This document shows positions 1 through 64,000 of a stretch of DNA of 64,000 nucleotides, in pieces; the first letter of the stretch is position 1; each line of letters begins with the position of its first letter. Below the pieces are notes generated by a model. It worked only from the letters and a program-made list of their open reading frames with translations. It had not been told where the DNA came from and did not search any database. A program made the translations under genes and the position numbers. The DNA comes from Rhodosorus marinus CCMP1338 (Eukaryota > Plantae > Rhodophyta), in NCBI GenBank assembly GCA_029953675.1, contig JAMWBK010000007.1, forward strand, positions 1,488,001 to 1,552,000. Direction: 5' to 3'.

Positions 1-268
1 AGACGAGCCTACTGATGGCCCATCAACGGCTTGGTGGCTTGTGAAGACACTCGCATCTACTGCGTGGAGCTATACGTTTCCCAAGCAAGGAACAGCCCCG
101 CACTGACATTCACCAGAGTTAACCTATACCTGACCCACTAATTTTACAAACGAAGAAGCTTCGGATCGTCGCAAAGAGTTCTGAGCTTGTACAGATTTCT
201 CACGCCTCCCTTCAAAATGGATTGGGGAAACACTATTAGGTCGCCTGCCTATGTGGCAAGGACATGAC

Positions 269-1253
269 TTATTTAAGACTGCGATAAAGCGAAACAATCG
301 GAAGACTGTACAACAGAACCACCAGGCCTCGAAACATTGTCTCAGAATAGCCGCTCGGCTTTAGCCGAGAGATCAGACCCTCCACGTTGTTCTTCAAGTC
401 CTCTAGGGTTCCTAGGCAACATCGGACGCGGGTATCCAACAGTCAGGAGAACGAAAAGTGCACACATTCCGTTCGCTCGGAGGGGGATGCTGGACTCAAC
501 AGGCTCACCATCATTGTCAATAACATGGGAAGCTCTTCTCTTTTTCTCCGAGATCGGCATCTGTGAAGCAATCCTGGAGCGGGAATTAACGTAAAAGCAA
601 AGCCGATAGTGAGCCAACCGTGGTGCTCAACCCGAGTATTTGACTGGGCAGGAACGGCTCTCTAACCTGCTCCTTGCTTCTTCCTCCGAAAGATCATTTC
701 TTGAAATCAGCCTGGAGAGCTGATGCTCCTCTGAACATGCGATAACTAAAGTCGTCGTGCAGAATCTGTTCAACCAAAGGGGACCGTTTATCGCATGGGG
801 ACAGTGTTGTCAGTTTGAATCTGGACCCTTTGCACCTCCTTCCATGGTTCTATGCACATATGCTGCTGCTCACCTTACGAGCAGTTTCGTCTCATACAGC
901 AGTGGGGTATCCAGGACGACGATGGGCTGCATCTTCACGAGCACGGCGACGAGGAGCTGTCTGATCATTTCCAAAATAATCAGCGGATGCGTGCACATGT
1001 TCAACTTGCGGCGCTTTCTCGAATCCGCGAAAATGATCTCACCGAGCCTGTCCCGATCCAAGCTCCCATCCTCTTTCAGAATCTCCCCACCGAAGCTCAA
1101 CCAAACCAGAAACAGTCCCAGCGTGCCCTTCCCGAGCGCGGCCTTTGCTATCTCATCCGCATCGACAACAGGCACAGAACATGACCGAAAAACGTTCGAG
1201 GCAGAGCTCTTACCAGTAGCTATCGATCCAGTCAGTCCAATAACACAAGGCAT
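269..1253 (-). CDS. coaE: Dephospho-CoA kinase, 4 exons (about 1253-879, 766-667, 575-510, 411-269)
   Basis: P-loop GLTGSIATGKS, VVDAD, LDRDRLGEIIF, DTPLLYE. Spliced continuation RFCTTTLVIACSEEHQLSRLISRNDLSEEEARSRIASQMPISEKKRRASHVIDNDGTLEDL, then a hydrophobic C-tail. GT-AG introns keep the frame. Confidence 0.92.
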
Positions 1254-1817
1254 GTTACCTATCAGACCTTACTACGTTCCATATATTCCCCCCCTATACT
1301 TTCCCCTCTAGGGATATCCGCCCCCAGAGAGCTAACTGCACCTCTCCAGTAGCCGAGCCGGGCTTGCTGCTCCAAAGCTTTTCAGCTCGTCTGCTCAAGA
1401 GGTTGACAGTTCGTCGATGGAATTGATCACCCAGCCTCCTGGAGAACTTCGTTCAGGAAGGACTACAGTCGACAGGGCTTATGCTAAGTATTCGGTAGTT
1501 GGTTTTTGGGTAGGTGAAGTAGGAGAGAGTTTATCACAAGGTTTGATGAGGTGTGTATGTAGATCGCCAGTTTATTAGAGAGGATCTAGGATCTGTGAGC
1601 TTGTTTTGTTTGACTAACAGCTGGGAGGGCCGACCACTGGATTGATTCCTGAACGTCAACGGACTGGTGGTTTCGAAGAGGAGGTTGAGGTGGACTGATT
1701 GACAGCCTGGAGGATTCAGCTTGGCGTTGGAAGCGGGGGTGGGGAAGATGAAGATAGCTTTGGTCGAGTGAGGGAAGGAGTCGATCTGTGAGGCTTCGGT
1801 AGTCGGCGTTGTGGGGT

Positions 1818-2813
1818 ATGATGGAGGATGTTCCGGTGACTGTGATCAGTGGGTATCTTGGTGCTGGTAAGAGTACTTTGGTACGTCGGATCTTGAGCGA
1901 GGAGCATGGGATGAAAGTTCTGGTCGTAGAGAATGAAATTGGGGAAGAGATGGGGATTGAAGGTGCTTTGGTGACGGAAGGGTTGGATAGGAGCTCGGTG
2001 ACTGAATTTGTTGAGCTTCCTAATGGGTGCGTTTGTTGTACTGTGAAGGATGAGCTTACCGATTCGCTCTCGAGAGTGGTTAAGATGAAGAAGTTTGACT
2101 TGGTGGTGATTGAAATGTCTGGGCTCGCCGACCCTGGTCCGGTTGCTTCGCTGTTCTGGATTGATGAGGAACTTGAACTAGGACTTCGGCTGGATGGGGT
2201 GATCTGCCTCGTCGATGCAAGGCACGCCGGAAGACATCTTGGAGATCCGATTTTCATGAAACAAGTCGCGCTGGCTGATCTCGTTATTGTCAATAAGGTT
2301 GATCTGGCTTCGGAGGATGAGATCTGCAGTCTGGAGAAGGACTTGGCTGCATTGGTGTCTCCTACGTCACGAATGCAGAGGACGTCCATGTCCGTCTGCG
2401 ATCTGAGGGAAGCGTTACATCTCAAGACAATGAGAAACGATGAGGTTTGCACTGCACTGGCTATGGGAAGGCGTGAGGATCTCGAGGAAGGGCATAGTCA
2501 CCCAGAGGGAGTTGGCTCTGTGACGCTTCGATTTACGGAAAAGGCAGTGGGGTTCTCCTCCGATGAGCTGACGAGACAGCTTGGCAAGCTTGTCTGGGAG
2601 CAGCCTGCGGGAGAAGTTTGGAGGCTCAAGGCCATGGTTTGCGTAGGAGAAGCACGGGAGAGGTGGATCTTTCAGGGCGTCCACGAGCTTTTCGATGGAG
2701 AGCAGTACGGCAGTTGGGATGTCGACAAGCCGGTTGTCTCTTCGTTTATATTCATCGGGAAAAATCTAAACAGGGATTTGCTCATGGAGCACCTCAACGC
2801 TTCGCTTATTTAA
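1818..2813 (+). CDS. CobW/COG0523-family G3E GTPase (putative zinc metallochaperone, CBWD-like), single exon
   Basis: GYLGAGKST Walker A, ENEIG, NGCVCC (CxCC), EMSGLADP, NKVD, and a CobW_C-like C-terminal domain (RLKAMV...FQGVH...FIFIGKNL). Confidence 0.95.
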   Translation: MMEDVPVTVISGYLGAGKSTLVRRILSEEHGMKVLVVENEIGEEMGIEGALVTEGLDRSSVTEFVELPNGCVCCTVKDELTDSLSRVVKMKKFDLVVIEMSGLADPGPVASLFWIDEELELGLRLDGVICLVDARHAGRHLGDPIFMKQVALADLVIVNKVDLASEDEICSLEKDLAALVSPTSRMQRTSMSVCDLREALHLKTMRNDEVCTALAMGRREDLEEGHSHPEGVGSVTLRFTEKAVGFSSDELTRQLGKLVWEQPAGEVWRLKAMVCVGEARERWIFQGVHELFDGEQYGSWDVDKPVVSSFIFIGKNLNRDLLMEHLNASLI

Positions 2814-3059
2814 ATAGGGCCATCCAGACGATACCAAGAGTTCCTCCTCGTAAGCAGTTAGTCCCCTAGCGCTTCGTCTGCCATTTCCCACCGAGTGTGG
2901 AAACCAGCATTCCAGTTCACCGGATCGGTCGAAGTTGCTTGGCGGCGGCAGTCCTCGTATCCACTCTGCTTGTGCTAGGCTTGTGCTCCGCTGATCTTGA
3001 AGTGAAATGGATTGGCAGCGACACACGCAATCGGCGTGTACTCTCTCGAAGCAGTGGTT

Positions 3060-4135
3060 CTAGTAGAACAGTCTCTTCCTTGTGTACTTCTCGAACCGCT
3101 CGTCTATTTTCTGTACGACTCTCTGAGTTAAGACGACGTGGTTGAAGTCTAGGAGGTCATATACGTTCAGACCGAGGACGTTTTGAACTTGAAAGTCCTT
3201 TATATTCGCAGTGGCCTTGGAGAGATTGTAGGTGGTTCCCCAGCTGTTGAACAAGAAATCCAAGCGAAAAGGAGGGACGAGAACGGGGGACGAAGAACGA
3301 TGAAATAAGCTAGACGGCTCCGCTGAAGAGGTCATCAGGGACGTTTGAAGAGAGCAAGCTTACTGGCCGTATGGAGCGTCGTCTATAAAAATCGCCGATC
3401 GCCATCTCAATTTGTCGATCGATTTTTCAAAGTTTCTTGTCTTGTACGTGCGGAGCTCCGGGGTTTCGATTATCCAGAGTCGCCCGTTTGCGTACTTCAT
3501 TGAAAGAACAGATCGCAGCGCGTTTCTCCATACCTAGAAAACAGGGATCAAACCAGACCTCTTCAATCAGATGATTTCAAGACCAGAAGCATTGTACTTT
3601 TCGGGTACCAGTCAGAGAGCGAAACCCAGCACATGCGACATTTTCAGTGAAGAAGAATCGCTGCGAGACTTACCATCCTCGGGAGCGTATACGAATAGTC
3701 CCGAGGCTTGGGACCATGAACAACTCCTCCTCCGGCAAACAGGGGTGATCTCCTCGTTCCATGTCTGGCCTTTCCAGACCCCTTCTGTGGCCACGGCTTC
3801 CTACCCGATCTCGATACTTCTGAACGATCTTTCGTGCTAGCCGTTCCCGCCCTCCATCTGCATCTCTGCCATCTGACCGACGCCTGGATCAGATCCATCC
3901 TCACCGGTGCATTATAAATCGCCCCGTTCAACGTCAGCACACTGCTGGGGACGAAATCCTCTATCGAGTGATACACAAGCGCCTCCCGATCGGCCCCAGC
4001 CCATTCCGGCAACTGGGAAACCATATCATCAGGGTGGTATGCAAAACTCTCAGCCTTTCCATACCACCTCCGAGAAGCTACCATCCCTCCATAACTTCGA
4101 AGCCCAAACCCGCTCCGACAAAGCGATCGCAGCAT
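3060..4135 (-). CDS. MRPL4: Mitochondrial ribosomal protein uL4m, 3 exons
   Basis: Arg/Ser-rich presequence ([14 protein letters not shown]), [44 protein letters not shown]. Middle exon [14 protein letters not shown]-terminal [13 protein letters not shown]. Confidence 0.93.
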
Positions 4136-5598
4136 GTTTGGAACGCCCCACACTTACCCTTCCCCCCCTTCAAAAAGAAGAACAAAAAGATGGAAACTGG
4201 ACCTCCCCAGTGGGCCTGTTTTATACCCTACTAGAAACCCTGTCTATGCCCTTCATCAACCAAACGATCTCTCCAGCAGGCAGAAATTTCCTCTACTACT
4301 CATCCATCGTGCTCGCTCAGCAATGATGTCAACGTCCACAACCCCAAGCCACTTCAGATAGGAAAAACTCTCTAAAATATCATAAATCTAGAGTAAGAAG
4401 TATCATATGGGCTCAAAATTCAATTGGGGATAACTAAATAATGGATACACGTTCCAAAAATCATATTTCTAAAACTAGACTGCTTCACTGACTCGCAACT
4501 GTAATTTTTTTGTTGAAAATCTCTAAAATTCAATATATATTCCTCTGAAATAGGTAGATCCTGAATAGCAATATATTCATTATTTAGATCATTTGGCCTT
4601 TTTTGAACCTATATAGTGGGTATAATCTAGACAAAATGAATATATGCTATATTTAGATACTCTTTCTAAACTACGTCGAAATAGGTATACCTCGAGCAGC
4701 AAGATATAGCAGAATTACATTATTTAGAAATATAAGGGTGAATTGTGAACCATTTGCGAGGGTATGTTTTAGATTAAAAACGAGTATGCAATATATTTAG
4801 ATACCATTTTTCCTATCTGATCGTCGTGGCGGTGACACTACCGCGATAAATAAAGAGAATATTATTTAAAAATGGAGGCAGGGATCTTGCGATCCTGATT
4901 TTATTGAAAAACAAAAATTGACTTGACGGGGGTCGGTCTCAGGGAGAGTGTGTTGGAATATTGGTTTCAGCGAATGGTGGGGTTTTGGCCGTGTAAAAAT
5001 ATTCAGTAAAGTTTTTTAACGGAGCCGGGAGTCCGTAATCGGTTCCCGATAATTTTTTTCCCCGTAAAGATACTACGTGAATAGGAGGGGGGTAAAAAAC
5101 AAGTTCCAAAAATCCGTTCATCATATTCTTTTACCCTCCCTAAACGTTCTCGAACAATAAACAAAAATAGAATAAAATTAAAGGTTGTGCATATTAATTG
5201 TGCTCAAATTTGGGGGTTTGATCTTCCAGGTAAAAATGGTCATTTGAAGATTGCAGGATCTGAAGGGGTGGTGGAGGGCGAGGAGGGAAGGGTAGTTGTT
5301 GGTAGATTGAGGCAATGCAGTGGAATAGGTATCCGAAAGAGTTTATTGTCTTGTAGAGACAGGTGATGGGAGACTACATGAGTGGAGGGAGGTGTTAGAT
5401 TTTGGGTAACGAGGTTGGAGAGGGTGAGCAGTTTAAGGTGAAAGGTAGACTGCGTGAAAGGAGTAGGGATTGGACAATTTTGTTTTGTATTTGGTTGGGC
5501 AAGCTCTGTTGGACGAGCTTCTCCGTGCCGGGTGTAGGCTTTTTGGGGGGGGGGGTGGGGTGTGTGGTTGGGAGGGTTGTTTCATCGAAAGCACAAGC

Positions 5599-6997
5599 AT
5601 GGCTCGAGAGAACGATGGGAAGGATAAGGCTGCCTTGGGTGTGGAAGGCTTGAAGATCGATCATCAACATCTGGATAAGGTGAGTTGAGAAGGATTCAGC
5701 ATCGATTCTCGTGTGTCTGACAATTGTTTCTGCCTTCGACGCCTCTGGTGGATTTTTTTGCAATAGGCGATGAATTACGAGATCAGAGTGGTTGCAGGTA
5801 ACTCGAATGCAGATTTGGTGAAAAAGATTTGTGCGCAACTGAAGATTGATGCGACAAATACCAGTAAGGGATAGGAACAATGATCTGGAAACCCGATCTT
5901 CAAGTACTGCAGGCTGATCTGTGCGTCTGGGACTTGTGCCGCTACAGCTGTGAAGCGATTCTCCGACGGCGAGGTTTTCGTTTCCATCGCGGACAACGTT
6001 CGCGGAAAGGATGTGTTCGTCATCCAGTCCACGTGTCCTCCGGTAAATGATCATCTCATGGAGCTCCTGGTGATGATCGACACTTTGAAGCGCGCGTCTG
6101 CAAAGAGAATTACGGCGGTGATACCGTACTACGGCTATGCTAGACAGGACCGGAAAGCTGCTCCAAGAGTTCCAATTACTGCCCGACTGGTTGCAGACCT
6201 GATCCAGACTGCGGGAGCCCATCGTGTCCTCGCATTCGAATTGCACGCAGGTCAGATTCAGGGCTTTTTCAATATTCCCGTCGATCACATGTTTGCCATC
6301 CACACGTTTGCAGAATACATAAGGGTAAGTCCAATCGTGAAGGGCGTCCTGGCTAAGGGAGGGGGCTTCAGTCTGAGCACTTCGAGGCTTCCTTACCTGC
6401 GTACGTAGGATTCTGGGATTTGCTGTGGCGAGGGTGGCGAATTTCAGGCTCCAGTGGTTGTGAGTCCTGACGCTGGTGGGCTTGAACGGGCGAGAGCTCT
6501 GGCCAAACGACTGGATTCCAACCTAGCCGTTATCGACAAGAGACGGTCCGCCCCCAACGTTGCCCATGTCATAAGGGTTGTCGGAGAGGTTGCGGGTCAG
6601 GACTGTATCATCGTCGATGACATCATTGACACTGCGGGGACGCTAACAAAGGCTGTCGAGGTGAGATGAACCGCGATATGAACAGTTTCCGTCCGTACCA
6701 TATGCGAGACCGGCTCCTAACGCGTGACCATACAACTCGCAAAAATAGGCGTTGAAGAACCTTGGTGCGGCTCGGGTGCTAGCGTGCTGCGTCCATCCAG
6801 TGCTCTCCGGACTTGCGATCGACCGTCTCTCTGCAAGCAAGATCGATAGGTTGATTGTTACCGATTCGATTCCACTCACTGAGAAGGCGAAACAGTGCGG
6901 GAAGATAGACGTAATTTCCGTTTCGGGTCTCTTCTCTGAGACAATCACCAGAATCCACCGTGAACAGTCTGTTTCCACTCTATTCGACGAAGAGTAA
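5599..6997 (+). CDS. prs: Ribose-phosphate pyrophosphokinase (class I PRPP synthetase), 5 exons
   Basis: [49 protein letters not shown]. The first exon MARENDGK...HLDK|gtgagt joins via ttgcaatag|GCGATG. The start could lie elsewhere. Confidence 0.93.
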
Positions 6998-7540
6998 ACC
7001 TGCTTGCAGATGACAGTTGGTGGTAAGGTCGCTGAACCCGTAGCGCAAAATCTAACCCCCCCCAACCAGAGTGAATTTTTTTAAGACGGCGGCGGGCCTT
7101 GTCTCTCTGACCCTCAGGATGGTTCCTTGATGTCTTGTTCAACACCGCGCAGCGTTGGAGTGACGCGAGTTTCAACCATCGGCGCAGCGGAGAACGTCCG
7201 CACCCATGTGATCCACAACCTCCTTGACTGACAGGATCTTAACCGGACAAGTGCCTGAATATCCGACCAAATGTTTGACTGTTTCTTGATAACTAACGAG
7301 AACTATTCTCCTGCCCGCACCGGGTAAGCTTCCTTGTCTGTTGGCGTTCCATGCGAATGGAAAACATAAACGTGGTGCTTGAGAAACCGCTCCACACCAG
7401 GAAGCCGGGACTGTATCTAGATATTCCGATGCCTCGCTGCGCGGAAATCGTCACCAAATTAATAAAACGATTTTTTAAGTTATGACTATTTATATGTAGC
7501 GATACGGTCTGTCCGAATCATACCGCCGGGTTTCGGACGT

Positions 7541-8735
7541 TCAAGATTGTAGCCATCCCTTCTTTGCCTTGGGTCTCCACCCAGTGCAGCTCACGCATGG
7601 ATGCGTCCCTAACCGGTACAATGCAGAGGGCTTGAGTGTGTTTTTTCTTTTTTGATTTAAAGGCTTTCGTCGGATCGGAGAGTGTTTGTTTTTGTTGACA
7701 CGGTGTAAAGGGAAGGACGTTACCTTTACCGTCGCATTTCGGGCATCTCTGGCTGATTGGGGAGAAGACATAGCGAAACCCGTTGCACCTCGCACAAGTG
7801 ACACTTCCTGTACGGTTGCAACCGTGGCATGTCTCTGATGCCATACAAAGCGTGCCGCCGTGGAGAGAAATCCACAACCGGCACAAAACAACTTAGCTTC
7901 CAAGCGAACTACGGCGAGAGGGACAAGTGTACAACGTCCTTTCATATCGGCAAGCTCACCTGTAGATTTTTGCGTGAGGTCGCCACCTTCCAATTGTTCC
8001 CGCTTCCTCGCCAACTCTTCTTCCACAACTTCACGAGCAGAGGTGACCACGGATAGATATCTACTGAGCTGTATCATGGATTTGCTCCTCAGTGTACCGT
8101 CCTCTGCGTAGGGACAGTGACGACATCGATGAGACCGAGCGTATCTTTTGAACCGTTTGACACAAGAATAAGCACATTGTTCAGCCGTCTGCATTGGAGG
8201 GAACGCAATTCCAGAGCAAAAAGCGACGTGTATCTGAGTAATCCTACCCTTTCTCAGACTCCAAATCTTCGGTAACACCGCAGCAGTCTCCTCGCGCAAG
8301 ATGTGCAAATGCAGAAAACACGGTGTACCCCGTTTTCGGATCAATATAAGTCGCGCTACCCTCCCCACAACACACTTTATGCAAAACCTTGCATTTCTGC
8401 TTATCATCTAGAGCCCGAAACTCCTCATCATCCCTCCTACTAGTCCTCTCATCGTGAACATACTCCTCCGCAAACGTCAAAAGATCATCTCTCCCAAACT
8501 CCTCCCCAACAAACCCCTTCACTTTACAAAATCCTTCAAGATCTTCATCTCCAAGCTCCTTCAGGACTTCAGCAACATTCTTCCCTTGCGCCTCTGCCTC
8601 CAATACATCCAGAGATATCTCCCCAATCACAAACGGATCAATAGCATACTTACATAGCCCACGTCTTCCACTGCTCACACCACCACTCGCCCCATAGATA
8701 CTTGACACAAATCCACTCAGCATCCTCTTATACAT
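7541..8735 (-). CDS. Plastid-targeted DUF5522-like (C1orf53-like) domain protein, apparently fused to a DnaJ-type zinc finger, 4 exons
   Basis: Transit-like N-terminus MLSGFVSS. HKVCC..G.ATYIDPKTGYTVFSAFAHLARGDCCG...RCRHCPY spans intron 1. A phase-1 intron (ACAG|gtgagc...catcag|AGACA) then joins four CxxC motifs: CHGC, CARC, CPKCDGKG, CVSC. Confidence 0.7.
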
Positions 8736-9071
8736 AGTCACATTATCTTTTCACTAACCGCTCTTTAACATCGATATCTCTATCTCAGTTTAGACTCTCT
8801 CCAACCATATTTCCATCCTCTTCACTCGTTTCTGCCTCCCTCTCCGTCTACTGTTGTCCTTCTTCCAGATCAAATCTGGCGCTGGCATTTGGATGACGAC
8901 GGCTATCCGGACTTTTATCTTCACTTCAGAGCGGTCTCGTTAGATGGTATCCAGAGTTTTTTCATGGAGATACAAGACCGATTCGAACGTGCGGAGTTTA
9001 GGGAGTGTGTGAACTTGGAAAGTGGTTTTAAAGCTTGAGGAAGAGCGCACTGGCGACGAACTCTACTTTTT

Positions 9072-9362
9072 TTAATGACAAAGGCATTCATAGACAGCGG
9101 CTTTGAATACATGGATAGTGATCGCTTTCAGGATCGTGAAGCTGTGGGGGGGTGAAAATGATACTAGGGTTACTTTTGGGGGGTTATTCAAAAGCCGACT
9201 TAAACTTTGTGTTCTCCCGTGGTGTCGGAAGTCGAGTCCTCCCGTAGAAGCCTTTTGCTACCGCGGTTCACGAGGCCGGGACGCCGTTCACCACGAATTC
9301 GGCGGCAGTTCTTGATCCAAAGCTTCTTTCTGACGCATCCTCCTCTCTTCACGGTCCGCCAT
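9072..9362 (-). CDS. Candidate 46-aa microprotein, 2 exons
   Basis: A G-rich leader precedes ATG9362. One 150-nt GT-AG intron (9291-9142) gives MADREERRMRQKEALDQELPPNSCFTILKAITIHVFKAAVYECLCH*. No recognisable family. Confidence 0.25.
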
Positions 9363-10157
9363 CTCCCCCCTCCCCCAATCCCGACCGCTGCGGCTTCCGA
9401 TTCGGCCCTTCACGATAAAACACTAACCAAGACACCTAAATAGCTAGTTTTCCAACGTGAATTATTTACCATCTATACAAGACAATTAGCCACATAAACT
9501 ATGTCTCTATCAATATGGACAAAAACGACACGTGGGATGATTTAATTCAATAAAAAACATTATATTGATTGATTTATTGCTTATTGATTAAAATATTACT
9601 TTTATATTAATAAATATTTCAGCTTTTAATAAATAAAATAGATTGAAACATTGTTAGGGAGGTATTAACATTTGGAGATTTTTGGGGGGAAAGAAGAAGA
9701 AGAACATGGTGTGCTTCAAGGCGTTTCATATTTTGAGGGTTTTTTGGGGGGGCGTGATGGATTGAGGTGGTTTCATTAAGGATTGAACGCCTTTAAGAAG
9801 ACTAGGAAGAGAGACATTTTATCTCTTGATGAAGACCTGGAACTTGTTGTAGGGGAAGGGGGAAGAGGTGGAGTAAGGGTGTTGGGAAGTAGGGTTTTTT
9901 TTGAAATCAGGCTGGGATGAGGAAGAAGCACAATGGATAGTTTTGGTGTTTGTCGATCGTCCTTTCTGAATGAGTGAAGTAGTGGCATCGGTTATGTTTC
10001 TGGACCGGAAATAGAAAGGGTTTGGAGGTAACTATGTTGAGAGTTTTCTGCTGAGGCGTTGTTCGTGAGGGAGTATTGGATGGTTGTTGTTGGAGGGAGG
10101 AGATTTTTGAAGGAGAGGGCCTGAGAAGGGTGTGAGTATATCTGGAAGTTTAACAAG

Positions 10158-11050
10158 ATGAGAAGTAGGGAAGTAAAGACGATGGGAGGAGGGAATGGTG
10201 CAGTTGGGGATGTGAGGAAGAGAAGACGGCGTCAGGAGCCCTTGAAGAAGATCATGGATGTTCACATGTTTGATGGTGCGACGGAGAAGATGACTGTGAA
10301 TGATTTGATGGAGGATTTGGAGGCTCGGGAGAGGAGGGTGTTGGAGTTGAAAAGGCAGAAGAAGAAGAAGGAGGCTGAGCAGCAGCAGGAGAAAGGCAGA
10401 GAGGAAGAGCAGGAAGAAGAAGAAGAGGAGGAAGAGGAAGAGGATGATGGAGGCGAGGATGCGGTGCGCGATGTTGTTGTCCCGGAACCAGTTGCTGGAG
10501 TCGATGAGGAAGAAGACGACCTCGACGAAGCTGTTGTTGCTCCTCAAGTGCAGGTTGGAAAAGACGGGAAAATTATTATCAACGAAGAGTCCCTCATGGT
10601 CACAACTGGCCAGGAAACCGAACGTAGGTCTCTCAAGCACAATTTCTTGACGGCAAACCAAGTCTTGATTCTTAATCTTCTCTTCGTTTCTGCTCGAAAA
10701 CAGTTGCCAAGGGACCGACCATTGAAATCGATCCAAACGCATACATCAACAGCATGACCTACATGAAGCGGGAAAACTCAACGAAATGGAAGCGAAAGGA
10801 GACTGAACAGTTCTATCACGCCCTTCGACAGTTCGGCACTGACTTTGGGATGATGGAGCACCTCGTACCTGGAAGAACACGTCGGCAGATTAAACACAAA
10901 TACAACCGCGAGGCAAAAGACAACCCGGAAAAAATCGCCCAGGCGGAACGAAATCGGCTCTCACTCGATGAGAAAGTGCTAAGAGAATATGAAAACAAAG
11001 CCGAAGCGAAAATGCAAGACCACCCGGACAGCAAGAAAGCTCTTCGCTGA
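10158..11050 (+). CDS. BDP1: TFIIIB subunit BDP1-like SANT/Myb protein, 2 exons
   Basis: Acidic tract, APQVQVGKDGKIIINEESL, then after a phase-1 intron YINSMTYMKRENSTKWKRKETEQFYHALRQFGTDFGMMEHLVPGRTRRQIKHKYNRE, the Bdp1-type SANT domain. Confidence 0.85.
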
Positions 11051-12015
11051 GCAGACTTCCGTGCTCTCCTTGCACCCATCCTTTGAACCTTGACGACTCG
11101 TTGAGGAAAGGTTGTTGGCCGTCGACTGAGTCGTGAGGAAGCATTGCTTGGAAGGTGCTAAGAAAACACGAAGAAGTCAACGTGAAGATCCCAAACTCCC
11201 ATCAAGAAAGTTCGTCTGCTTTCTAGGAGACGCCTTGCGAACGTACTTCTGAAAAAGGCCAGCCGTTTGTCCCAAACTGGTGAACTTTGTGAACACATTG
11301 GGAACTCGTCGGGAAGAACGGCGACTGTCGACTGAGCCCGAAGAATGACATGATGACAAAGATCGACGAAACCACGAGACCACGAGACCGCGAGACCGAA
11401 GTCACCGCGGACTCAAGAACGCCACCGAGACAGGAAGAAACCCGTTCAGGTGCTCTTGCCCACAGCCTGTGAAGCTGAACACAAAACTCGTTAAGCAACA
11501 AGGCGACTGTTGACCGAGTTAAAGCAGGAAGACCATAATGAGACCCGATCTTTCTTCACAGCAAATATTATGTATAAGCGAGCGGCCGAACAGCGTGTTG
11601 TAGACTGCCCTTTAGTTGGATGTTAGCGCTTGCCAGAGGAGGTGAGATTGGGCTTGATGGATCCTGAGAAGTCTTTTCCATTTCGAAGGACAGAAACGTT
11701 TATTCTTGACAATCAACCTTAATAGATTTCGCCGATTACTTCTCCAACGGCCCACTTCTTTTGACTCTCTTTCCGGTCGAAACCCTGCGCATCGGCACTA
11801 TGCCTTGAACGCGTCAAAATATTAAATGATCATGTAAAGCAAAACTTTGACAACGGGCGATCTTGAACGTTGGTAAAAGCGAGTAACGTTGCGAGTTTAC
11901 AGATCGCCGCTGGTCGGGAAGCGGGTTCAGCTTGGGTTTGATCCGTTCGCGTAGGTCAGATAACAAAACTTGCAGGTTAGAGGGCGGTTGCGATGCCCTA
12001 CCCAGACTCAGATAT

Positions 12016-12552
12016 TTAGATCGCTCTCCCACTGCGTTTTGTTCCAAGCAGCATATCCTTCGCCTCATTGACCTTGCTCGCAATGAACGTACTTCCCCCG
12101 TTATCAGGGTGGTTCAGCAACATTAACCTTCTATGCGAGTCTCTCACTTGCTCCTTTGACGAACCCTCCCTTACATTCAAAACCTAACCAAAAAGACAAA
12201 CGTTCACGATTAGTCCCCACATCAAACAGGACAAACTATATCACCTTTGTCCACCCGCCAAACTCACTCTCAAAGCTTCCTTTCGCGACATTTCCGACTC
12301 AAATCCACCAGCAAACTGCCTAGGAACTCTCGTCTTCGGAGTACGAAGCATCATCACCCTATATGCATTTACAGCATACCTTCCAACCATGGCCGCACCA
12401 GCGACCGCAACTCCAGCAAACAGTGGTGAAGCCTGTTACAAACAAACACAAAAAACAAAACAAAAAGTCAACTCCACATAAAACCATCCCGAGAACTACA
12501 AAACACAAAAACGAAACCACTAGTTCCATACTCCAAAAAACTCACTTACCAT
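12016..12552 (-). CDS. PAM18: Mitochondrial import motor J-protein PAM18/TIM14, 3 exons; the coding part of exon 1 is only ATG
   Basis: Not in the ORF track. Assembled as M|ASPLFAGVAVAGAAMVGRYAVNAY...FAGGFESEMSRKEALR|VLNVREGSSKEQVRDSHRRLMLLNHPDNGGSTFIASKVNEAKDMLLG, with an HPD motif. Confidence 0.92.
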
Positions 12553-12866
12553 CTTTCCTTCTCTCTAAACAAATCAACAGAAAGTACAACCAAAACAAAA
12601 ACAAACCAACTTCTCACCGAAATACACCCTCCACCTAAACCAAACCCGAAGAAACTCCCAACACCAACCTCACCACTCTCAGCTCTTCTCTACCCTTCAA
12701 ATACACATCCAAACCCACCCACACAAAAAAAAAAATCCAAACACACAATCCTCCAATCAGAAACTAAAACCAAATAAAACCGTTTCCCTCTCTCTCTCTC
12801 TTTCTCTCTCTCTTCCTAACCTTGTCTCCCACCCTCCCCAAATACTCAAATCCAGTTCCCCCGCTC

Positions 12867-12874
12867 TTTATATA
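12867..12874 (-). promoter_or_regulatory. TATA-like box upstream of PAM18
   Basis: TATATAAA on the minus strand about 315 nt upstream of the ATG, next to an AT-rich island. Confidence 0.35.
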
Positions 12875-13737
12875 CAAAACGAAAAAGCGTCACCCATCAA
12901 TACATGACAGTCAACGTCCACGGTCAAAACCCGGTGGAGTCAATTTCAATATTGGACAGAAAACTCACCCTCACAATACGCACCGTAAAAAAAACTCTTC
13001 AAAAACTTATTCCACCCAATATACAGTATATACCATTAATATATAGAATATATTAAATATACAATCCGTAATATCCAGTATAATATATCGTATATAATAT
13101 ACGATGGGTTCTAGAAATATCCTATCTGACCAATCATTGATGAATATTACAATGGGTGTCGTTTTGTTTTTTTTTATTTAATATTGAATTAGTAAGTTCT
13201 CCTGTACTAAAGAATCAAGGCAGCGTTGCAATGGGACAGGCTGTCCTATGGGTTGACATCGATGACGGTTCATGGGTCATTGTGGACGTGTTAGTTTCTT
13301 TAGGAAGTTTGGTACGGAATGCATCTGTCTTACTTGCTCCCCCACCAAGAATTCAGGTAAACACCAAGAAAGAAGCCCTGGAAAAGGAATTGTATTCGGA
13401 CCGTTTTACTCAGCTCCGTGAAAGGCGCCCGTAGACTTTCCCGACGTGATCGGATTCCTGAGCTTGATCATTGAATTCCCCACGACGAGCCATGACTGCT
13501 TATGGCGGACTGACAGATTCCCAAGCCGTTTGTCGATTGATCTCGGCGACTGACTAGCGCTTGACTAGGATATGCGGCATGCACGGGAGTGCGATTTTGT
13601 CACTTGACGCTGATTTTTTATTAACGATTAGCCCCGGACTGGAGGTGATCCACGGAAGACTCTCTGCAACAAGGAAGAAGGGATCGATCCCGTAAGCTCC
13701 TACAGCCCATAGGTTCTGCAATGGGTGAAAAAATTTG

Positions 13738-14799
13738 TTAGTACTTGTATCCCGGGTTGTGCATCTGCCTGACCCCTCCTTTGTCATCGTAGCTCTCAAG
13801 CTCCTCGATGTCGAGTCTGCTGCCCACGAATATTGGAAGGCGGTGATGGGGCTTGGTTGGTTCGACCTCAAGAATTCTTCCAACGCCGGTGCTCGCGGCA
13901 CCGCCGGCGTTCTCCACAATGAACGCGATCGGGTTTCCCTCGTACACTAGTCTAAGGTGAGCCCTCGGATTCATCGCGATTCCCCCCCGGAACAAGACGT
14001 AATGTACGTCGGCAACCAGCGAGCAAATATATTTGGTATCGTACTTCCTTCCAGTTCTTCCCCTTCCGTTCTTGATGTCTGTGATGTACTGCTGGAGTCC
14101 TGTTGGCCAGTCGTGGAACCTCCCATCGTTGACGCTGTAGCTGCTCCCAGATTGAGGAACCTTAATGTTCGGATGTGTGAGAACGAAATCTCCCGTTTCA
14201 GAATCCAGAGTGAAGGCGAACGTGCCGCTTCCATCGGACAGCACGAGAATTGTCGCTGCAGAGTATAAACAGTATCCAGCGAGGGCCAGCTTGCTACCTA
14301 GCTGAAGAGCTTGATCAGGACCGGAGCCTGTGGTTTTGTAAACTCCGAAGATCGTCCCGGTTGGGATACATGCAGCAATGTTCGAGGATCCGTCAAGGGG
14401 ATCGAACACGACAGCATAGCCGTCCTCATTGGGGTCCTCTTTGACCACCACGTCATCTTCCTCCTCGCTGGCAATCATGTTCACAAACTCACACCTTCCC
14501 AAAGCATCCACAAACAAGTCATTGGCGACAACATCGAGAGCCTTTACCGAGTCCCCGCTGGCGTTCGTCTTGTCATCCGCGGTCCCCCCAAGAAGCGCAT
14601 CCAATCCAGCCCGTCGAACTTTATTCGATGTTTGATATAGACCTTCTTTAACAGCCCCACAAACCTCCTTCAAGCCAACACTCCAACCCCTCTCCGCACC
14701 AAACGACCTAAGCGATGTCCCAGCCCTTACACATACTAAAACAGATCGACGACAGCGACCAACATCCAGCCATCCAGGCCGACCCAAAAAAGCCTCCAT
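13738..14799 (-). CDS. Class-1 FBPase/SBPase-family phosphatase, divergent, probably plastid-targeted, single exon
   Basis: NASGDSVKALDV, IASEEE, FDPLDGSSN, GTIFGVY, AGYCLY and LRLVYE motifs, with a transit-peptide-like N-terminus. Confidence 0.9.
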   Translation of the reverse strand: MEAFLGRPGWLDVGRCRRSVLVCVRAGTSLRSFGAERGWSVGLKEVCGAVKEGLYQTSNKVRRAGLDALLGGTADDKTNASGDSVKALDVVANDLFVDALGRCEFVNMIASEEEDDVVVKEDPNEDGYAVVFDPLDGSSNIAACIPTGTIFGVYKTTGSGPDQALQLGSKLALAGYCLYSAATILVLSDGSGTFAFTLDSETGDFVLTHPNIKVPQSGSSYSVNDGRFHDWPTGLQQYITDIKNGRGRTGRKYDTKYICSLVADVHYVLFRGGIAMNPRAHLRLVYEGNPIAFIVENAGGAASTGVGRILEVEPTKPHHRLPIFVGSRLDIEELESYDDKGGVRQMHNPGYKY

Positions 14800-15853
14800 G
14801 GTTTCCCTTTCAAACTCTCCTCCGTCTCATAAGCAGACTCCCACAGATCCTCTTCTCTCAGTCACAGATACCGTCTACTCCATTCAGGCCTTGAACAAGA
14901 CACAAGCACACCCTGCTACCGCCAGACCACCTGATTGCCTTCACAATAATACCTGCTGCCCCGCCCGGAACGATTTTGAAGGTCGACTAACTGGATTGGA
15001 CTTGTCCCAATGTCGTCGCTTTTGGAAAACTAACCTCGATCAGGGCCCTAGAAGATTTTGACTTGTACAAGAATGGTCAGGAAAGGCCTGGCTGCAGTTG
15101 TTTCTGTGGACTCATTGCTCGTCTCACAGTGCTGAGAACTAGGCAGATGTAGCCCGTCTAAAAAAAACTTCTCCCGACGAAATCGCCATGGCCACCTGAG
15201 ACCTTGCTACCATCTTTGCCGCGAGGACAAGCGATCGTGGAGCGGCTGTGGATTCTCCTCTCAACAGAATCGAGCGGGTGTCCTGCGAAAAACTCCCGGG
15301 AGCCCCGCCTGGAAGGATCTTTTTCGTAGAAACGTCGTTATCTAGGACTAGCCAGACCCACAAGGACTGCAGTTGACCGATTCCTGTGCAACGGAGTCCC
15401 TTCGCTGGTTCGTTGAACAACAGGAGGGCTTATGACCTTTCGACAAAAGCCCTGGAGCAGGTACGGTGTCCTGATATGAGCTGCGCTCGACGACTGAGAA
15501 ACTAGATGACCAGAGTAAAACTGGGGCGATTCGACTCGTAAAGACTTGTATACGTTTAAAACCCAGGATATATTCAAAGTAGGACGAAAAGACTCAGAAA
15601 GTCTTCTGCGGATCAAAAACAAAAATTCGGAAACATACGACCCCACAAAAAAAACCCTCACTATCTTATTTCTCAAGTAACCTACCGCGGTAGGAAACGG
15701 GAACGAGAGCTGATCGGCGCTTCTTATGTCGGCGCTTCTTATGTACATTACAATCCCCAATCGATTGCACTCTATATCACACACATCACATGCACACAGG
15801 TGAGCTACGAGGAGAACGAAACAGACTAAGTCTCGACTTGTTGTAAGAGCCCA

Positions 15854-17571
15854 TCAGTTTCGGTCTTCGGAACTCGACCGTGGGTCTTCCTTCCGCCGCG
15901 TTTCTACAGGGGACTTTTTAGAATTCTCGACTGGTTTGACACCCTTTCCGCGAGTCCTGCTGGAGCCCTTGACCTTGACGCCTAGTCTTTTCCCATCTCT
16001 GATCGTCGCAATGTGGAGGAAGTGGGGCGAGAAACAGCGATTCGAATCAGAAAAGCGGTTATGGCAGTGGATCCAATCTCGTCCGTCGTTCACGAGAAAG
16101 GGAGAGCATTCTTTGAAAGGAGAACTTACGTGTGGACCAGGTCTGCGTTGACTGACTCGCCAGATCCGTTCTGCTCGGGCAAACAAGGGGACATCGTTCT
16201 GCTCCCAGGATTGCTACTGCTTGGGTCGTCTGCTTCATTCCAGTTGTCATCCGAGCTACAGTTCTGTTTCCGCCTCTCCCTTCGACTCAGAGCGGTCATG
16301 TCCATACCGCTTCCGCCCATATCGGAGTTCGAGCCAGAATTGGCGTTCTCCTGTCCACTGTTTTCATTCTCGGTGGAGGGGTCGCGCTCAACCTGTCCAC
16401 TCAGTTTTCGCTCCCTTTCTGCGGCGAACGGGTACTGCCCACTCTGTTCAACCATCACAGGACGCGCGTTGTTGTACATAGCTTGATTCGCCCGTACGCT
16501 AGAGTTGTTCATTCCAGCTCGCATCCGAGTCCTCTTCAAAACTTTCATCCTGTGTGCTCGCCGATCAGCAGCATCCAATTTCTTGGAAGAAACATGCCGA
16601 CGGTCATCAACGCAGTCCTTTGCGTTCGCGCTGCTCGAACCTAGTTGGGAAGAAAATTTTCGGATCCAGAGATTCTCCTCAGTAAAACCAGTGTCCAGAC
16701 TACAATGCCCAGCATGGATACTCTTCGTGACGTACCTTTCTGGTAGTAGCTTGAGCAGAAGCTTGGATGCGCACCAGTATGAGAATAATATCCACTGCCA
16801 CTGAGAGAGTTCGAGCCAAGCCCGTGCGGAACCACGTACGGCTGCTGATGATGGTGTCCATAATGGTGCGTAGAATGGTGACATGAATATGTCGTGGACG
16901 CTTCATCGCCAGGAGACGAGTGCGCAGAGCATTTTAAGTGCTGGTACGACGGCGTCCAAGGCATGTACGAATTCTGTTGCATTTGCTCCATACCGCCCGG
17001 CATAGGATAGTAATGAAGATGCATCGGCTGGGAGTACGCAGGAAACGATGAGACAGGAGACATCATGATTTCCTCCGTCGCGCGAGGACGACGATCGAAG
17101 GCGCCAGCCGACTTCTTCTTTGGTCTCGGCGGCGGTATGAACTCTTGAGGCTGTTCCTTCGCCAACTATGCAGCGCAAGCAAACAAATAAAGTGCACATT
17201 CAAACCTTCAGTGTCCCTGCATCGCCCAAGGCGAGTTGACTCCAAAGAAACAGGCTCCTTACCTTCTTGAAATATTTCTGGGCATGACTCCTTATCTGAA
17301 GCACCGTCCTCGTTTCAACATGCGCTTCAATCTTTTTCCAATCTCTCTCATAAAGCTTAACCGCCTCAACAAACCTCTCATGCTCCTCCGGCGTCCACGC
17401 TTCCCTCTTCTCCGCCGTTTTGGTATACGGCTTTCTCGGTTTCCGAACAACCTGGTACCCACTTACCACATCATCTATCTGCCCCGTCGGGGCAGCTGCA
17501 ACTCCCCAATCATACCTTCCACCCACCCCACCATACCCGGGGCCCACCCATCCTCCCGGAACGTAATTCAT
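15854..17571 (-). CDS. SHAQKYF-class single-MYB transcription factor (CCA1/LHY/REVEILLE-like), 4 exons
   Basis: [60 protein letters not shown]|[18 protein letters not shown]. Further introns at AAAG|gtacgt and CAC AC|gtaagt lead to a last exon ending SSEDRN*. Confidence 0.9.
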
Positions 17572-18580
17572 TTCTCCAAAACAAAACCCAAAACCCTTCA
17601 AACCCTTTATGTCGCCAGCTCCAACTCCAATGTCCTTCTCATCCCCTCCACAGTCATCTCAACCAACAAACCCACCACACCCTTCCCAGCTCCAACAAAA
17701 CCCAAAAACACTTCACACTCTCAAAAACATCCAGAATTTCAGAAAACTTCCCATATCCCAAGCCACTCACTATCCATTCCCCCTTTCTTCCGCCCTCCCC
17801 CCACCGTCCCTCTCCCCTCCCCAACCCTCCCACAACCAAATTTCTCTTATCCCGAGAAAGAATCACAACCTTCAAAACCTAAACCGCCTCCCACCCTTCA
17901 AAACTCTATTAAAAACCAACAATAATTTCAACAAGCACACTCACTCCTCGTTGAAGCCAAATCCGTTTTCTAAACCGCCTCCGCCTCAATAAAACTTCGA
18001 CACATCAATAGTCTTACTCTTACGGTGGGTATGATTTCATATACGAATCATCTTCCATAAGATTACCCCCCTGCATAGTTTGTTTACCGGATTTAATCAT
18101 AATTAGCTATTTTTTGGCACTCTGTAAGAAATGTGTAACCCCTTGAGTAGTATCGGAATGAAGTTGGAAAGGGAATTGTTAGGGGTAGGGAGACCCAAAT
18201 GACAAAGGAAACGGGTGTTAAATTTTTGTAGAAAAAATTGAAGCTGTGAGCATTTGGGGGGAGGAACTGGAGAAAACCTTTTGATTATTGACCAATCATG
18301 TGTGGGAATTAGGCGCATATCAAGAGGCGGTTTGAATAGATGACCAATGGAAAGAGTTGGAATCGGGAGATTGGACGAATGGGTGGAGATTTTCGCGGAG
18401 AGGCGTGATGGGTCACACGCCCTAACACGGGAAGGGTCGGGTTTAGCGTGTTTTTCCGATGCCCTGCCGAGATATAGATTTGTAGAAACTTCTTCTAGCT
18501 TGTTAGTACTGGAATGATGTACTATAACGTACTATTGGATGAGGGGAGTCCTAGCATGATGGTGGAGAGTCGATTCGCAC

Positions 18581-20091
18581 ATGTTTATCGAGGACCCCAA
18601 GGCCCGTAGATGCGAGGTAAGCGGGTCGGGGTTCCCTAGGGAGGGCCGTTTCAACCAAGCAGACCCTTTTACGTTTCATGGAATAGTGCGTTCAGGAGCC
18701 TGAATTCCACTAGGTTGCTACAGCTTTTGCCCCTCCGTCCGGGAACGCGGCTCTGGTCTGGTTTTGTTCGTTGATGGTCCTTATCCGGTGTCGGATTGGT
18801 TCTTAGGCATGGGGGCAAGAGCTTTCAGAAGCGATTTCAGCAGGGGGCTGCAAGTTGATATGAAAATTGTCACTTTTAACCAGAGCTAGGACAGGATTGA
18901 ATGTACTTCGGCTCTTTGATGGCCTCCAACGGCACCAGGATAAGGGACAGAAATACTCCATAGATCTTCGCGGGACGTTTTCGAGGGACCACAAGATTCA
19001 GCTCATACTCACCGACGAAGAACCGTCTAGTTGTAGGCCTGAGCAGAACATTTTCATAGCCCAGCGTATTGTTCGAAGGTGAACCCTGTGTTCTCATGAA
19101 ACTACGAGGGGTGAAGATCTGCGGCCAAACCCAGGAAGGGAATCAGCTGAAATCAGTCAGAGCTTGACCTGGACGCGAGGCTGAGCATTGTCCGACTGCT
19201 GTTTGCGGTTCCGAGTCGCATGTAGGCGTACCCCTCACCTGGTTCCCTTTGTCTTGGTCTTTGACTACCGTCGGATCCAATCCGTTTCTTGACGGGGGCC
19301 TTTCTTCTTGTTTGTTTATGAATCCGTCTCCCCGCCGGATTTTCTTCGAGACCCATCAACAATCGCACGTCCCTGTTTGACGCTTCGACTTGCGTACGCT
19401 GAGTACGAAGAACCAAAACGCGCAGGTTTCAGCTCGTCTGCAGATCTACTCACGACAGGCCCTTGCAATCATCGAACTACAAGGGCACTTACGGATGTAG
19501 TTCCCTTTTCCATTTGCTTTGAACGCCTCGTGGATCAGGAACAGGCCATCGGAGAACATTTTTTCTCATGTTTTCACCTGAGAACAATATTGACGCGGGA
19601 TTACGACGGCATTGTAATCATCTTGGTTGAATTGGTCCGCCAGTCCCAACGTATTCGAAGAGACAGATCCGCCACACGACCATCTCACAAAGTCGAAATT
19701 TGAAGTCTTCGAATGCCAAGGAAGCTCCAAGCGAGCACAAGCATTGCACCCACCTCTCCATAGCTGAAAGCTTGACCGCTGCCGGAAGAAGGATGTAGTG
19801 GTTCGAGAAAAAGCAATTTTATAAAGAGGATGAGCTCGGATATGCAAAGAACGTATACTTCGGGTGCCAACGCCTGAAAGCTTGAAAGAGCATGGCACTA
19901 GGTTTGCTTGGCTTGCAGCCTTGGATGTCGTCGCTTGTTAGATCTGTTCCAATCCTTTGGCACGGGATCATAGAAAAATCACCTTGCAGATCTACGACTA
20001 CGATTCCAGCTTTATCCGTGGCTTCCAACTGCACTCCTCTGCCGCAGTTGAAAACCTTTTGAGTCCGTCTCTGCTAGACCCTGTCGGGTAA
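18581..20091 (+). CDS. Possible intron-rich gene, structure unresolved
   Basis: Several short frames bounded by splice signals: MFIEDPKARRCE|gtaagc, tag|WFEKKQFYKEDELGYAKN, cag|IYDYDSSFIRGFQLHSSAAVENLL...*. It lies just downstream of an AT island with a G-rich plus strand. Confidence 0.3.
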
Positions 20092-20198
20092 TGATGTACA
20101 CAACGCTGCGCTTTGTTTAGCAGACATATTCCATTCTAGACTTACAAATTATGTACAAAGCAATCGCAAAGGATAATAATTTCACGGCAAGGAAACTC

Positions 20199-20951
20199 TC
20201 AATCTCCCCACAATCCAGAGGCCCTTTCCATCTTCCAGGAAACCTCCTCATCGTCATAGACAACATCCTTCGTGACGTCCTCGAACCTGCCAATTCGGGA
20301 TCGGTGATCCTCTAGGAGCAGTCTACCCGCGTTGAGCGCCAAATGCGCCCAGGACGTGGGAACATTCCGAAGCTTTTTGAGCTCGCATGACTTTCTGTTC
20401 ATGTGATAGCCAAGCCTACCACTTCTCTCGATGAGAACGAGCCCGAGTACTGTCATGTAGCAGAGACAAAACGTCACAGGGAATGTCTCTGCAAGCGTGC
20501 GAAGGGAAACAGAGTCAGCAGATGAAACAAAAGGCAGTTCGAATTTTTGCAGGGCGCAAACTGAAGCAAGACAATTCTGCTCAGGGTCGTTGAATGAAAC
20601 TGTACCTTCTCTCCGTACGCAGCGGCCAATCGATATGTGCAAGTGTGCGAAAAGCACGAAAAGCGCGAGCGCTTGTGACACGTCATCTCGATCCAAGGTA
20701 AAGCTCATTTGAGCGAGCATGAGCAAGTACCCTGCCAGGACAAACATCGAGTTGGCAAGCAGTACCATTTTCACCACAGGCGAGTGTCTCAAGCTCCAAA
20801 TATCTAACACCGGATTTCTCCCAACCAAACTCAGCAGACAAATCCCTCCAAACACAAGGAGAAGCCATAGCGTGCAAAGCGCTACCACCTGAGACACCTT
20901 CCCCATCCCTATCAAAAGCACAAACTTACAAACACGGCACACCAATACCAA
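20199..20951 (-). CDS. Hypothetical multi-pass membrane protein (5' end uncertain, possible upstream exon near 21070)
   Basis: 250-codon ORF with about four long hydrophobic segments. No family recognised. Confidence 0.55.
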   Translation of the reverse strand: MVLVCRVCKFVLLIGMGKVSQVVALCTLWLLLVFGGICLLSLVGRNPVLDIWSLRHSPVVKMVLLANSMFVLAGYLLMLAQMSFTLDRDDVSQALALFVLFAHLHISIGRCVRREGTVSFNDPEQNCLASVCALQKFELPFVSSADSVSLRTLAETFPVTFCLCYMTVLGLVLIERSGRLGYHMNRKSCELKKLRNVPTSWAHLALNAGRLLLEDHRSRIGRFEDVTKDVVYDDEEVSWKMERASGLWGD

Positions 20952-23029
20952 AAAAACCTTCCCTATTCACCAGCCGTTCATTGACAACACAGCTCTTCAT
21001 AATACAAGCACCCATCCTACGCATCACAACTACCTCTTCCATCCATCCATATCCCATCAGATTACTGTCCAAACCATACCGCTTCTCCCTCCTCCTCCTC
21101 CTCCGCCACCAGCCTCACTCTACACCATCCAAAATAAAACCTCTCTCCAAAACAACCACAGCACAACTCGTATGGAGCGCCAAAAATGAAAAACGAATAA
21201 AATAACCCCATCGGAGCCTCTCAGATGCTCCACATCGATTCTATAAAAATCAATTAAGAGTCATCCACTTATTCAATCATTATTCTGGTATTATTACTTT
21301 ATTATAATATTACGGTATAAATAGACTGAATACTATAGTGACGTTTGAATTACAAACATGCGGGATGGTGGGGGCGTTTTATCCATCAGGTATTGACGGG
21401 CTTCACGCAGTGCAAAAACAGGCAACCAAAAAAAAAAAAATTTAATTCCCCACCGGACGAAATGGAGAGCAAAACAAAAACAAAAGCGACGGGGTAGACA
21501 AGAAAACAAAAAACCTATTAGAAGAATATGGACTTTGAGACCAGGGGCACGGTTCCCTCAAGAACAGGCGTGAAGAACAGTTAAAAATATCATTTAATTA
21601 GAAAATGGAATATAAAGTAAGGGATCGTGAAACATTTTGTTCGACATTTATAGGGGTGGGGAGGGGGGAAGAGGGATACTGATAGTGGATTAAATTGTCC
21701 CGGGGTCCATGGTCCGATAGCCTTATTTTTTTTATCGTCCTTCATAGTTCTTCGTATGTCCCAAAAAAATAAGGCGAATGTTTGGTCTTTGCCTTACACA
21801 ATATTTTAGTTATTCCTCGTCATCAAGGGATTTCTTGAATCATGATTTGCTCTTGATTCCAAAACCAAAAACCAACAAAAGGGTAATACCCACTCCCAAA
21901 AAGGGAAATATATATATTTCAAATTATTTTAAGTTAATTCACTTAATTTTTCTTTCTATATTACCCCCTTACATTTTCTTCTTCATATATGCGAATGAAA
22001 TGAGCAAGGGAGGAAACAGACAGCAGACAGAGAGGACGTTATAATATTCTCACTCAGCTTTCACCTTTAGAGACATGACAATCACTGCACTCCTCAAAGA
22101 ACTTCTGGTGGGTTCTTCCCGCCCCCAGTAAATATTTTTAAATCAACAACTCAGGCAACGTTTCACTTCCCATTCTTTGTTTTTCCCCTGTTTGTTTTTT
22201 TCTAATTTTCCCCATGTTTCCATGTTTAATCCAAATTTTTGGGGTTGTCGACCTATTTCCTGCCTCCCCGTTCGTGTTTTTAATGTTTCACACCGATCCT
22301 GATAATCGGCGTGAGACGTTACTTTCAAAAAGGGGGTTTAAAATTATAATTTTATAAATATATTGTATTTTTGGGCAGTTTTGACGGGGGTGATTTATGT
22401 CGTCTTCTTGTTTTCTTTGCTGACAAGGGTGGAAACTTCCCGAGCATGAAAACCTTGAGCATCTTCAAAATTTATCGATTTTATTTAAGTCGAACAAGTT
22501 TTTAAGGGTTTTCCCCCCCCCCGAAAATTCTGAATTAGAACAGCGTGCGATTGCCGAAAGTGAACGATTTTATTCCCCCTTTTCGATTTCACGGATTGGA
22601 AATGGACGAAGTGTCCCGGTCAGGGGGGGGGGGGGAAAGGCGGTGAGCGAGTTTCCTCAGAGTTCTGTACAACCTTCAAAAAAATTCTGCAAAAATAGTT
22701 GACATACGGAAAACAATAGGAATACGTGTATCTCTCAAAATTTCTAAAAATACTGGTGGACACTTAGAGGATCGAGATCATCAGGTTAAACGGACATTTA
22801 GGATAAATAGGCGTGATGTGTTTCTAGTCTAGAGAATAATATTCTCCAAAATTCAAAGTAATATTTTGCGCGGTAAATTCTTGTCGTAGATTCTAGAAAT
22901 ATTTGTTTAAAGATGAAATAAGGGCGGAAACCTGTCTGTGAATTTACAAATGTAGGTGATTTAGGATATGGGGAAGGTGTTATAGTTTGGTTTTAGTACT
23001 CCTTCGTACGTGATTGTGCATTGTACAAG

Positions 23030-24116
23030 TGAAGAGCGCCACGATTTCTGTGATCGAAGATGGGTGGCAGTCCGCGTGGTACGGGACCTTCCCGACGTGG
23101 AAGAGTTGGAAACGTCTCAAAACTGAATTGATGGATTCCAAGAGCATGAAGGAATACATCCAAACGTCGTTCAACACCGACGCGGTCTGAGGACCAGAAA
23201 GGAGAGGTCCATCTGGCAAAACCTGCTTGGCCGGCTGGCTAGGTTCGACGGAGCATAACTAATCGGCTAGGCCTCCCTCAGGAAACCTCTGCTCGAGCAA
23301 ACTCTCTGGAGTCCACATCTTTAATAGAACCGGGCCTGCCTCATTTGTCATGGTTTTGATGAACTAATCCATCCAATCAACGAGCTCGTTTCAAAGGCTC
23401 GCTGATATGGACGGCTTTTCGAGCCTCTGAAATTGCTCTGCTGGTTTCGGTGTAGGTTCTGCTCTCCCGAAAATTGGTAAAGCTCGACTTCATCGTGGTG
23501 ACAGGTCTGCTCCTGAGGGGTTCCACGTTCAAGTCCCATAGAGTTCGACCCTGCGCTCTATGGGGTCCCAGACAAGGAAGTCTATACTTGCGGGGCCCGC
23601 ACTTAAGCTCCCATCAGAAATCCGACAAGGTACAGAAAAGGCTTTTCGCACAATAAAGAAGGAGGTCGGCAGAGTCTTGTGTCCGACTAAACATTTTGCT
23701 TCAAGCTCGGTCCTGAATACCCTTCAAGTTTTTCTACTTTATCGCTCGTGTTGAAGAGAAAGAAGGGATTGAGCTCGGAAGGTTTACGCATCCACTGCAG
23801 AAGCTGCGCTCAATCTTTTCTCAGCTACGGATTTACCAACCTTGGAGTACGACAACGCTCGTACTGCAATCGCGCCGAGGTCTTGGATACAAGAAAGCAG
23901 CCATTCTTTACTGGAAGCAATCAATCGCCTAGCAAAAAAAGATCGATGATTGCTCCTAAACAACTGTTTCAGACTGGTTCAGTCTCCTTTCCATGGACAC
24001 AAGAGGACGAACCACTAACCCTTGAAGCAGGGTTTGAACCCAGACCCGAACTCTACAAAAGGAACGCCGCAGGTAAGGCCCCACTTAGTGCCTATCCACA
24101 TCGACACCCTTCATGA
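23030..24116 (+). CDS. Possible spliced gene, unresolved
   Basis: Coding-like frame 23030-23190 (SATISVIEDGWQSAWYGTFPTWKSWKRLKTELMDSK) and ORF 23748-24116. It follows a large AT island. Confidence 0.25.
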
Positions 24117-24185
24117 AGTCTCCAAATCCACCATATACTGTGCTCTAGCCATGAGGAAGGACGATGTCAGAGTACAACGAGATCG

Positions 24186-25178
24186 TCAGGTTTCGATGAA
24201 CTCGATTCCTGGTTCACTCTGGAGATAGATATAGCCAAAGAACGTGATCATCATTCCAGCGGCGTAGCGCATGCTAACTGTCCAAGTTTGTTGCTCTTCA
24301 GGCGATCTGACCGGGGCTTTCGATTTTCTTGGTTCCGCTTGAGGCTGTACAAAGTTTGCACTGGACGGCGTATTGAAGTATCTCTCCCTTATCCGCTTCA
24401 CCAGCTCCATGAGCGATGGAAACCCAGTGGAAAGCATCTCGCTCAGCTTTCCCTCGGGGATTTTTCCAGACGATGCGCATCCAAAGTACCCGAAGACAAA
24501 CGCGTCTACGGTGGTTGGATGCTCACTGAAGAACCAGTCTCGACGTCCCAATCTAGATTCCAGGCATCCATACGCTTCTTCTGCAAGGAACGATATTTCG
24601 TCTTCCTCCGCCTATGCAGAAAAACGAAAAAAAGTAAGTGTTCAAGATACATTCTACGGCGTTTGCTGACCAGATCATCGGTGGACGCTTTTCCCTACCG
24701 CTACTCTCCGTTCTTGAAGCACCTTGCTCCGCCTCCATCGTGGATAGATCTCCGACATGGGAAACCTATAATCCTCCCCAAGTAGGCTTTTAAGTCCCAA
24801 CCGGAAGTTTTCCTTCTCGATCCACCATTCCAAGATCCGCGCGAGGTCGGCGTCTTGAACCAGCGACCGAAACGCGGCAGCTTCAGATTTTTGCACCGTC
24901 GTGAGCTGCCTGTCTACGTCGTACCCGCTGTCCTTCATTCTCCTTATAAACTCTCCAAGTCCATCACAGATTGTACTCGGACCTTGCGCGAATATCAGCT
25001 CGACAACTGGCAGGTTCCTTCCAGGATCAGCCACCGCAACCACATAAGGGATCTGAGCAAATCTCAACATACATTGAGCTACACAGCACTCCGGGTTGAT
25101 ACTGGGCATATCCCATCCTGATCGCTCTTGATAAACCCTGGCGGATACAACTCTCCTTGTCACCACCATCCCTTCCAA
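24186..25178 (-). CDS. Metaxin/SAM37-like mitochondrial outer-membrane protein, 2 exons
   Basis: WDMPSINPECCVAQCMLRFA, LPVV, and after the intron AYGCLESRLGRRDWFFSEHPTTVDAFVFGY (GST-like C domain), with a C-terminal TM segment. Confidence 0.85.
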
Positions 25179-25368
25179 AAGAGGACCAGGAAAGCCCCCA
25201 ACTCAATAAAAGTTAAAACAACTTCACTTCCAACTAGCCTTCTTCGTCAAGATCTGCCACTCTGTAATTCCAAGTCACCAAGGCGCCGTGGTGTCGCTTG
25301 CCGAGAACACCGAGCGGTACGCATCCCCACCGATCAATACGTAGCCTCTTGATATATCTGATGAGTTC

Positions 25369-25980
25369 TCACCAGAGTCCAGGACAATCCTCTCTGATAG
25401 AGCTCGGAACATCGAGCAAGTCAAGCTTCGGATCGAGCATGTACGAACTATCTAGCAGAACATTCCCATAGTTCGTGTGGGCCATAATGTGGTCTTTGAT
25501 TCCAGTGAGCGTTTCTGTCGTCTTGATCCAGACTACGCTATTCGCTACCGCTCGGAACTCCCTGTCATTCCTTAGCTAGTGGTCCACTTAAGAGATAGAT
25601 TCCTCTCTGTTTCCGTAGCGACTCTGGCTCTCAGTATTTTGCCGGTCAGGCGTCTACGAAGGGTCGCTTTCCGATTCTTGGACAGATGGATTGTAAGCGT
25701 CTTTTTGCTCTCCACAGCGGTCGAATCTTAAATGGTGAAGCTATCAACAGGTTATTTCTTCTATTGAGGCGCATTTGGAGTCCCACGACCACGGCAGACG
25801 AAACAGACCATCGCACAACCGAAATGGACTGCTGACCAGGGATGACTAGTTCCCATATCCAGCGTTTGCGGTGTCGGCGAATACAATCGTCCCCAAATTG
25901 AGTTCCTTGCCACCATGTCCATACCTCCGACTCGACGGAATAGGGCTGGTCTCCATAGCTGACCAGCACCTGACATCCGC
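25369..25980 (-). CDS. Possible spliced gene, unresolved
   Basis: Coding-like exons GCQVLVSYGDQPYSVESE|gtatgg, tag|LHHLRFDRCGEQKDAYNP and tag|LRNDREFRAVANSVVWIKTTETLTGIKDHIMAHTNYGNVLLDSSY... Confidence 0.35.
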
Positions 25981-26765
25981 ATGTAGCTTTTACCTACCAA
26001 CCAGAAAATTTGGGCCGGCTTCTAAGCAAAAGCAATAGTCGTCTACCTATCAAGCAGACGCTCTGTACATGGAGGAGAGAGAGAGAGAGAGATTGACCTG
26101 AATCCAATGCGACTCAGTTAAAATCTCCAAGCAACAGAATCGGGTTGGTCTCTGTCCTAGACCAGCACGTAAACAGTAACACATAAATACTAACATCCGT
26201 GGACATCTCACTCTATTTTCAACGAACCGAAGCAGACCTTGCCAGAGCCAAATTGTGCCGAGTTGTAACCCACAGCACTCATCATGCACAAACGCAGACG
26301 ACCTGATCCAGCAATAACCTAATCACATAAATGCTCGGAACCAAGCGTCCTTCACTTAGCTAATGGTCTGAGCAATGGAGTCCTCTCTGTTTCCTTAACC
26401 CAATCCAGATCTCATTATCTAACCAGTCAGAAGCAAACGTCCCTCCTCGAATTGAATCTAAAAATCAGTCATCATTGCCAAGCTCAGAGTGGGTAACGGA
26501 AAGAGGAGCTCCTGTCCACTCATCCTCTTCGCAAGAAGACGTTAAGTGAATTCATATTCAAAGCTTCATCTTGTTGCTTTCGTGAATGGGGATGAGGAGG
26601 GTGGAGAACCTGAATGGAAGAGATTGAGGGCCAAGAGGTTAGATGAGTTCTGGAGAGATCTGTAAATGTTTTGAAAATATCTTCTGGAGTAGTGGAATTA
26701 GTGGTCTTCATATTGAGAAGAGATCTGAGATCAAGTTTGTAGGGTTTGAGAATCGGAGTTGGAGG

Positions 26766-28230
26766 ATGAACTGGAACGATGTCCCCGGTGACTTTTCAGG
26801 TAGGAACTTACCCACTGCGCTCTTTTGTTGAGTTGAGGAGCGTTGAAGCTAACTGTTTTTTGTTTTTTTTGTTTCGCGTTCGCTAAGGTGCGATTCGGCA
26901 CGTTGAGAGGAAGCTCAACCAGGTTGATCTTAATCCCGATGACGATGTCGAGGCCGATTTTGCTGAAACTAATCATGATTTGAGCGAGTTTGTTTCAGAG
27001 CATCTTGAGCAAACTCATGGGTGTGGATCGGTCCCTGAAATACCGTCACCAGACAACGACTTTCGAAAGCATCCGGAGAAGAACGATTTCGTCATCCCAC
27101 CGGAGTTTGAGGCGCTCCGAAAGGCCGTGAAGAAGCTGAGCAAGCCCGAGGGAGATGTGACCGGCGGAAGGATTTTCTTCGACTGCCCCGATCCGAGCGA
27201 AAGGTACTACATCAAGCTGGACGAGATCATGACTCTGAATCCAAAGGCTGGGGAAGACAAGATCTTCTATAACAACCAGTACACAGTTGTCGCTCCGGAT
27301 GCCAACGTTATCGTGCTACCAAGCGACGAGTACGCCCAACATGGCAAAGGGCTTTTTGAGGCAAAACATGCGGCGGACGTCTACATCTACGGGATCACCT
27401 TCATGAACTCCACCATCGTTTCGGACAAGCTAGCCAAGAAGGCAAAGGGCTGGGACGACATGGACGAAGTTGAGCGATCAGATATTGTTGGAAAATGGAG
27501 CGGAGCCGCATTTAGACAGAAGCGCGGGCCAAATAACGGAGCTCGAACAACCTTTTACAAATGCAAGTTTTCCAACAACCGTACGATCTCCACGGAGACG
27601 CGAGGAGGAGGCGCCGTGAGTGTTTTCAATACCGACCTGGAATTTTGGGAGTGCAGCTTCGTGAATAACAGTGGTGCCGCGGGAGGTGCCATTGCGGGAA
27701 AGAACTTCAAGCTGTACGTATATGGGTGTGACTTCATCAACAACTGGTCCAGCGGTGGATCTGATGGGAAGACTCAGCAACAAGTGGGCAACGGAGGCGC
27801 AATCAGAGCGGATGGAATTGTGGATACACTCATCGTTGGATCGTACTTTGAGAAGAACTGGCTTAAACATATCCAGAAGATGCGAGGTGCAGCGATGACC
27901 TTGTACGGAGAAGACAACCCCGATGGCCACATTCGCGTCGAGCATTGCAGATTTGTTGGAAACGGAGGGGCCGGAAGCGGCAAGGCAGAGAGTATCGTGA
28001 ACGTTGAGGGCTCCATGGGTATCATAATGAGGGCATGCGAGTTCCGTGACAACAGAAGCGGAGCTGAGATCCCAAACAACGGTGTCCTTGTCTGCAGAGT
28101 GAACGGAGACCACAACGATTTTGAACTAAGCGACTTGAAATTCGAGAGCAACGTCATAAGTTCGGAGGGGACAACTATTCGCGTGCGGGGAGGAAGTAAG
28201 GAGCCCGCTATGAACAACATCGAAATGTAA
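26766..28230 (+). CDS. Right-handed parallel beta-helix protein with GGA(I/V)/FxxN repeats (Pmp/pectin-lyase-like fold), 2 exons
   Basis: 416-codon ORF plus an upstream exon MNWNDVPGDFSG|gtagga...aag|. Repeats: FSNN..GGGAV, FVNNSGAAGGAI, FINN..GNGGAI, FEKN, FVGN, FRDN, FESN. Start uncertain. Confidence 0.75.
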
Positions 28231-28582
28231 TGTGCAACCCCGTTCCTTCCGTCAATCGCCCTTTTTTGGTTTGGGCTTCAACTACCGTTTGCACCGTTGT
28301 CAAATTGACAAGGCAGTGGTAGCTGGGAGCGAACGTATTCCAGCTCTAGGCATTGTAAATCACTTGACTAAATGCTTCCGCTCTGTAGAGGTCGGTCTAC
28401 GCTCTCGCCCAGGAGTATATAAAAGAAACGGATTTCCACCAGCGAGAAGCAACTCAAAGCGGTCCACAGCTGTGGGCTACTCTTCGGTCCAAAGTCTCTC
28501 TCCTCACGATTAGTTTACATATGTCACATACAAATTCTTTCCCCCCATCTCACGGATATCGCTCCTTACTTTCTAGACAAAG

Positions 28583-29460
28583 TTAGAGGATATATGGGTT
28601 GAAACCCCGAACTTGAGCTTCGGAGGTGGTTAGTGCAACCGACGAGAACATAAAACTGAGGTCTGCGTCATCTTCGTCCTCTCGCCCGGTACGAGATTCC
28701 TCGCCGTCGTCAGTGTCCTCTAGGTTCACTTCAGCTTTACATCTACGTTTTCTTGAAATTAGCTGCCTTTTAAGCTCGTTAATAACTCCCTCCAGCGCCT
28801 CCTGCACTCAAAAACAGAACCATACAGTCATGAATCTCTGAGTAAAATGGACGCTCCAATGGACACTCGTTTGGATAAACCCGCAGCAAACGGTTTCGGA
28901 AGCTTTTAAAGACGTACCTCTGTCTGCTCTTCACTCATCCTCGGAACGAAGATTTTCTTTTCCTCTTCCGCGAGCGAGCCAGCGAACTTTCTCGAGTCGC
29001 GACTTCTTCTTTTCACAATTGACGAGCCGGGAGTCGCTGAATCCACAACGTTTTTGTTGCGTCTGGAGCTATGCCGCGCAGGTACTCCCGAAACCGCCCC
29101 ACCAAAGCCTTCACCCACGACACTATCGCTTGCTAGGTCGCCAAACGTTGTGGTCGGTTTGGAAAACTTGACTACCGGAGTCTCCACATGCTCAGGTTCT
29201 CGACTTGTTGAATTCTCCACATTATGATCCGGAGGAGGCGTCCGCGGACGACCAGTGATATACAAACGTTCACATGCCCCAACGAGCGCTTGCGTACCGA
29301 ACCTTCCCAACCTTTCCTCAGCAGTCTTCTTCTCTCTCTCCTCAATCTGTATCTTCAAACTCCTCCTCAACGAATCATGAAGCCCAGCAGATATACATCC
29401 AGCTCCAATTATCCCGCCTCCCTCCCTCCGAATCTCACCTTCTGTATCCGCAGAACTCAT
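28583..29460 (-). CDS. Hypothetical protein, 2 exons
   Basis: ORF 28906-29478 ends at EQTE|gtacgt and joins in phase 0 to tgcag|EALEGVINELKRQL...FNPYIL*. Confidence 0.55.
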
Positions 29461-30578
29461 CTTCAAACACCAAGCCAACCTTACTTCAAACGATACACTT
29501 CCTCTATGCTCTTCTCATACTCTCTTCAACCCTTTCACATTCCTTCTCCTTCTCTCTTCCTTCTCCTCCACCCCCAACTCCCTCCAGAGAAACCTCCTTG
29601 TCCCATCCCCAATCCATATAATCACAACCTCTTCAAAACCGCCAGGTACAAAATAACCATAGAAATACAATAATTCCTCCCGGCCAAATTTGTCCTTCCC
29701 AAACTGGCCTATGATACACACTTTTCGAGGTCTGCCACTGTTGCATAAATAGTTAGATGCAGAAATGTTTTTAATATTAAACAATTTATGGGCATTTAGC
29801 ATTTAGTACACAGGTTTCCTTTCCATGGCCTAGCTTGACTAAATCAATCATCTTCGATTTTTAACAAGTGTTTATTGGTTAGCATGAGGTTGTATTTGTC
29901 CAATAGTTTGCTCTAGGGGGGATTAAATATATTTTTATGAAGGTGGAAGCGAAATGAAATTTGCTAATTAAAAAGGAGTTTGACGGTGAATTGACTGAAA
30001 ATGATGATTTATTTCTTTGTTTTGGTAACGGGGAAGATTCCTCTTTTTTTGCAAATCATTGAAATGGGACAGCATTATATGGAAAACTACGGTAATTAGA
30101 CCGGATATACTGACGGTGGGCAAGGTTACGTTCTTCAGTAAGGGGGAAGGACGAGGGTAGAAAAACTCATTTGAAACATTTTTGCTAAAATCATGATAAT
30201 TATTGTAAATCTAGAAAAGACTATCAGGGGGGTACAGAACAATGAACTAGCATAGCTTACTGCAATCGTAACTACCTTCAATACTATCAAGTTCCATAGG
30301 GAGCTGGTCAATGTCAGCAAGCTTGTACGGATATTGAATTGGATTAAAGTTTATGCATATAGGTAGAAAATCGACAATATGACAAAAAACAATGGTCGCG
30401 CTTAGTGTCGCCGTTAGGTGGGAGTTTTGAGGGTGAGCTCTCTGGATTGGAAGTTGGCTCGACTATGGATTGCGCTTTAGCTTCTACATACATGTTTCTT
30501 CACTAATGGAATGGTCAATCTCCACCCGATCGTGCGAGGAGCGACGTAGGGGGCCCCCTCCTATGCCTTTTTTACTCT

Positions 30579-30974
30579 TTGGTGGCTCTTCAGCTGTGTG
30601 GAAACGCAGTTCTGAACTGGTATGGGAAATGGTTTAATCCTCGAACATTATGTCGTACGCGTAGTTACCTCTCCACCTCCCAGCCTCAAACTCTGCAGCT
30701 CCTGATCCTGAACCTTCTTCTGTTTCTCAACGTTAAAGCCGTATCCGAATTTTATAGCCAGGATAGATTGAGGCTACATTCAATGACACGAAAGCAATTG
30801 ATGGACCAAGATCAAGAAAAAGCAATTCAATACAGGAACTTCGTCCAGAAACCTGGTTGCCTGCAAGGATCGATTTGTACTGAGCGTCACTGGTCGACGA
30901 CCTGGAACCCTTCTCCTAACTCTCCGAAAACGTATCTCGTCGTGGACTCGGCCGCCGACCTCTTTGGGTTGTGA
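30579..30974 (+). CDS. Possible small hypothetical protein
   Basis: 131-codon ORF between an AT island and the DUF3110 gene. No motif recognised. Confidence 0.2.
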   Translation: MVALQLCGNAVLNWYGKWFNPRTLCRTRSYLSTSQPQTLQLLILNLLLFLNVKAVSEFYSQDRLRLHSMTRKQLMDQDQEKAIQYRNFVQKPGCLQGSICTERHWSTTWNPSPNSPKTYLVVDSAADLFGL

Positions 30975-31054
30975 CAGTGCGAAGTGAACATCTGGTGTCG
31001 TAGTTTGCCAGGTGGATCTCTGTAGGTTTTAGTGGAAAGACGGAGAAGACGAGA

Positions 31055-31931
31055 ATGGCGTTTGTACTAGGCATTGGAAGGATTGGTAAGCCGCATCCGG
31101 CCCGAGCATGCTCTCGACGAAAGGCGACCGAGGAAGGGGCAAGCGCGCAGAAGAAGAAAGGCATATCTCCGGAGGAGCAGGTCAGAATGGATAAGATGTT
31201 TGAGTACTATGAAGCCTGGGATGGATCTCCGCCTAATCGTGCTGATGGATGGGTGCTGTTCTACGGCCCGGAACTTGGAATGTGGAAGAATAGTATTCTT
31301 GAAGCGGGGATTGCCCCAAAGCACGAGGTGTTCTCCCGGTTTGTAAGCAGGAAGTACAATTGAATCGCCGAAGCCCCTTTGAAGCGGAAATGTCCTGACT
31401 ACTTTCATCACCTCGGCCTTGCTCCCTGGCTGTTCCAGATCCCTGATGTGGAATTAGAATTTGCCCTGGGTCAACGGCTGAAGAATCTCTATTTGCTCCT
31501 AGTCGGGACTCCAGAGGCCGGCTCGCTTGTTACGCTAAACGTACGAGGACAATCAAAACTTTCCGCCGATTCATCCTAGCCACTGGAATCATGGCTCAAG
31601 TATCTCCTTTGGTTGCATTCAACGTACAGGTACAAGGCGACCATGTCGTGCTTGCGTTCGAGTCGCCAGAGGATGCAACGAGGTACGCTGTGCAAATGGA
31701 AGGTCTTGGGATGCCGCTTGCAAAAGTCATGGTAAGTGCCTTTTTCTTAGAAATAGCACCACGAAAAAGAACCGTTTTTTGGGCGCGACCGCAAACCAAC
31801 CATGTAAAAACGCTGTGCAACATCCGCAGAAAGAACAGGCGGACGATATAATCAACTATGCAAAAGAGTCCAATATGTATCGTGCGGTGATTCCCGCGGG
31901 TACTATGATCGCGCCTCCTCAGAGCTCGTAG
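31055..31931 (+). CDS. Plastid-targeted DUF3110-family protein, 4 exons (31055-31327, 31439-31540, 31631-31732, 31840-31931, approximate)
   Basis: MAFVLG transit peptide. Spliced LYLLLVGTPEAGSLVTLN|VQGDHVVLAFESPEDATRYAVQM..|ADDIINYAKESNMYRAVIPAGTMIAPP resembles the cyanobacterial DUF3110 consensus. Confidence 0.75.
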
Positions 31932-32808
31932 GAATGCGGTGCTGATCGTACCCCGCTTGCAAAACGCCTGCTGGATCCTGCTTGATTTGCTTCCAGAGTG
32001 GAAACCACGGGGTCCGAGCGGCTGCAGTGTCTTCACATGAGCGTGTCCAGGGAATCTGATCGCAAGCCGCCGGGACAAAGCGAATGGACCTGAAGTATTT
32101 CCGAAGAAGACCAGAACGCCGCACGGAAATAGAGCTATGTATGCAGCGAGAAAACAAAGAAGAAAAAAAGAAAGATTCGAGCAGTTCCGAAAGGGAGCGT
32201 TTGGATTCCACAGCATTATTACCATCGCGAAGGTGTACAATAAGCCTATCTGTCCTTCAAGAAGTTGAAACCCGAAAGCTCAACACCCGAAAGCCCAACA
32301 AGCTCCTCGCCTTATTGACCAACCTCGCCCCTCCCAATATTTCAAATATATATTACTTTTATACAATATAATTGGATAATTTTCACTGGAATAGCCCTAA
32401 AATTTACTAAAAGCCAGATTATCGAATAAAATATTACTGAGATTAAAAACATTTCAAAAGGTTTCATTGGTTATAATAGACACTATTTCACATATATATT
32501 ATTTTAAACCTTTTTATTGGATAGTTGTACATAAATAAACCAATTACTATTGATTATACATATTAAGACTATTGATTGGTTTAAATTGACTAGAACTTCA
32601 GAAATATTTTGGTAATAAGTGTTTTTTGAATACATGGCTTTTCGGTTGATGACGTGATCGATTGAAGTTTAGTAAGGAGATTTCGGTTGGTGGGGTTTGG
32701 GGAGAAGGGGGTGGGAGGGGGTGGGAGAAGGGGAAGGCTAGTCACTTCAGGAGTAGACTCAGTCAAGGTGTAAAGGATTTTTGTCGGAGTAACTACTAGA
32801 TAGAAATT

Positions 32809-33544
32809 ATGACGGATGGATGGCTTCGTACGACTGAAGAATGGGATAAGAGAGTATCGTATGCTGTGTGGCGTTGGTATCAGGACAAGATTGGACGGAA
32901 CGTTCCGTTGAGGGTTTTGGAGTGGACTGGCCACGGGGTTGTGTGGTATTTGTGTGTACTGGCTGGTTTTTTTCTAGTTAAGGATGCTAGGCCTGGGTTT
33001 TATGCTCTCATGGGTAATCTTTTCGTTGGGTTATCGACGGACTTGCTGATTGTTGTAATCATCAAGCCTTTGGCTAGAAGAAAGCGGCCACACTACAACC
33101 CAGGGAAGACTGAGCTGTCCCTTCAGAGTGTGGACAAGTTCTCGTTTCCATCGGGGCATGCTACTCGTTGTGCAATGGTCACTGGACTGGTCCTGCACGG
33201 TTACCTTGTATACAAGATTCCGTCGGAAGCGCTCGTTTGGGCTACAATCTTGTGGGCCATCACGGTAGGCCCGAGAAAAGCATAACATCCTCACTCGCAC
33301 GCTAGCATGGGCTCTTGGGCTCTTCTTTCTGTACTCACAGGAAATCTCTTATCGCTCTGAAAAGGTCATGGAATCGCGAGTCATGCTTGGGAGGCATCAC
33401 GTACTGGATATAGTTGGAGGATCGTTGCTCGGAAGCCTCAACGCTGTTTTCGTTAGCAGGTTCTTGTCGCTCAATGCATCGTCGGCGCCGGCGCTTCGAG
33501 ATCAGCTCCTTGCGATCGCGATTCGAACGTTCCTGAGAAAATAG
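32809..33544 (+). CDS. PAP2-family lipid phosphate phosphatase (PLPP6-like), 2 exons
   Basis: C1 KPLARRKRP, C2 FSFPSGH, and C3 SRVMLGRHHVLD after the intron ATCACG|gtaggc...aaaag|GTC. Confidence 0.9.
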
Positions 33545-33726
33545 AATGAGGAGACCACGCACAGTTTCTAAGGTAGGGCCCAATAACGCACAAGGAAGAA
33601 ACTGTCCTTTTGCGTGCGGGTCTTTGGCTTGTCTTTTTTTGTTTTTTTTTGACTTTTTGTAAATATAGCTGTGCCGAATATGTGTACAGAGGTGACCCCT
33701 ATGGTGTTTTGCTCGAGTCCTTTTCT

Positions 33727-35385
33727 TCAATCGTCCCCAGAGATCTTATCCATTATCCATCTGGGAGTAATCTCCGGGACCTGGTAAGCTCTATTCGCCA
33801 ATGCGACTTTCTTTTTCTTTCGCGGAATTTCTTCTGCGTCCTCCCGTAGGACATACGCTTCTCCATCCTTTCGTGCAGGGTATCTAGTTAGCACTTTCCC
33901 TCCGCCGAAGGTAATCTAGGAGCCCAAAGGGAGGAAGGTGTACACTCTTTGAGAGACCAGGCGAGAGGACGGGATGTGGTCCCTTGGGTTGTGCGCTCAC
34001 CATAGCTTGTAGTTCCTGTCGGGAAGGAAGCTGATTCTTGTACGCGCCAAGGTAGAAACTCATTTGAGAGAACATTTTCACTCTGGAACATCGAATATGC
34101 TTCCCTCTTCCGTCGAGCTCGAACAGGTCCGCCGGCGGCCATTCAGGCACTAGGCTCGCGGCTGCGGTGCTAACCCAGTTGAAAGTGACAATGACTTTGC
34201 CACTCACCATGGCCTTCAGCAACTTGCCGGTCCGTCTCGGGCGTTCTAGCGTCGTCTTAACCCCAGTAACCACGTGCGTTACGCTCTCAAGGACATCTGA
34301 AACGACCCTGGTCTTTAGCCTCGAAGCTACCCTGATCAGCTCTTCCTTTTCTTTCGGCTGGAGTCCTGTAGGCATGATGACAACAGGTTCCATTCTTGGT
34401 CTCCTCCGCTTCCTGTGAGGACTAGGACTGCATTCGAGGCATTGAAACTTCCCCAGTGGAGCACCTTGAAGTGGAGGCTCGTGGCAGAACAGGTGCACTG
34501 ACCTCTCGCACTTGTCGCAGCGAAGGAGATCACCATTTCTCTGTGAACACTTGTAGCACGGCTGTTCCAGTCCTTGAGAGAAGACTATACAGGAGTCTCC
34601 CTCACTGCCGTGGGCTGGCTCCGGATGCACCGGACCCAGATCTATATGCTCGGGACACCAGAGCTCATAGTTGTCTTCGTTCAGGACGATATTGCGGTTT
34701 CCCAAAGAACAGGGAAGGTGGTAGACGCGCGGACATCCCCTCTTGCTGCATCCTGGCGAAGGGGAAGTAGAACCGTGCTCAGAATCAGTCTTATGGTTCT
34801 ATACGATCATGAGTTTTCGATGTTCTTACTGATTGTTGCGCCGAACTTGCCACAGGTCACGCAAAGCTGCCTCTTGCCCCGCTCAATTCCCGCTTTCAGA
34901 CCGACTATTCTGCCAGTAGCTCTATTGAAATGAACCTCTGGGCTCCATGATGCGCATCCTTCGTGAACAGCTACTGTTGCACCGTTCTGCATCTCATTTC
35001 TCGCGAGCTTTCCCACCACAGCAGATAGACCACTCTCTTCTCCGGAGCAAAATGCGCACTTGCTCGAGTTTGATGCTTGCACCGGTTCGGGGCAGGCATG
35101 AGCAAGAATCTCGGGAGGAATCTCTTCAATTAAGCACCTGATCTTCTCCAGTCCCTCAATAACCCTGTCCAGCTGGGGAATGTCGTTCTCTCTCAAACTC
35201 CTCCTCGTCGTAGGCTGCTTACAAAGCGGGCACTTCCTGCTCACCCTTAGTCCATGCTCTATACAAGCCCTACAGAAAATATGCCCACATCCCGCCAGCG
35301 AGCATGAATCAACCATAGGACAAAGACATATCGGACACTTCAGCTCAACCTCCAACACCTCCAGAGCTTCCAAAAGTTCCCCCAT
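33727..35385 (-). CDS. BRCA1/BARD1-like protein: RING + extended PHD + PHD + tandem BRCT, 3 exons
   Basis: RING CPIC..CGHIFCRAC..CPLC. ePHD CAFC..VHEGCASW..CVTC..|RCSKRGCPRVYHLPC..WCPEH. PHD CYKC..CDKCERSVHLFC..CLEC. BRCT1 THVVTG..RTGKLLKAMVSGKVIVTFNWV. BRCT2 ..GGGKVL..WIMDKIS*. Confidence 0.85.
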
Positions 35386-35790
35386 TTTTCTCTCCTTCCT
35401 CTCAGAGAAAAGAATCAAGAAATCAATACTCAGCGAAAACACCCTCCTTTGTAGCTACTTTGTCCTTACATTGCTCCTATCTTATCTCGGCCCTCCTTCA
35501 CCCTCCCACCCTCTCCCCCTCTCCAAACCCAAAGCCAACACCCCCAAAAGCTCTTCTCATCGACCAGTTTATCAATACCAAAAAAGTTCTGATCCATTAA
35601 ATTTCTCGGATGCACAACCATACGGATGCATAACAACTGAAAATTAAGAAATCAAAATTCATAAAACTTCCCGGGAGATTGAAGGGTCTTCAATCAATAT
35701 TATATATTTAGACAATTATTAGCTTAAATATAGGAACTATAATATTGTATTTAATAAATAAATTCGGTTTACCGCGAGTTTTCAGATTAC

Positions 35791-35827
35791 TCAGCGCAAT
35801 AATGATTATCAATCATTATTGCGCTGA
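35791..35827. repeat. Perfect 17-bp inverted repeat with a 3-nt spacer
   Basis: TCAGCGCAATAATGATT-ATC-AATCATTATTGCGCTGA. The arms are exact reverse complements. Confidence 0.95.
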
Positions 35828-36119
35828 ATCGAGCACGATCAACGGGATGCGACGGGTGTTGCTCAGATTACGATTACCGTGACTGTAAGAAGGAGAGTCC
35901 TTTGCTTAATCTGCAAGGAGCCGTGGTGCCCTTACCTTAGCTTGAGAAAAGCCGGCAAAAAATTGCCCTCAACCAACCCCCCCCCCGCGCTCGATGCTTT
36001 CTTGCGGTGATCGGAGTTGTAGTCCGCCTTGCGAACAAGGCAGGCATAATGCATAATGCTGGGGACTGCTTGTGGATTCGATGGGATGGGTGTTGATGGT
36101 ACATTTACAAATGGATATT

Positions 36120-38094
36120 TTAGTGCTTCTCAGCGGCGTCGAGTTTCTGGTAGAGGTATTCACAAGTCAATCTCAAACGATCGATCTCCTGTTCCAGGAG
36201 GGGTTCTGGAGTGGGGCCTTTGTTGCCCCTGAGGCGGACGATGGAGGCGTCGCGTTTTGCCACGGCGCTGCGCAGCTTGGTGTTCCTCGCCTTGAGCTCC
36301 TCCAGTTCCTTCCTCAGTTTCTCGCAGTTTTCACAGGCCGCGGTATTCGTCCTATTAGTTGTAGTCGGAACCTGCAAAACGGTGCTCTAGGTGAGATTCT
36401 TGGCTCCACGGGTTTGGGGCTGGGGAGAAATGGGTTTACCCTTTTTACATCTCCTCCTTTTACTCCGGGGGCGAATCTTACACCGGGTTTTTGAATGGGC
36501 GAAGGGGATGCCATCCCCTCAGCGCCCTCCAGCGGGACTATTTGATCCGAGTTGAGGTTGATAAAGTGATTTGCTTCTGCCGGGGTGGGTGACAATTTTG
36601 GCTCTTGGTTCACGTACGAATGCAAAGCCTCCGTGTTAAGCCTGGATTTCTGAACAAGCTCCATCTCCAGCTCTTTCACAATTGCCTCAGCACGTCGATC
36701 CTCCTATGGCGTCATGAGGCAAACGCAACTTCATATGAGACTTCAAATCCGAGTAGGGGCACCCTTTCGGCGGAAATGCTCAACCTTACCTCTTGCTCAT
36801 CGAAGTACGATTGGTCTTTGTGCACTGACGCTCGCACAGGGGACTGTTGAAGAGAAAACAAAGAAAGCAGACGTCAGCAAGACCGGAAAATTCAACGAGA
36901 TCGATGACCTCGACTGTTTGACAGCTTTGATGCATTGGGACTGTACAGTGGCGCTCTTTTCGGGGGAACATGGAGGAAGCGAATCCACAGGTGTTGTCTG
37001 CTGGTCCTGCACGGCTAGAGGAGGTACAACTGGCTCCGCTATCGACGAAGAATTCTCTCGGAGGCTTTCTTGCTGCGTATCGGGTTTCGAGGCAGAATCC
37101 AATGATAAATCTTGGTCAACCTCGTCGCTCTCAGCCAGCTGTTCTGCGGTTTCATCGAGCATGTCGTCGTTGCCAAGCTTCTGTCCTCCTTCCGGGTCTC
37201 TGGAATCAACCGTTGGCTTCTCCGGTTCAGCCCTTCCCATATCATCGTCCTCGACGATAGGCTGCTTCGTTTGTAGTCCACTTTCATCTGGGGCATCCAC
37301 TACCTCACTGGGAGCTTCAGTTACTTGCGAGAGCGGCTTGTCCGGAGTATCGGGTACTTCGTCGATCACTCCCACCGGCTCCTGGGCGACAGCATGACTC
37401 CGGTCCTCATCCACAAGCGAAATTTCCTCGCTGATGCTCTCATTCTGCGTGGATGGAGCGTCCAGGTTCGATGGTAGCGCCGAACTATCATCCGCGAGCT
37501 TATTAGAGGCACCCCGAAAGTCCTGCTCTCCAATTCGATCAAATCCAGAAGTTTGGTCACCCGTGATTTTCTCCTCGTTCATGGCTGTTCTTGATACCAA
37601 AACTTGTGGTTTCTCTACACTCAGCCTGTCGGCTTCAACTTCAACTCCAGTATGAGAGTCCCAAGTTTCCATCGGAGCCGAAACCCCCTCGCTAGTGTTG
37701 GCCTTCTCCTGCTCATCGATTCTTCCTGCTTTTTGCATCACAGGAGACAGTCCCGGGTCTTCAGTGCTTCGCTGAGTATGATCAGCCTCAACCAGCTCTT
37801 GATCAGTAACCTGTGGCTGTGCTTCTTCAGGTTCAGGTCTGATATACAGCAACAACAAATTCCAGGCAGAAGATTTTTCAGTACTCGCCGACTTGAAGCC
37901 AGCAAAATGGAATTGAGTCCGTTCCAACTTGTGCATCTAGCGTACGTGTTCAAAAACTTCTCTCTCATATTCACCAGATCCCTGACGCTCTTCATAACCT
38001 TGTCCCTCTTCTGTGGATCCATCCTGGCCAGCCTCTCTGGTGCCCATGGAGGCATCGACTTGCAGGAAGAGCACATCCCACATCGTTTCTTCAT
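36120..38094 (-). CDS. Acidic low-complexity protein with N-terminal CGxCxxC motif and C-terminal coiled coil, about 5 exons
   Basis: Exon 1 MKKRCGMCSSC...FLNT joins in phase 2 (AC|gtacgc...atcag|A CCT) to the long acidic ORF 36797-37936. Further exons SPVRAS..DEQE|gtaagg and EDRRAEAIVKELEMEL. Last exon CENCEKLRKELEELK..DAAEKH*. Confidence 0.65.
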
Positions 38095-39071
38095 CCTCTA
38101 TAAACCTCAGCAGATACTCAGCACCAAAAAAAACAACGAAAAAAGTCAAAAGAGAAGAGAAAAACCCTTCCCTCACATACAGAAACACCCGCTTTTTTCC
38201 ATAAGAAAAACAACATCCACAAACCTCAACACACACACCAGAGATTCCTCTCCTATATCATTTTTCGCATCTGATCCACTTTCCTGTCCATACCTCCCTA
38301 ACCATCCCCACCAGGCCAAACCAGACCAGACCAACGCCAGACCATACTATATGCCCCAGTCCAATCCTCTTCATCCCCAGAGAAGAGTTACCAATCCATA
38401 TCAGTTGACAAGAAACGCCCCCTACAAGAAAACAGTATAAAAAAAAAAAAACGACCGGTGCGTCCCTTTTCTAAGCTTGACATAAAACTCCTCAGCCTCC
38501 TGGCCTAAAAATAACGAAAAACCACTATGTTTCGAAATCAAGGTCTATACACTAAATATAGAATATTGTACTATATATTTATCTTAAAATTGAATCTAGA
38601 TCTTAATATAGACTAGAAGATCATAAAATATGGAATTATTCTAATCTAGAAAAAATTACAAATTTAGAAAATTATGTACTTGATAATATGAAATAATCTA
38701 ATTATTAGGTTTACTCACTTTAGATTAAGAATTTGTTTCTAGTTTTAGTGAGATTTGTTTTGTCACTCTCTCTCATCTGGAATCTGTTGACTGACGCAGT
38801 ACTCTGGTAAGGAGTTGGTTACTTAACGAAGAAAGGAGCTGTTGGAGGTCGGGAGCAGGTCTGAGAGTAGTGTTGGTTAGATATGTATACTTTTGAAGGG
38901 TTTATGGTATACTGGAAGTTGAGTTAAGTATGGTCGGTCCATGAGGTGTGATGGACCGATTCATGGTGGAGGAGTAGGAGGTCTGTTTCGATGTTTTAGG
39001 GGGAGGATTCTCGTTTCGCTTTTTTAGCTTGCTTTTTTTTGGCAGCGAGGAATGCGACGCAGACTTGGACA

Positions 39072-40718
39072 ATGAAATACTCTGCGGTATGGGCGAAGAC
39101 GCTTTCAGGGCTGCTTACGGTTGTGGCTTGCACGCTCTCATTTCATGAGTCGGGAATGCATCTTAAGCACTTTAGGCGCCCTGAGGTTTGTGATTTTCAC
39201 ACCAGTCGGCTGGGCTTCCTTGGATTGCTGTTTGGCAGAATTTGAGCTAAGGCGTGCCCTGCTCCTCTGATGATCGCTCTCTTGTGACTCGAATGATTGT
39301 TTTGTCATCAGATGCAAGTCAGAATTGTCCGAATACTGGGAATGGTTCCTGTGTACTCGATTACGTCCTGGCTTTCGCTTGTTTCAACTACGAATGAGTT
39401 CAGGCTAACATTGGACTTGATTAGAGATCTTTATGAGGCGTTCGTTATATACAACTTTATTTCTCTCTTGATTCGAATGGGAGGCGGTTGGAGGAGGACA
39501 ATATTTTATCTCGAGGTAATCCCTTAGGCCTTACCAGACTTGCTCCGGAAAAACCGCGGAGAAAAGCTTCTGTGCAGGAGCGTTCGAGCTTTCACTGAAT
39601 GGATTTTTTCTGTACCCAAATGAATTGACCTCAGGATCAACCGAGGGCTCCGCACTTCTTCCCGCTGAAATTGTGCCTTCCCCCGGTGCAGCTCGGTACG
39701 CAGTTGCGGGGCTTCAACTGCATTGTACGCATCTTTGGGAAAAGACCTCGTTCTAAGCAGTTCCGACCGTTTTCGGTTTCCAGGTCAGACCTTTTTGATA
39801 CTGACGAGGGCAGCTGCGCTGCAATTCGTGCTCATCAAGCCCCTTAACGGTCTGCTGCTTTTGATGGCGCACCAGAAAGGAGGCCTGTTCGGAGGGTTCT
39901 TATCAGTCAGCGCTGTAAAAAGAATTGCTGCAATCACTGACAACCTGTCTATTTCGGTAAGGAGCTGGTTGATTAATAGTTTAATCTTGTTCCAAGTTGT
40001 TGCCTTGTTTGATTCATGATCTCCGAAATCATGTACCTAACAACGCACTTGCGTTTTACAGGCGGCCCTGTACAGTCTAGTTATGCTGCATACGGCTCTC
40101 CACAATCTTCTCGAGAAGTACCATCCGCTGCCAAAGTTTTGGGCAGTCAAGATGGTCGTATTTTTCTCCTTCTGGCAGGGAGTCGTACTAAATACGATGG
40201 TTAAGGTTGGCTTTATTACTGACGTCGAGGGCTTTCCCGCGTCTGCTCAGGTATCGCCTGGCCCGTTCATTCACCTGTTCTCTGCATTTTCCATGAAAAC
40301 TGACCCTGCTCGGTGGGGATGTATCTGTAGGTATCGGGTATCCAGGACGTTCTAATTTGCCTGGAGATGGTGGTTGCGGCGGTCTGCCATACGGTCGTCT
40401 TTTCCTGGCGTGAGTGGCAGGATGTGGATGATTTATATGATGAAGCCGAAAAGAAACCGTTGATTGCGTAAGTACTGATTCATTCACCGCAGTGCTGAGC
40501 CATGGTTTGTTGGGTGATTCATCCGTTCAGTGTCTGATCGAAATGTTTGTTGTCTTTCCGATAACCCTACAACGAGCAGCAAGATCCTGAAGGTTGTTGA
40601 CTTTCGTGATTTCCTAACCGACTGGAGAGACACCGTCTCCGGTGATGGCTACGAGTACGAGATGCGACAAAATGAGCCGAGGAACATGTATAGTAACAAG
40701 TCGTACACTAATATCTGA
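39072..40718 (+). CDS. TMEM184: TMEM184/OST-alpha (DUF300) transporter, multi-exon
   Basis: IVRILGMVPVYSITSWLSL, IRDLYEAFVIYNF, LQFVLIKP, KFWAVKMVVFFSFWQG, IQDVLICLEM. Start uncertain (an upstream exon near 38941 is possible). Confidence 0.9.
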
Positions 40719-41340
40719 CGTGCTTAACAGAAACAAGTCAATGAACTATTTACGTGGAATGGTCCGTGCCCAGACCCTCCAGAAGAGGACCTACTTGGTT
40801 TTCACGTTCGTAGGCAAGGTCAGGTTGGTCCGGCCTATAGCTTCATTACTCCGAGCATCACCCTGGTTAGTGGGACCAGTGCTTCCGGGTTCGGGTTTGC
40901 GTTGTCGGATCTGCTACTTCTGGGTCGTCGCATGAGGAGCACGAGGGCCACCGCCAATAGCTCTACCTACACTCCACCAAGACTGGACTGTTCCTGAACT
41001 AGGCAACATGCTTGGGATTTCGCATCCGTGGCGCAGGTGTCTCGATCGACGCCGAGAAGGTCGCGCCGTCGAATCGATTGAACATCCAACTTTCAAATGC
41101 GATCACGGGGATTTGTTCTTGTTTCTTGCTCGGTGATCAGTTAGCCGCTCAGAGTTGGCCTGTCTGTGATGCAGAAACAGCTTTGAAGCAAACCACACCC
41201 GCGACGTTTCGGCGATTATCCGTATCGGGTGTGGAGCCCCAGGGAAGATTGCAGAGTGAATGCCCTGAGCGTGTCTTAGTTGAAATCCAAGTTTTCGGAA
41301 GCACCTCGGATAAAATCAATCGCATCCAGGGCTTCTGACA

Positions 41341-41652
41341 TATCGACGCCTAAAACAGTTCCACAGGCCCCGCGCTCACAATCTCCCCAGTCCAGGCGGC
41401 TCATTAGCTTCACGACCTGACCACTGGAGTCATAAAAATCTCATCATGATGCTCACGGCACATCAATGCCTACCAGCTCCACGAGGACCACGTCACACTC
41501 TCCACGTCCCGGGGGGGCTCAATGGCCTTAACGTCTGCCAGGTAAAAGTCGAAGATCTCTTCCTGCGGCTTTTTTTTCAGATCAATGCCTACCAGTTCCA
41601 CGAGGCCAACGAACACAATGTCCCTCGTGTCCCTGTCCTGGGGGCTCAACGG
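41341..41652. repeat. Three degenerate ~65-72-bp GC-rich units spaced about 120 bp apart
   Basis: Shared core atc(a/g)a(t/c)gccta..cag(t/c)tccac..gg...caca.t.tcc...gtcc.gg.ggctca at about 41341, 41461 and 41580. Confidence 0.8.
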
Positions 41653-41829
41653 TTTCACCTCTGTGTCAGGTTAACTCAAATGAAATCTCAAGGTGTCATG
41701 GTCAATCGACAAGCAGCGTGCTTGAGGAGTAAAGGAGGTGGGTGGGGAAACTGAGCTCGTGGAGGAGAAATTGAACTGGGAGACTGTGGACAGAACTGAA
41801 TTCCCGTCCTTAAGCTTCTCGTATTGGTG

Positions 41830-42837
41830 ATGGTAGGTTTTGTTGGTTTGATTCCAGTTGGATTGGAACGTCCCATGAGAGTGAGGAGGAGATGTGAGAC
41901 TGAGGATGCATTGAGAGTGAGGTAAGGTCGATGAACTTTTTCGATTATTGGCCTCTAGGCTGATGACGCTTGTTTGTTGTTGGTCAGGTATTCGACGTTT
42001 GCGGAGCTAGCGGAGGCGATTCAGAGTATTCGTGATGATCCGCTGGCTTCGGATGGGGGGAAAATTGTACATTACAGGGGCAACCCTAGGGCGAAGCTTA
42101 TGGTGATGGATCGATCAGGAAGATGACGGAGACGAGGCTCGAGCCAAGAGCTGGGTTTTAAATGCCAATATCCTCTATTCTTTTATCTTTGTCTAGGTTG
42201 TCGGTGAGGGCCCTGGAGAGCAGGAAGACATTGAGGGAAAGCCGTTTGTGGGGAGGTCGGGAAAACTGCTTGACAGAATTCTTCGCTCCGTTGAGCTTGA
42301 CCCTGAGGAGGACGTCTACGTGACGAATACGGTGAAGCGGCGGCCGAAGGACAACCGAGACCCAACGGTTTGTTGTAGCCAGATAGAGGTCTCCATGTCC
42401 AAAGCAAACCATATCTGAAACTTCGTTCTTCACGATATTCACAGAGGGATGAAATCGAATGGTACCTTCCTTACCTCAGCGAGGAGGTACGTCTAGTCGA
42501 CCCCCACGTCATCGTATGCTCCGGAAAAGTTGCAATGACAACTGTCCTACCGGAAGTTGACAGTCGAATCTCAAGGGTGTGTTCAAGCTCAGCGATTCAA
42601 CCCCAAGTTCGCTTACGTTCTCGGTTCAGTAAGCTTATCACTCTTCGCTTATTCGATCGCCGGTAGGTTCGTGGACAGTGGTTTAATCGATGGGATAGAC
42701 TGGTTATGCCAGTCTTCCATCCATCTTACTTGCTGCGGAATCCGAGGTGGGAGGATGGTTCACCAAAGGCTTGGACGTGGAAAGACTTTTGCAAGATCAA
42801 AAGGAAACTGAACGAACTCGAAGGCAGCTCTGAGTGA
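41830..42837 (+). CDS. Family-4 uracil-DNA glycosylase, cyanobacterial-like, plastid-targeted, 5 exons
   Basis: Not in the ORF track. MVGFVGL transit peptide, then RGNPRAKLM|VVGEGPGEQEDIEGKPFVGRSGKLLDRIL..DVYVTNTVKRRPKDNRDPT|RDEIEWYLPYLSEEVRLVDP..|VRGQWF..MPVFHPSYLLRNP..GSPK. Confidence 0.9.
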
Positions 42838-43482
42838 CCCCCTGGGAGCTCACTCAGCGACCCGTGGGAACGGCCTTTGGATTCTGCTGCTTAGGATACA
42901 GAAAATTCGTTTTTGTGTTTATTTCTTATTGCGTTCATTCTTATTATTAAATCATGCTGCGAGCGAATGAACCACGTTCGCAACCAAAGTTTCAGTCTCT
43001 ATCATAATATGAACTAGAATAAGACGGACTTATGGTTTCCAACCGGGACTAGTGGGAGGGTCTCAAACTCCCAAATCTTTGGTTCCTCTGCTATATTCAC
43101 TAGTATGTACAGAGACCCTCTAGCCCGCAATCTTCTCCACTAAGAGCCGTAACCTTCTCGTGTGTCTCTTATCTCCACACTTGACTGCGGAACAAGGAAC
43201 TCACCAGACATAAACACAGACAAGGTCAAAAAAAAAAAAAAACAGCAAAGCAAATTGGCACATGGACATTCACACACAGACATAGTGTGGACAACAGAAA
43301 CACATCACATAAACACAACAACCCAGGAAGATAACTACAGGAATTCACAATGCCTCAACGGTTCTTCCACTCTCAGTTACTATTCACAAAGGCAAAGGCC
43401 CAACGCCCCAACTCAACCGAGTTCGCAACTACTGCTGGCAACCCCCGGGCAAACAGAGCAGGTCAGCTTGCTGCTAGGCAGC

Positions 43483-43797
43483 CTAGACAGCGTGCTGAGA
43501 AGTCTCTGCGGTGACCAAGTCCAGCAACGTTGCAGCCCTCAGAAGCACCTCAAACCTCTGCTTCATGAGTTTCCTCGCCAGTTCTTCAGACAGACCGTTG
43601 ACCGGTTTTCGGTTTGCCTTCTTGTCAATCTTCTTCGTTACCCGAATAGTCTCCGCTGGTGGGGGATACCCCAACAGCTTACCCTTCTTCCATCTCACTC
43701 CGCACGCATTACAAAGAGTCTTCGGCCCATGAGGCCCAGCCCTCCACAGCGGCGTCTCCGTTCTCGCACACACCGTACACTTCCTACCCGTCGACAT
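43483..43797 (-). CDS. Small GATA zinc-finger transcription factor
   Basis: CTVC-x18-CNAC with [26 protein letters not shown]. Confidence 0.92.
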
Positions 43798-46700
43798 TTA
43801 CGCTATACTCTAGTTTACCAACAACAACATCACAGTCCCTCTTCCTCTCCCCGCCCCCTCTACCCCCACCAAACTTCCTCAAGACTTACAACAACCCTCC
43901 TCTCCCACTAAAACCCCTTCCTCCCTCCTTCCCACCCTCCTCTCAACCTTACCACTCTCAACACGTCCTTTTTAACATTCCACTGTGAAACACTGAAATG
44001 TTCCCTTAAACCCACCCCACCCCCCCCCTAGGAAAACCTACACCCAATCACAAACCCAGTCTCTCTTCCACACCCCACCCCCCCCCCTTCTTCCTTTTTA
44101 CTTCCTTCCTGCTTTTTCAAAAACCAAATTGTATCCCCCCGTTACCAACCTCGTCGATTGAAAAATGAAGCGTCCTCTAGAACATCCATTTACCCCTTAT
44201 ACAAAATTACAAAACATAACTATTTAAAAACAATTAAATATGGAACGCTTTTAAGAAAGTTTGTTTGATTTTATATGGGGGGTATGAAATTAAATTAGAG
44301 ATTGACCGACGGTTTGTAATCCGAAATGAGACAATAGGCACTAGGGGTAGGACTGAGCGGAAGACTGCCGCCCCGTCCTTTACTGTAAGGACTCTCCTAG
44401 AATCTTCTTTCTTCTTTCATAAATCTTTGTTTTTTCTTCTTTTTTTCCTTTTTTCACGTTTGGAGGTAAAACCTTTCATGTTTCTTAGAAGAAATAATAA
44501 AGGGATATAGACTTGTTGGCCCTTTTAATATGTGTACAGGCGACGATTTTTGTTTTGCATAATTTTACCAGACTTGAAAGGGGGGGGAGGAGGGGGTGTG
44601 AGTGGGGGCTAGTTCAGCTTGACATTGTCCGGGCAATTATTCTTTATTACTATATTTATGGGCATTTATGGTCTGCTTTAAGACGATGTAGATGAGGGGT
44701 AGATACTGTCAGCTTTTTAACCCTTCCTGCTATTTTTTCCGCCTTGTCATTTTCAGCGAAAAAATAGATCTTCGCCGGGGGAATTTCACCAATCATATTC
44801 TTGTAAATGAATATCAGGGAGATTTTTCCCATGATATTCTAAAATATTTTCCAGGTTTTCAGGGGAGAGCCAGGTTCTTGCCGGCATATTGATAGGATGT
44901 ATCGAGTGGACCTTTTAGAAACTTCGAATTAATTTGATTTAAGTGATTGAGGTGTCAGTACGTCGTAACTGATGACAACTTTTTTTCCACGGAGAAATTG
45001 CCTGGGAACTCGAAGATATTCATGGAGGTTCATAAAAAATAGTTTAATATTATATATTTTAAGCCAATAAAGTCTCTGATTGAAGTGATGTCAGAAGCTT
45101 AACCAATGGATGAAGAGTATCAATCTCATCAGACCACTTATCGTCGGAAGATCGGGCGCGATCTCTTTCGAGAACGTTTTTGTACCCTCACTCGATACTT
45201 CTTTGCGCCAATGGAGAACGAAACCTTACCCACGATCACCTGCTCTTTAAGTCAATTGGATAATCGCAACAACGGAACGACTCAAAATCTCAAAACCATC
45301 AAGAAAGCAATAATAAAACCAGAAAAAAATGATGTGCTGCCGTATCCTCATGTTCCCTTATTGCCCACCGGCACCCCTCCCTTTGTAGCTACGCATCAGC
45401 ACCCTATGAACACGCAAATTTCCAAACAAAAAATTCGTAGCAGGCAGAAAATTGTATATCTCACCGAACCCCTCAAAAAAGAATAACAAAACAATAATTA
45501 TCCAAAGAAAATTTGGGGCCAAGTTCTCCGATCTATTTACTCCGCACACATCGATCTTGCGGAGTAGATACGACTGGGATTACTCCGCAAACCATCGAAA
45601 TAAGAACGAAAAATACCTGTTTTGCTACTCGTATGTTTACTTTAGATCGCTTTGGCTAATCTTGGCCAGAAGCGATGCCGAGGCACAACCATTCAGGAGT
45701 TCAAACGTTGCCTTGGTTGAGAGGGGGGGGGGTGGGCCGATGAGAAGATGGGAGGGCGATGGGCTGATATTTTGTTTTCTAAAAATTGAAAGAGAGTAAA
45801 CGGAATTCGGGTTGGTTGGGTAGGAGGGGGAAGGTTATGTTGAAACTTTCTCCATTGGAGTTTTTAGATACGGCTCTGGCCTGGTTAATCAGTACGTACG
45901 TGTTCGGAGGTGATATTGATCGAGGTGCGAAAGGGTTTGTAGTTTGGAAAATGCGTAGAGTGTGCAGCGGCTGTGTGTATCGAGCGGCTCCCTAATATGT
46001 GGGAATGGCTTAGTGGGCAGTGGCTCATGGAATCTGTAGCGGAAGAATGAAGCATTAAAGGGGATATTTAGATTCATGTATTGCCAGAGGGAGGCTTAGA
46101 GGACAGCTTAGAAATCCTAAGACTGTAGTGGATGGTGGGTTAGATTTTAGATTTAGTGCAGATGGAATGCAAGTAAGCTCACGGGCATGGCTATGGCTTC
46201 TCCGTCCTAGGACATACCCAACCGGCGGTTTTGTTAGTTTTGCCATGGAGCGCACGGGACTGAATTGGCTGAAATGAAACTCCTCAGGTTAGATTTACGT
46301 TCCATGGCACGTAGGTGACGAGCAAGGTCATTGTACGAGAACCGTGTCACACAGGGTCCCGACTTGGATGGCAAGTGTATCAAGCTTTCGCAACCAATTT
46401 TGTTCCACCATTTTCTGATATTGAGATTGGCTTGGTTGGCTGGGGTGTATGCGGTCCGGATTGAAACTCGACGATATATCTCAGTCTGTTTTCAGTGACT
46501 TGGCTTGGCGGGTGCGAAAGTCGCGCAACGTACATGAATCCACAGCTTCAAACAGTAGGCGCAGTGTTCGGGCTCTTGTTGACTGGGACATCACCGGACA
46601 TCGGCAACAGGTGCTAAGCTGCGGTCGCGTTGTGGAATCCAGAAAATTATAGATCACCGTGATCGCCCAGGCTGAAAGGGTGAAGCTGTGTGGTGCTCGA

Positions 46701-47717
46701 CCATTGTCCCGAGGCCCGAACAAGTTACTCTCGCATTGCCAATGGAGAGAGCCTCAATGACTTCCGTTTTGGACCACTGCTTTGTGAAGTCCCAATTAGA
46801 ACGTCGCCGCGGACGTTCTCAGTATTCATTGTTTCTCTGGAGTGCTCCCCATATAACTCGACCAGCCAAACCGCGCGCCAACAGACTCCCAATAGGCAGT
46901 TTCTACGGGTCAGGCTGACCCTCGTGCGATCAGGTGACGCAATGACGAGAACAACAGAGACTAGAGGCCCCTCAATGCTTGCTGGAGTGTTTAGCAAACC
47001 GAGCCACACTCAAAGTGGCAGCACTGACAGTCAAGCATCTAGCACCCTTGCCGATTATGAGCCCTATGACTGCCTGTCTCTATTGGAGCATCCGCGTTGT
47101 ACAGCTCCAAAATCGCTGGCCCAATCGACGTCGTGGCAGTTCCTCAGCTCGAAACGGTGTTGAGGAAATTGGACCCTGAGGGTTGAACCAGAGGCTGAAT
47201 ACAGCCGTATTCAAGACAGGTATATTCCAGCATTTCACCCGCAATCCCTTGTTCCAATGGCAGATTTCACAAAGCACGTGCCAGCCGCGAAGCCCCTACA
47301 GCGCCACCCACTGGTAGAGTCGCAAGGTGCAAGGTGCGCTTCCTGCCATAAAGGAAGCCTCCTATCAACCATCCAGGGATCCATACGACTCGACTGAATC
47401 CTCCTTTGGTCTTCACAAGTTTCATGCATCAGTTCATCTTCGATTTCATGGCGGACATCATTCGTCTTGCTCATCTGTTGAGATCTCGTCTGACTCGAAG
47501 GCTGTACTGAGCTCTGCCAGGTACGCAGCTGCTTGCGGTTCTGAACTCCCGCTGCTCCTTGGGTCCCGCGAGCCAGGGATGACAGTTTCTAAACTCCATT
47601 AGTTATGAAGCTACTTCTTCATTGGCAGACCTATCGTTATCCACACGTGTAGTGAATCCTACTGTGATTAGACTTTGTCAGCTCTCGGATTTTCACATCG
47701 ATTCAACTATCTAGTTA

Positions 47718-48281
47718 TCAATGACGAGTCGATAAGCTCCTTCTCACGTCTTCACAAGCCCTACTTTGCAGCGCCTCTCCAGAAAGGCACCATCCGCGTT
47801 GTACCTTTTCCAATGATTGTCCCATTCGATGTCCCACACCGCCGTGGCGGTGTTGAAATGGGTTTGAGGAGTTGGAACGGGTGGATTTGTTCGCTAGTTG
47901 AAGGGAAGGAAGATCGCTGGTCTCTCTGGAAGACATGATCAATGAAAATCTCGTTATGAGGTATCTTGCTCTCCTTTGAAGGAAAATCTTTTCTAGTTCG
48001 TCTGGATCTGAAGGAAGATGACTGGGAATGAGCTCGTGAAGGGTAAGCCGAAATCGATTGAGATCAGGGAGGAGAAGGAGAGGATCATCGCGAGGAATAC
48101 AGCTTTTCTTGAAAAAGAAAGCGGCCGAGCTTTTGATAAAGCGTTGAATGTGAGGTTTTCCCACTGATACGAAACGAGGAACCGGACCAGGCGCGGAGGA
48201 AGCGGCTAACTTCTTTCGATTGTGTCGTTTTCGATCTACCGCAGCGTCGACGGCCGCGCTTGGGACCATTCGATTCAGCAT
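47718..48281 (-). CDS. Hypothetical protein (may splice at EK|gtacaa to an exon ending at 47235)
   Basis: 187-codon ORF starting with a true ATG, divergent from the 48414 gene. No motif recognised. Confidence 0.45.
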   Translation of the reverse strand: MLNRMVPSAAVDAAVDRKRHNRKKLAASSAPGPVPRFVSVGKPHIQRFIKSSAAFFFKKSCIPRDDPLLLLPDLNRFRLTLHELIPSHLPSDPDELEKIFLQRRARYLITRFSLIMSSRETSDLPSLQLANKSTRSNSSNPFQHRHGGVGHRMGQSLEKVQRGWCLSGEALQSRACEDVRRSLSTRH

Positions 48282-48413
48282 TTGAACACCCTAAGGCAAA
48301 CGGTAAAAATTTTCTTTTGCTCTTGGGTGCATGCGGTTTTCTTTACTTTTGGACGTACAGGGCTAGGACGGTGCAGTAGCCTCGAGCGCTTTTGGGAGCC
48401 AGTCTGTTGAACC

Positions 48414-49251
48414 ATGCGTTTCACCAGCTTCTTCTTGAAAGAGGAGGCGATTAGAGAGGAGGCCAGCAAAGAATCCATGGAAGAGGCCAAGGCGGAGAAC
48501 CATATTGCGGAGGTTAGCGAGGGTAAGCTCGTCGAAACCCTCGACGAGCAGTTGAAAGAGCTCGTGGCACTCAAGAAGTATAGACGGGAATCCGCTGCAG
48601 TCGACTGGTACCCAAGGGATCTGGAGAACGTCTACCTTGCTGCTAGATCGTCCAGCTCCCTAACCGAAGCCCGTGAAAAAATCCGAAAGATTAGGCTTAG
48701 AAAAGAGCTAGAGGCCGTCCTCGATTGGGAGAGTGATGGAGGCATGATCCGAGCACTCGGGCAGTACGATCCGTCTCGTATTGTACGCTCTCTCTCTCCG
48801 ACTTCCCACTTGTTTCTCAAAAACGCATTCAGATCAAAGGCCAAAATAGCTGACGCTCATTACTTTCATGCTCCAGCCGCCGCCGCCGAAACTTCCGTTC
48901 TTTCGTAGGCTACAATGGATCGCTGACCGTCGCACTTACTTTCGAGCGGCGGGATTCTTCTTCGGCGTTTCCTTCTGCATTTTTGGGTACATTGCGGCCG
49001 CTTCAAGCGTGACCAGAAAGGCCTCCAAACCACTTCTGACTGTTTTCCACAATCTGGTTTCTCTGCTCAACAGTTTTCGAGAAGTTTCGCGAAGTCGTCA
49101 AGTCCGGGACAACTGCAAGCGGGAGATTACGATCCTTGAAGAAGAGACGGAGGAGTTGAACGAAAAGCTCCAAAGCGCGAATGAGAGGCTAATCGACGGC
49201 ATTCCAGCTCTCTTGGCTGATCTGAAAGAAGGTTTGCTGCGCAGAGTCTAA
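48414..49251 (+). CDS. Hypothetical coiled-coil protein with a central TM segment, 2 exons
   Basis: Phase-0 intron ATT|gtacgc...gctgac...ccag|CCG joins two ORFs. TM AAGFFFGVSFCIFGYIAAAS is followed by a heptad-rich tail. Confidence 0.6.
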
Positions 49252-51872
49252 AATTGCTCTGATTTGGCTTCCCGGTTTTCTTACGTTGATACGAGTTAAC
49301 TTGTTTGTGCCTCTCCGCAGTTCCGAAGGAGGAGACCTCAGGACGAGGTGTCTTCTCAATTTTCTCCGGTGAGCGCGAAGTAGAACCGCACAAACTCTTC
49401 TGCAATTCTTGCATTTCTCATGACGCTGTATACGGTTGGATCTCATAGGTTCCACTGGACATAGTCAAGAATCAAATGACCTGGTCCCTGTCCGAAACTG
49501 GGTGGAAAGGGCGTTCGCAGATAATGCGTCTCCAGCCGATAAGGTTGGAGAGGTCAGCAGCGACGGGAGTGTTGGCACAAGCCCCGCCCCACCATTGATC
49601 TAATTCGAAATGTGTATAGTTAATACTGTCATCGTCCCCCGGATTTGTAATTCGCGGGAGTAGACACTGCTCATGAACTGGAGAACAACTCTACTCCCGA
49701 TGCTGGACTTGCTGGCTTAGCTACTGGAGATCAAGCTGCTTTCAGCCTTGTATGGGAGCCTCGCATTTTTCTTCCAACTCAGCCACCTGGAGTTTGAAAT
49801 GCGCTGATCGTTGAGTTGGCATTTTGCTCTCCCGACTCCTTCCGGAAGAGGTAGGGTTGACAGCTGTTCCGCGATTCATACACGTCTCCTTCCGTTCGCT
49901 CGTTTCTAATGAAAAATCCGCTCTCAGGAATACTAGCCTGCGGCTCAAGATTAGCTACGGTGGAAGATTGGAAGAGATACAATCTCGTGAGCGATCAACG
50001 GAGTCCTCTGGTTGCGGAAATCCAATCACAGGTTCAAATGCAAATGTGCTAAAACCATGACTACTAGCAGAAATTGAACGAATACATCTGCCGCGAGGAG
50101 TTGCTTTCATTTGAAACGATTGCCCGGGTCGAAGTTGCCGTTTCCCCTGACTTGAAACTCACGAAGCATTGATTATTGCAGAGCTCCTTACGGGTGGCTT
50201 TCTGGTGACGACATCTCCACCGCCCTTGGCATCTGTGGAGTCTTGATATGGAACACAACAAAACAAACTAGTTCAACTTGTTTTCAGGCGAGCAGACCGT
50301 CTCTACCATATCTTTCAGACCACCCAGTGGGTTGGTGAAGATGGGTCTAGCAGTGGTTGCGGCTTGATCCTGGGGAGATATGCAATTGCTTGATGAAGGC
50401 TTGAGGGACAAGTGGTCTCGCCATATCCGGACGAGCAAAAGCCACCCTCTGCTCGAATACGACTAGTGCACCAAGAACCAAAACAAGGTTGTAATGGAAT
50501 CCGCGAATTTTGGGCAAGATTCCCATACTTCATTTTCTTTCTATATTTAAAAGAAAGCAATAAAAATGGATTTCATCTTTTCATAAAATATTCATGGAAC
50601 TGTTCCCCGATGAACCGAACTCAAGCGATTTAATTAAGATCATCCAATGAAATTTGTATTCCAATGAAATCGCCTAAAACAATTCCAATTTTTCAACTCA
50701 ATTTGGAAAGTTTTTGTAATCTAAACCCGAAAACGAGAATTGCGTGGATGAAATAGATTGGAAATAATTTCTTATTGGCTATTTGCACAGTGTCGTAACG
50801 GCACATGTCTTGGAATGGATGGAAAGTCTTGTATCGTAGTGAATAGCCACCAATCTATGGAGGTCCAGCTCGGGGTTTGAAACGAACTCGCGGTGGCAAA
50901 CAGAGCAATTTGCTCTGTTACAAGACAAGAATTAGCTGCAGCCTCAGATACTGGTGTGCAGCCAGAGGCCGGAGCTCCATGTCGAAGTTTGTTCAAGGGC
51001 CACAAACGACATAAGGAACGAACATCAGCGTCAAGAGTCTGAATTATCCCCTGTTGGTCGGGGAAGCAGGACAATGCCAAGCCGGCAACGAACTCCTCCT
51101 CCCCTCTTCTACTTGTTGAAAAGATCTGAAAAGAATCAATAGTCAAAAAGTTTGAATGCGTCAGTCCGTTGGTGATTTTCTTGACCGTCCTGCTGGTGAA
51201 TCTACGAATCGGATGGTTCAGAGAGAAAAATGCATTGAGTTTTGAAAGGCTGACGGGGTTTGTTTTTCAAGGGACGATGAAGCAGTGAATCCATAACAAA
51301 GGACGCAGGCACTGGAAAACTTATTGGACAGGTTCGCATAGATGCCTTTCCGAAGAATTCGCATGGCCGCTGGCCGTCCGAGAACGAAGTGAGAGGCGGT
51401 AGCTTCAGTTCGTATCTTAGATATGGAGGCTGTGAGGGAACGGGATCAACGCGGCCGTTTTTGTTTAACGGACCAGAACATCGGCCACACGTTCTGAAAA
51501 AAAGGCGTGGGCGACTTCAGATACTGATCTGGACGACCGGCCAATCTTGGGGAGACCCTAGAATGGAATGCGACTTCCGCATTCCGTTTTGAGTTACCCA
51601 AAACTCCTCTGCATTGTTCCGAGAGCAGATGTAACATAGGGTATCGCATGCCGCATGTGTGATGAGATACAGTGACAAATGGACTTCCTCTGGTCTGAGG
51701 CAGCGTAGAAGGAATGCACAGTTGAAAGACTACATAAGAGTCGATCAATTCAGATGCAGATGTCAGGACTTCTCCCAGAGGCTCGGAAGAGCAAGGCAGT
51801 TACTCGGATAGCAAGGGGCAAAAGCAAGGAAACGTTTTTACGTCGTTGTATTATCAGCCCGCTCGATCGAAA

Positions 51873-52184
51873 ATGGCATTCGTTTCTGGAAGCAGCTTTG
51901 TGGGACAGAGGAATGGAGGAAAGCATCAGATATGTAAACGCGATGTGACCTGCGCTACAGTGAAGATGATGGCGAAGAAAGAAAGCACCAAGGAGGAGGA
52001 GAACATCATCGTCACTCTGGATGATCTGAAGCGGGATGAGAAGCGAAGTGGATGGACCTTCCACAGCGAAAACTGGAATGGGAGGATCGCAATGCTGGGG
52101 ATGATCATTGCCATCGGAACCGAGCAGATCAATCCCGCTCATCCCACTATTGCCCAGCAGATCGGTGCTCTCATCGGACAGTAA
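51873..52184 (+). CDS. One-helix LHC-like protein (HLIP/OHP), copy 1
   Basis: MAFVSG transit peptide, GWTFHSENWNGRIAMLGMIIAIGTEQ (ExxNxR chlorophyll-binding motif), intronless. Confidence 0.9.
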   Translation: MAFVSGSSFVGQRNGGKHQICKRDVTCATVKMMAKKESTKEEENIIVTLDDLKRDEKRSGWTFHSENWNGRIAMLGMIIAIGTEQINPAHPTIAQQIGALIGQ

Positions 52185-52375
52185 TGCAAAAATGCTCTGG
52201 TGAGCTACACGGAGGCTCTGTATATATAGTACAATCAGTACACACTCACAGATCGTGAAGCTTACACTACGGAATTTGCACTGAATAGATTTAAACTCAT
52301 GAAAAAATTACTCTGTTCGTAAATGAAAAGGATTTGTTTCTAGTTATATACAACGGGACTCAAGGAATGACAACC

Positions 52376-52471
52376 GACCTTAAGAATCGTGCATGTTATT
52401 GGCGACGGCCGTTGTCCAAACAAGACAATCTACCGGTTGGTCAAGTAAACCAACCAACTAGTGAAATTATG
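52376..52471 (+). repeat. About 100-bp dispersed direct repeat, copy A
   Basis: gacctt.agaatcg..catgt.attg.cgacggccgttgtc.aaacaaga...accggttggtcaagtaaac..accaa..ag.gaa.ttatg, shared with 55762-55859. Confidence 0.85.
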
Positions 52472-52961
52472 ACGGTAACGTGCAAGCGCGTTGCTGTTAT
52501 GCTTGAGCCTAGATGACCCAACTGATTACAGATGGTGAGGTTCGCCTAGCACTAGTGTGGACATATAGGTCTGTAGCACGCCTGTATCAAGGTACCTCTG
52601 AGGCAGCGGGCATGTGAGGCTAACCAGAGAACCTGCCGAACCACCTGAATTTCAACAGCGATAAGCGGAGGTGGATACAAACACTCCCCGAGCCTTTCTG
52701 CAATGATCGGCAAAAGTGTTCGCAACGGGATGTGGGGGGGGAGTTGTTGAGTCACCCTCAAGGATTAGGGTTCCAGTTCAGCATGCTCAAGGTTAAGCGG
52801 TTGGAAGATGATGCTGGGGACATCGGTAACTGGTGCGATAACTTGGGTATCACACGGGGGGAGTTTGCAGCGTTATATGTGATCCTCGAATAGTTCATTT
52901 ATAGTTAGTGTACAAGCTTCAGCTATCGGCGCATCCCGCGCCTGAAAGAGCTGTTTCTTTC

Positions 52962-53249
52962 TTACTGCCCGATCAAAGCTGCCAGCTGCTTCACAACCGT
53001 TGTATGCTCCAAGTTGAGTTGTTCAGTTGTGACGACGACGGCCGGTCCCAACATCGCTAGCCTCCCATTCCACTGTTCACTGCGTAAGGTCCACCCAGTC
53101 CCCTTCTCAGCAAGCATTCTGACCATTTGATCGTCACCACAAAGTGTCATTGCCTTCAACTTCGGTGTGCTGGTCCTCTTGCAGGCCGACCGCTTGAACG
53201 CCATCCTGGGCGACACCACGCTGCTTATTGAATCAGTTACGAACGCCAT
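52962..53249 (-). CDS. One-helix LHC-like protein (HLIP/OHP), copy 2 (divergent)
   Basis: MAFVTDS.., GWTLRSEQWNGRLAMLGPAVVVTTEQ, and a C-terminus QLAALIGQ similar to the other copies. Confidence 0.85.
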   Translation of the reverse strand: MAFVTDSISSVVSPRMAFKRSACKRTSTPKLKAMTLCGDDQMVRMLAEKGTGWTLRSEQWNGRLAMLGPAVVVTTEQLNLEHTTVVKQLAALIGQ

Positions 53250-54978
53250 TTCGAAGTGGTTTTTCCTTCTCCAAAGTCGCTCGTTACTAAAGTCAGTCTC
53301 TCAACCCCCCCCCCACCGCGGATTCTCATCACCACCAAATTTCCACGGTCACCTCCCCCACTCCGAAGAGCACTGAATTCCCCCCTTTAAGTACCTGTAC
53401 CTGTTCTGATTCTCTAACGCATACCCTACACTCCCCCCCCCCCCCATGACCGCCGAATGTATACGAAAGCCATTTAAATTGAATTCGAAAATAATTTCTT
53501 CCATTCTATCAAAAAAGTAGACCAAAAGGTCCTCCGAGATATTGACATGGGACGTTCAATGCCAAAAATATTTCTATAATATTCATAAGTATATATTGAA
53601 AAATGAAAGAAATACTGCCCAAAGCCCAATCAAATTGAGCTTATCGAGAATTATCCAATGATATTCCACAAAATGTCAATTCCGGATATTTTCAATTGTA
53701 AACCCATTTTTCTCCAAAATAATTTAATAATTACCAATTATGAAGAGTTACGTTCATCGTGTACAATCAATTTCCATTAGATCTAGAGGATAAGATTGAA
53801 ATTATCTTAAATTTTAACAGGCCAAAATATCCTTCGGATTTTTTTGCAACCACTAGATGCATTGTTTTATCAATTCTTCAAGTTTGATTAGGTTTTCAAA
53901 ATATTTAAAATATTCATTGCTTCGTTTATCCAATAGTATTTAACTTTTAGACGTGGCGGGAGTGATTTCGGTGTTTTATTCGATCGTATATATCAAGTTT
54001 TAGAAGAAAAAGAAGATGAAAGGAGAATGAATGGACCGTTGCACAAATATTGATAACTTATTGGTTGTTGGTTTAACGCCTCTACAAAAGTGTCGTATTG
54101 ATCTGTTGATATTGGCCATCGATTTTGAAGTAGGAGATAGTTGTCGATCCGTATCTTCAAGACAATCGTCAAATCAGCATCCGGATACAATCTGGTCATG
54201 ATTGAGAAATGAATCAGTTTGTGAGTCGTCTTGCAATGCGGATTAGATATCGATTTGAGAATTCTGCCGATTAGACAGAATGATCGCGTTTTTTCACGGT
54301 AGAGTAGGCGCAATATGGTGAGTTATCGGCGGAACCAATGTTGTCGTTTTTTGTCGCGGGTATAATGTGCTCTATCGGCGTTGGAAACCAGTGTTTGTTC
54401 GTTTTCCAGAGCTGTTTATGAGGGTATCGAATCTGTTAGTCAAGTGAGTTGCACAGCACATATCTGATCGGGAAACATGGAGAGCGGGTCAACGATCTCA
54501 GGGGGAACGAGCTTCTCGAGATGGCATCTTCCGAAAGCATATCTTTCACGAGATACGTTTTGGATCCGCAGTGCGATTGTTCAGTAATTCACCGATTGAA
54601 AATCGTAGCTCCGATTTTGGTACTATGGGAATTTGTTCGCCAAGAGACATGTTTAGAGGGTAGTGTGCTACAAGAAAAACGAACGGTGGGGGGGAAGGTT
54701 GGTAGTCTCGTGCTTACATCAGCTGCTGACAAGTTGGGATGTGTTTTAGTAGGTGGGATTACGCTTTCATTAGCTGCTAAGGGTTGCGTTGTTTTCTAGT
54801 AGGTGGGATTACGCTTATTATTGCGGAAACATGTGTTTTATTTTTAGCTTTCGAGTTAGAATACAGCACTCACCATAGCAGAACGTCTAACAGGACAGTC
54901 TACTCGCAAGCTTACGAAGAAATTTACATACACACACATAGCTTATTTGCTCCACCTCTTGGAAGAAATCCAACGCGT

Positions 54979-55275
54979 TTACTGTCCAACCAACGCTCCC
55001 AACTGGTGAATGATGGTAGGGTGGGCAGGGTTGATCTGCTCGGTTCCAATAGCGATGATTATTCCCAACATTGCAAGCCTTCCATTCCACGCCTCACTGT
55101 AAAAAGTCCAGCCATTTCGCTTCTCATCCAATTTCAGATCGTCGAGTGTGACAATGATCTTATCATCCTTCTCGAGGGCCATCCTTACGGCAGGGGTGCC
55201 GGTGGTCCTCTTGCATGTCTGCTGCCTTCCCGCAACCCTCTGTCCAACAAAGCTACTTCCTGATACGAACGCCAT
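54979..55275 (-). CDS. One-helix LHC-like protein (HLIP/OHP), copy 3
   Basis: MAFVSGSSFVG.., GWTFYSEAWNGRLAMLGIIIAIGTEQ. Confidence 0.9.
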   Translation of the reverse strand: MAFVSGSSFVGQRVAGRQQTCKRTTGTPAVRMALEKDDKIIVTLDDLKLDEKRNGWTFYSEAWNGRLAMLGIIIAIGTEQINPAHPTIIHQLGALVGQ

Positions 55276-55413
55276 TTCGATTATGAGATATTCTGCTTCC
55301 TGTCTGTGAAGTTCTCCAATAGCTGTTCTTCAGATACTTTGCTTCGTAACCTGCTTTTTGCTGCGCTGCTTAATAGACGGAGATTGACGAGGTGAAGGTG
55401 GGGTTCGGTCACC

Positions 55414-55421
55414 TTTATATA
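55414..55421 (-). promoter_or_regulatory. TATA box of HLIP copy 3
   Basis: TATATAAA about 139 nt upstream of the ATG. Confidence 0.55.
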
Positions 55422-55761
55422 CTCTTGCATCTGCGTGCGAGACCGCAACACCGTCTCGATAACGGGGCGGTTTCCCACATTTAGCAGCGAACACCAACTT
55501 TGTCGCATATAGACGACTTGTTGCGAGAACGCAATGCAGGAATGTTCAGAAGATGTCGAGTGAGGCGCAGGAAAACACTCAAGGAGCCAGACCGAACTTC
55601 AGAATCTCTCACATTGTGATCAATGGCCGAACGGCAACACAGGGTACTTGCTACCAAGGGCGAAATGCAGAAAATGGTACGCAGAAACAGTTCCGCGTAC
55701 CGTCAGAATGATGTCGGATGGAGACGACGCAGAAGACTCACATCCGAGGCGGCGTCACATA

Positions 55762-55859
55762 GACCTTCAGAATCGCACATGTCATTGTCGACGGCCGTTG
55801 TCGAAACAAGAAGACGGTTCACCGGTTGGTCAAGTAAACAACCAATCAGCGAACTTATG
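55762..55859 (+). repeat. About 100-bp dispersed direct repeat, copy B
   Basis: Homologous to 52376-52471 in the same orientation. Confidence 0.85.
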
Positions 55860-56101
55860 CAAGATTTCGTCCACAAAAAACTCGTTCGTGGGCGACTTAT
55901 CGGAATTTCTTCTTCGAATAACATTAATATTACTAGAAAAGTAGAAATTATTTATAAGTTATTCTAGTTACATGCTATAATTGGATACGAATGTGAATGT
56001 TTTTTAAAATAATTAGATAGATGTTTACTGATACTCACTTCAACTATTCGAAAGGCAGTATTCTGGGAAAGATCGAATCGAGAGATCTCCAGTCCCCTAA
56101 T

Positions 56102-56785
56102 TCAATATTGATGGCTGTTGTCTAAACTTGAAACTTGAAAGCGATACCCTTAAAGGCCCACTGGAAATACCTTCCAGGACCTTTGGCGGCGCTTCTCTGC
56201 TCACAACTGGGATCCTGGAAGGCCCTATCGTGCGGGATCGAAGGCCTGTTAGGCACCTCAGTATCAAGTGAAAGGTGGAATCGATATCTTGGATCTCTTA
56301 AATCAATATTGATGGCTGTTGATCCAAGACGAAAAAAAAAAAAACAACCTGAAAGCGACACAAGTTTAAGAGCACGTTGGAATCTATCTTTCCATTCTCT
56401 CGCGCCTCCTCAACGTCTGGTAGGCTTCGTGGGGTCGATGAAAACTAAGGAGACGCCTCCACCTTTAATTATCCGCTGACATGGACATCAGTAAATTCTG
56501 ATGGATTTGGTCGATCCATCGAGGTTCCATTCTCTCGCGCCTCCTCAACGTCTGGAAGGCTTCGTCGATGAAAACTAAGGGGACGCCTCCACCTTTAATT
56601 ATCCGCTGACATTTGGTTGAATGGACATCAGTAAATTCTGATGGATTTTGTCGAACTTGAAAGCGGCTCCCTTTTAAACGCTCAGTGGAGTCTATGTTTC
56701 CATGTCTCCAGACCTTTCTCAAATTCGGACGCCTGCGCCATATATATTCACCGACGTTTGGTTGAATGGACATCAGTAAATTCTG
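56102..56785 (+). repeat. Nested local tandem duplications between HLIP copies 3 and 4
   Basis: tcaatattgatggctgttg...gaaagcga at 56102 and 56303. About 120-bp unit ccattctctcgcgcctcctcaacgtctgg...catcagtaaattctgatggattt at 56392 and 56527. Partial third copy tttggttgaatggacatcagtaaattctg near 56757. Confidence 0.9.
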
Positions 56786-57160
56786 CTCTGGCGTTCGTTA
56801 GCAAGTTCAACGGATACATTTAACCATAGAGTAACTTGGCGTGAGGCTCCTGGGAAAAGGCCTTTTCCTGTAAAAACAGGATGGAACCTACGACCAAGTC
56901 ATGGTCAGTAGTTTGAAAGGAAATTATGTCTACGTGAGCAATTATGATTGGATAAAATTCAAGACAAATATGTTTTTTATTAAATATACTTTTCGAGAAA
57001 TATTTTAAATTACTTTATTATTTACATTGGAATATCTCGAAGCCATTTGGCTACGTTTCGCGTCTGAACTGCGTGGAAATCTGTTTTTGGGCATTGCTAT
57101 TCTGATCCTCGATGATGGAATGAAGCGGGGAAGCCAGTTGCACGTTTGCTCTTGGAATAC

Positions 57161-57168
57161 TATATAAA
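57161..57168 (+). promoter_or_regulatory. TATA box of HLIP copy 4
   Basis: TATATAAA about 119 nt upstream of ATG57287. Confidence 0.55.
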
Positions 57169-57286
57169 CCTTGGGTTCACCTCCGACATCCTCACAGCTG
57201 AACAGGCAAGACTAAGGGATAGACTAGATGCAGGTGAAGAGGATAAAATTTTGAGGTCTGAACAGAAAACTATACAAGCGGTCGAG

Positions 57287-57583
57287 ATGGCGTTCGTATC
57301 TGGAAGTAGCTTCGTTGGACAGAGGATTGCGGGAAGGCAGCAGACATGTAAGAGGACCACGGGGACCACTGCCGTGAGAATGGCTCTCGAGAAGGAGGAC
57401 AAGATCATTGTCACGCTCGAGGATCTGAAATTGGATGAGAAGCGAAATGGCTGGACGTTTTACAGTGAGGCGTGGAATGGAAGGCTTGCAATGTTGGGAA
57501 TGATCATCGCCATTGGAACCGAACAGATTAACCCCGCTCACCCTACCATTATTCATCAGCTGGGAGCGTTGGTTGGACAGTAA
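57287..57583 (+). CDS. One-helix LHC-like protein (HLIP/OHP), copy 4
   Basis: Starts at MAFVSG inside ORF 57146-57583. Differs from copy 3 at 5 of 98 residues. Confidence 0.9.
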   Translation: MAFVSGSSFVGQRIAGRQQTCKRTTGTTAVRMALEKEDKIIVTLEDLKLDEKRNGWTFYSEAWNGRLAMLGMIIAIGTEQINPAHPTIIHQLGALVGQ

Positions 57584-58714
57584 ACCCGCTTTGCAATCCT
57601 CCCGAGGTGCAGCAAGTAAGCTATGTGTGTGTATATTCCTTTGCTAACTGCTCGAGTAAAACTGTCCTGTTAGACATTCTGCTACGGAACGTACTGTTTT
57701 CTAACCCAAACCTATAAATAAAACACCTACATACGAAATAACATCTATTAACTATCGTCCGTCCCATGCTAACCCCACAATCCGTGCCAATACTTCACAC
57801 AACATCCACATTTCTTTCAGCCACAAACAAAGAATTATGCCGGTGGTACATAGCTAGTACCAACTTCTACATATTATAAAGTAACTTTTGCCATCTATCT
57901 CCTCCCCTTAAAATTATACTCTATTCACCCCATCTAACTCTATCATCCCATTTCCTGTTCAATGATGGGGCAAAGCAAATTCTCACTATCCTTTCTACAG
58001 TTTGGCTTGTTCCTAGTAACGGCAGGTGAAAGTATGCTACCAGTGCAGGTTGAAAAACTCGTCCTACGCGTTGGCAATAATGCTGCACGTAACTGGAGAG
58101 AAGCGGGAGCAAGTTTGCACTGAGTAACTGCGCACGCTATGTACCCTCCGGCAGAATTTGGATTACGTGATGGATTATTACTCATCGTGGCTGCAGGTGG
58201 TTGTTTTGGTTGGTAGTGATGACTACGTTGTTTAGAAGGAAGGGGAACAATTTGTCCTTCATTTTAGTGACGTTACGTTCGTATGTTCAGTGCCCTGCAG
58301 CGGAAAGGAAAAAATTTATCGGGCATTTTCCTGCCGTGGCAACTATGGTTGTACATAGTTTATTTTGCTAGATAGTAGGACGGTGTGCGATTGATAGGTA
58401 GTGGAACTGCTGATTATATTATGATGCAAGGTTGCTCAGGTGTTGCAGGGTTCTCTAGTAGTGTTTGTATACACCACATGATTGTGTGCGCTGGAATATC
58501 ATAGATTCTGCATTAAAAGCAGGGTTCATTTGAGGCGGTATAAATTGCTTGTGCAAGTTTGAGGAATGATTTTTTTTATTCTCATATTATGTGAGAAAGA
58601 GTTTTTCTCTCGTCCGCAGACGTGCTAACCTTCCAAGCCATAGAGGGTGTACTAGTGCTGCCATTAATTACTGAATAAGTACAACTTCATTTTATACACA
58701 ATACATGTAGGAAG

Positions 58715-59005
58715 TTACTGTCCAACCAAGGCTCCAAGCTGCTGCACAATAGTAGGGTGAGCCGGGTTGATTTGCTCTGTGCCGATGGCGATAATCATAC
58801 CCAACATAGCGATTCTGCCGTTCCAGTTCTCACTGAAGAAAGTCCATCCGCTTCGCTTCTCATCCCTCTTGAGATCATCGAGCGTAATTAGAATCTTATC
58901 ATCATCCTTCTTCGCGGCCATTCTCACGCCACCGCTGGCCCGCCTGCATACTTTCTTGCTGACTGCCTTGTGCCCCACAAAGTTGCTCCCAGATACGAAC
59001 GCCAT
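58715..59005 (-). CDS. One-helix LHC-like protein (HLIP/OHP), copy 5
   Basis: MAFVSGSNFVG.., GWTFFSENWNGRIAMLGMIIAIGTEQ. TATATAA at 59127-59121. Confidence 0.9.
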   Translation of the reverse strand: MAFVSGSNFVGHKAVSKKVCRRASGGVRMAAKKDDDKILITLDDLKRDEKRSGWTFFSENWNGRIAMLGMIIAIGTEQINPAHPTIVQQLGALVGQ

Positions 59006-61879
59006 TGGTGCTTGTTAGGATTCCTCGTTATAATCTTCCGTGTCGTTCTTCCCCCCTGTGCTCTTGAGTGCTTGTCTTTCTTCTCTCGCGGCAGAGGTGC
59101 AAAAGCGTAGCCACGAGCCATTATATAGCCTTTCAGCTATACAGTCGTTCGGATTATCCTCCATTAACCCCGACGCCGATCTACACATGCTTTCCAAAGA
59201 GCATGGCCAGGATCTCCGATCCTGTAATCGACGGGCTTCTTCGAGGGTTTTCAAATTTTCATCAAACCGTGAGTCTCTTCCCTTCACGTACTTCGCCCAG
59301 AATGAGATAGTATACCGTCCAGAAGATTTCCCCGTCTCTCATCAAGGTAATGAATGGCCAAGGTTGCTTCCTTCAAGCAACGCCCAACTCCATTTCGAGC
59401 TTGTCCTTGTTCGTATCTCGGCAGTATCTCAGAACATCGAGCAGACGATCTCATCCCCCCCATTCCGAACCTATGGTTGAGCATTTTCAAGCCGCCAAAG
59501 CTTTTCCGCGCACATACCATCGAGGTCCATTTCCATGAACCTTAATGAGCCGTTTCAAAGCACCCAAGCAGCCCAATCTCAATTCAATCTAGTTTCGCGA
59601 AAACCGAAACGGGTTGCCTTTCTGACAAATCTTAACAAACAAAAAAATAACAGCAGAGCTCGTTCCCACGGCGGTACACTTTCACGCTGAAGCACTTAAC
59701 TAAACAGAGACGACAATCACCTTCTTTAACGGTGGAAAGATCATCGATTCCTTCACATCTGCCACCAAGCCATTCCCCACCCATCCAATTGGATTCCCCA
59801 GACCAATTCCTGGTCGTTCCTGCTTTGCATTTCAGTTACAAAATTAACCAATAGAAACCTAGTCAGGAATACTTTTGTCCACAAAATCAGCGTTTGGAGA
59901 AGTAGACTAATTTGTATCAAATTATGAGTTAGTAGTAATAAATATTGGAAGTGTTTAGGCGATTAGTTGAAACTGAAACTTTATTGGATATGTTCGGTAG
60001 ATATTTTTGAAATAGTTCGAGGTTCGTTGGGAATTGATTTTGCCATATCAAAAAAAATGTAAATTGATTCAGCCCATTCCAATTTCCGATTTCATTCAGC
60101 TCGGCGGTGGGCAGAATGGTGCGATTCCCCCCGGCCTCATCCCGTCCACCCAACCCGACATCAATGTTCACGATCCGTTGTCTTTTGGTTGAACTCATCC
60201 TGGCTAATATCTTAGACCGCTCTGTTCTTTATTGAAGGACAACCTGCAGAGTCGGGAGTGTTCTACTCTGTTTGGAGTCGGTTGCACTGTTGAATTACTG
60301 ACATTGGAATTCGTGATATCTTGCTTGAAGAAGACGCATGTCACTGCATTCTTCTAACCTATCCTTGGATGTAGGGATTCTGTGAAGACGCCAACGGAGC
60401 CGATTCTTGTGGTGGAAGGTCCCTCCGCAGATTGCAAAGACTTTCAAAGTTTCCCCTTAGATGGGAAACTTGCTCGCCGCATCCCTTGAATCGGTTATTT
60501 GCAAGGAAATGTTTTGCCTTGGACGCCACGGGCAGACCATTAGAATGGAATTCTGAGGTCTGAGGTGGTTTGATAGGGCTTATATCTGCTGCAGCGTCAA
60601 ACGACTGGAACAGCATGTCCAACATTACTCCGTGAAGAGATCGGTGCCACTCTGCCATATTGGAAAACCGTTTTGAGATTCCATTCAAGATATTGATGAA
60701 TTTTTGATTATTTCCGTCGCAAGCTAATTCTCGCTGTGTGGCTGAAGACTTGGTGGACTAGAGGCCTGGCTTGTGCAATTTTCATCATCAATCGCTTGCA
60801 AATGTTCGTGCCAGGAGGACCTCCCTCCCCTGAAGGCAACTGTAGCGGCATAGATCAGTTCATCCGGGAATGCGTTGAGGACTGTTCAAGGTGGATAGCG
60901 AGGGAGTGCGCGGGGGACAATGCCACGGTTAACTAGCCCAATGCGGAATCCAGCAGCAATTAACTTTGCTCTGCAGCCTACGAAAGCGCTGGTCCTGCTC
61001 GCAAACATCTACAATGCACGATCGCCGTTTCCAATTTTCCTGCGTCCTGTCACACGCTAGGGCCAACCTCTCGTAACTTGGCAACAGGCTTTGTAAACCG
61101 TGGCATCTGATAGCCTCATGTTGGGGCGCCTGCCGCGATGCGCAACCTGAGAGTACTGAGCACGTCCCATCGCAATTCGTCAAAAAACTGGTAAAATCAA
61201 AATAACGTCTAGGATTGAATTTATTCGTTTCCGCGAAGATGTCCAATTGAAAACAGGTACATTCCAATGCTACAATTTATTTAATAATTGAATCTCATCT
61301 TCCATTAAATCCATGGAAATTAGATCAAAACGCCTCTTCGATATCCGCTTAGCAGATATTATGAATTTTATCAGAATTATTAATAAAAACACCTCAAAAC
61401 TCTTCACGATACTTTAGAATGATATCCAATTAATTACGACTTCGTTCGAGAAAATCTCAAAAAAAAGGTTTTTATTTTTATGTATTTATGATTTTCGGAA
61501 TAATATCTCCACATATTATTAGAATTAAATTTTGTGTGGAGATAATTGATTGAGTCTTGTCTGCGAACGGACACCACATCGTCAGCGAGGTGGGGGGGAT
61601 AGAGGTTTACACACATTGCTAGGCTCTCAGATATCTCATGATGAGAGACCTCTCACTGCAAGGTTTCTCAATTCTCGCGCTGTCCACGTTCTGACGCAGA
61701 TAGCCACTGTTGGGGTAGTGTGAGATGGACTAAGTGTTTTTTGGGCGATATATTTCGATGACCAAAGCGTATTAGAGAGCCAGTGCGTGACCGGCTATGC
61801 TTCCGCCCCATGTGAGTGAGATAGGTCAGAAGCAGTTTATCACTAGTAAGGGGATCGTTTCAACATAATATCATCAAAG

Positions 61880-62173
61880 ATGGCGTTTGTATCTGGGAAT
61901 GGCTTTGTGGGGAAAACTTTGGCGGGTAGGGCGCAAACATGCAAGAGGACTGGCGCTGCCGCCATGAAGATGGCCCTGGAGAATGATAACAGGATTATAG
62001 TCACATTGGACGATCTGAAGAGGGATGAGAAGCGCAAAGGATGGACGTTCTACAGCGAAGCTTGGAATGGAAGACTGGCTATGTTGGGGCTGATGATCGC
62101 TATCGGGACTGAACAAATCAACCCGGCCCATCCAACCATTATTCACCAGCTCGGAGCGCTTGTTGGTCAGTAG
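61880..62173 (+). CDS. One-helix LHC-like protein (HLIP/OHP), copy 6
   Basis: MAFVSGNGFVG.., GWTFYSEAWNGRLAMLGLMIAIGTEQ. Confidence 0.9.
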   Translation: MAFVSGNGFVGKTLAGRAQTCKRTGAAAMKMALENDNRIIVTLDDLKRDEKRKGWTFYSEAWNGRLAMLGLMIAIGTEQINPAHPTIIHQLGALVGQ

Positions 62174-62820
62174 ATGGCCACACTGTGACTCGCCGGGACT
62201 GTACAACGCTCCAGATTCGTACATGATGTCCAGTTCGTGCATAAGCAGCTAAACGAACAAGAGAACGGATACAGGTGTAGATAAAACATATTTGTGCATT
62301 GTCAATAAAATTGAATTTTTAAGAAAAATTGGTTCAAACGTCAAAACTACTGAAACGAAAGCCTATCGTACCAGGAGTCTTTTGCAAGTGACGGATCTAG
62401 AATCTCCTGTAGGCAAGGAAAGATCGTCCACGGAACCCACGAGATATGCCGCAAGCCCCCATTGTTTGCTCGCAAAACACGTATGTGAGTCCACCACCCC
62501 CTCGTTGAGGAGTCACCCTTCGGACAAAAAAAGGTCAATGACATATGGAAATGGTGTAGACAGCATACATATCATTAATACACTGGAGGGGGAATGCGCG
62601 TCTTGACAGCTCTTTAAGAACCTCGCTCTCGCTCCCAATCGTCCTCCACACTAAGCAAGATTTTTCATCATCGACCTTTGAATCGCGTAGTTCTATCTTC
62701 GTACTCCTCCAGATCCAATGAAAAAAGCTCGTGTCCTTTTCCGGGCGGGTTGACGTTCAACTGGTCTGAGGATGTATGGGAGAAGGCAGTCAGTTCGACT
62801 GACTTCTCCTTCATCCATCT

Positions 62821-63441
62821 AAGTAACCCAAATAGCGCTCCTCCTACCGGTACCTAGTAAGCTCAATCCCACCAACCATCCACCCAGGTTGCAATTATAA
62901 GCAAAGGACAGCTGTCCATCAGGGTTTCTAGATTAGGGGATTTGGTGCTCAGGGTCTTTTGAGGCGACGTGAGGCACGAAGGAGGCTAGCGATACGCTCA
63001 AAAATTTCCTTCAACAGCTAATCTACCCACCTAGCGTTCCTGCTTCCATTGTAAAGTAAGGCCAAATAAGAGTAACCCCAAATAATAGACCCGCTGTTAG
63101 CCGGACGGACTTCGAACAGCAAGACGAGGTTGCATCTCAGGCTAGGGTTTCTGGGCGGGGTTTTTGATGACAGGGTGTTTCTGATTTAAATTGAAAAACA
63201 GCTTGGGCCTAAATTACGCCCAGCTCTCCTTCAACATCTAATCAACCAACCTAGCACTCCCCCTACCAGTGCCGCCGAGTAAGTTCAATCCCAACAACCG
63301 TCCGCCCCCATGTCGCAACTATAAGTCAAGGACAGCTGTCCGCTAGGCTGAGGGGGATTTTTTGCGGTCGGGGTGCTTTTGAGGCAACCTGATACATGAA
63401 GGAGGCTAGTGATCCACTGAAATCTCCTTGAAGCCCTAATC
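62821..63441 (+). repeat. About 200-bp degenerate direct repeat, two copies about 420 bp apart
   Basis: agtaag.tcaatccca.caacc.tcc..cc...gt.gcaa.tataag..aaggacagctgtcc...aggg...tttgaggc.ac.tga..ca.gaaggaggctag.gat at about 62821-63023 and 63245-63441. Confidence 0.85.
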
Positions 63442-63667
63442 AACACACCTCAAACTCCTCTGACGAGTGCCAAGTAAAGCCAACACGGTCCCACTGCTCG
63501 TCCCGCCATGCGCAAAGCGATAGCCACACGATCTCGAGGAGATGCCATTGTGACAACACTAAGTCGTTTGTGAAGTCTGTTTTTGGGGAGGTTTGAGTTG
63601 GGAGATGGGATGAGACTTCTTTTGCTGAGGAAGAAAACGATCCTGATGGTGTAAATTTCGTTTCAAT

Positions 63668-64000
63668 ATGAGTCAATTTGAAGGCTTTCGTGGCGGTAAT
63701 GCCGGTGTTGGGGTTGAAACGGGAGGATTTGGAATTCGACCGTACAAGATCGCGGTGATCGCTTGGGAGAGTCTTCATGGGGTTGCTGTCGGATCCGTTT
63801 CGGTTCACGTGAGCTACCTGGCTGAGAACCTCGTGCAAAGAGGTCATGAGGTTCACCTCTTCGTCAGAAGGGCGCCGCAGCAGTCTGAATATGAGAACGT
63901 TCATGGAGTTCATTACCATAGAGTTTATTCCACTTACGACAGAGATTTCGTCACGGAGGTTTCGAATCTGGTGAGGCAAAACGAAAAGAGAATAATGGGA
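63668..64000 (+). CDS. GT4 (GT-B fold) glycosyltransferase, N-terminal exon, truncated by the window end
   Basis: Not in the ORF track. YKIAVIAWESLHGVAVGSVSVHVSYLAENLVQRGHEVHLFVRR..EYENVHGVHYHRV..DFVTEVSNL|gtgagg (donor at 63971). Confidence 0.8.
   Translation, partial: MSQFEGFRGGNAGVGVETGGFGIRPYKIAVIAWESLHGVAVGSVSVHVSYLAENLVQRGHEVHLFVRRAPQQSEYENVHGVHYHRVYSTYDRDFVTEVSNLVRQNEKRIMG

Follow-up and report, generated by a model that had tools for sequence, protein, structure and literature searches.

Uracil-DNA glycosylases (UDGs) of families 4 and 5 are commonly called prokaryotic Fe-S enzymes, and the role of the cluster in DNA glycosylases is debated. Reviews describe family 4 as FeS-containing enzymes that were first found in extremophiles (PMC8307549), and the family is defined by two motifs, A and B (PMC4787834). 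When cluster cysteines were changed to serine in the family-4 UDGs of Pyrococcus and Archaeoglobus, ~40% of the activity was lost and ~60% was kept, indicating that the cluster is structural, not catalytic (PMC5295032).

Here we describe NDN08_004627 of Rhodosorus marinus, a unicellular red alga. The closest relative of its product with a solved structure is UDGA of Thermus thermophilus HB8 (TthUDGA; 1ui0, 1ui1). The two proteins are 44% identical over ~187 residues, and a Foldseek search with the predicted fold of the algal protein matched 1ui1 at a target-normalised TM of 0.94 (rmsd 1.3 Å) and 1ui0 at a TM of 0.92, with TM0511 and Sulfolobus tokodaii UDG4 as the next PDB matches. Like TthUDGA, a small single-domain monofunctional glycosylase, the R. 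marinus protein has motifs A and B and the pairs E47/E79, N80/N113, and H155/H188 (Tth/R. marinus). However, the [4Fe-4S] cluster of TthUDGA is ligated by four Cys, which in the alga are replaced by I45, D48, R117, and Y133, and a putative eukaryotic targeting presequence and introns are found on the R. marinus side only.

Three other groups of proteins bear on the comparison. Cys-less UDGs from MAGs of Chloroflexota (P0018, P0036, and L001-L007, among others) are 50-60% identical to NDN08_004627. Their ligand positions read [L/M]-D-R-Y, and they share a clade with the algal protein at 99% bootstrap. Unlike the algal protein, they have no N-terminal extension or introns; many of them read VFR[RL]PP, and some have a 5-residue insertion (PPGEGGK) after the R. 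Their annotation is automatic only, and we found no biochemical characterisation of them. The family-4 UDGs of cyanobacteria (among them Microcoleus, Rivularia, Nodularia, and Synechococcus) share the family and its motifs at 42-50% identity, but those sampled keep the C-x2-C, the KCRPP, and the fourth Cys, and they lie outside the Cys-less clade. Finally, UdgX of Mycobacterium smegmatis (6ail) has a family-4-like fold (Foldseek TM 0.72-0.84, target-normalised; sequence E ~1e-21), but its own GEQPG motif, its DNA-cross-linking KRRIH loop, and its Fe-S cluster (PMC4787834) are all absent in NDN08_004627.

Gene structure and family membership

Within the window (the whole 64,000-nt stretch of DNA that was analysed, to which all coordinates refer), the UDG gene occupies 41830-42837 of the forward strand, beginning with an ATG at 41830 and ending with a TGA at 42837. 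Splicing of five exons yields a coding sequence of 681 nt and a 226-aa product, which matches GenBank NDN08_004627, a hypothetical protein of Rhodosorus marinus, with 100% identity over 100% of its length. The four spliceosomal introns that had been proposed from the DNA alone were recovered, with GT-AG borders in 4/4 (Table 1).

Table 1. Features of the Rhodosorus marinus UDG gene, in window coordinates
Feature	Position	Strand	Description
Exon 1	41830..41921	+	residues 1-30 and two bases of codon 31; presequence MVGFVGLIPVGLERPMRVRRRCETEDALRV
Intron 1	41922..41987	+	66 nt, GT-AG
Exon 2	41988..42102	+	residues 31-69, N-terminal helix; I45 (42028-42030) at the first Cys of C-x2-C, D48 (42037-42039) at the second Cys of C-x2-C
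Intron 2	42103..42196	+	94 nt, GT-AG
Exon 3	42197..42367	+	residues 70-126; GEGPG 42203-42217, E79, F86, N113 (42326-42328)
Exon 3, R117 codon	42338-42340	+	R117 of VKRRP, in place of the third Cys ligand (Cys of VKCRP)
Intron 3	42368..42444	+	77 nt, GT-AG; one isoform in the transcriptome of another strain keeps it
Exon 4	42445..42576	+	residues 127-170; Y133 (42463-42465), in place of the fourth Cys ligand (Cys ~16 residues later)
Intron 4	42577..42666	+	90 nt, GT-AG
Exon 5	42667..42837	+	residues 171-226 and TGA; motif B HPSYLLR 42718-42738, catalytic His188

In another R. marinus strain, an MMETSP transcript holds a complete ORF whose product is 93% identical to NDN08_004627, so the exon-intron model is backed at the cDNA level. 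A second transcript, P0011, keeps intron 3 and reads ...NRDPTVCGSQTEV..., parallel to the read-through of the window, ...NRDPTVCCSQIEV...; intron 3 is thus known both spliced and retained. Confirmation from cDNA had been proposed along with the gene model, and the complete ORFs of the transcripts start with M[VI]GFV.

The gene is located on the 2.21-Mb contig JAMWBK010000007.1 (GCA_029953675.1), where a gene for an Ost-alpha-type transporter lies on one side of it and a GATA zinc-finger gene, in convergent orientation, on the other; RING/PHD and PAP2 genes lie farther off. NDN08_004627 is a bona fide expressed nuclear gene. The idea of a pseudogene was rejected on the introns, the genomic context, the expression, and the conservation. 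A hidden upstream exon carrying the missing cysteines was also considered: no C-x2-C was present in a three-frame translation of 40500-41990, the N-terminal helix aligns gap-free to bacterial homologues, and the start shared by the complete transcripts speaks against such an exon as well, which was ruled out.

Profile searches placed the protein in the UDG superfamily and, within it, in family 4. Pfam UDG (PF03167) was matched with E = 4.8e-34, far beyond chance, and the cut-off of the TIGR00758 model, 'UDG family 4', which stands at 125.3 bits, was exceeded with a score of 150.7. Membership in the archaeal equivalog NF040953 was rejected, as the score of 143.4 fell under the cut-off of 250. 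Membership in UdgX was rejected too, since TIGR03914, the UdgX model, gave 123.9 bits against a cut-off of 189.95, motif A reads GEGPG, and no KRRIH insertion is seen relative to TthUDGA. By sequence (HMMER), TthUDGA ranked first among solved structures (1ui0, E = 2.3e-43), ahead of Thermotoga TM0511 and Sulfolobus tokodaii UDG4. The AlphaFold2 (AF2) model, for which a 24-sequence alignment served as input, has a mean pLDDT of 89.7, with residues 31-223 above 94.

The catalytic motifs are intact, as the original prediction had stated. Motif A, GEGPG, comprises residues 72-76, with G72, E73, P75, and G76 invariant in three alignments, and motif B, HPSYLLR, comprises residues 188-194, with H188 aligned to Tth H155. 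F86, which we take to be the uracil-stacking residue of the family-4 pocket, sits in a conserved PFVG segment and is nearly invariant in our alignments. The uracil-pocket residues G72-E73-G74-P75-G76, E79, N113, and H188 are all present in NDN08_004627; E79, N113, and H188 are invariant in our own alignments, including two of 24 sequences. These are the pocket residues named for family 4, in which Tth E47 (= E79) excludes thymine and Tth N80 (= N113) and Tth H155 (= H188) also line up with the algal protein (PMC9796141).

NDN08_004627 therefore has the other sequence and fold traits of family 4 but not its four-Cys [4Fe-4S] hallmark. Judged by its motifs and the curated HMM, it is a family-4 (UDGa) protein of an Fe-S-free subclade rather than a canonical member, and we file it in such a subclade because its ligand columns are taken up by I45, D48, R117, and Y133. 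In the databases, the algal proteins bear the automatic UniProt name 'Type-4 uracil-DNA glycosylase', and the NCBI label for NDN08_004627 is hypothetical.

Cluster-ligand positions and the distribution of the Cys-less form

The absence of all four [4Fe-4S] cysteines, which had been noticed at the outset, was confirmed when we read the ligand columns from HMMER alignments to TM0511 (1vk2) and TthUDGA (1ui0) and from three independent MAFFT alignments: the columns hold I45/D48/R117/Y133. The segments AEAIQSIRDDPL, TVKRRPKDNR, and DEIEWYLPYL are all present in the protein. It has three Cys, C22, C151, and C212, none of which is conserved or falls at a ligand column, and alignment with the Thermus, Thermotoga, and cyanobacterial UDGs, as had been suggested, placed no other Cys at the ligand positions. 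Across two 24-sequence alignments spanning bacteria and algae, D48 and R117 never vary and Y133 hardly does.

We searched a collection of 5.8 billion proteins for homologues and aligned the best 120 matches. All four ligand columns are non-Cys in 120/120 of these; the first of them holds L, M, or I, and the following three hold D in 119/120, R in 120/120, and Y or F in 119/120. The majority of the best 120 matches are bacterial proteins of ~200 aa that have no N-terminal extension, and every bacterial member with a source name belongs to Chloroflexota (Anaerolineae, Ardenticatenales, Promineifilaceae). When one genome per GTDB species was scanned, Chloroflexota were best among the matches listed, with L001-L007 all reading [L/M]DRY. 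Cyanobacteria came next, with at least 11 homologues, and the ligand columns were C-C-C-C in 11/11 sampled (among them Synechococcus, Microcoleus, Cuspidothrix, Rivularia, Phormidesmis, Chamaesiphon, and Nodularia). Among the matches listed, phmmer scores were 189-201 bits for Chloroflexota versus 143-179 bits for cyanobacteria; identity reached 60% for the bacterial Cys-less relatives versus 42-50% for the cyanobacterial homologues sampled. At E <= 1e-3 the family has 28,220 members, and its best 150 representatives at 50% identity include ~35 with xDRY and 80 with CCCC.

Eukaryotic members of the Cys-less group were found in red algae (Rhodosorus, Purpureofilum apyrenoidigerum, and Bangiopsis sp.) and in ochrophytes, whose plastids are red-derived (Nannochloropsis/Microchloropsis, Rhizochromulina, Tribonema, Heterococcus, and Pylaiella). 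Many further representatives look algal and are extended at the N-terminus by 55-270 residues. Given the red-algal and ochrophyte members, family 4 is not exclusively prokaryotic, which is at odds with the original prediction, and in the sequences collected here the distribution of the Cys-less family-4 UDG among eukaryotes tracks the red plastid.

It had been recognised from the start that the case would look different if Cys-less versions proved to be widespread and already described. They are widespread, occurring in 120/120 best matches, in Chloroflexota, and in algae. As for an earlier description, we found none of a Cys-less family-4 clade, or of an algal or plastid family-4 UDG, in the searchable full-text literature.

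Ligands have also been lost elsewhere in the family, partially or completely. The columns read F-C-W-C in Alphaproteobacteria, I-C-F-Y in Pelagibacteraceae, A-L-H-S in Balneolia, and A-D-F-S or P-D/E/N-F/Y-S in Trueperaceae, and these losses are independent. A search with a Cys-less Trueperaceae protein returned only proteins from Trueperaceae/Deinococcales MAGs and gave no match to the active Deinococcus DR1751; the papers on DR1751 (including PMC9796141) do not mention the cluster.

Presequence and predicted activity

NDN08_004627 extends ~20 residues beyond the N-terminus of its bacterial homologues; the extension is 20-260 residues in other algal members and 0 in bacteria. In the AF2 model residues 1-30 are predicted to be disordered, with pLDDT <50 at 1-3 and 11-27. 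By eye, F4 is shared by six red-algal or red-alga-like orthologues (MVGF, MIGF, MEAF, (M)ACF, MAGF, MDAF). The corresponding N-termini are MVGFV in R. marinus, MIGFV in the other strain (ORF start MIGFVGLIPVG), MEAFV in Bangiopsis, MACFA at an internal start in Purpureofilum, and MAGFVAP and MDAFVTP in two red-alga-like representatives. Stromal proteins of rhodophytes and glaucophytes carry a Phe-based motif at the extreme N-terminus, and in algae with red secondary plastids this motif is kept after the signal peptide (PMC7038456, PMC2222254). Inspection of the ochrophyte orthologues by eye revealed a signal-peptide-like hydrophobic stretch followed by an aromatic residue, as in Pylaiella (...LCLA-WQAP), Nannochloropsis (...TAA-WSLQ), and P0136 (...LIVA-FQLD). 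The extension of NDN08_004627 is shaped like a red-algal plastid transit peptide, and we designate it a putative one. Organellar targeting of some kind is predicted with good confidence, and targeting to the plastid, predicted from the motif as seen by eye, with moderate confidence.

Alternatively, the enzyme might work in the mitochondrion, alone or in addition to the plastid. This is possible in view of the short presequence with its five acidic residues; the presequence is also Arg-rich (7 Arg in 31 residues), and the sister of the Cys-less clade in our large neighbour-joining (NJ) tree is alphaproteobacterial. However, Phe4 is conserved across the red-algal(-like) orthologues, and an N-terminal F motif separates plastid from mitochondrial precursors in rhodophytes (PMC7038456). 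In addition, the named eukaryotes that have the gene either are red algae or carry a red-derived plastid, a distribution that follows the plastid, and the ochrophyte orthologues look bipartite. We consider a mitochondrial or shared site of action unlikely.

If NDN08_004627 is a plastid enzyme, the presequence of ~30 residues, with its Phe4, would direct import into the plastid. Import and removal of the presequence would then leave an alpha/beta domain of ~195 residues that would work as a monofunctional uracil-DNA glycosylase like TthUDGA. Uracil would flip into the pocket, to be stacked upon by F86 and read by N113; E79 would exclude thymine, and H188 would stabilise the departing uracil. 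Excision would produce an abasic site and so lead into base excision repair (BER), as the conservation of these residues suggests. At the usual site of the cluster, we propose a metal-free staple, made of a probable D48-R117 salt bridge and the packing of I45 and Y133, which would hold together the N-terminal helix, the VK-R-RP strand, and the helix after it. The invariance of D48 and R117, and the near-invariance of Y133, across bacteria and algae suggests such a substitute for the cluster, in which Asp and Arg form a salt bridge and Tyr and Leu/Ile pack. Because the Cys-to-Ser mutants of canonical enzymes retain ~60% activity, cluster-free activity is credible, and it is plausible that NDN08_004627, without a cluster, excises uracil as family 4 does from ssDNA and dsDNA.

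Could the protein instead be a degenerate or non-catalytic relative, either a pseudo-enzyme or a UdgX-like binder of uracil-DNA? The hallmark cofactor is absent, and mutation of a single cluster Cys inactivates UdgX (PMC4787834). Nevertheless, the pocket and catalytic residues are invariant across the 24-sequence alignments, and the protein departs from UdgX in its motif A (GEGPG, not GEQPG), in having no KRRIH insertion, and in its TIGR03914 score (123.9 versus 189.95). Furthermore, the gene is expressed, it is conserved from bacteria to algae, its AF2 model is confident, and, in family 4 itself, the Cys-to-Ser mutants remain ~60% active (PMC5295032). A non-catalytic role is thus very unlikely. 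Our preferred reading is that NDN08_004627 is probably an organelle-targeted, most likely plastid-targeted, monofunctional family-4 UDG that belongs to a large Fe-S-free subclade, its activity and targeting being predictions from sequence.

Origin of the Cys-less state and its meaning

A 199-sequence NJ tree was built with 100 bootstraps. The Cys-less clade was recovered in 99/100 bootstraps and contained no cyanobacterium; the red algae (Rhodosorus, Purpureofilum, Bangiopsis) came together in 96/100, and a grouping of eukaryotes with cyanobacteria appeared in 0/100. A larger NJ tree of 402 sequences, made without bootstrap, gave an xDR[Y/F] clade of 214 tips. One half of this clade is mainly bacterial, and the other consists nearly entirely of proteins with a long N-terminal extension (eukaryote-like); a Nannochloropsis group with very short branches lies at the base of the bacterial half. 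Because of this basal group, and because the branching of eukaryotes and bacteria inside the Cys-less clade is poorly resolved in the NJ trees, it is uncertain which way the gene was transferred and how often. As sister to the Cys-less clade, the 402-taxon tree shows, without bootstrap support, a Cys-poor group of Alphaproteobacteria, a placement that may be long-branch attraction.

The original prediction held that the gene was endosymbiont-derived and that the cysteines were lost as an adaptation to the plastid, where an Fe-S cluster would be vulnerable to oxygen. Our results point elsewhere on each count. Algae and Chloroflexota share both the tetrad and the 99%-bootstrap clade, and cyanobacteria keep their Cys; we infer from this that the loss predates the arrival of the gene in eukaryotes. 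The same D-R-Y replacement occurs in 120/120 nearest proteins, which are mostly bacterial, and in Chloroflexota genomes, and so the Cys-less state, as read from the alignments, is inherited and older than the gene's entry into eukaryotes. Comparison with at least 11 cyanobacteria indicates that the donor was other than the cyanobacterial endosymbiont, since the cyanobacterial homologues sampled are CCCC (11/11), score lower (143-179 versus 189-201 bits), and lie outside the Cys-less clade. Endosymbiotic transfer would be recognised by cyanobacteria being closest or sister, and among the homologues sampled they are neither. The oxygen argument fails because the cluster is kept in oxygenic cyanobacteria and is absent in Anaerolineae-type bacteria. 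Plastid-targeted proteins of non-cyanobacterial ancestry are a known pattern (PMC3518814).

These observations leave little room for a gene of the cyanobacterial endosymbiont that reached the nucleus and whose four Cys were afterwards lost in the eukaryote owing to plastid oxygen. Such a history would agree with the plastid-type presequence of NDN08_004627 and with the presence in cyanobacteria of family-4 UDGs at 42-50% identity. It would, however, have to contend with cyanobacterial homologues that are oxygenic yet all CCCC among those sampled, with an identical D-R-Y in Chloroflexota and the 120 nearest proteins, and with a 99% Cys-less clade that excludes cyanobacteria, and we regard it as highly improbable. 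Bacterial contamination or a mis-assembled bacterial gene, which might be imagined because the nearest non-algal relatives are bacterial (up to 60% identity), is refuted with near certainty by the introns and the genomic context, namely four GT-AG introns, one of them both spliced and retained in transcripts, and a 2.21-Mb contig with the eukaryotic neighbours GATA, RING/PHD, and Ost-alpha, and orthologues in three other red-algal transcriptomes also speak against it.

Descent from a Cys-less bacterial lineage accommodates these data. The red-algal ancestor would have gained the gene by horizontal gene transfer from an already Cys-less Chloroflexota-like lineage, or would have shared ancestry with it, and the red plastid would then have carried the gene into ochrophytes. 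Tentatively, and with slightly less than even confidence in the proposal as a whole, we suggest that a subclade spanning Chloroflexota, red algae, and ochrophyte algae uses a metal-free Asp-Arg-Tyr(-Leu) staple and is fully active, and that its algal branch came from a Chloroflexota-like donor, passed by way of the red plastid to ochrophytes, and serves BER of uracil in plastids. What stands of the original prediction is the identity of the enzyme, the missing Cys, the introns, and, as a plausible feature, the plastid presequence; the cyanobacterial origin, the loss within the eukaryote, the oxygen rationale, and the restriction to prokaryotes do not.

Taken alone, the R. marinus gene is unremarkable within a widespread subclade, and the noteworthy part is the Fe-S-free subclade itself. 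The Cys-less clade comprises >200 sequence clusters from bacteria and algae with one conserved replacement, and the missing cluster can be read anew as an inherited state instead of an adaptation to plastid oxygen. Because this natural Fe-S-free clade is large, the role of the cluster becomes directly testable by comparing the two forms. If our reading is true, the clade would provide a natural Fe-S-free control for what the cluster contributes, whether to structure or to redox/DNA-charge signalling. For red-lineage plastids, the R. marinus gene brings a candidate uracil-repair enzyme of non-cyanobacterial origin, which fits the mosaic ancestry of plastid proteomes.

Gene surroundings and an intron-retaining transcript

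The features flanking the UDG gene are collected in the table. The direct repeat, ~220-370 nt upstream of the ATG, falls in the putative promoter region and seems to belong to a tandem duplication of ~119 bp. The product of the upstream neighbour, the Ost-alpha gene, is 338 aa long according to the GenBank assembly annotation. On the other side, the GATA gene is convergent with the UDG gene, with a stop-to-stop distance of ~650 nt. Further downstream, the called 103-aa gene might encode a small LHC-like/ELIP-type plastid protein.

Features around the UDG gene (window coordinates)
Feature	Position	Strand	Details
Ost-alpha/Solute_trans_a membrane transporter gene, upstream neighbour	~39070-40720 (exon at 40083-40355)	+	PF03619
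Further repeat pair, 5' flank	41356-41387 / 41593-41624		
34-nt direct repeat	41459-41492 and 41578-41611		copies 88% identical, 119 nt apart
A14 run	~43229-43242		between GATA gene and UDG gene
GATA-type zinc-finger gene	43483-43797	-	single exon, 104 aa; PF00320, E = 1.8e-15
Called 103-aa gene	~51870-52190 (locus L081, 20044-20355)		~9 kb downstream of UDG gene; faint Pfam Chloroa_b-bind (light-harvesting-like) match

An MMETSP transcript of R. marinus (P0011) keeps intron 3 (window 42368-42444), yielding a truncated 157-aa product without motif B. This could reflect splicing noise or regulated intron retention.

N-terminal additions in Cys-less homologues

Three red-alga-like representatives (P0129, P0133, and P0140) carry N-terminal extensions of 170-240 aa, among which the segment (T)EEQ.AFIFQRSPYH.YR.RRYG is conserved. 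This segment, which had no Pfam match in these proteins, may be an extra module present in some red-algal orthologues. After motif B, the GSPK segment is missing from the same three proteins. In a metagenome protein from ENA (P0281, 286 aa), a Cys-less UDG domain follows an N-terminus that resembles the RNase HII C-terminus (28 residues, not shown). Either two DNA-repair functions are genuinely fused here or arranged as neighbouring genes, or the protein is an artefact of gene calling.

Ligand loss elsewhere in family 4

In the large, unbootstrapped NJ tree, the sister of the Cys-less D-R-Y clade is an alphaproteobacterial group. Other family-4 lineages have lost two to four of their cluster ligands, with replacements that differ from lineage to lineage. 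The four ligand columns read F-C-W-C at six alphaproteobacterial loci (L027, L041, L043, L067, L070, and L072), I-C-F-Y in Pelagibacteraceae (L022), and A-L-H-S in Balneolia (L061), while those of Trueperaceae (locus L058 and proteins P0331-P0450) include A-D-F-S. The losses in Alphaproteobacteria, Pelagibacteraceae, Trueperaceae, and Balneolia are independent events. Given these independent losses and their differing replacements, we conclude that loss of the Fe-S cluster is recurrent in family 4.
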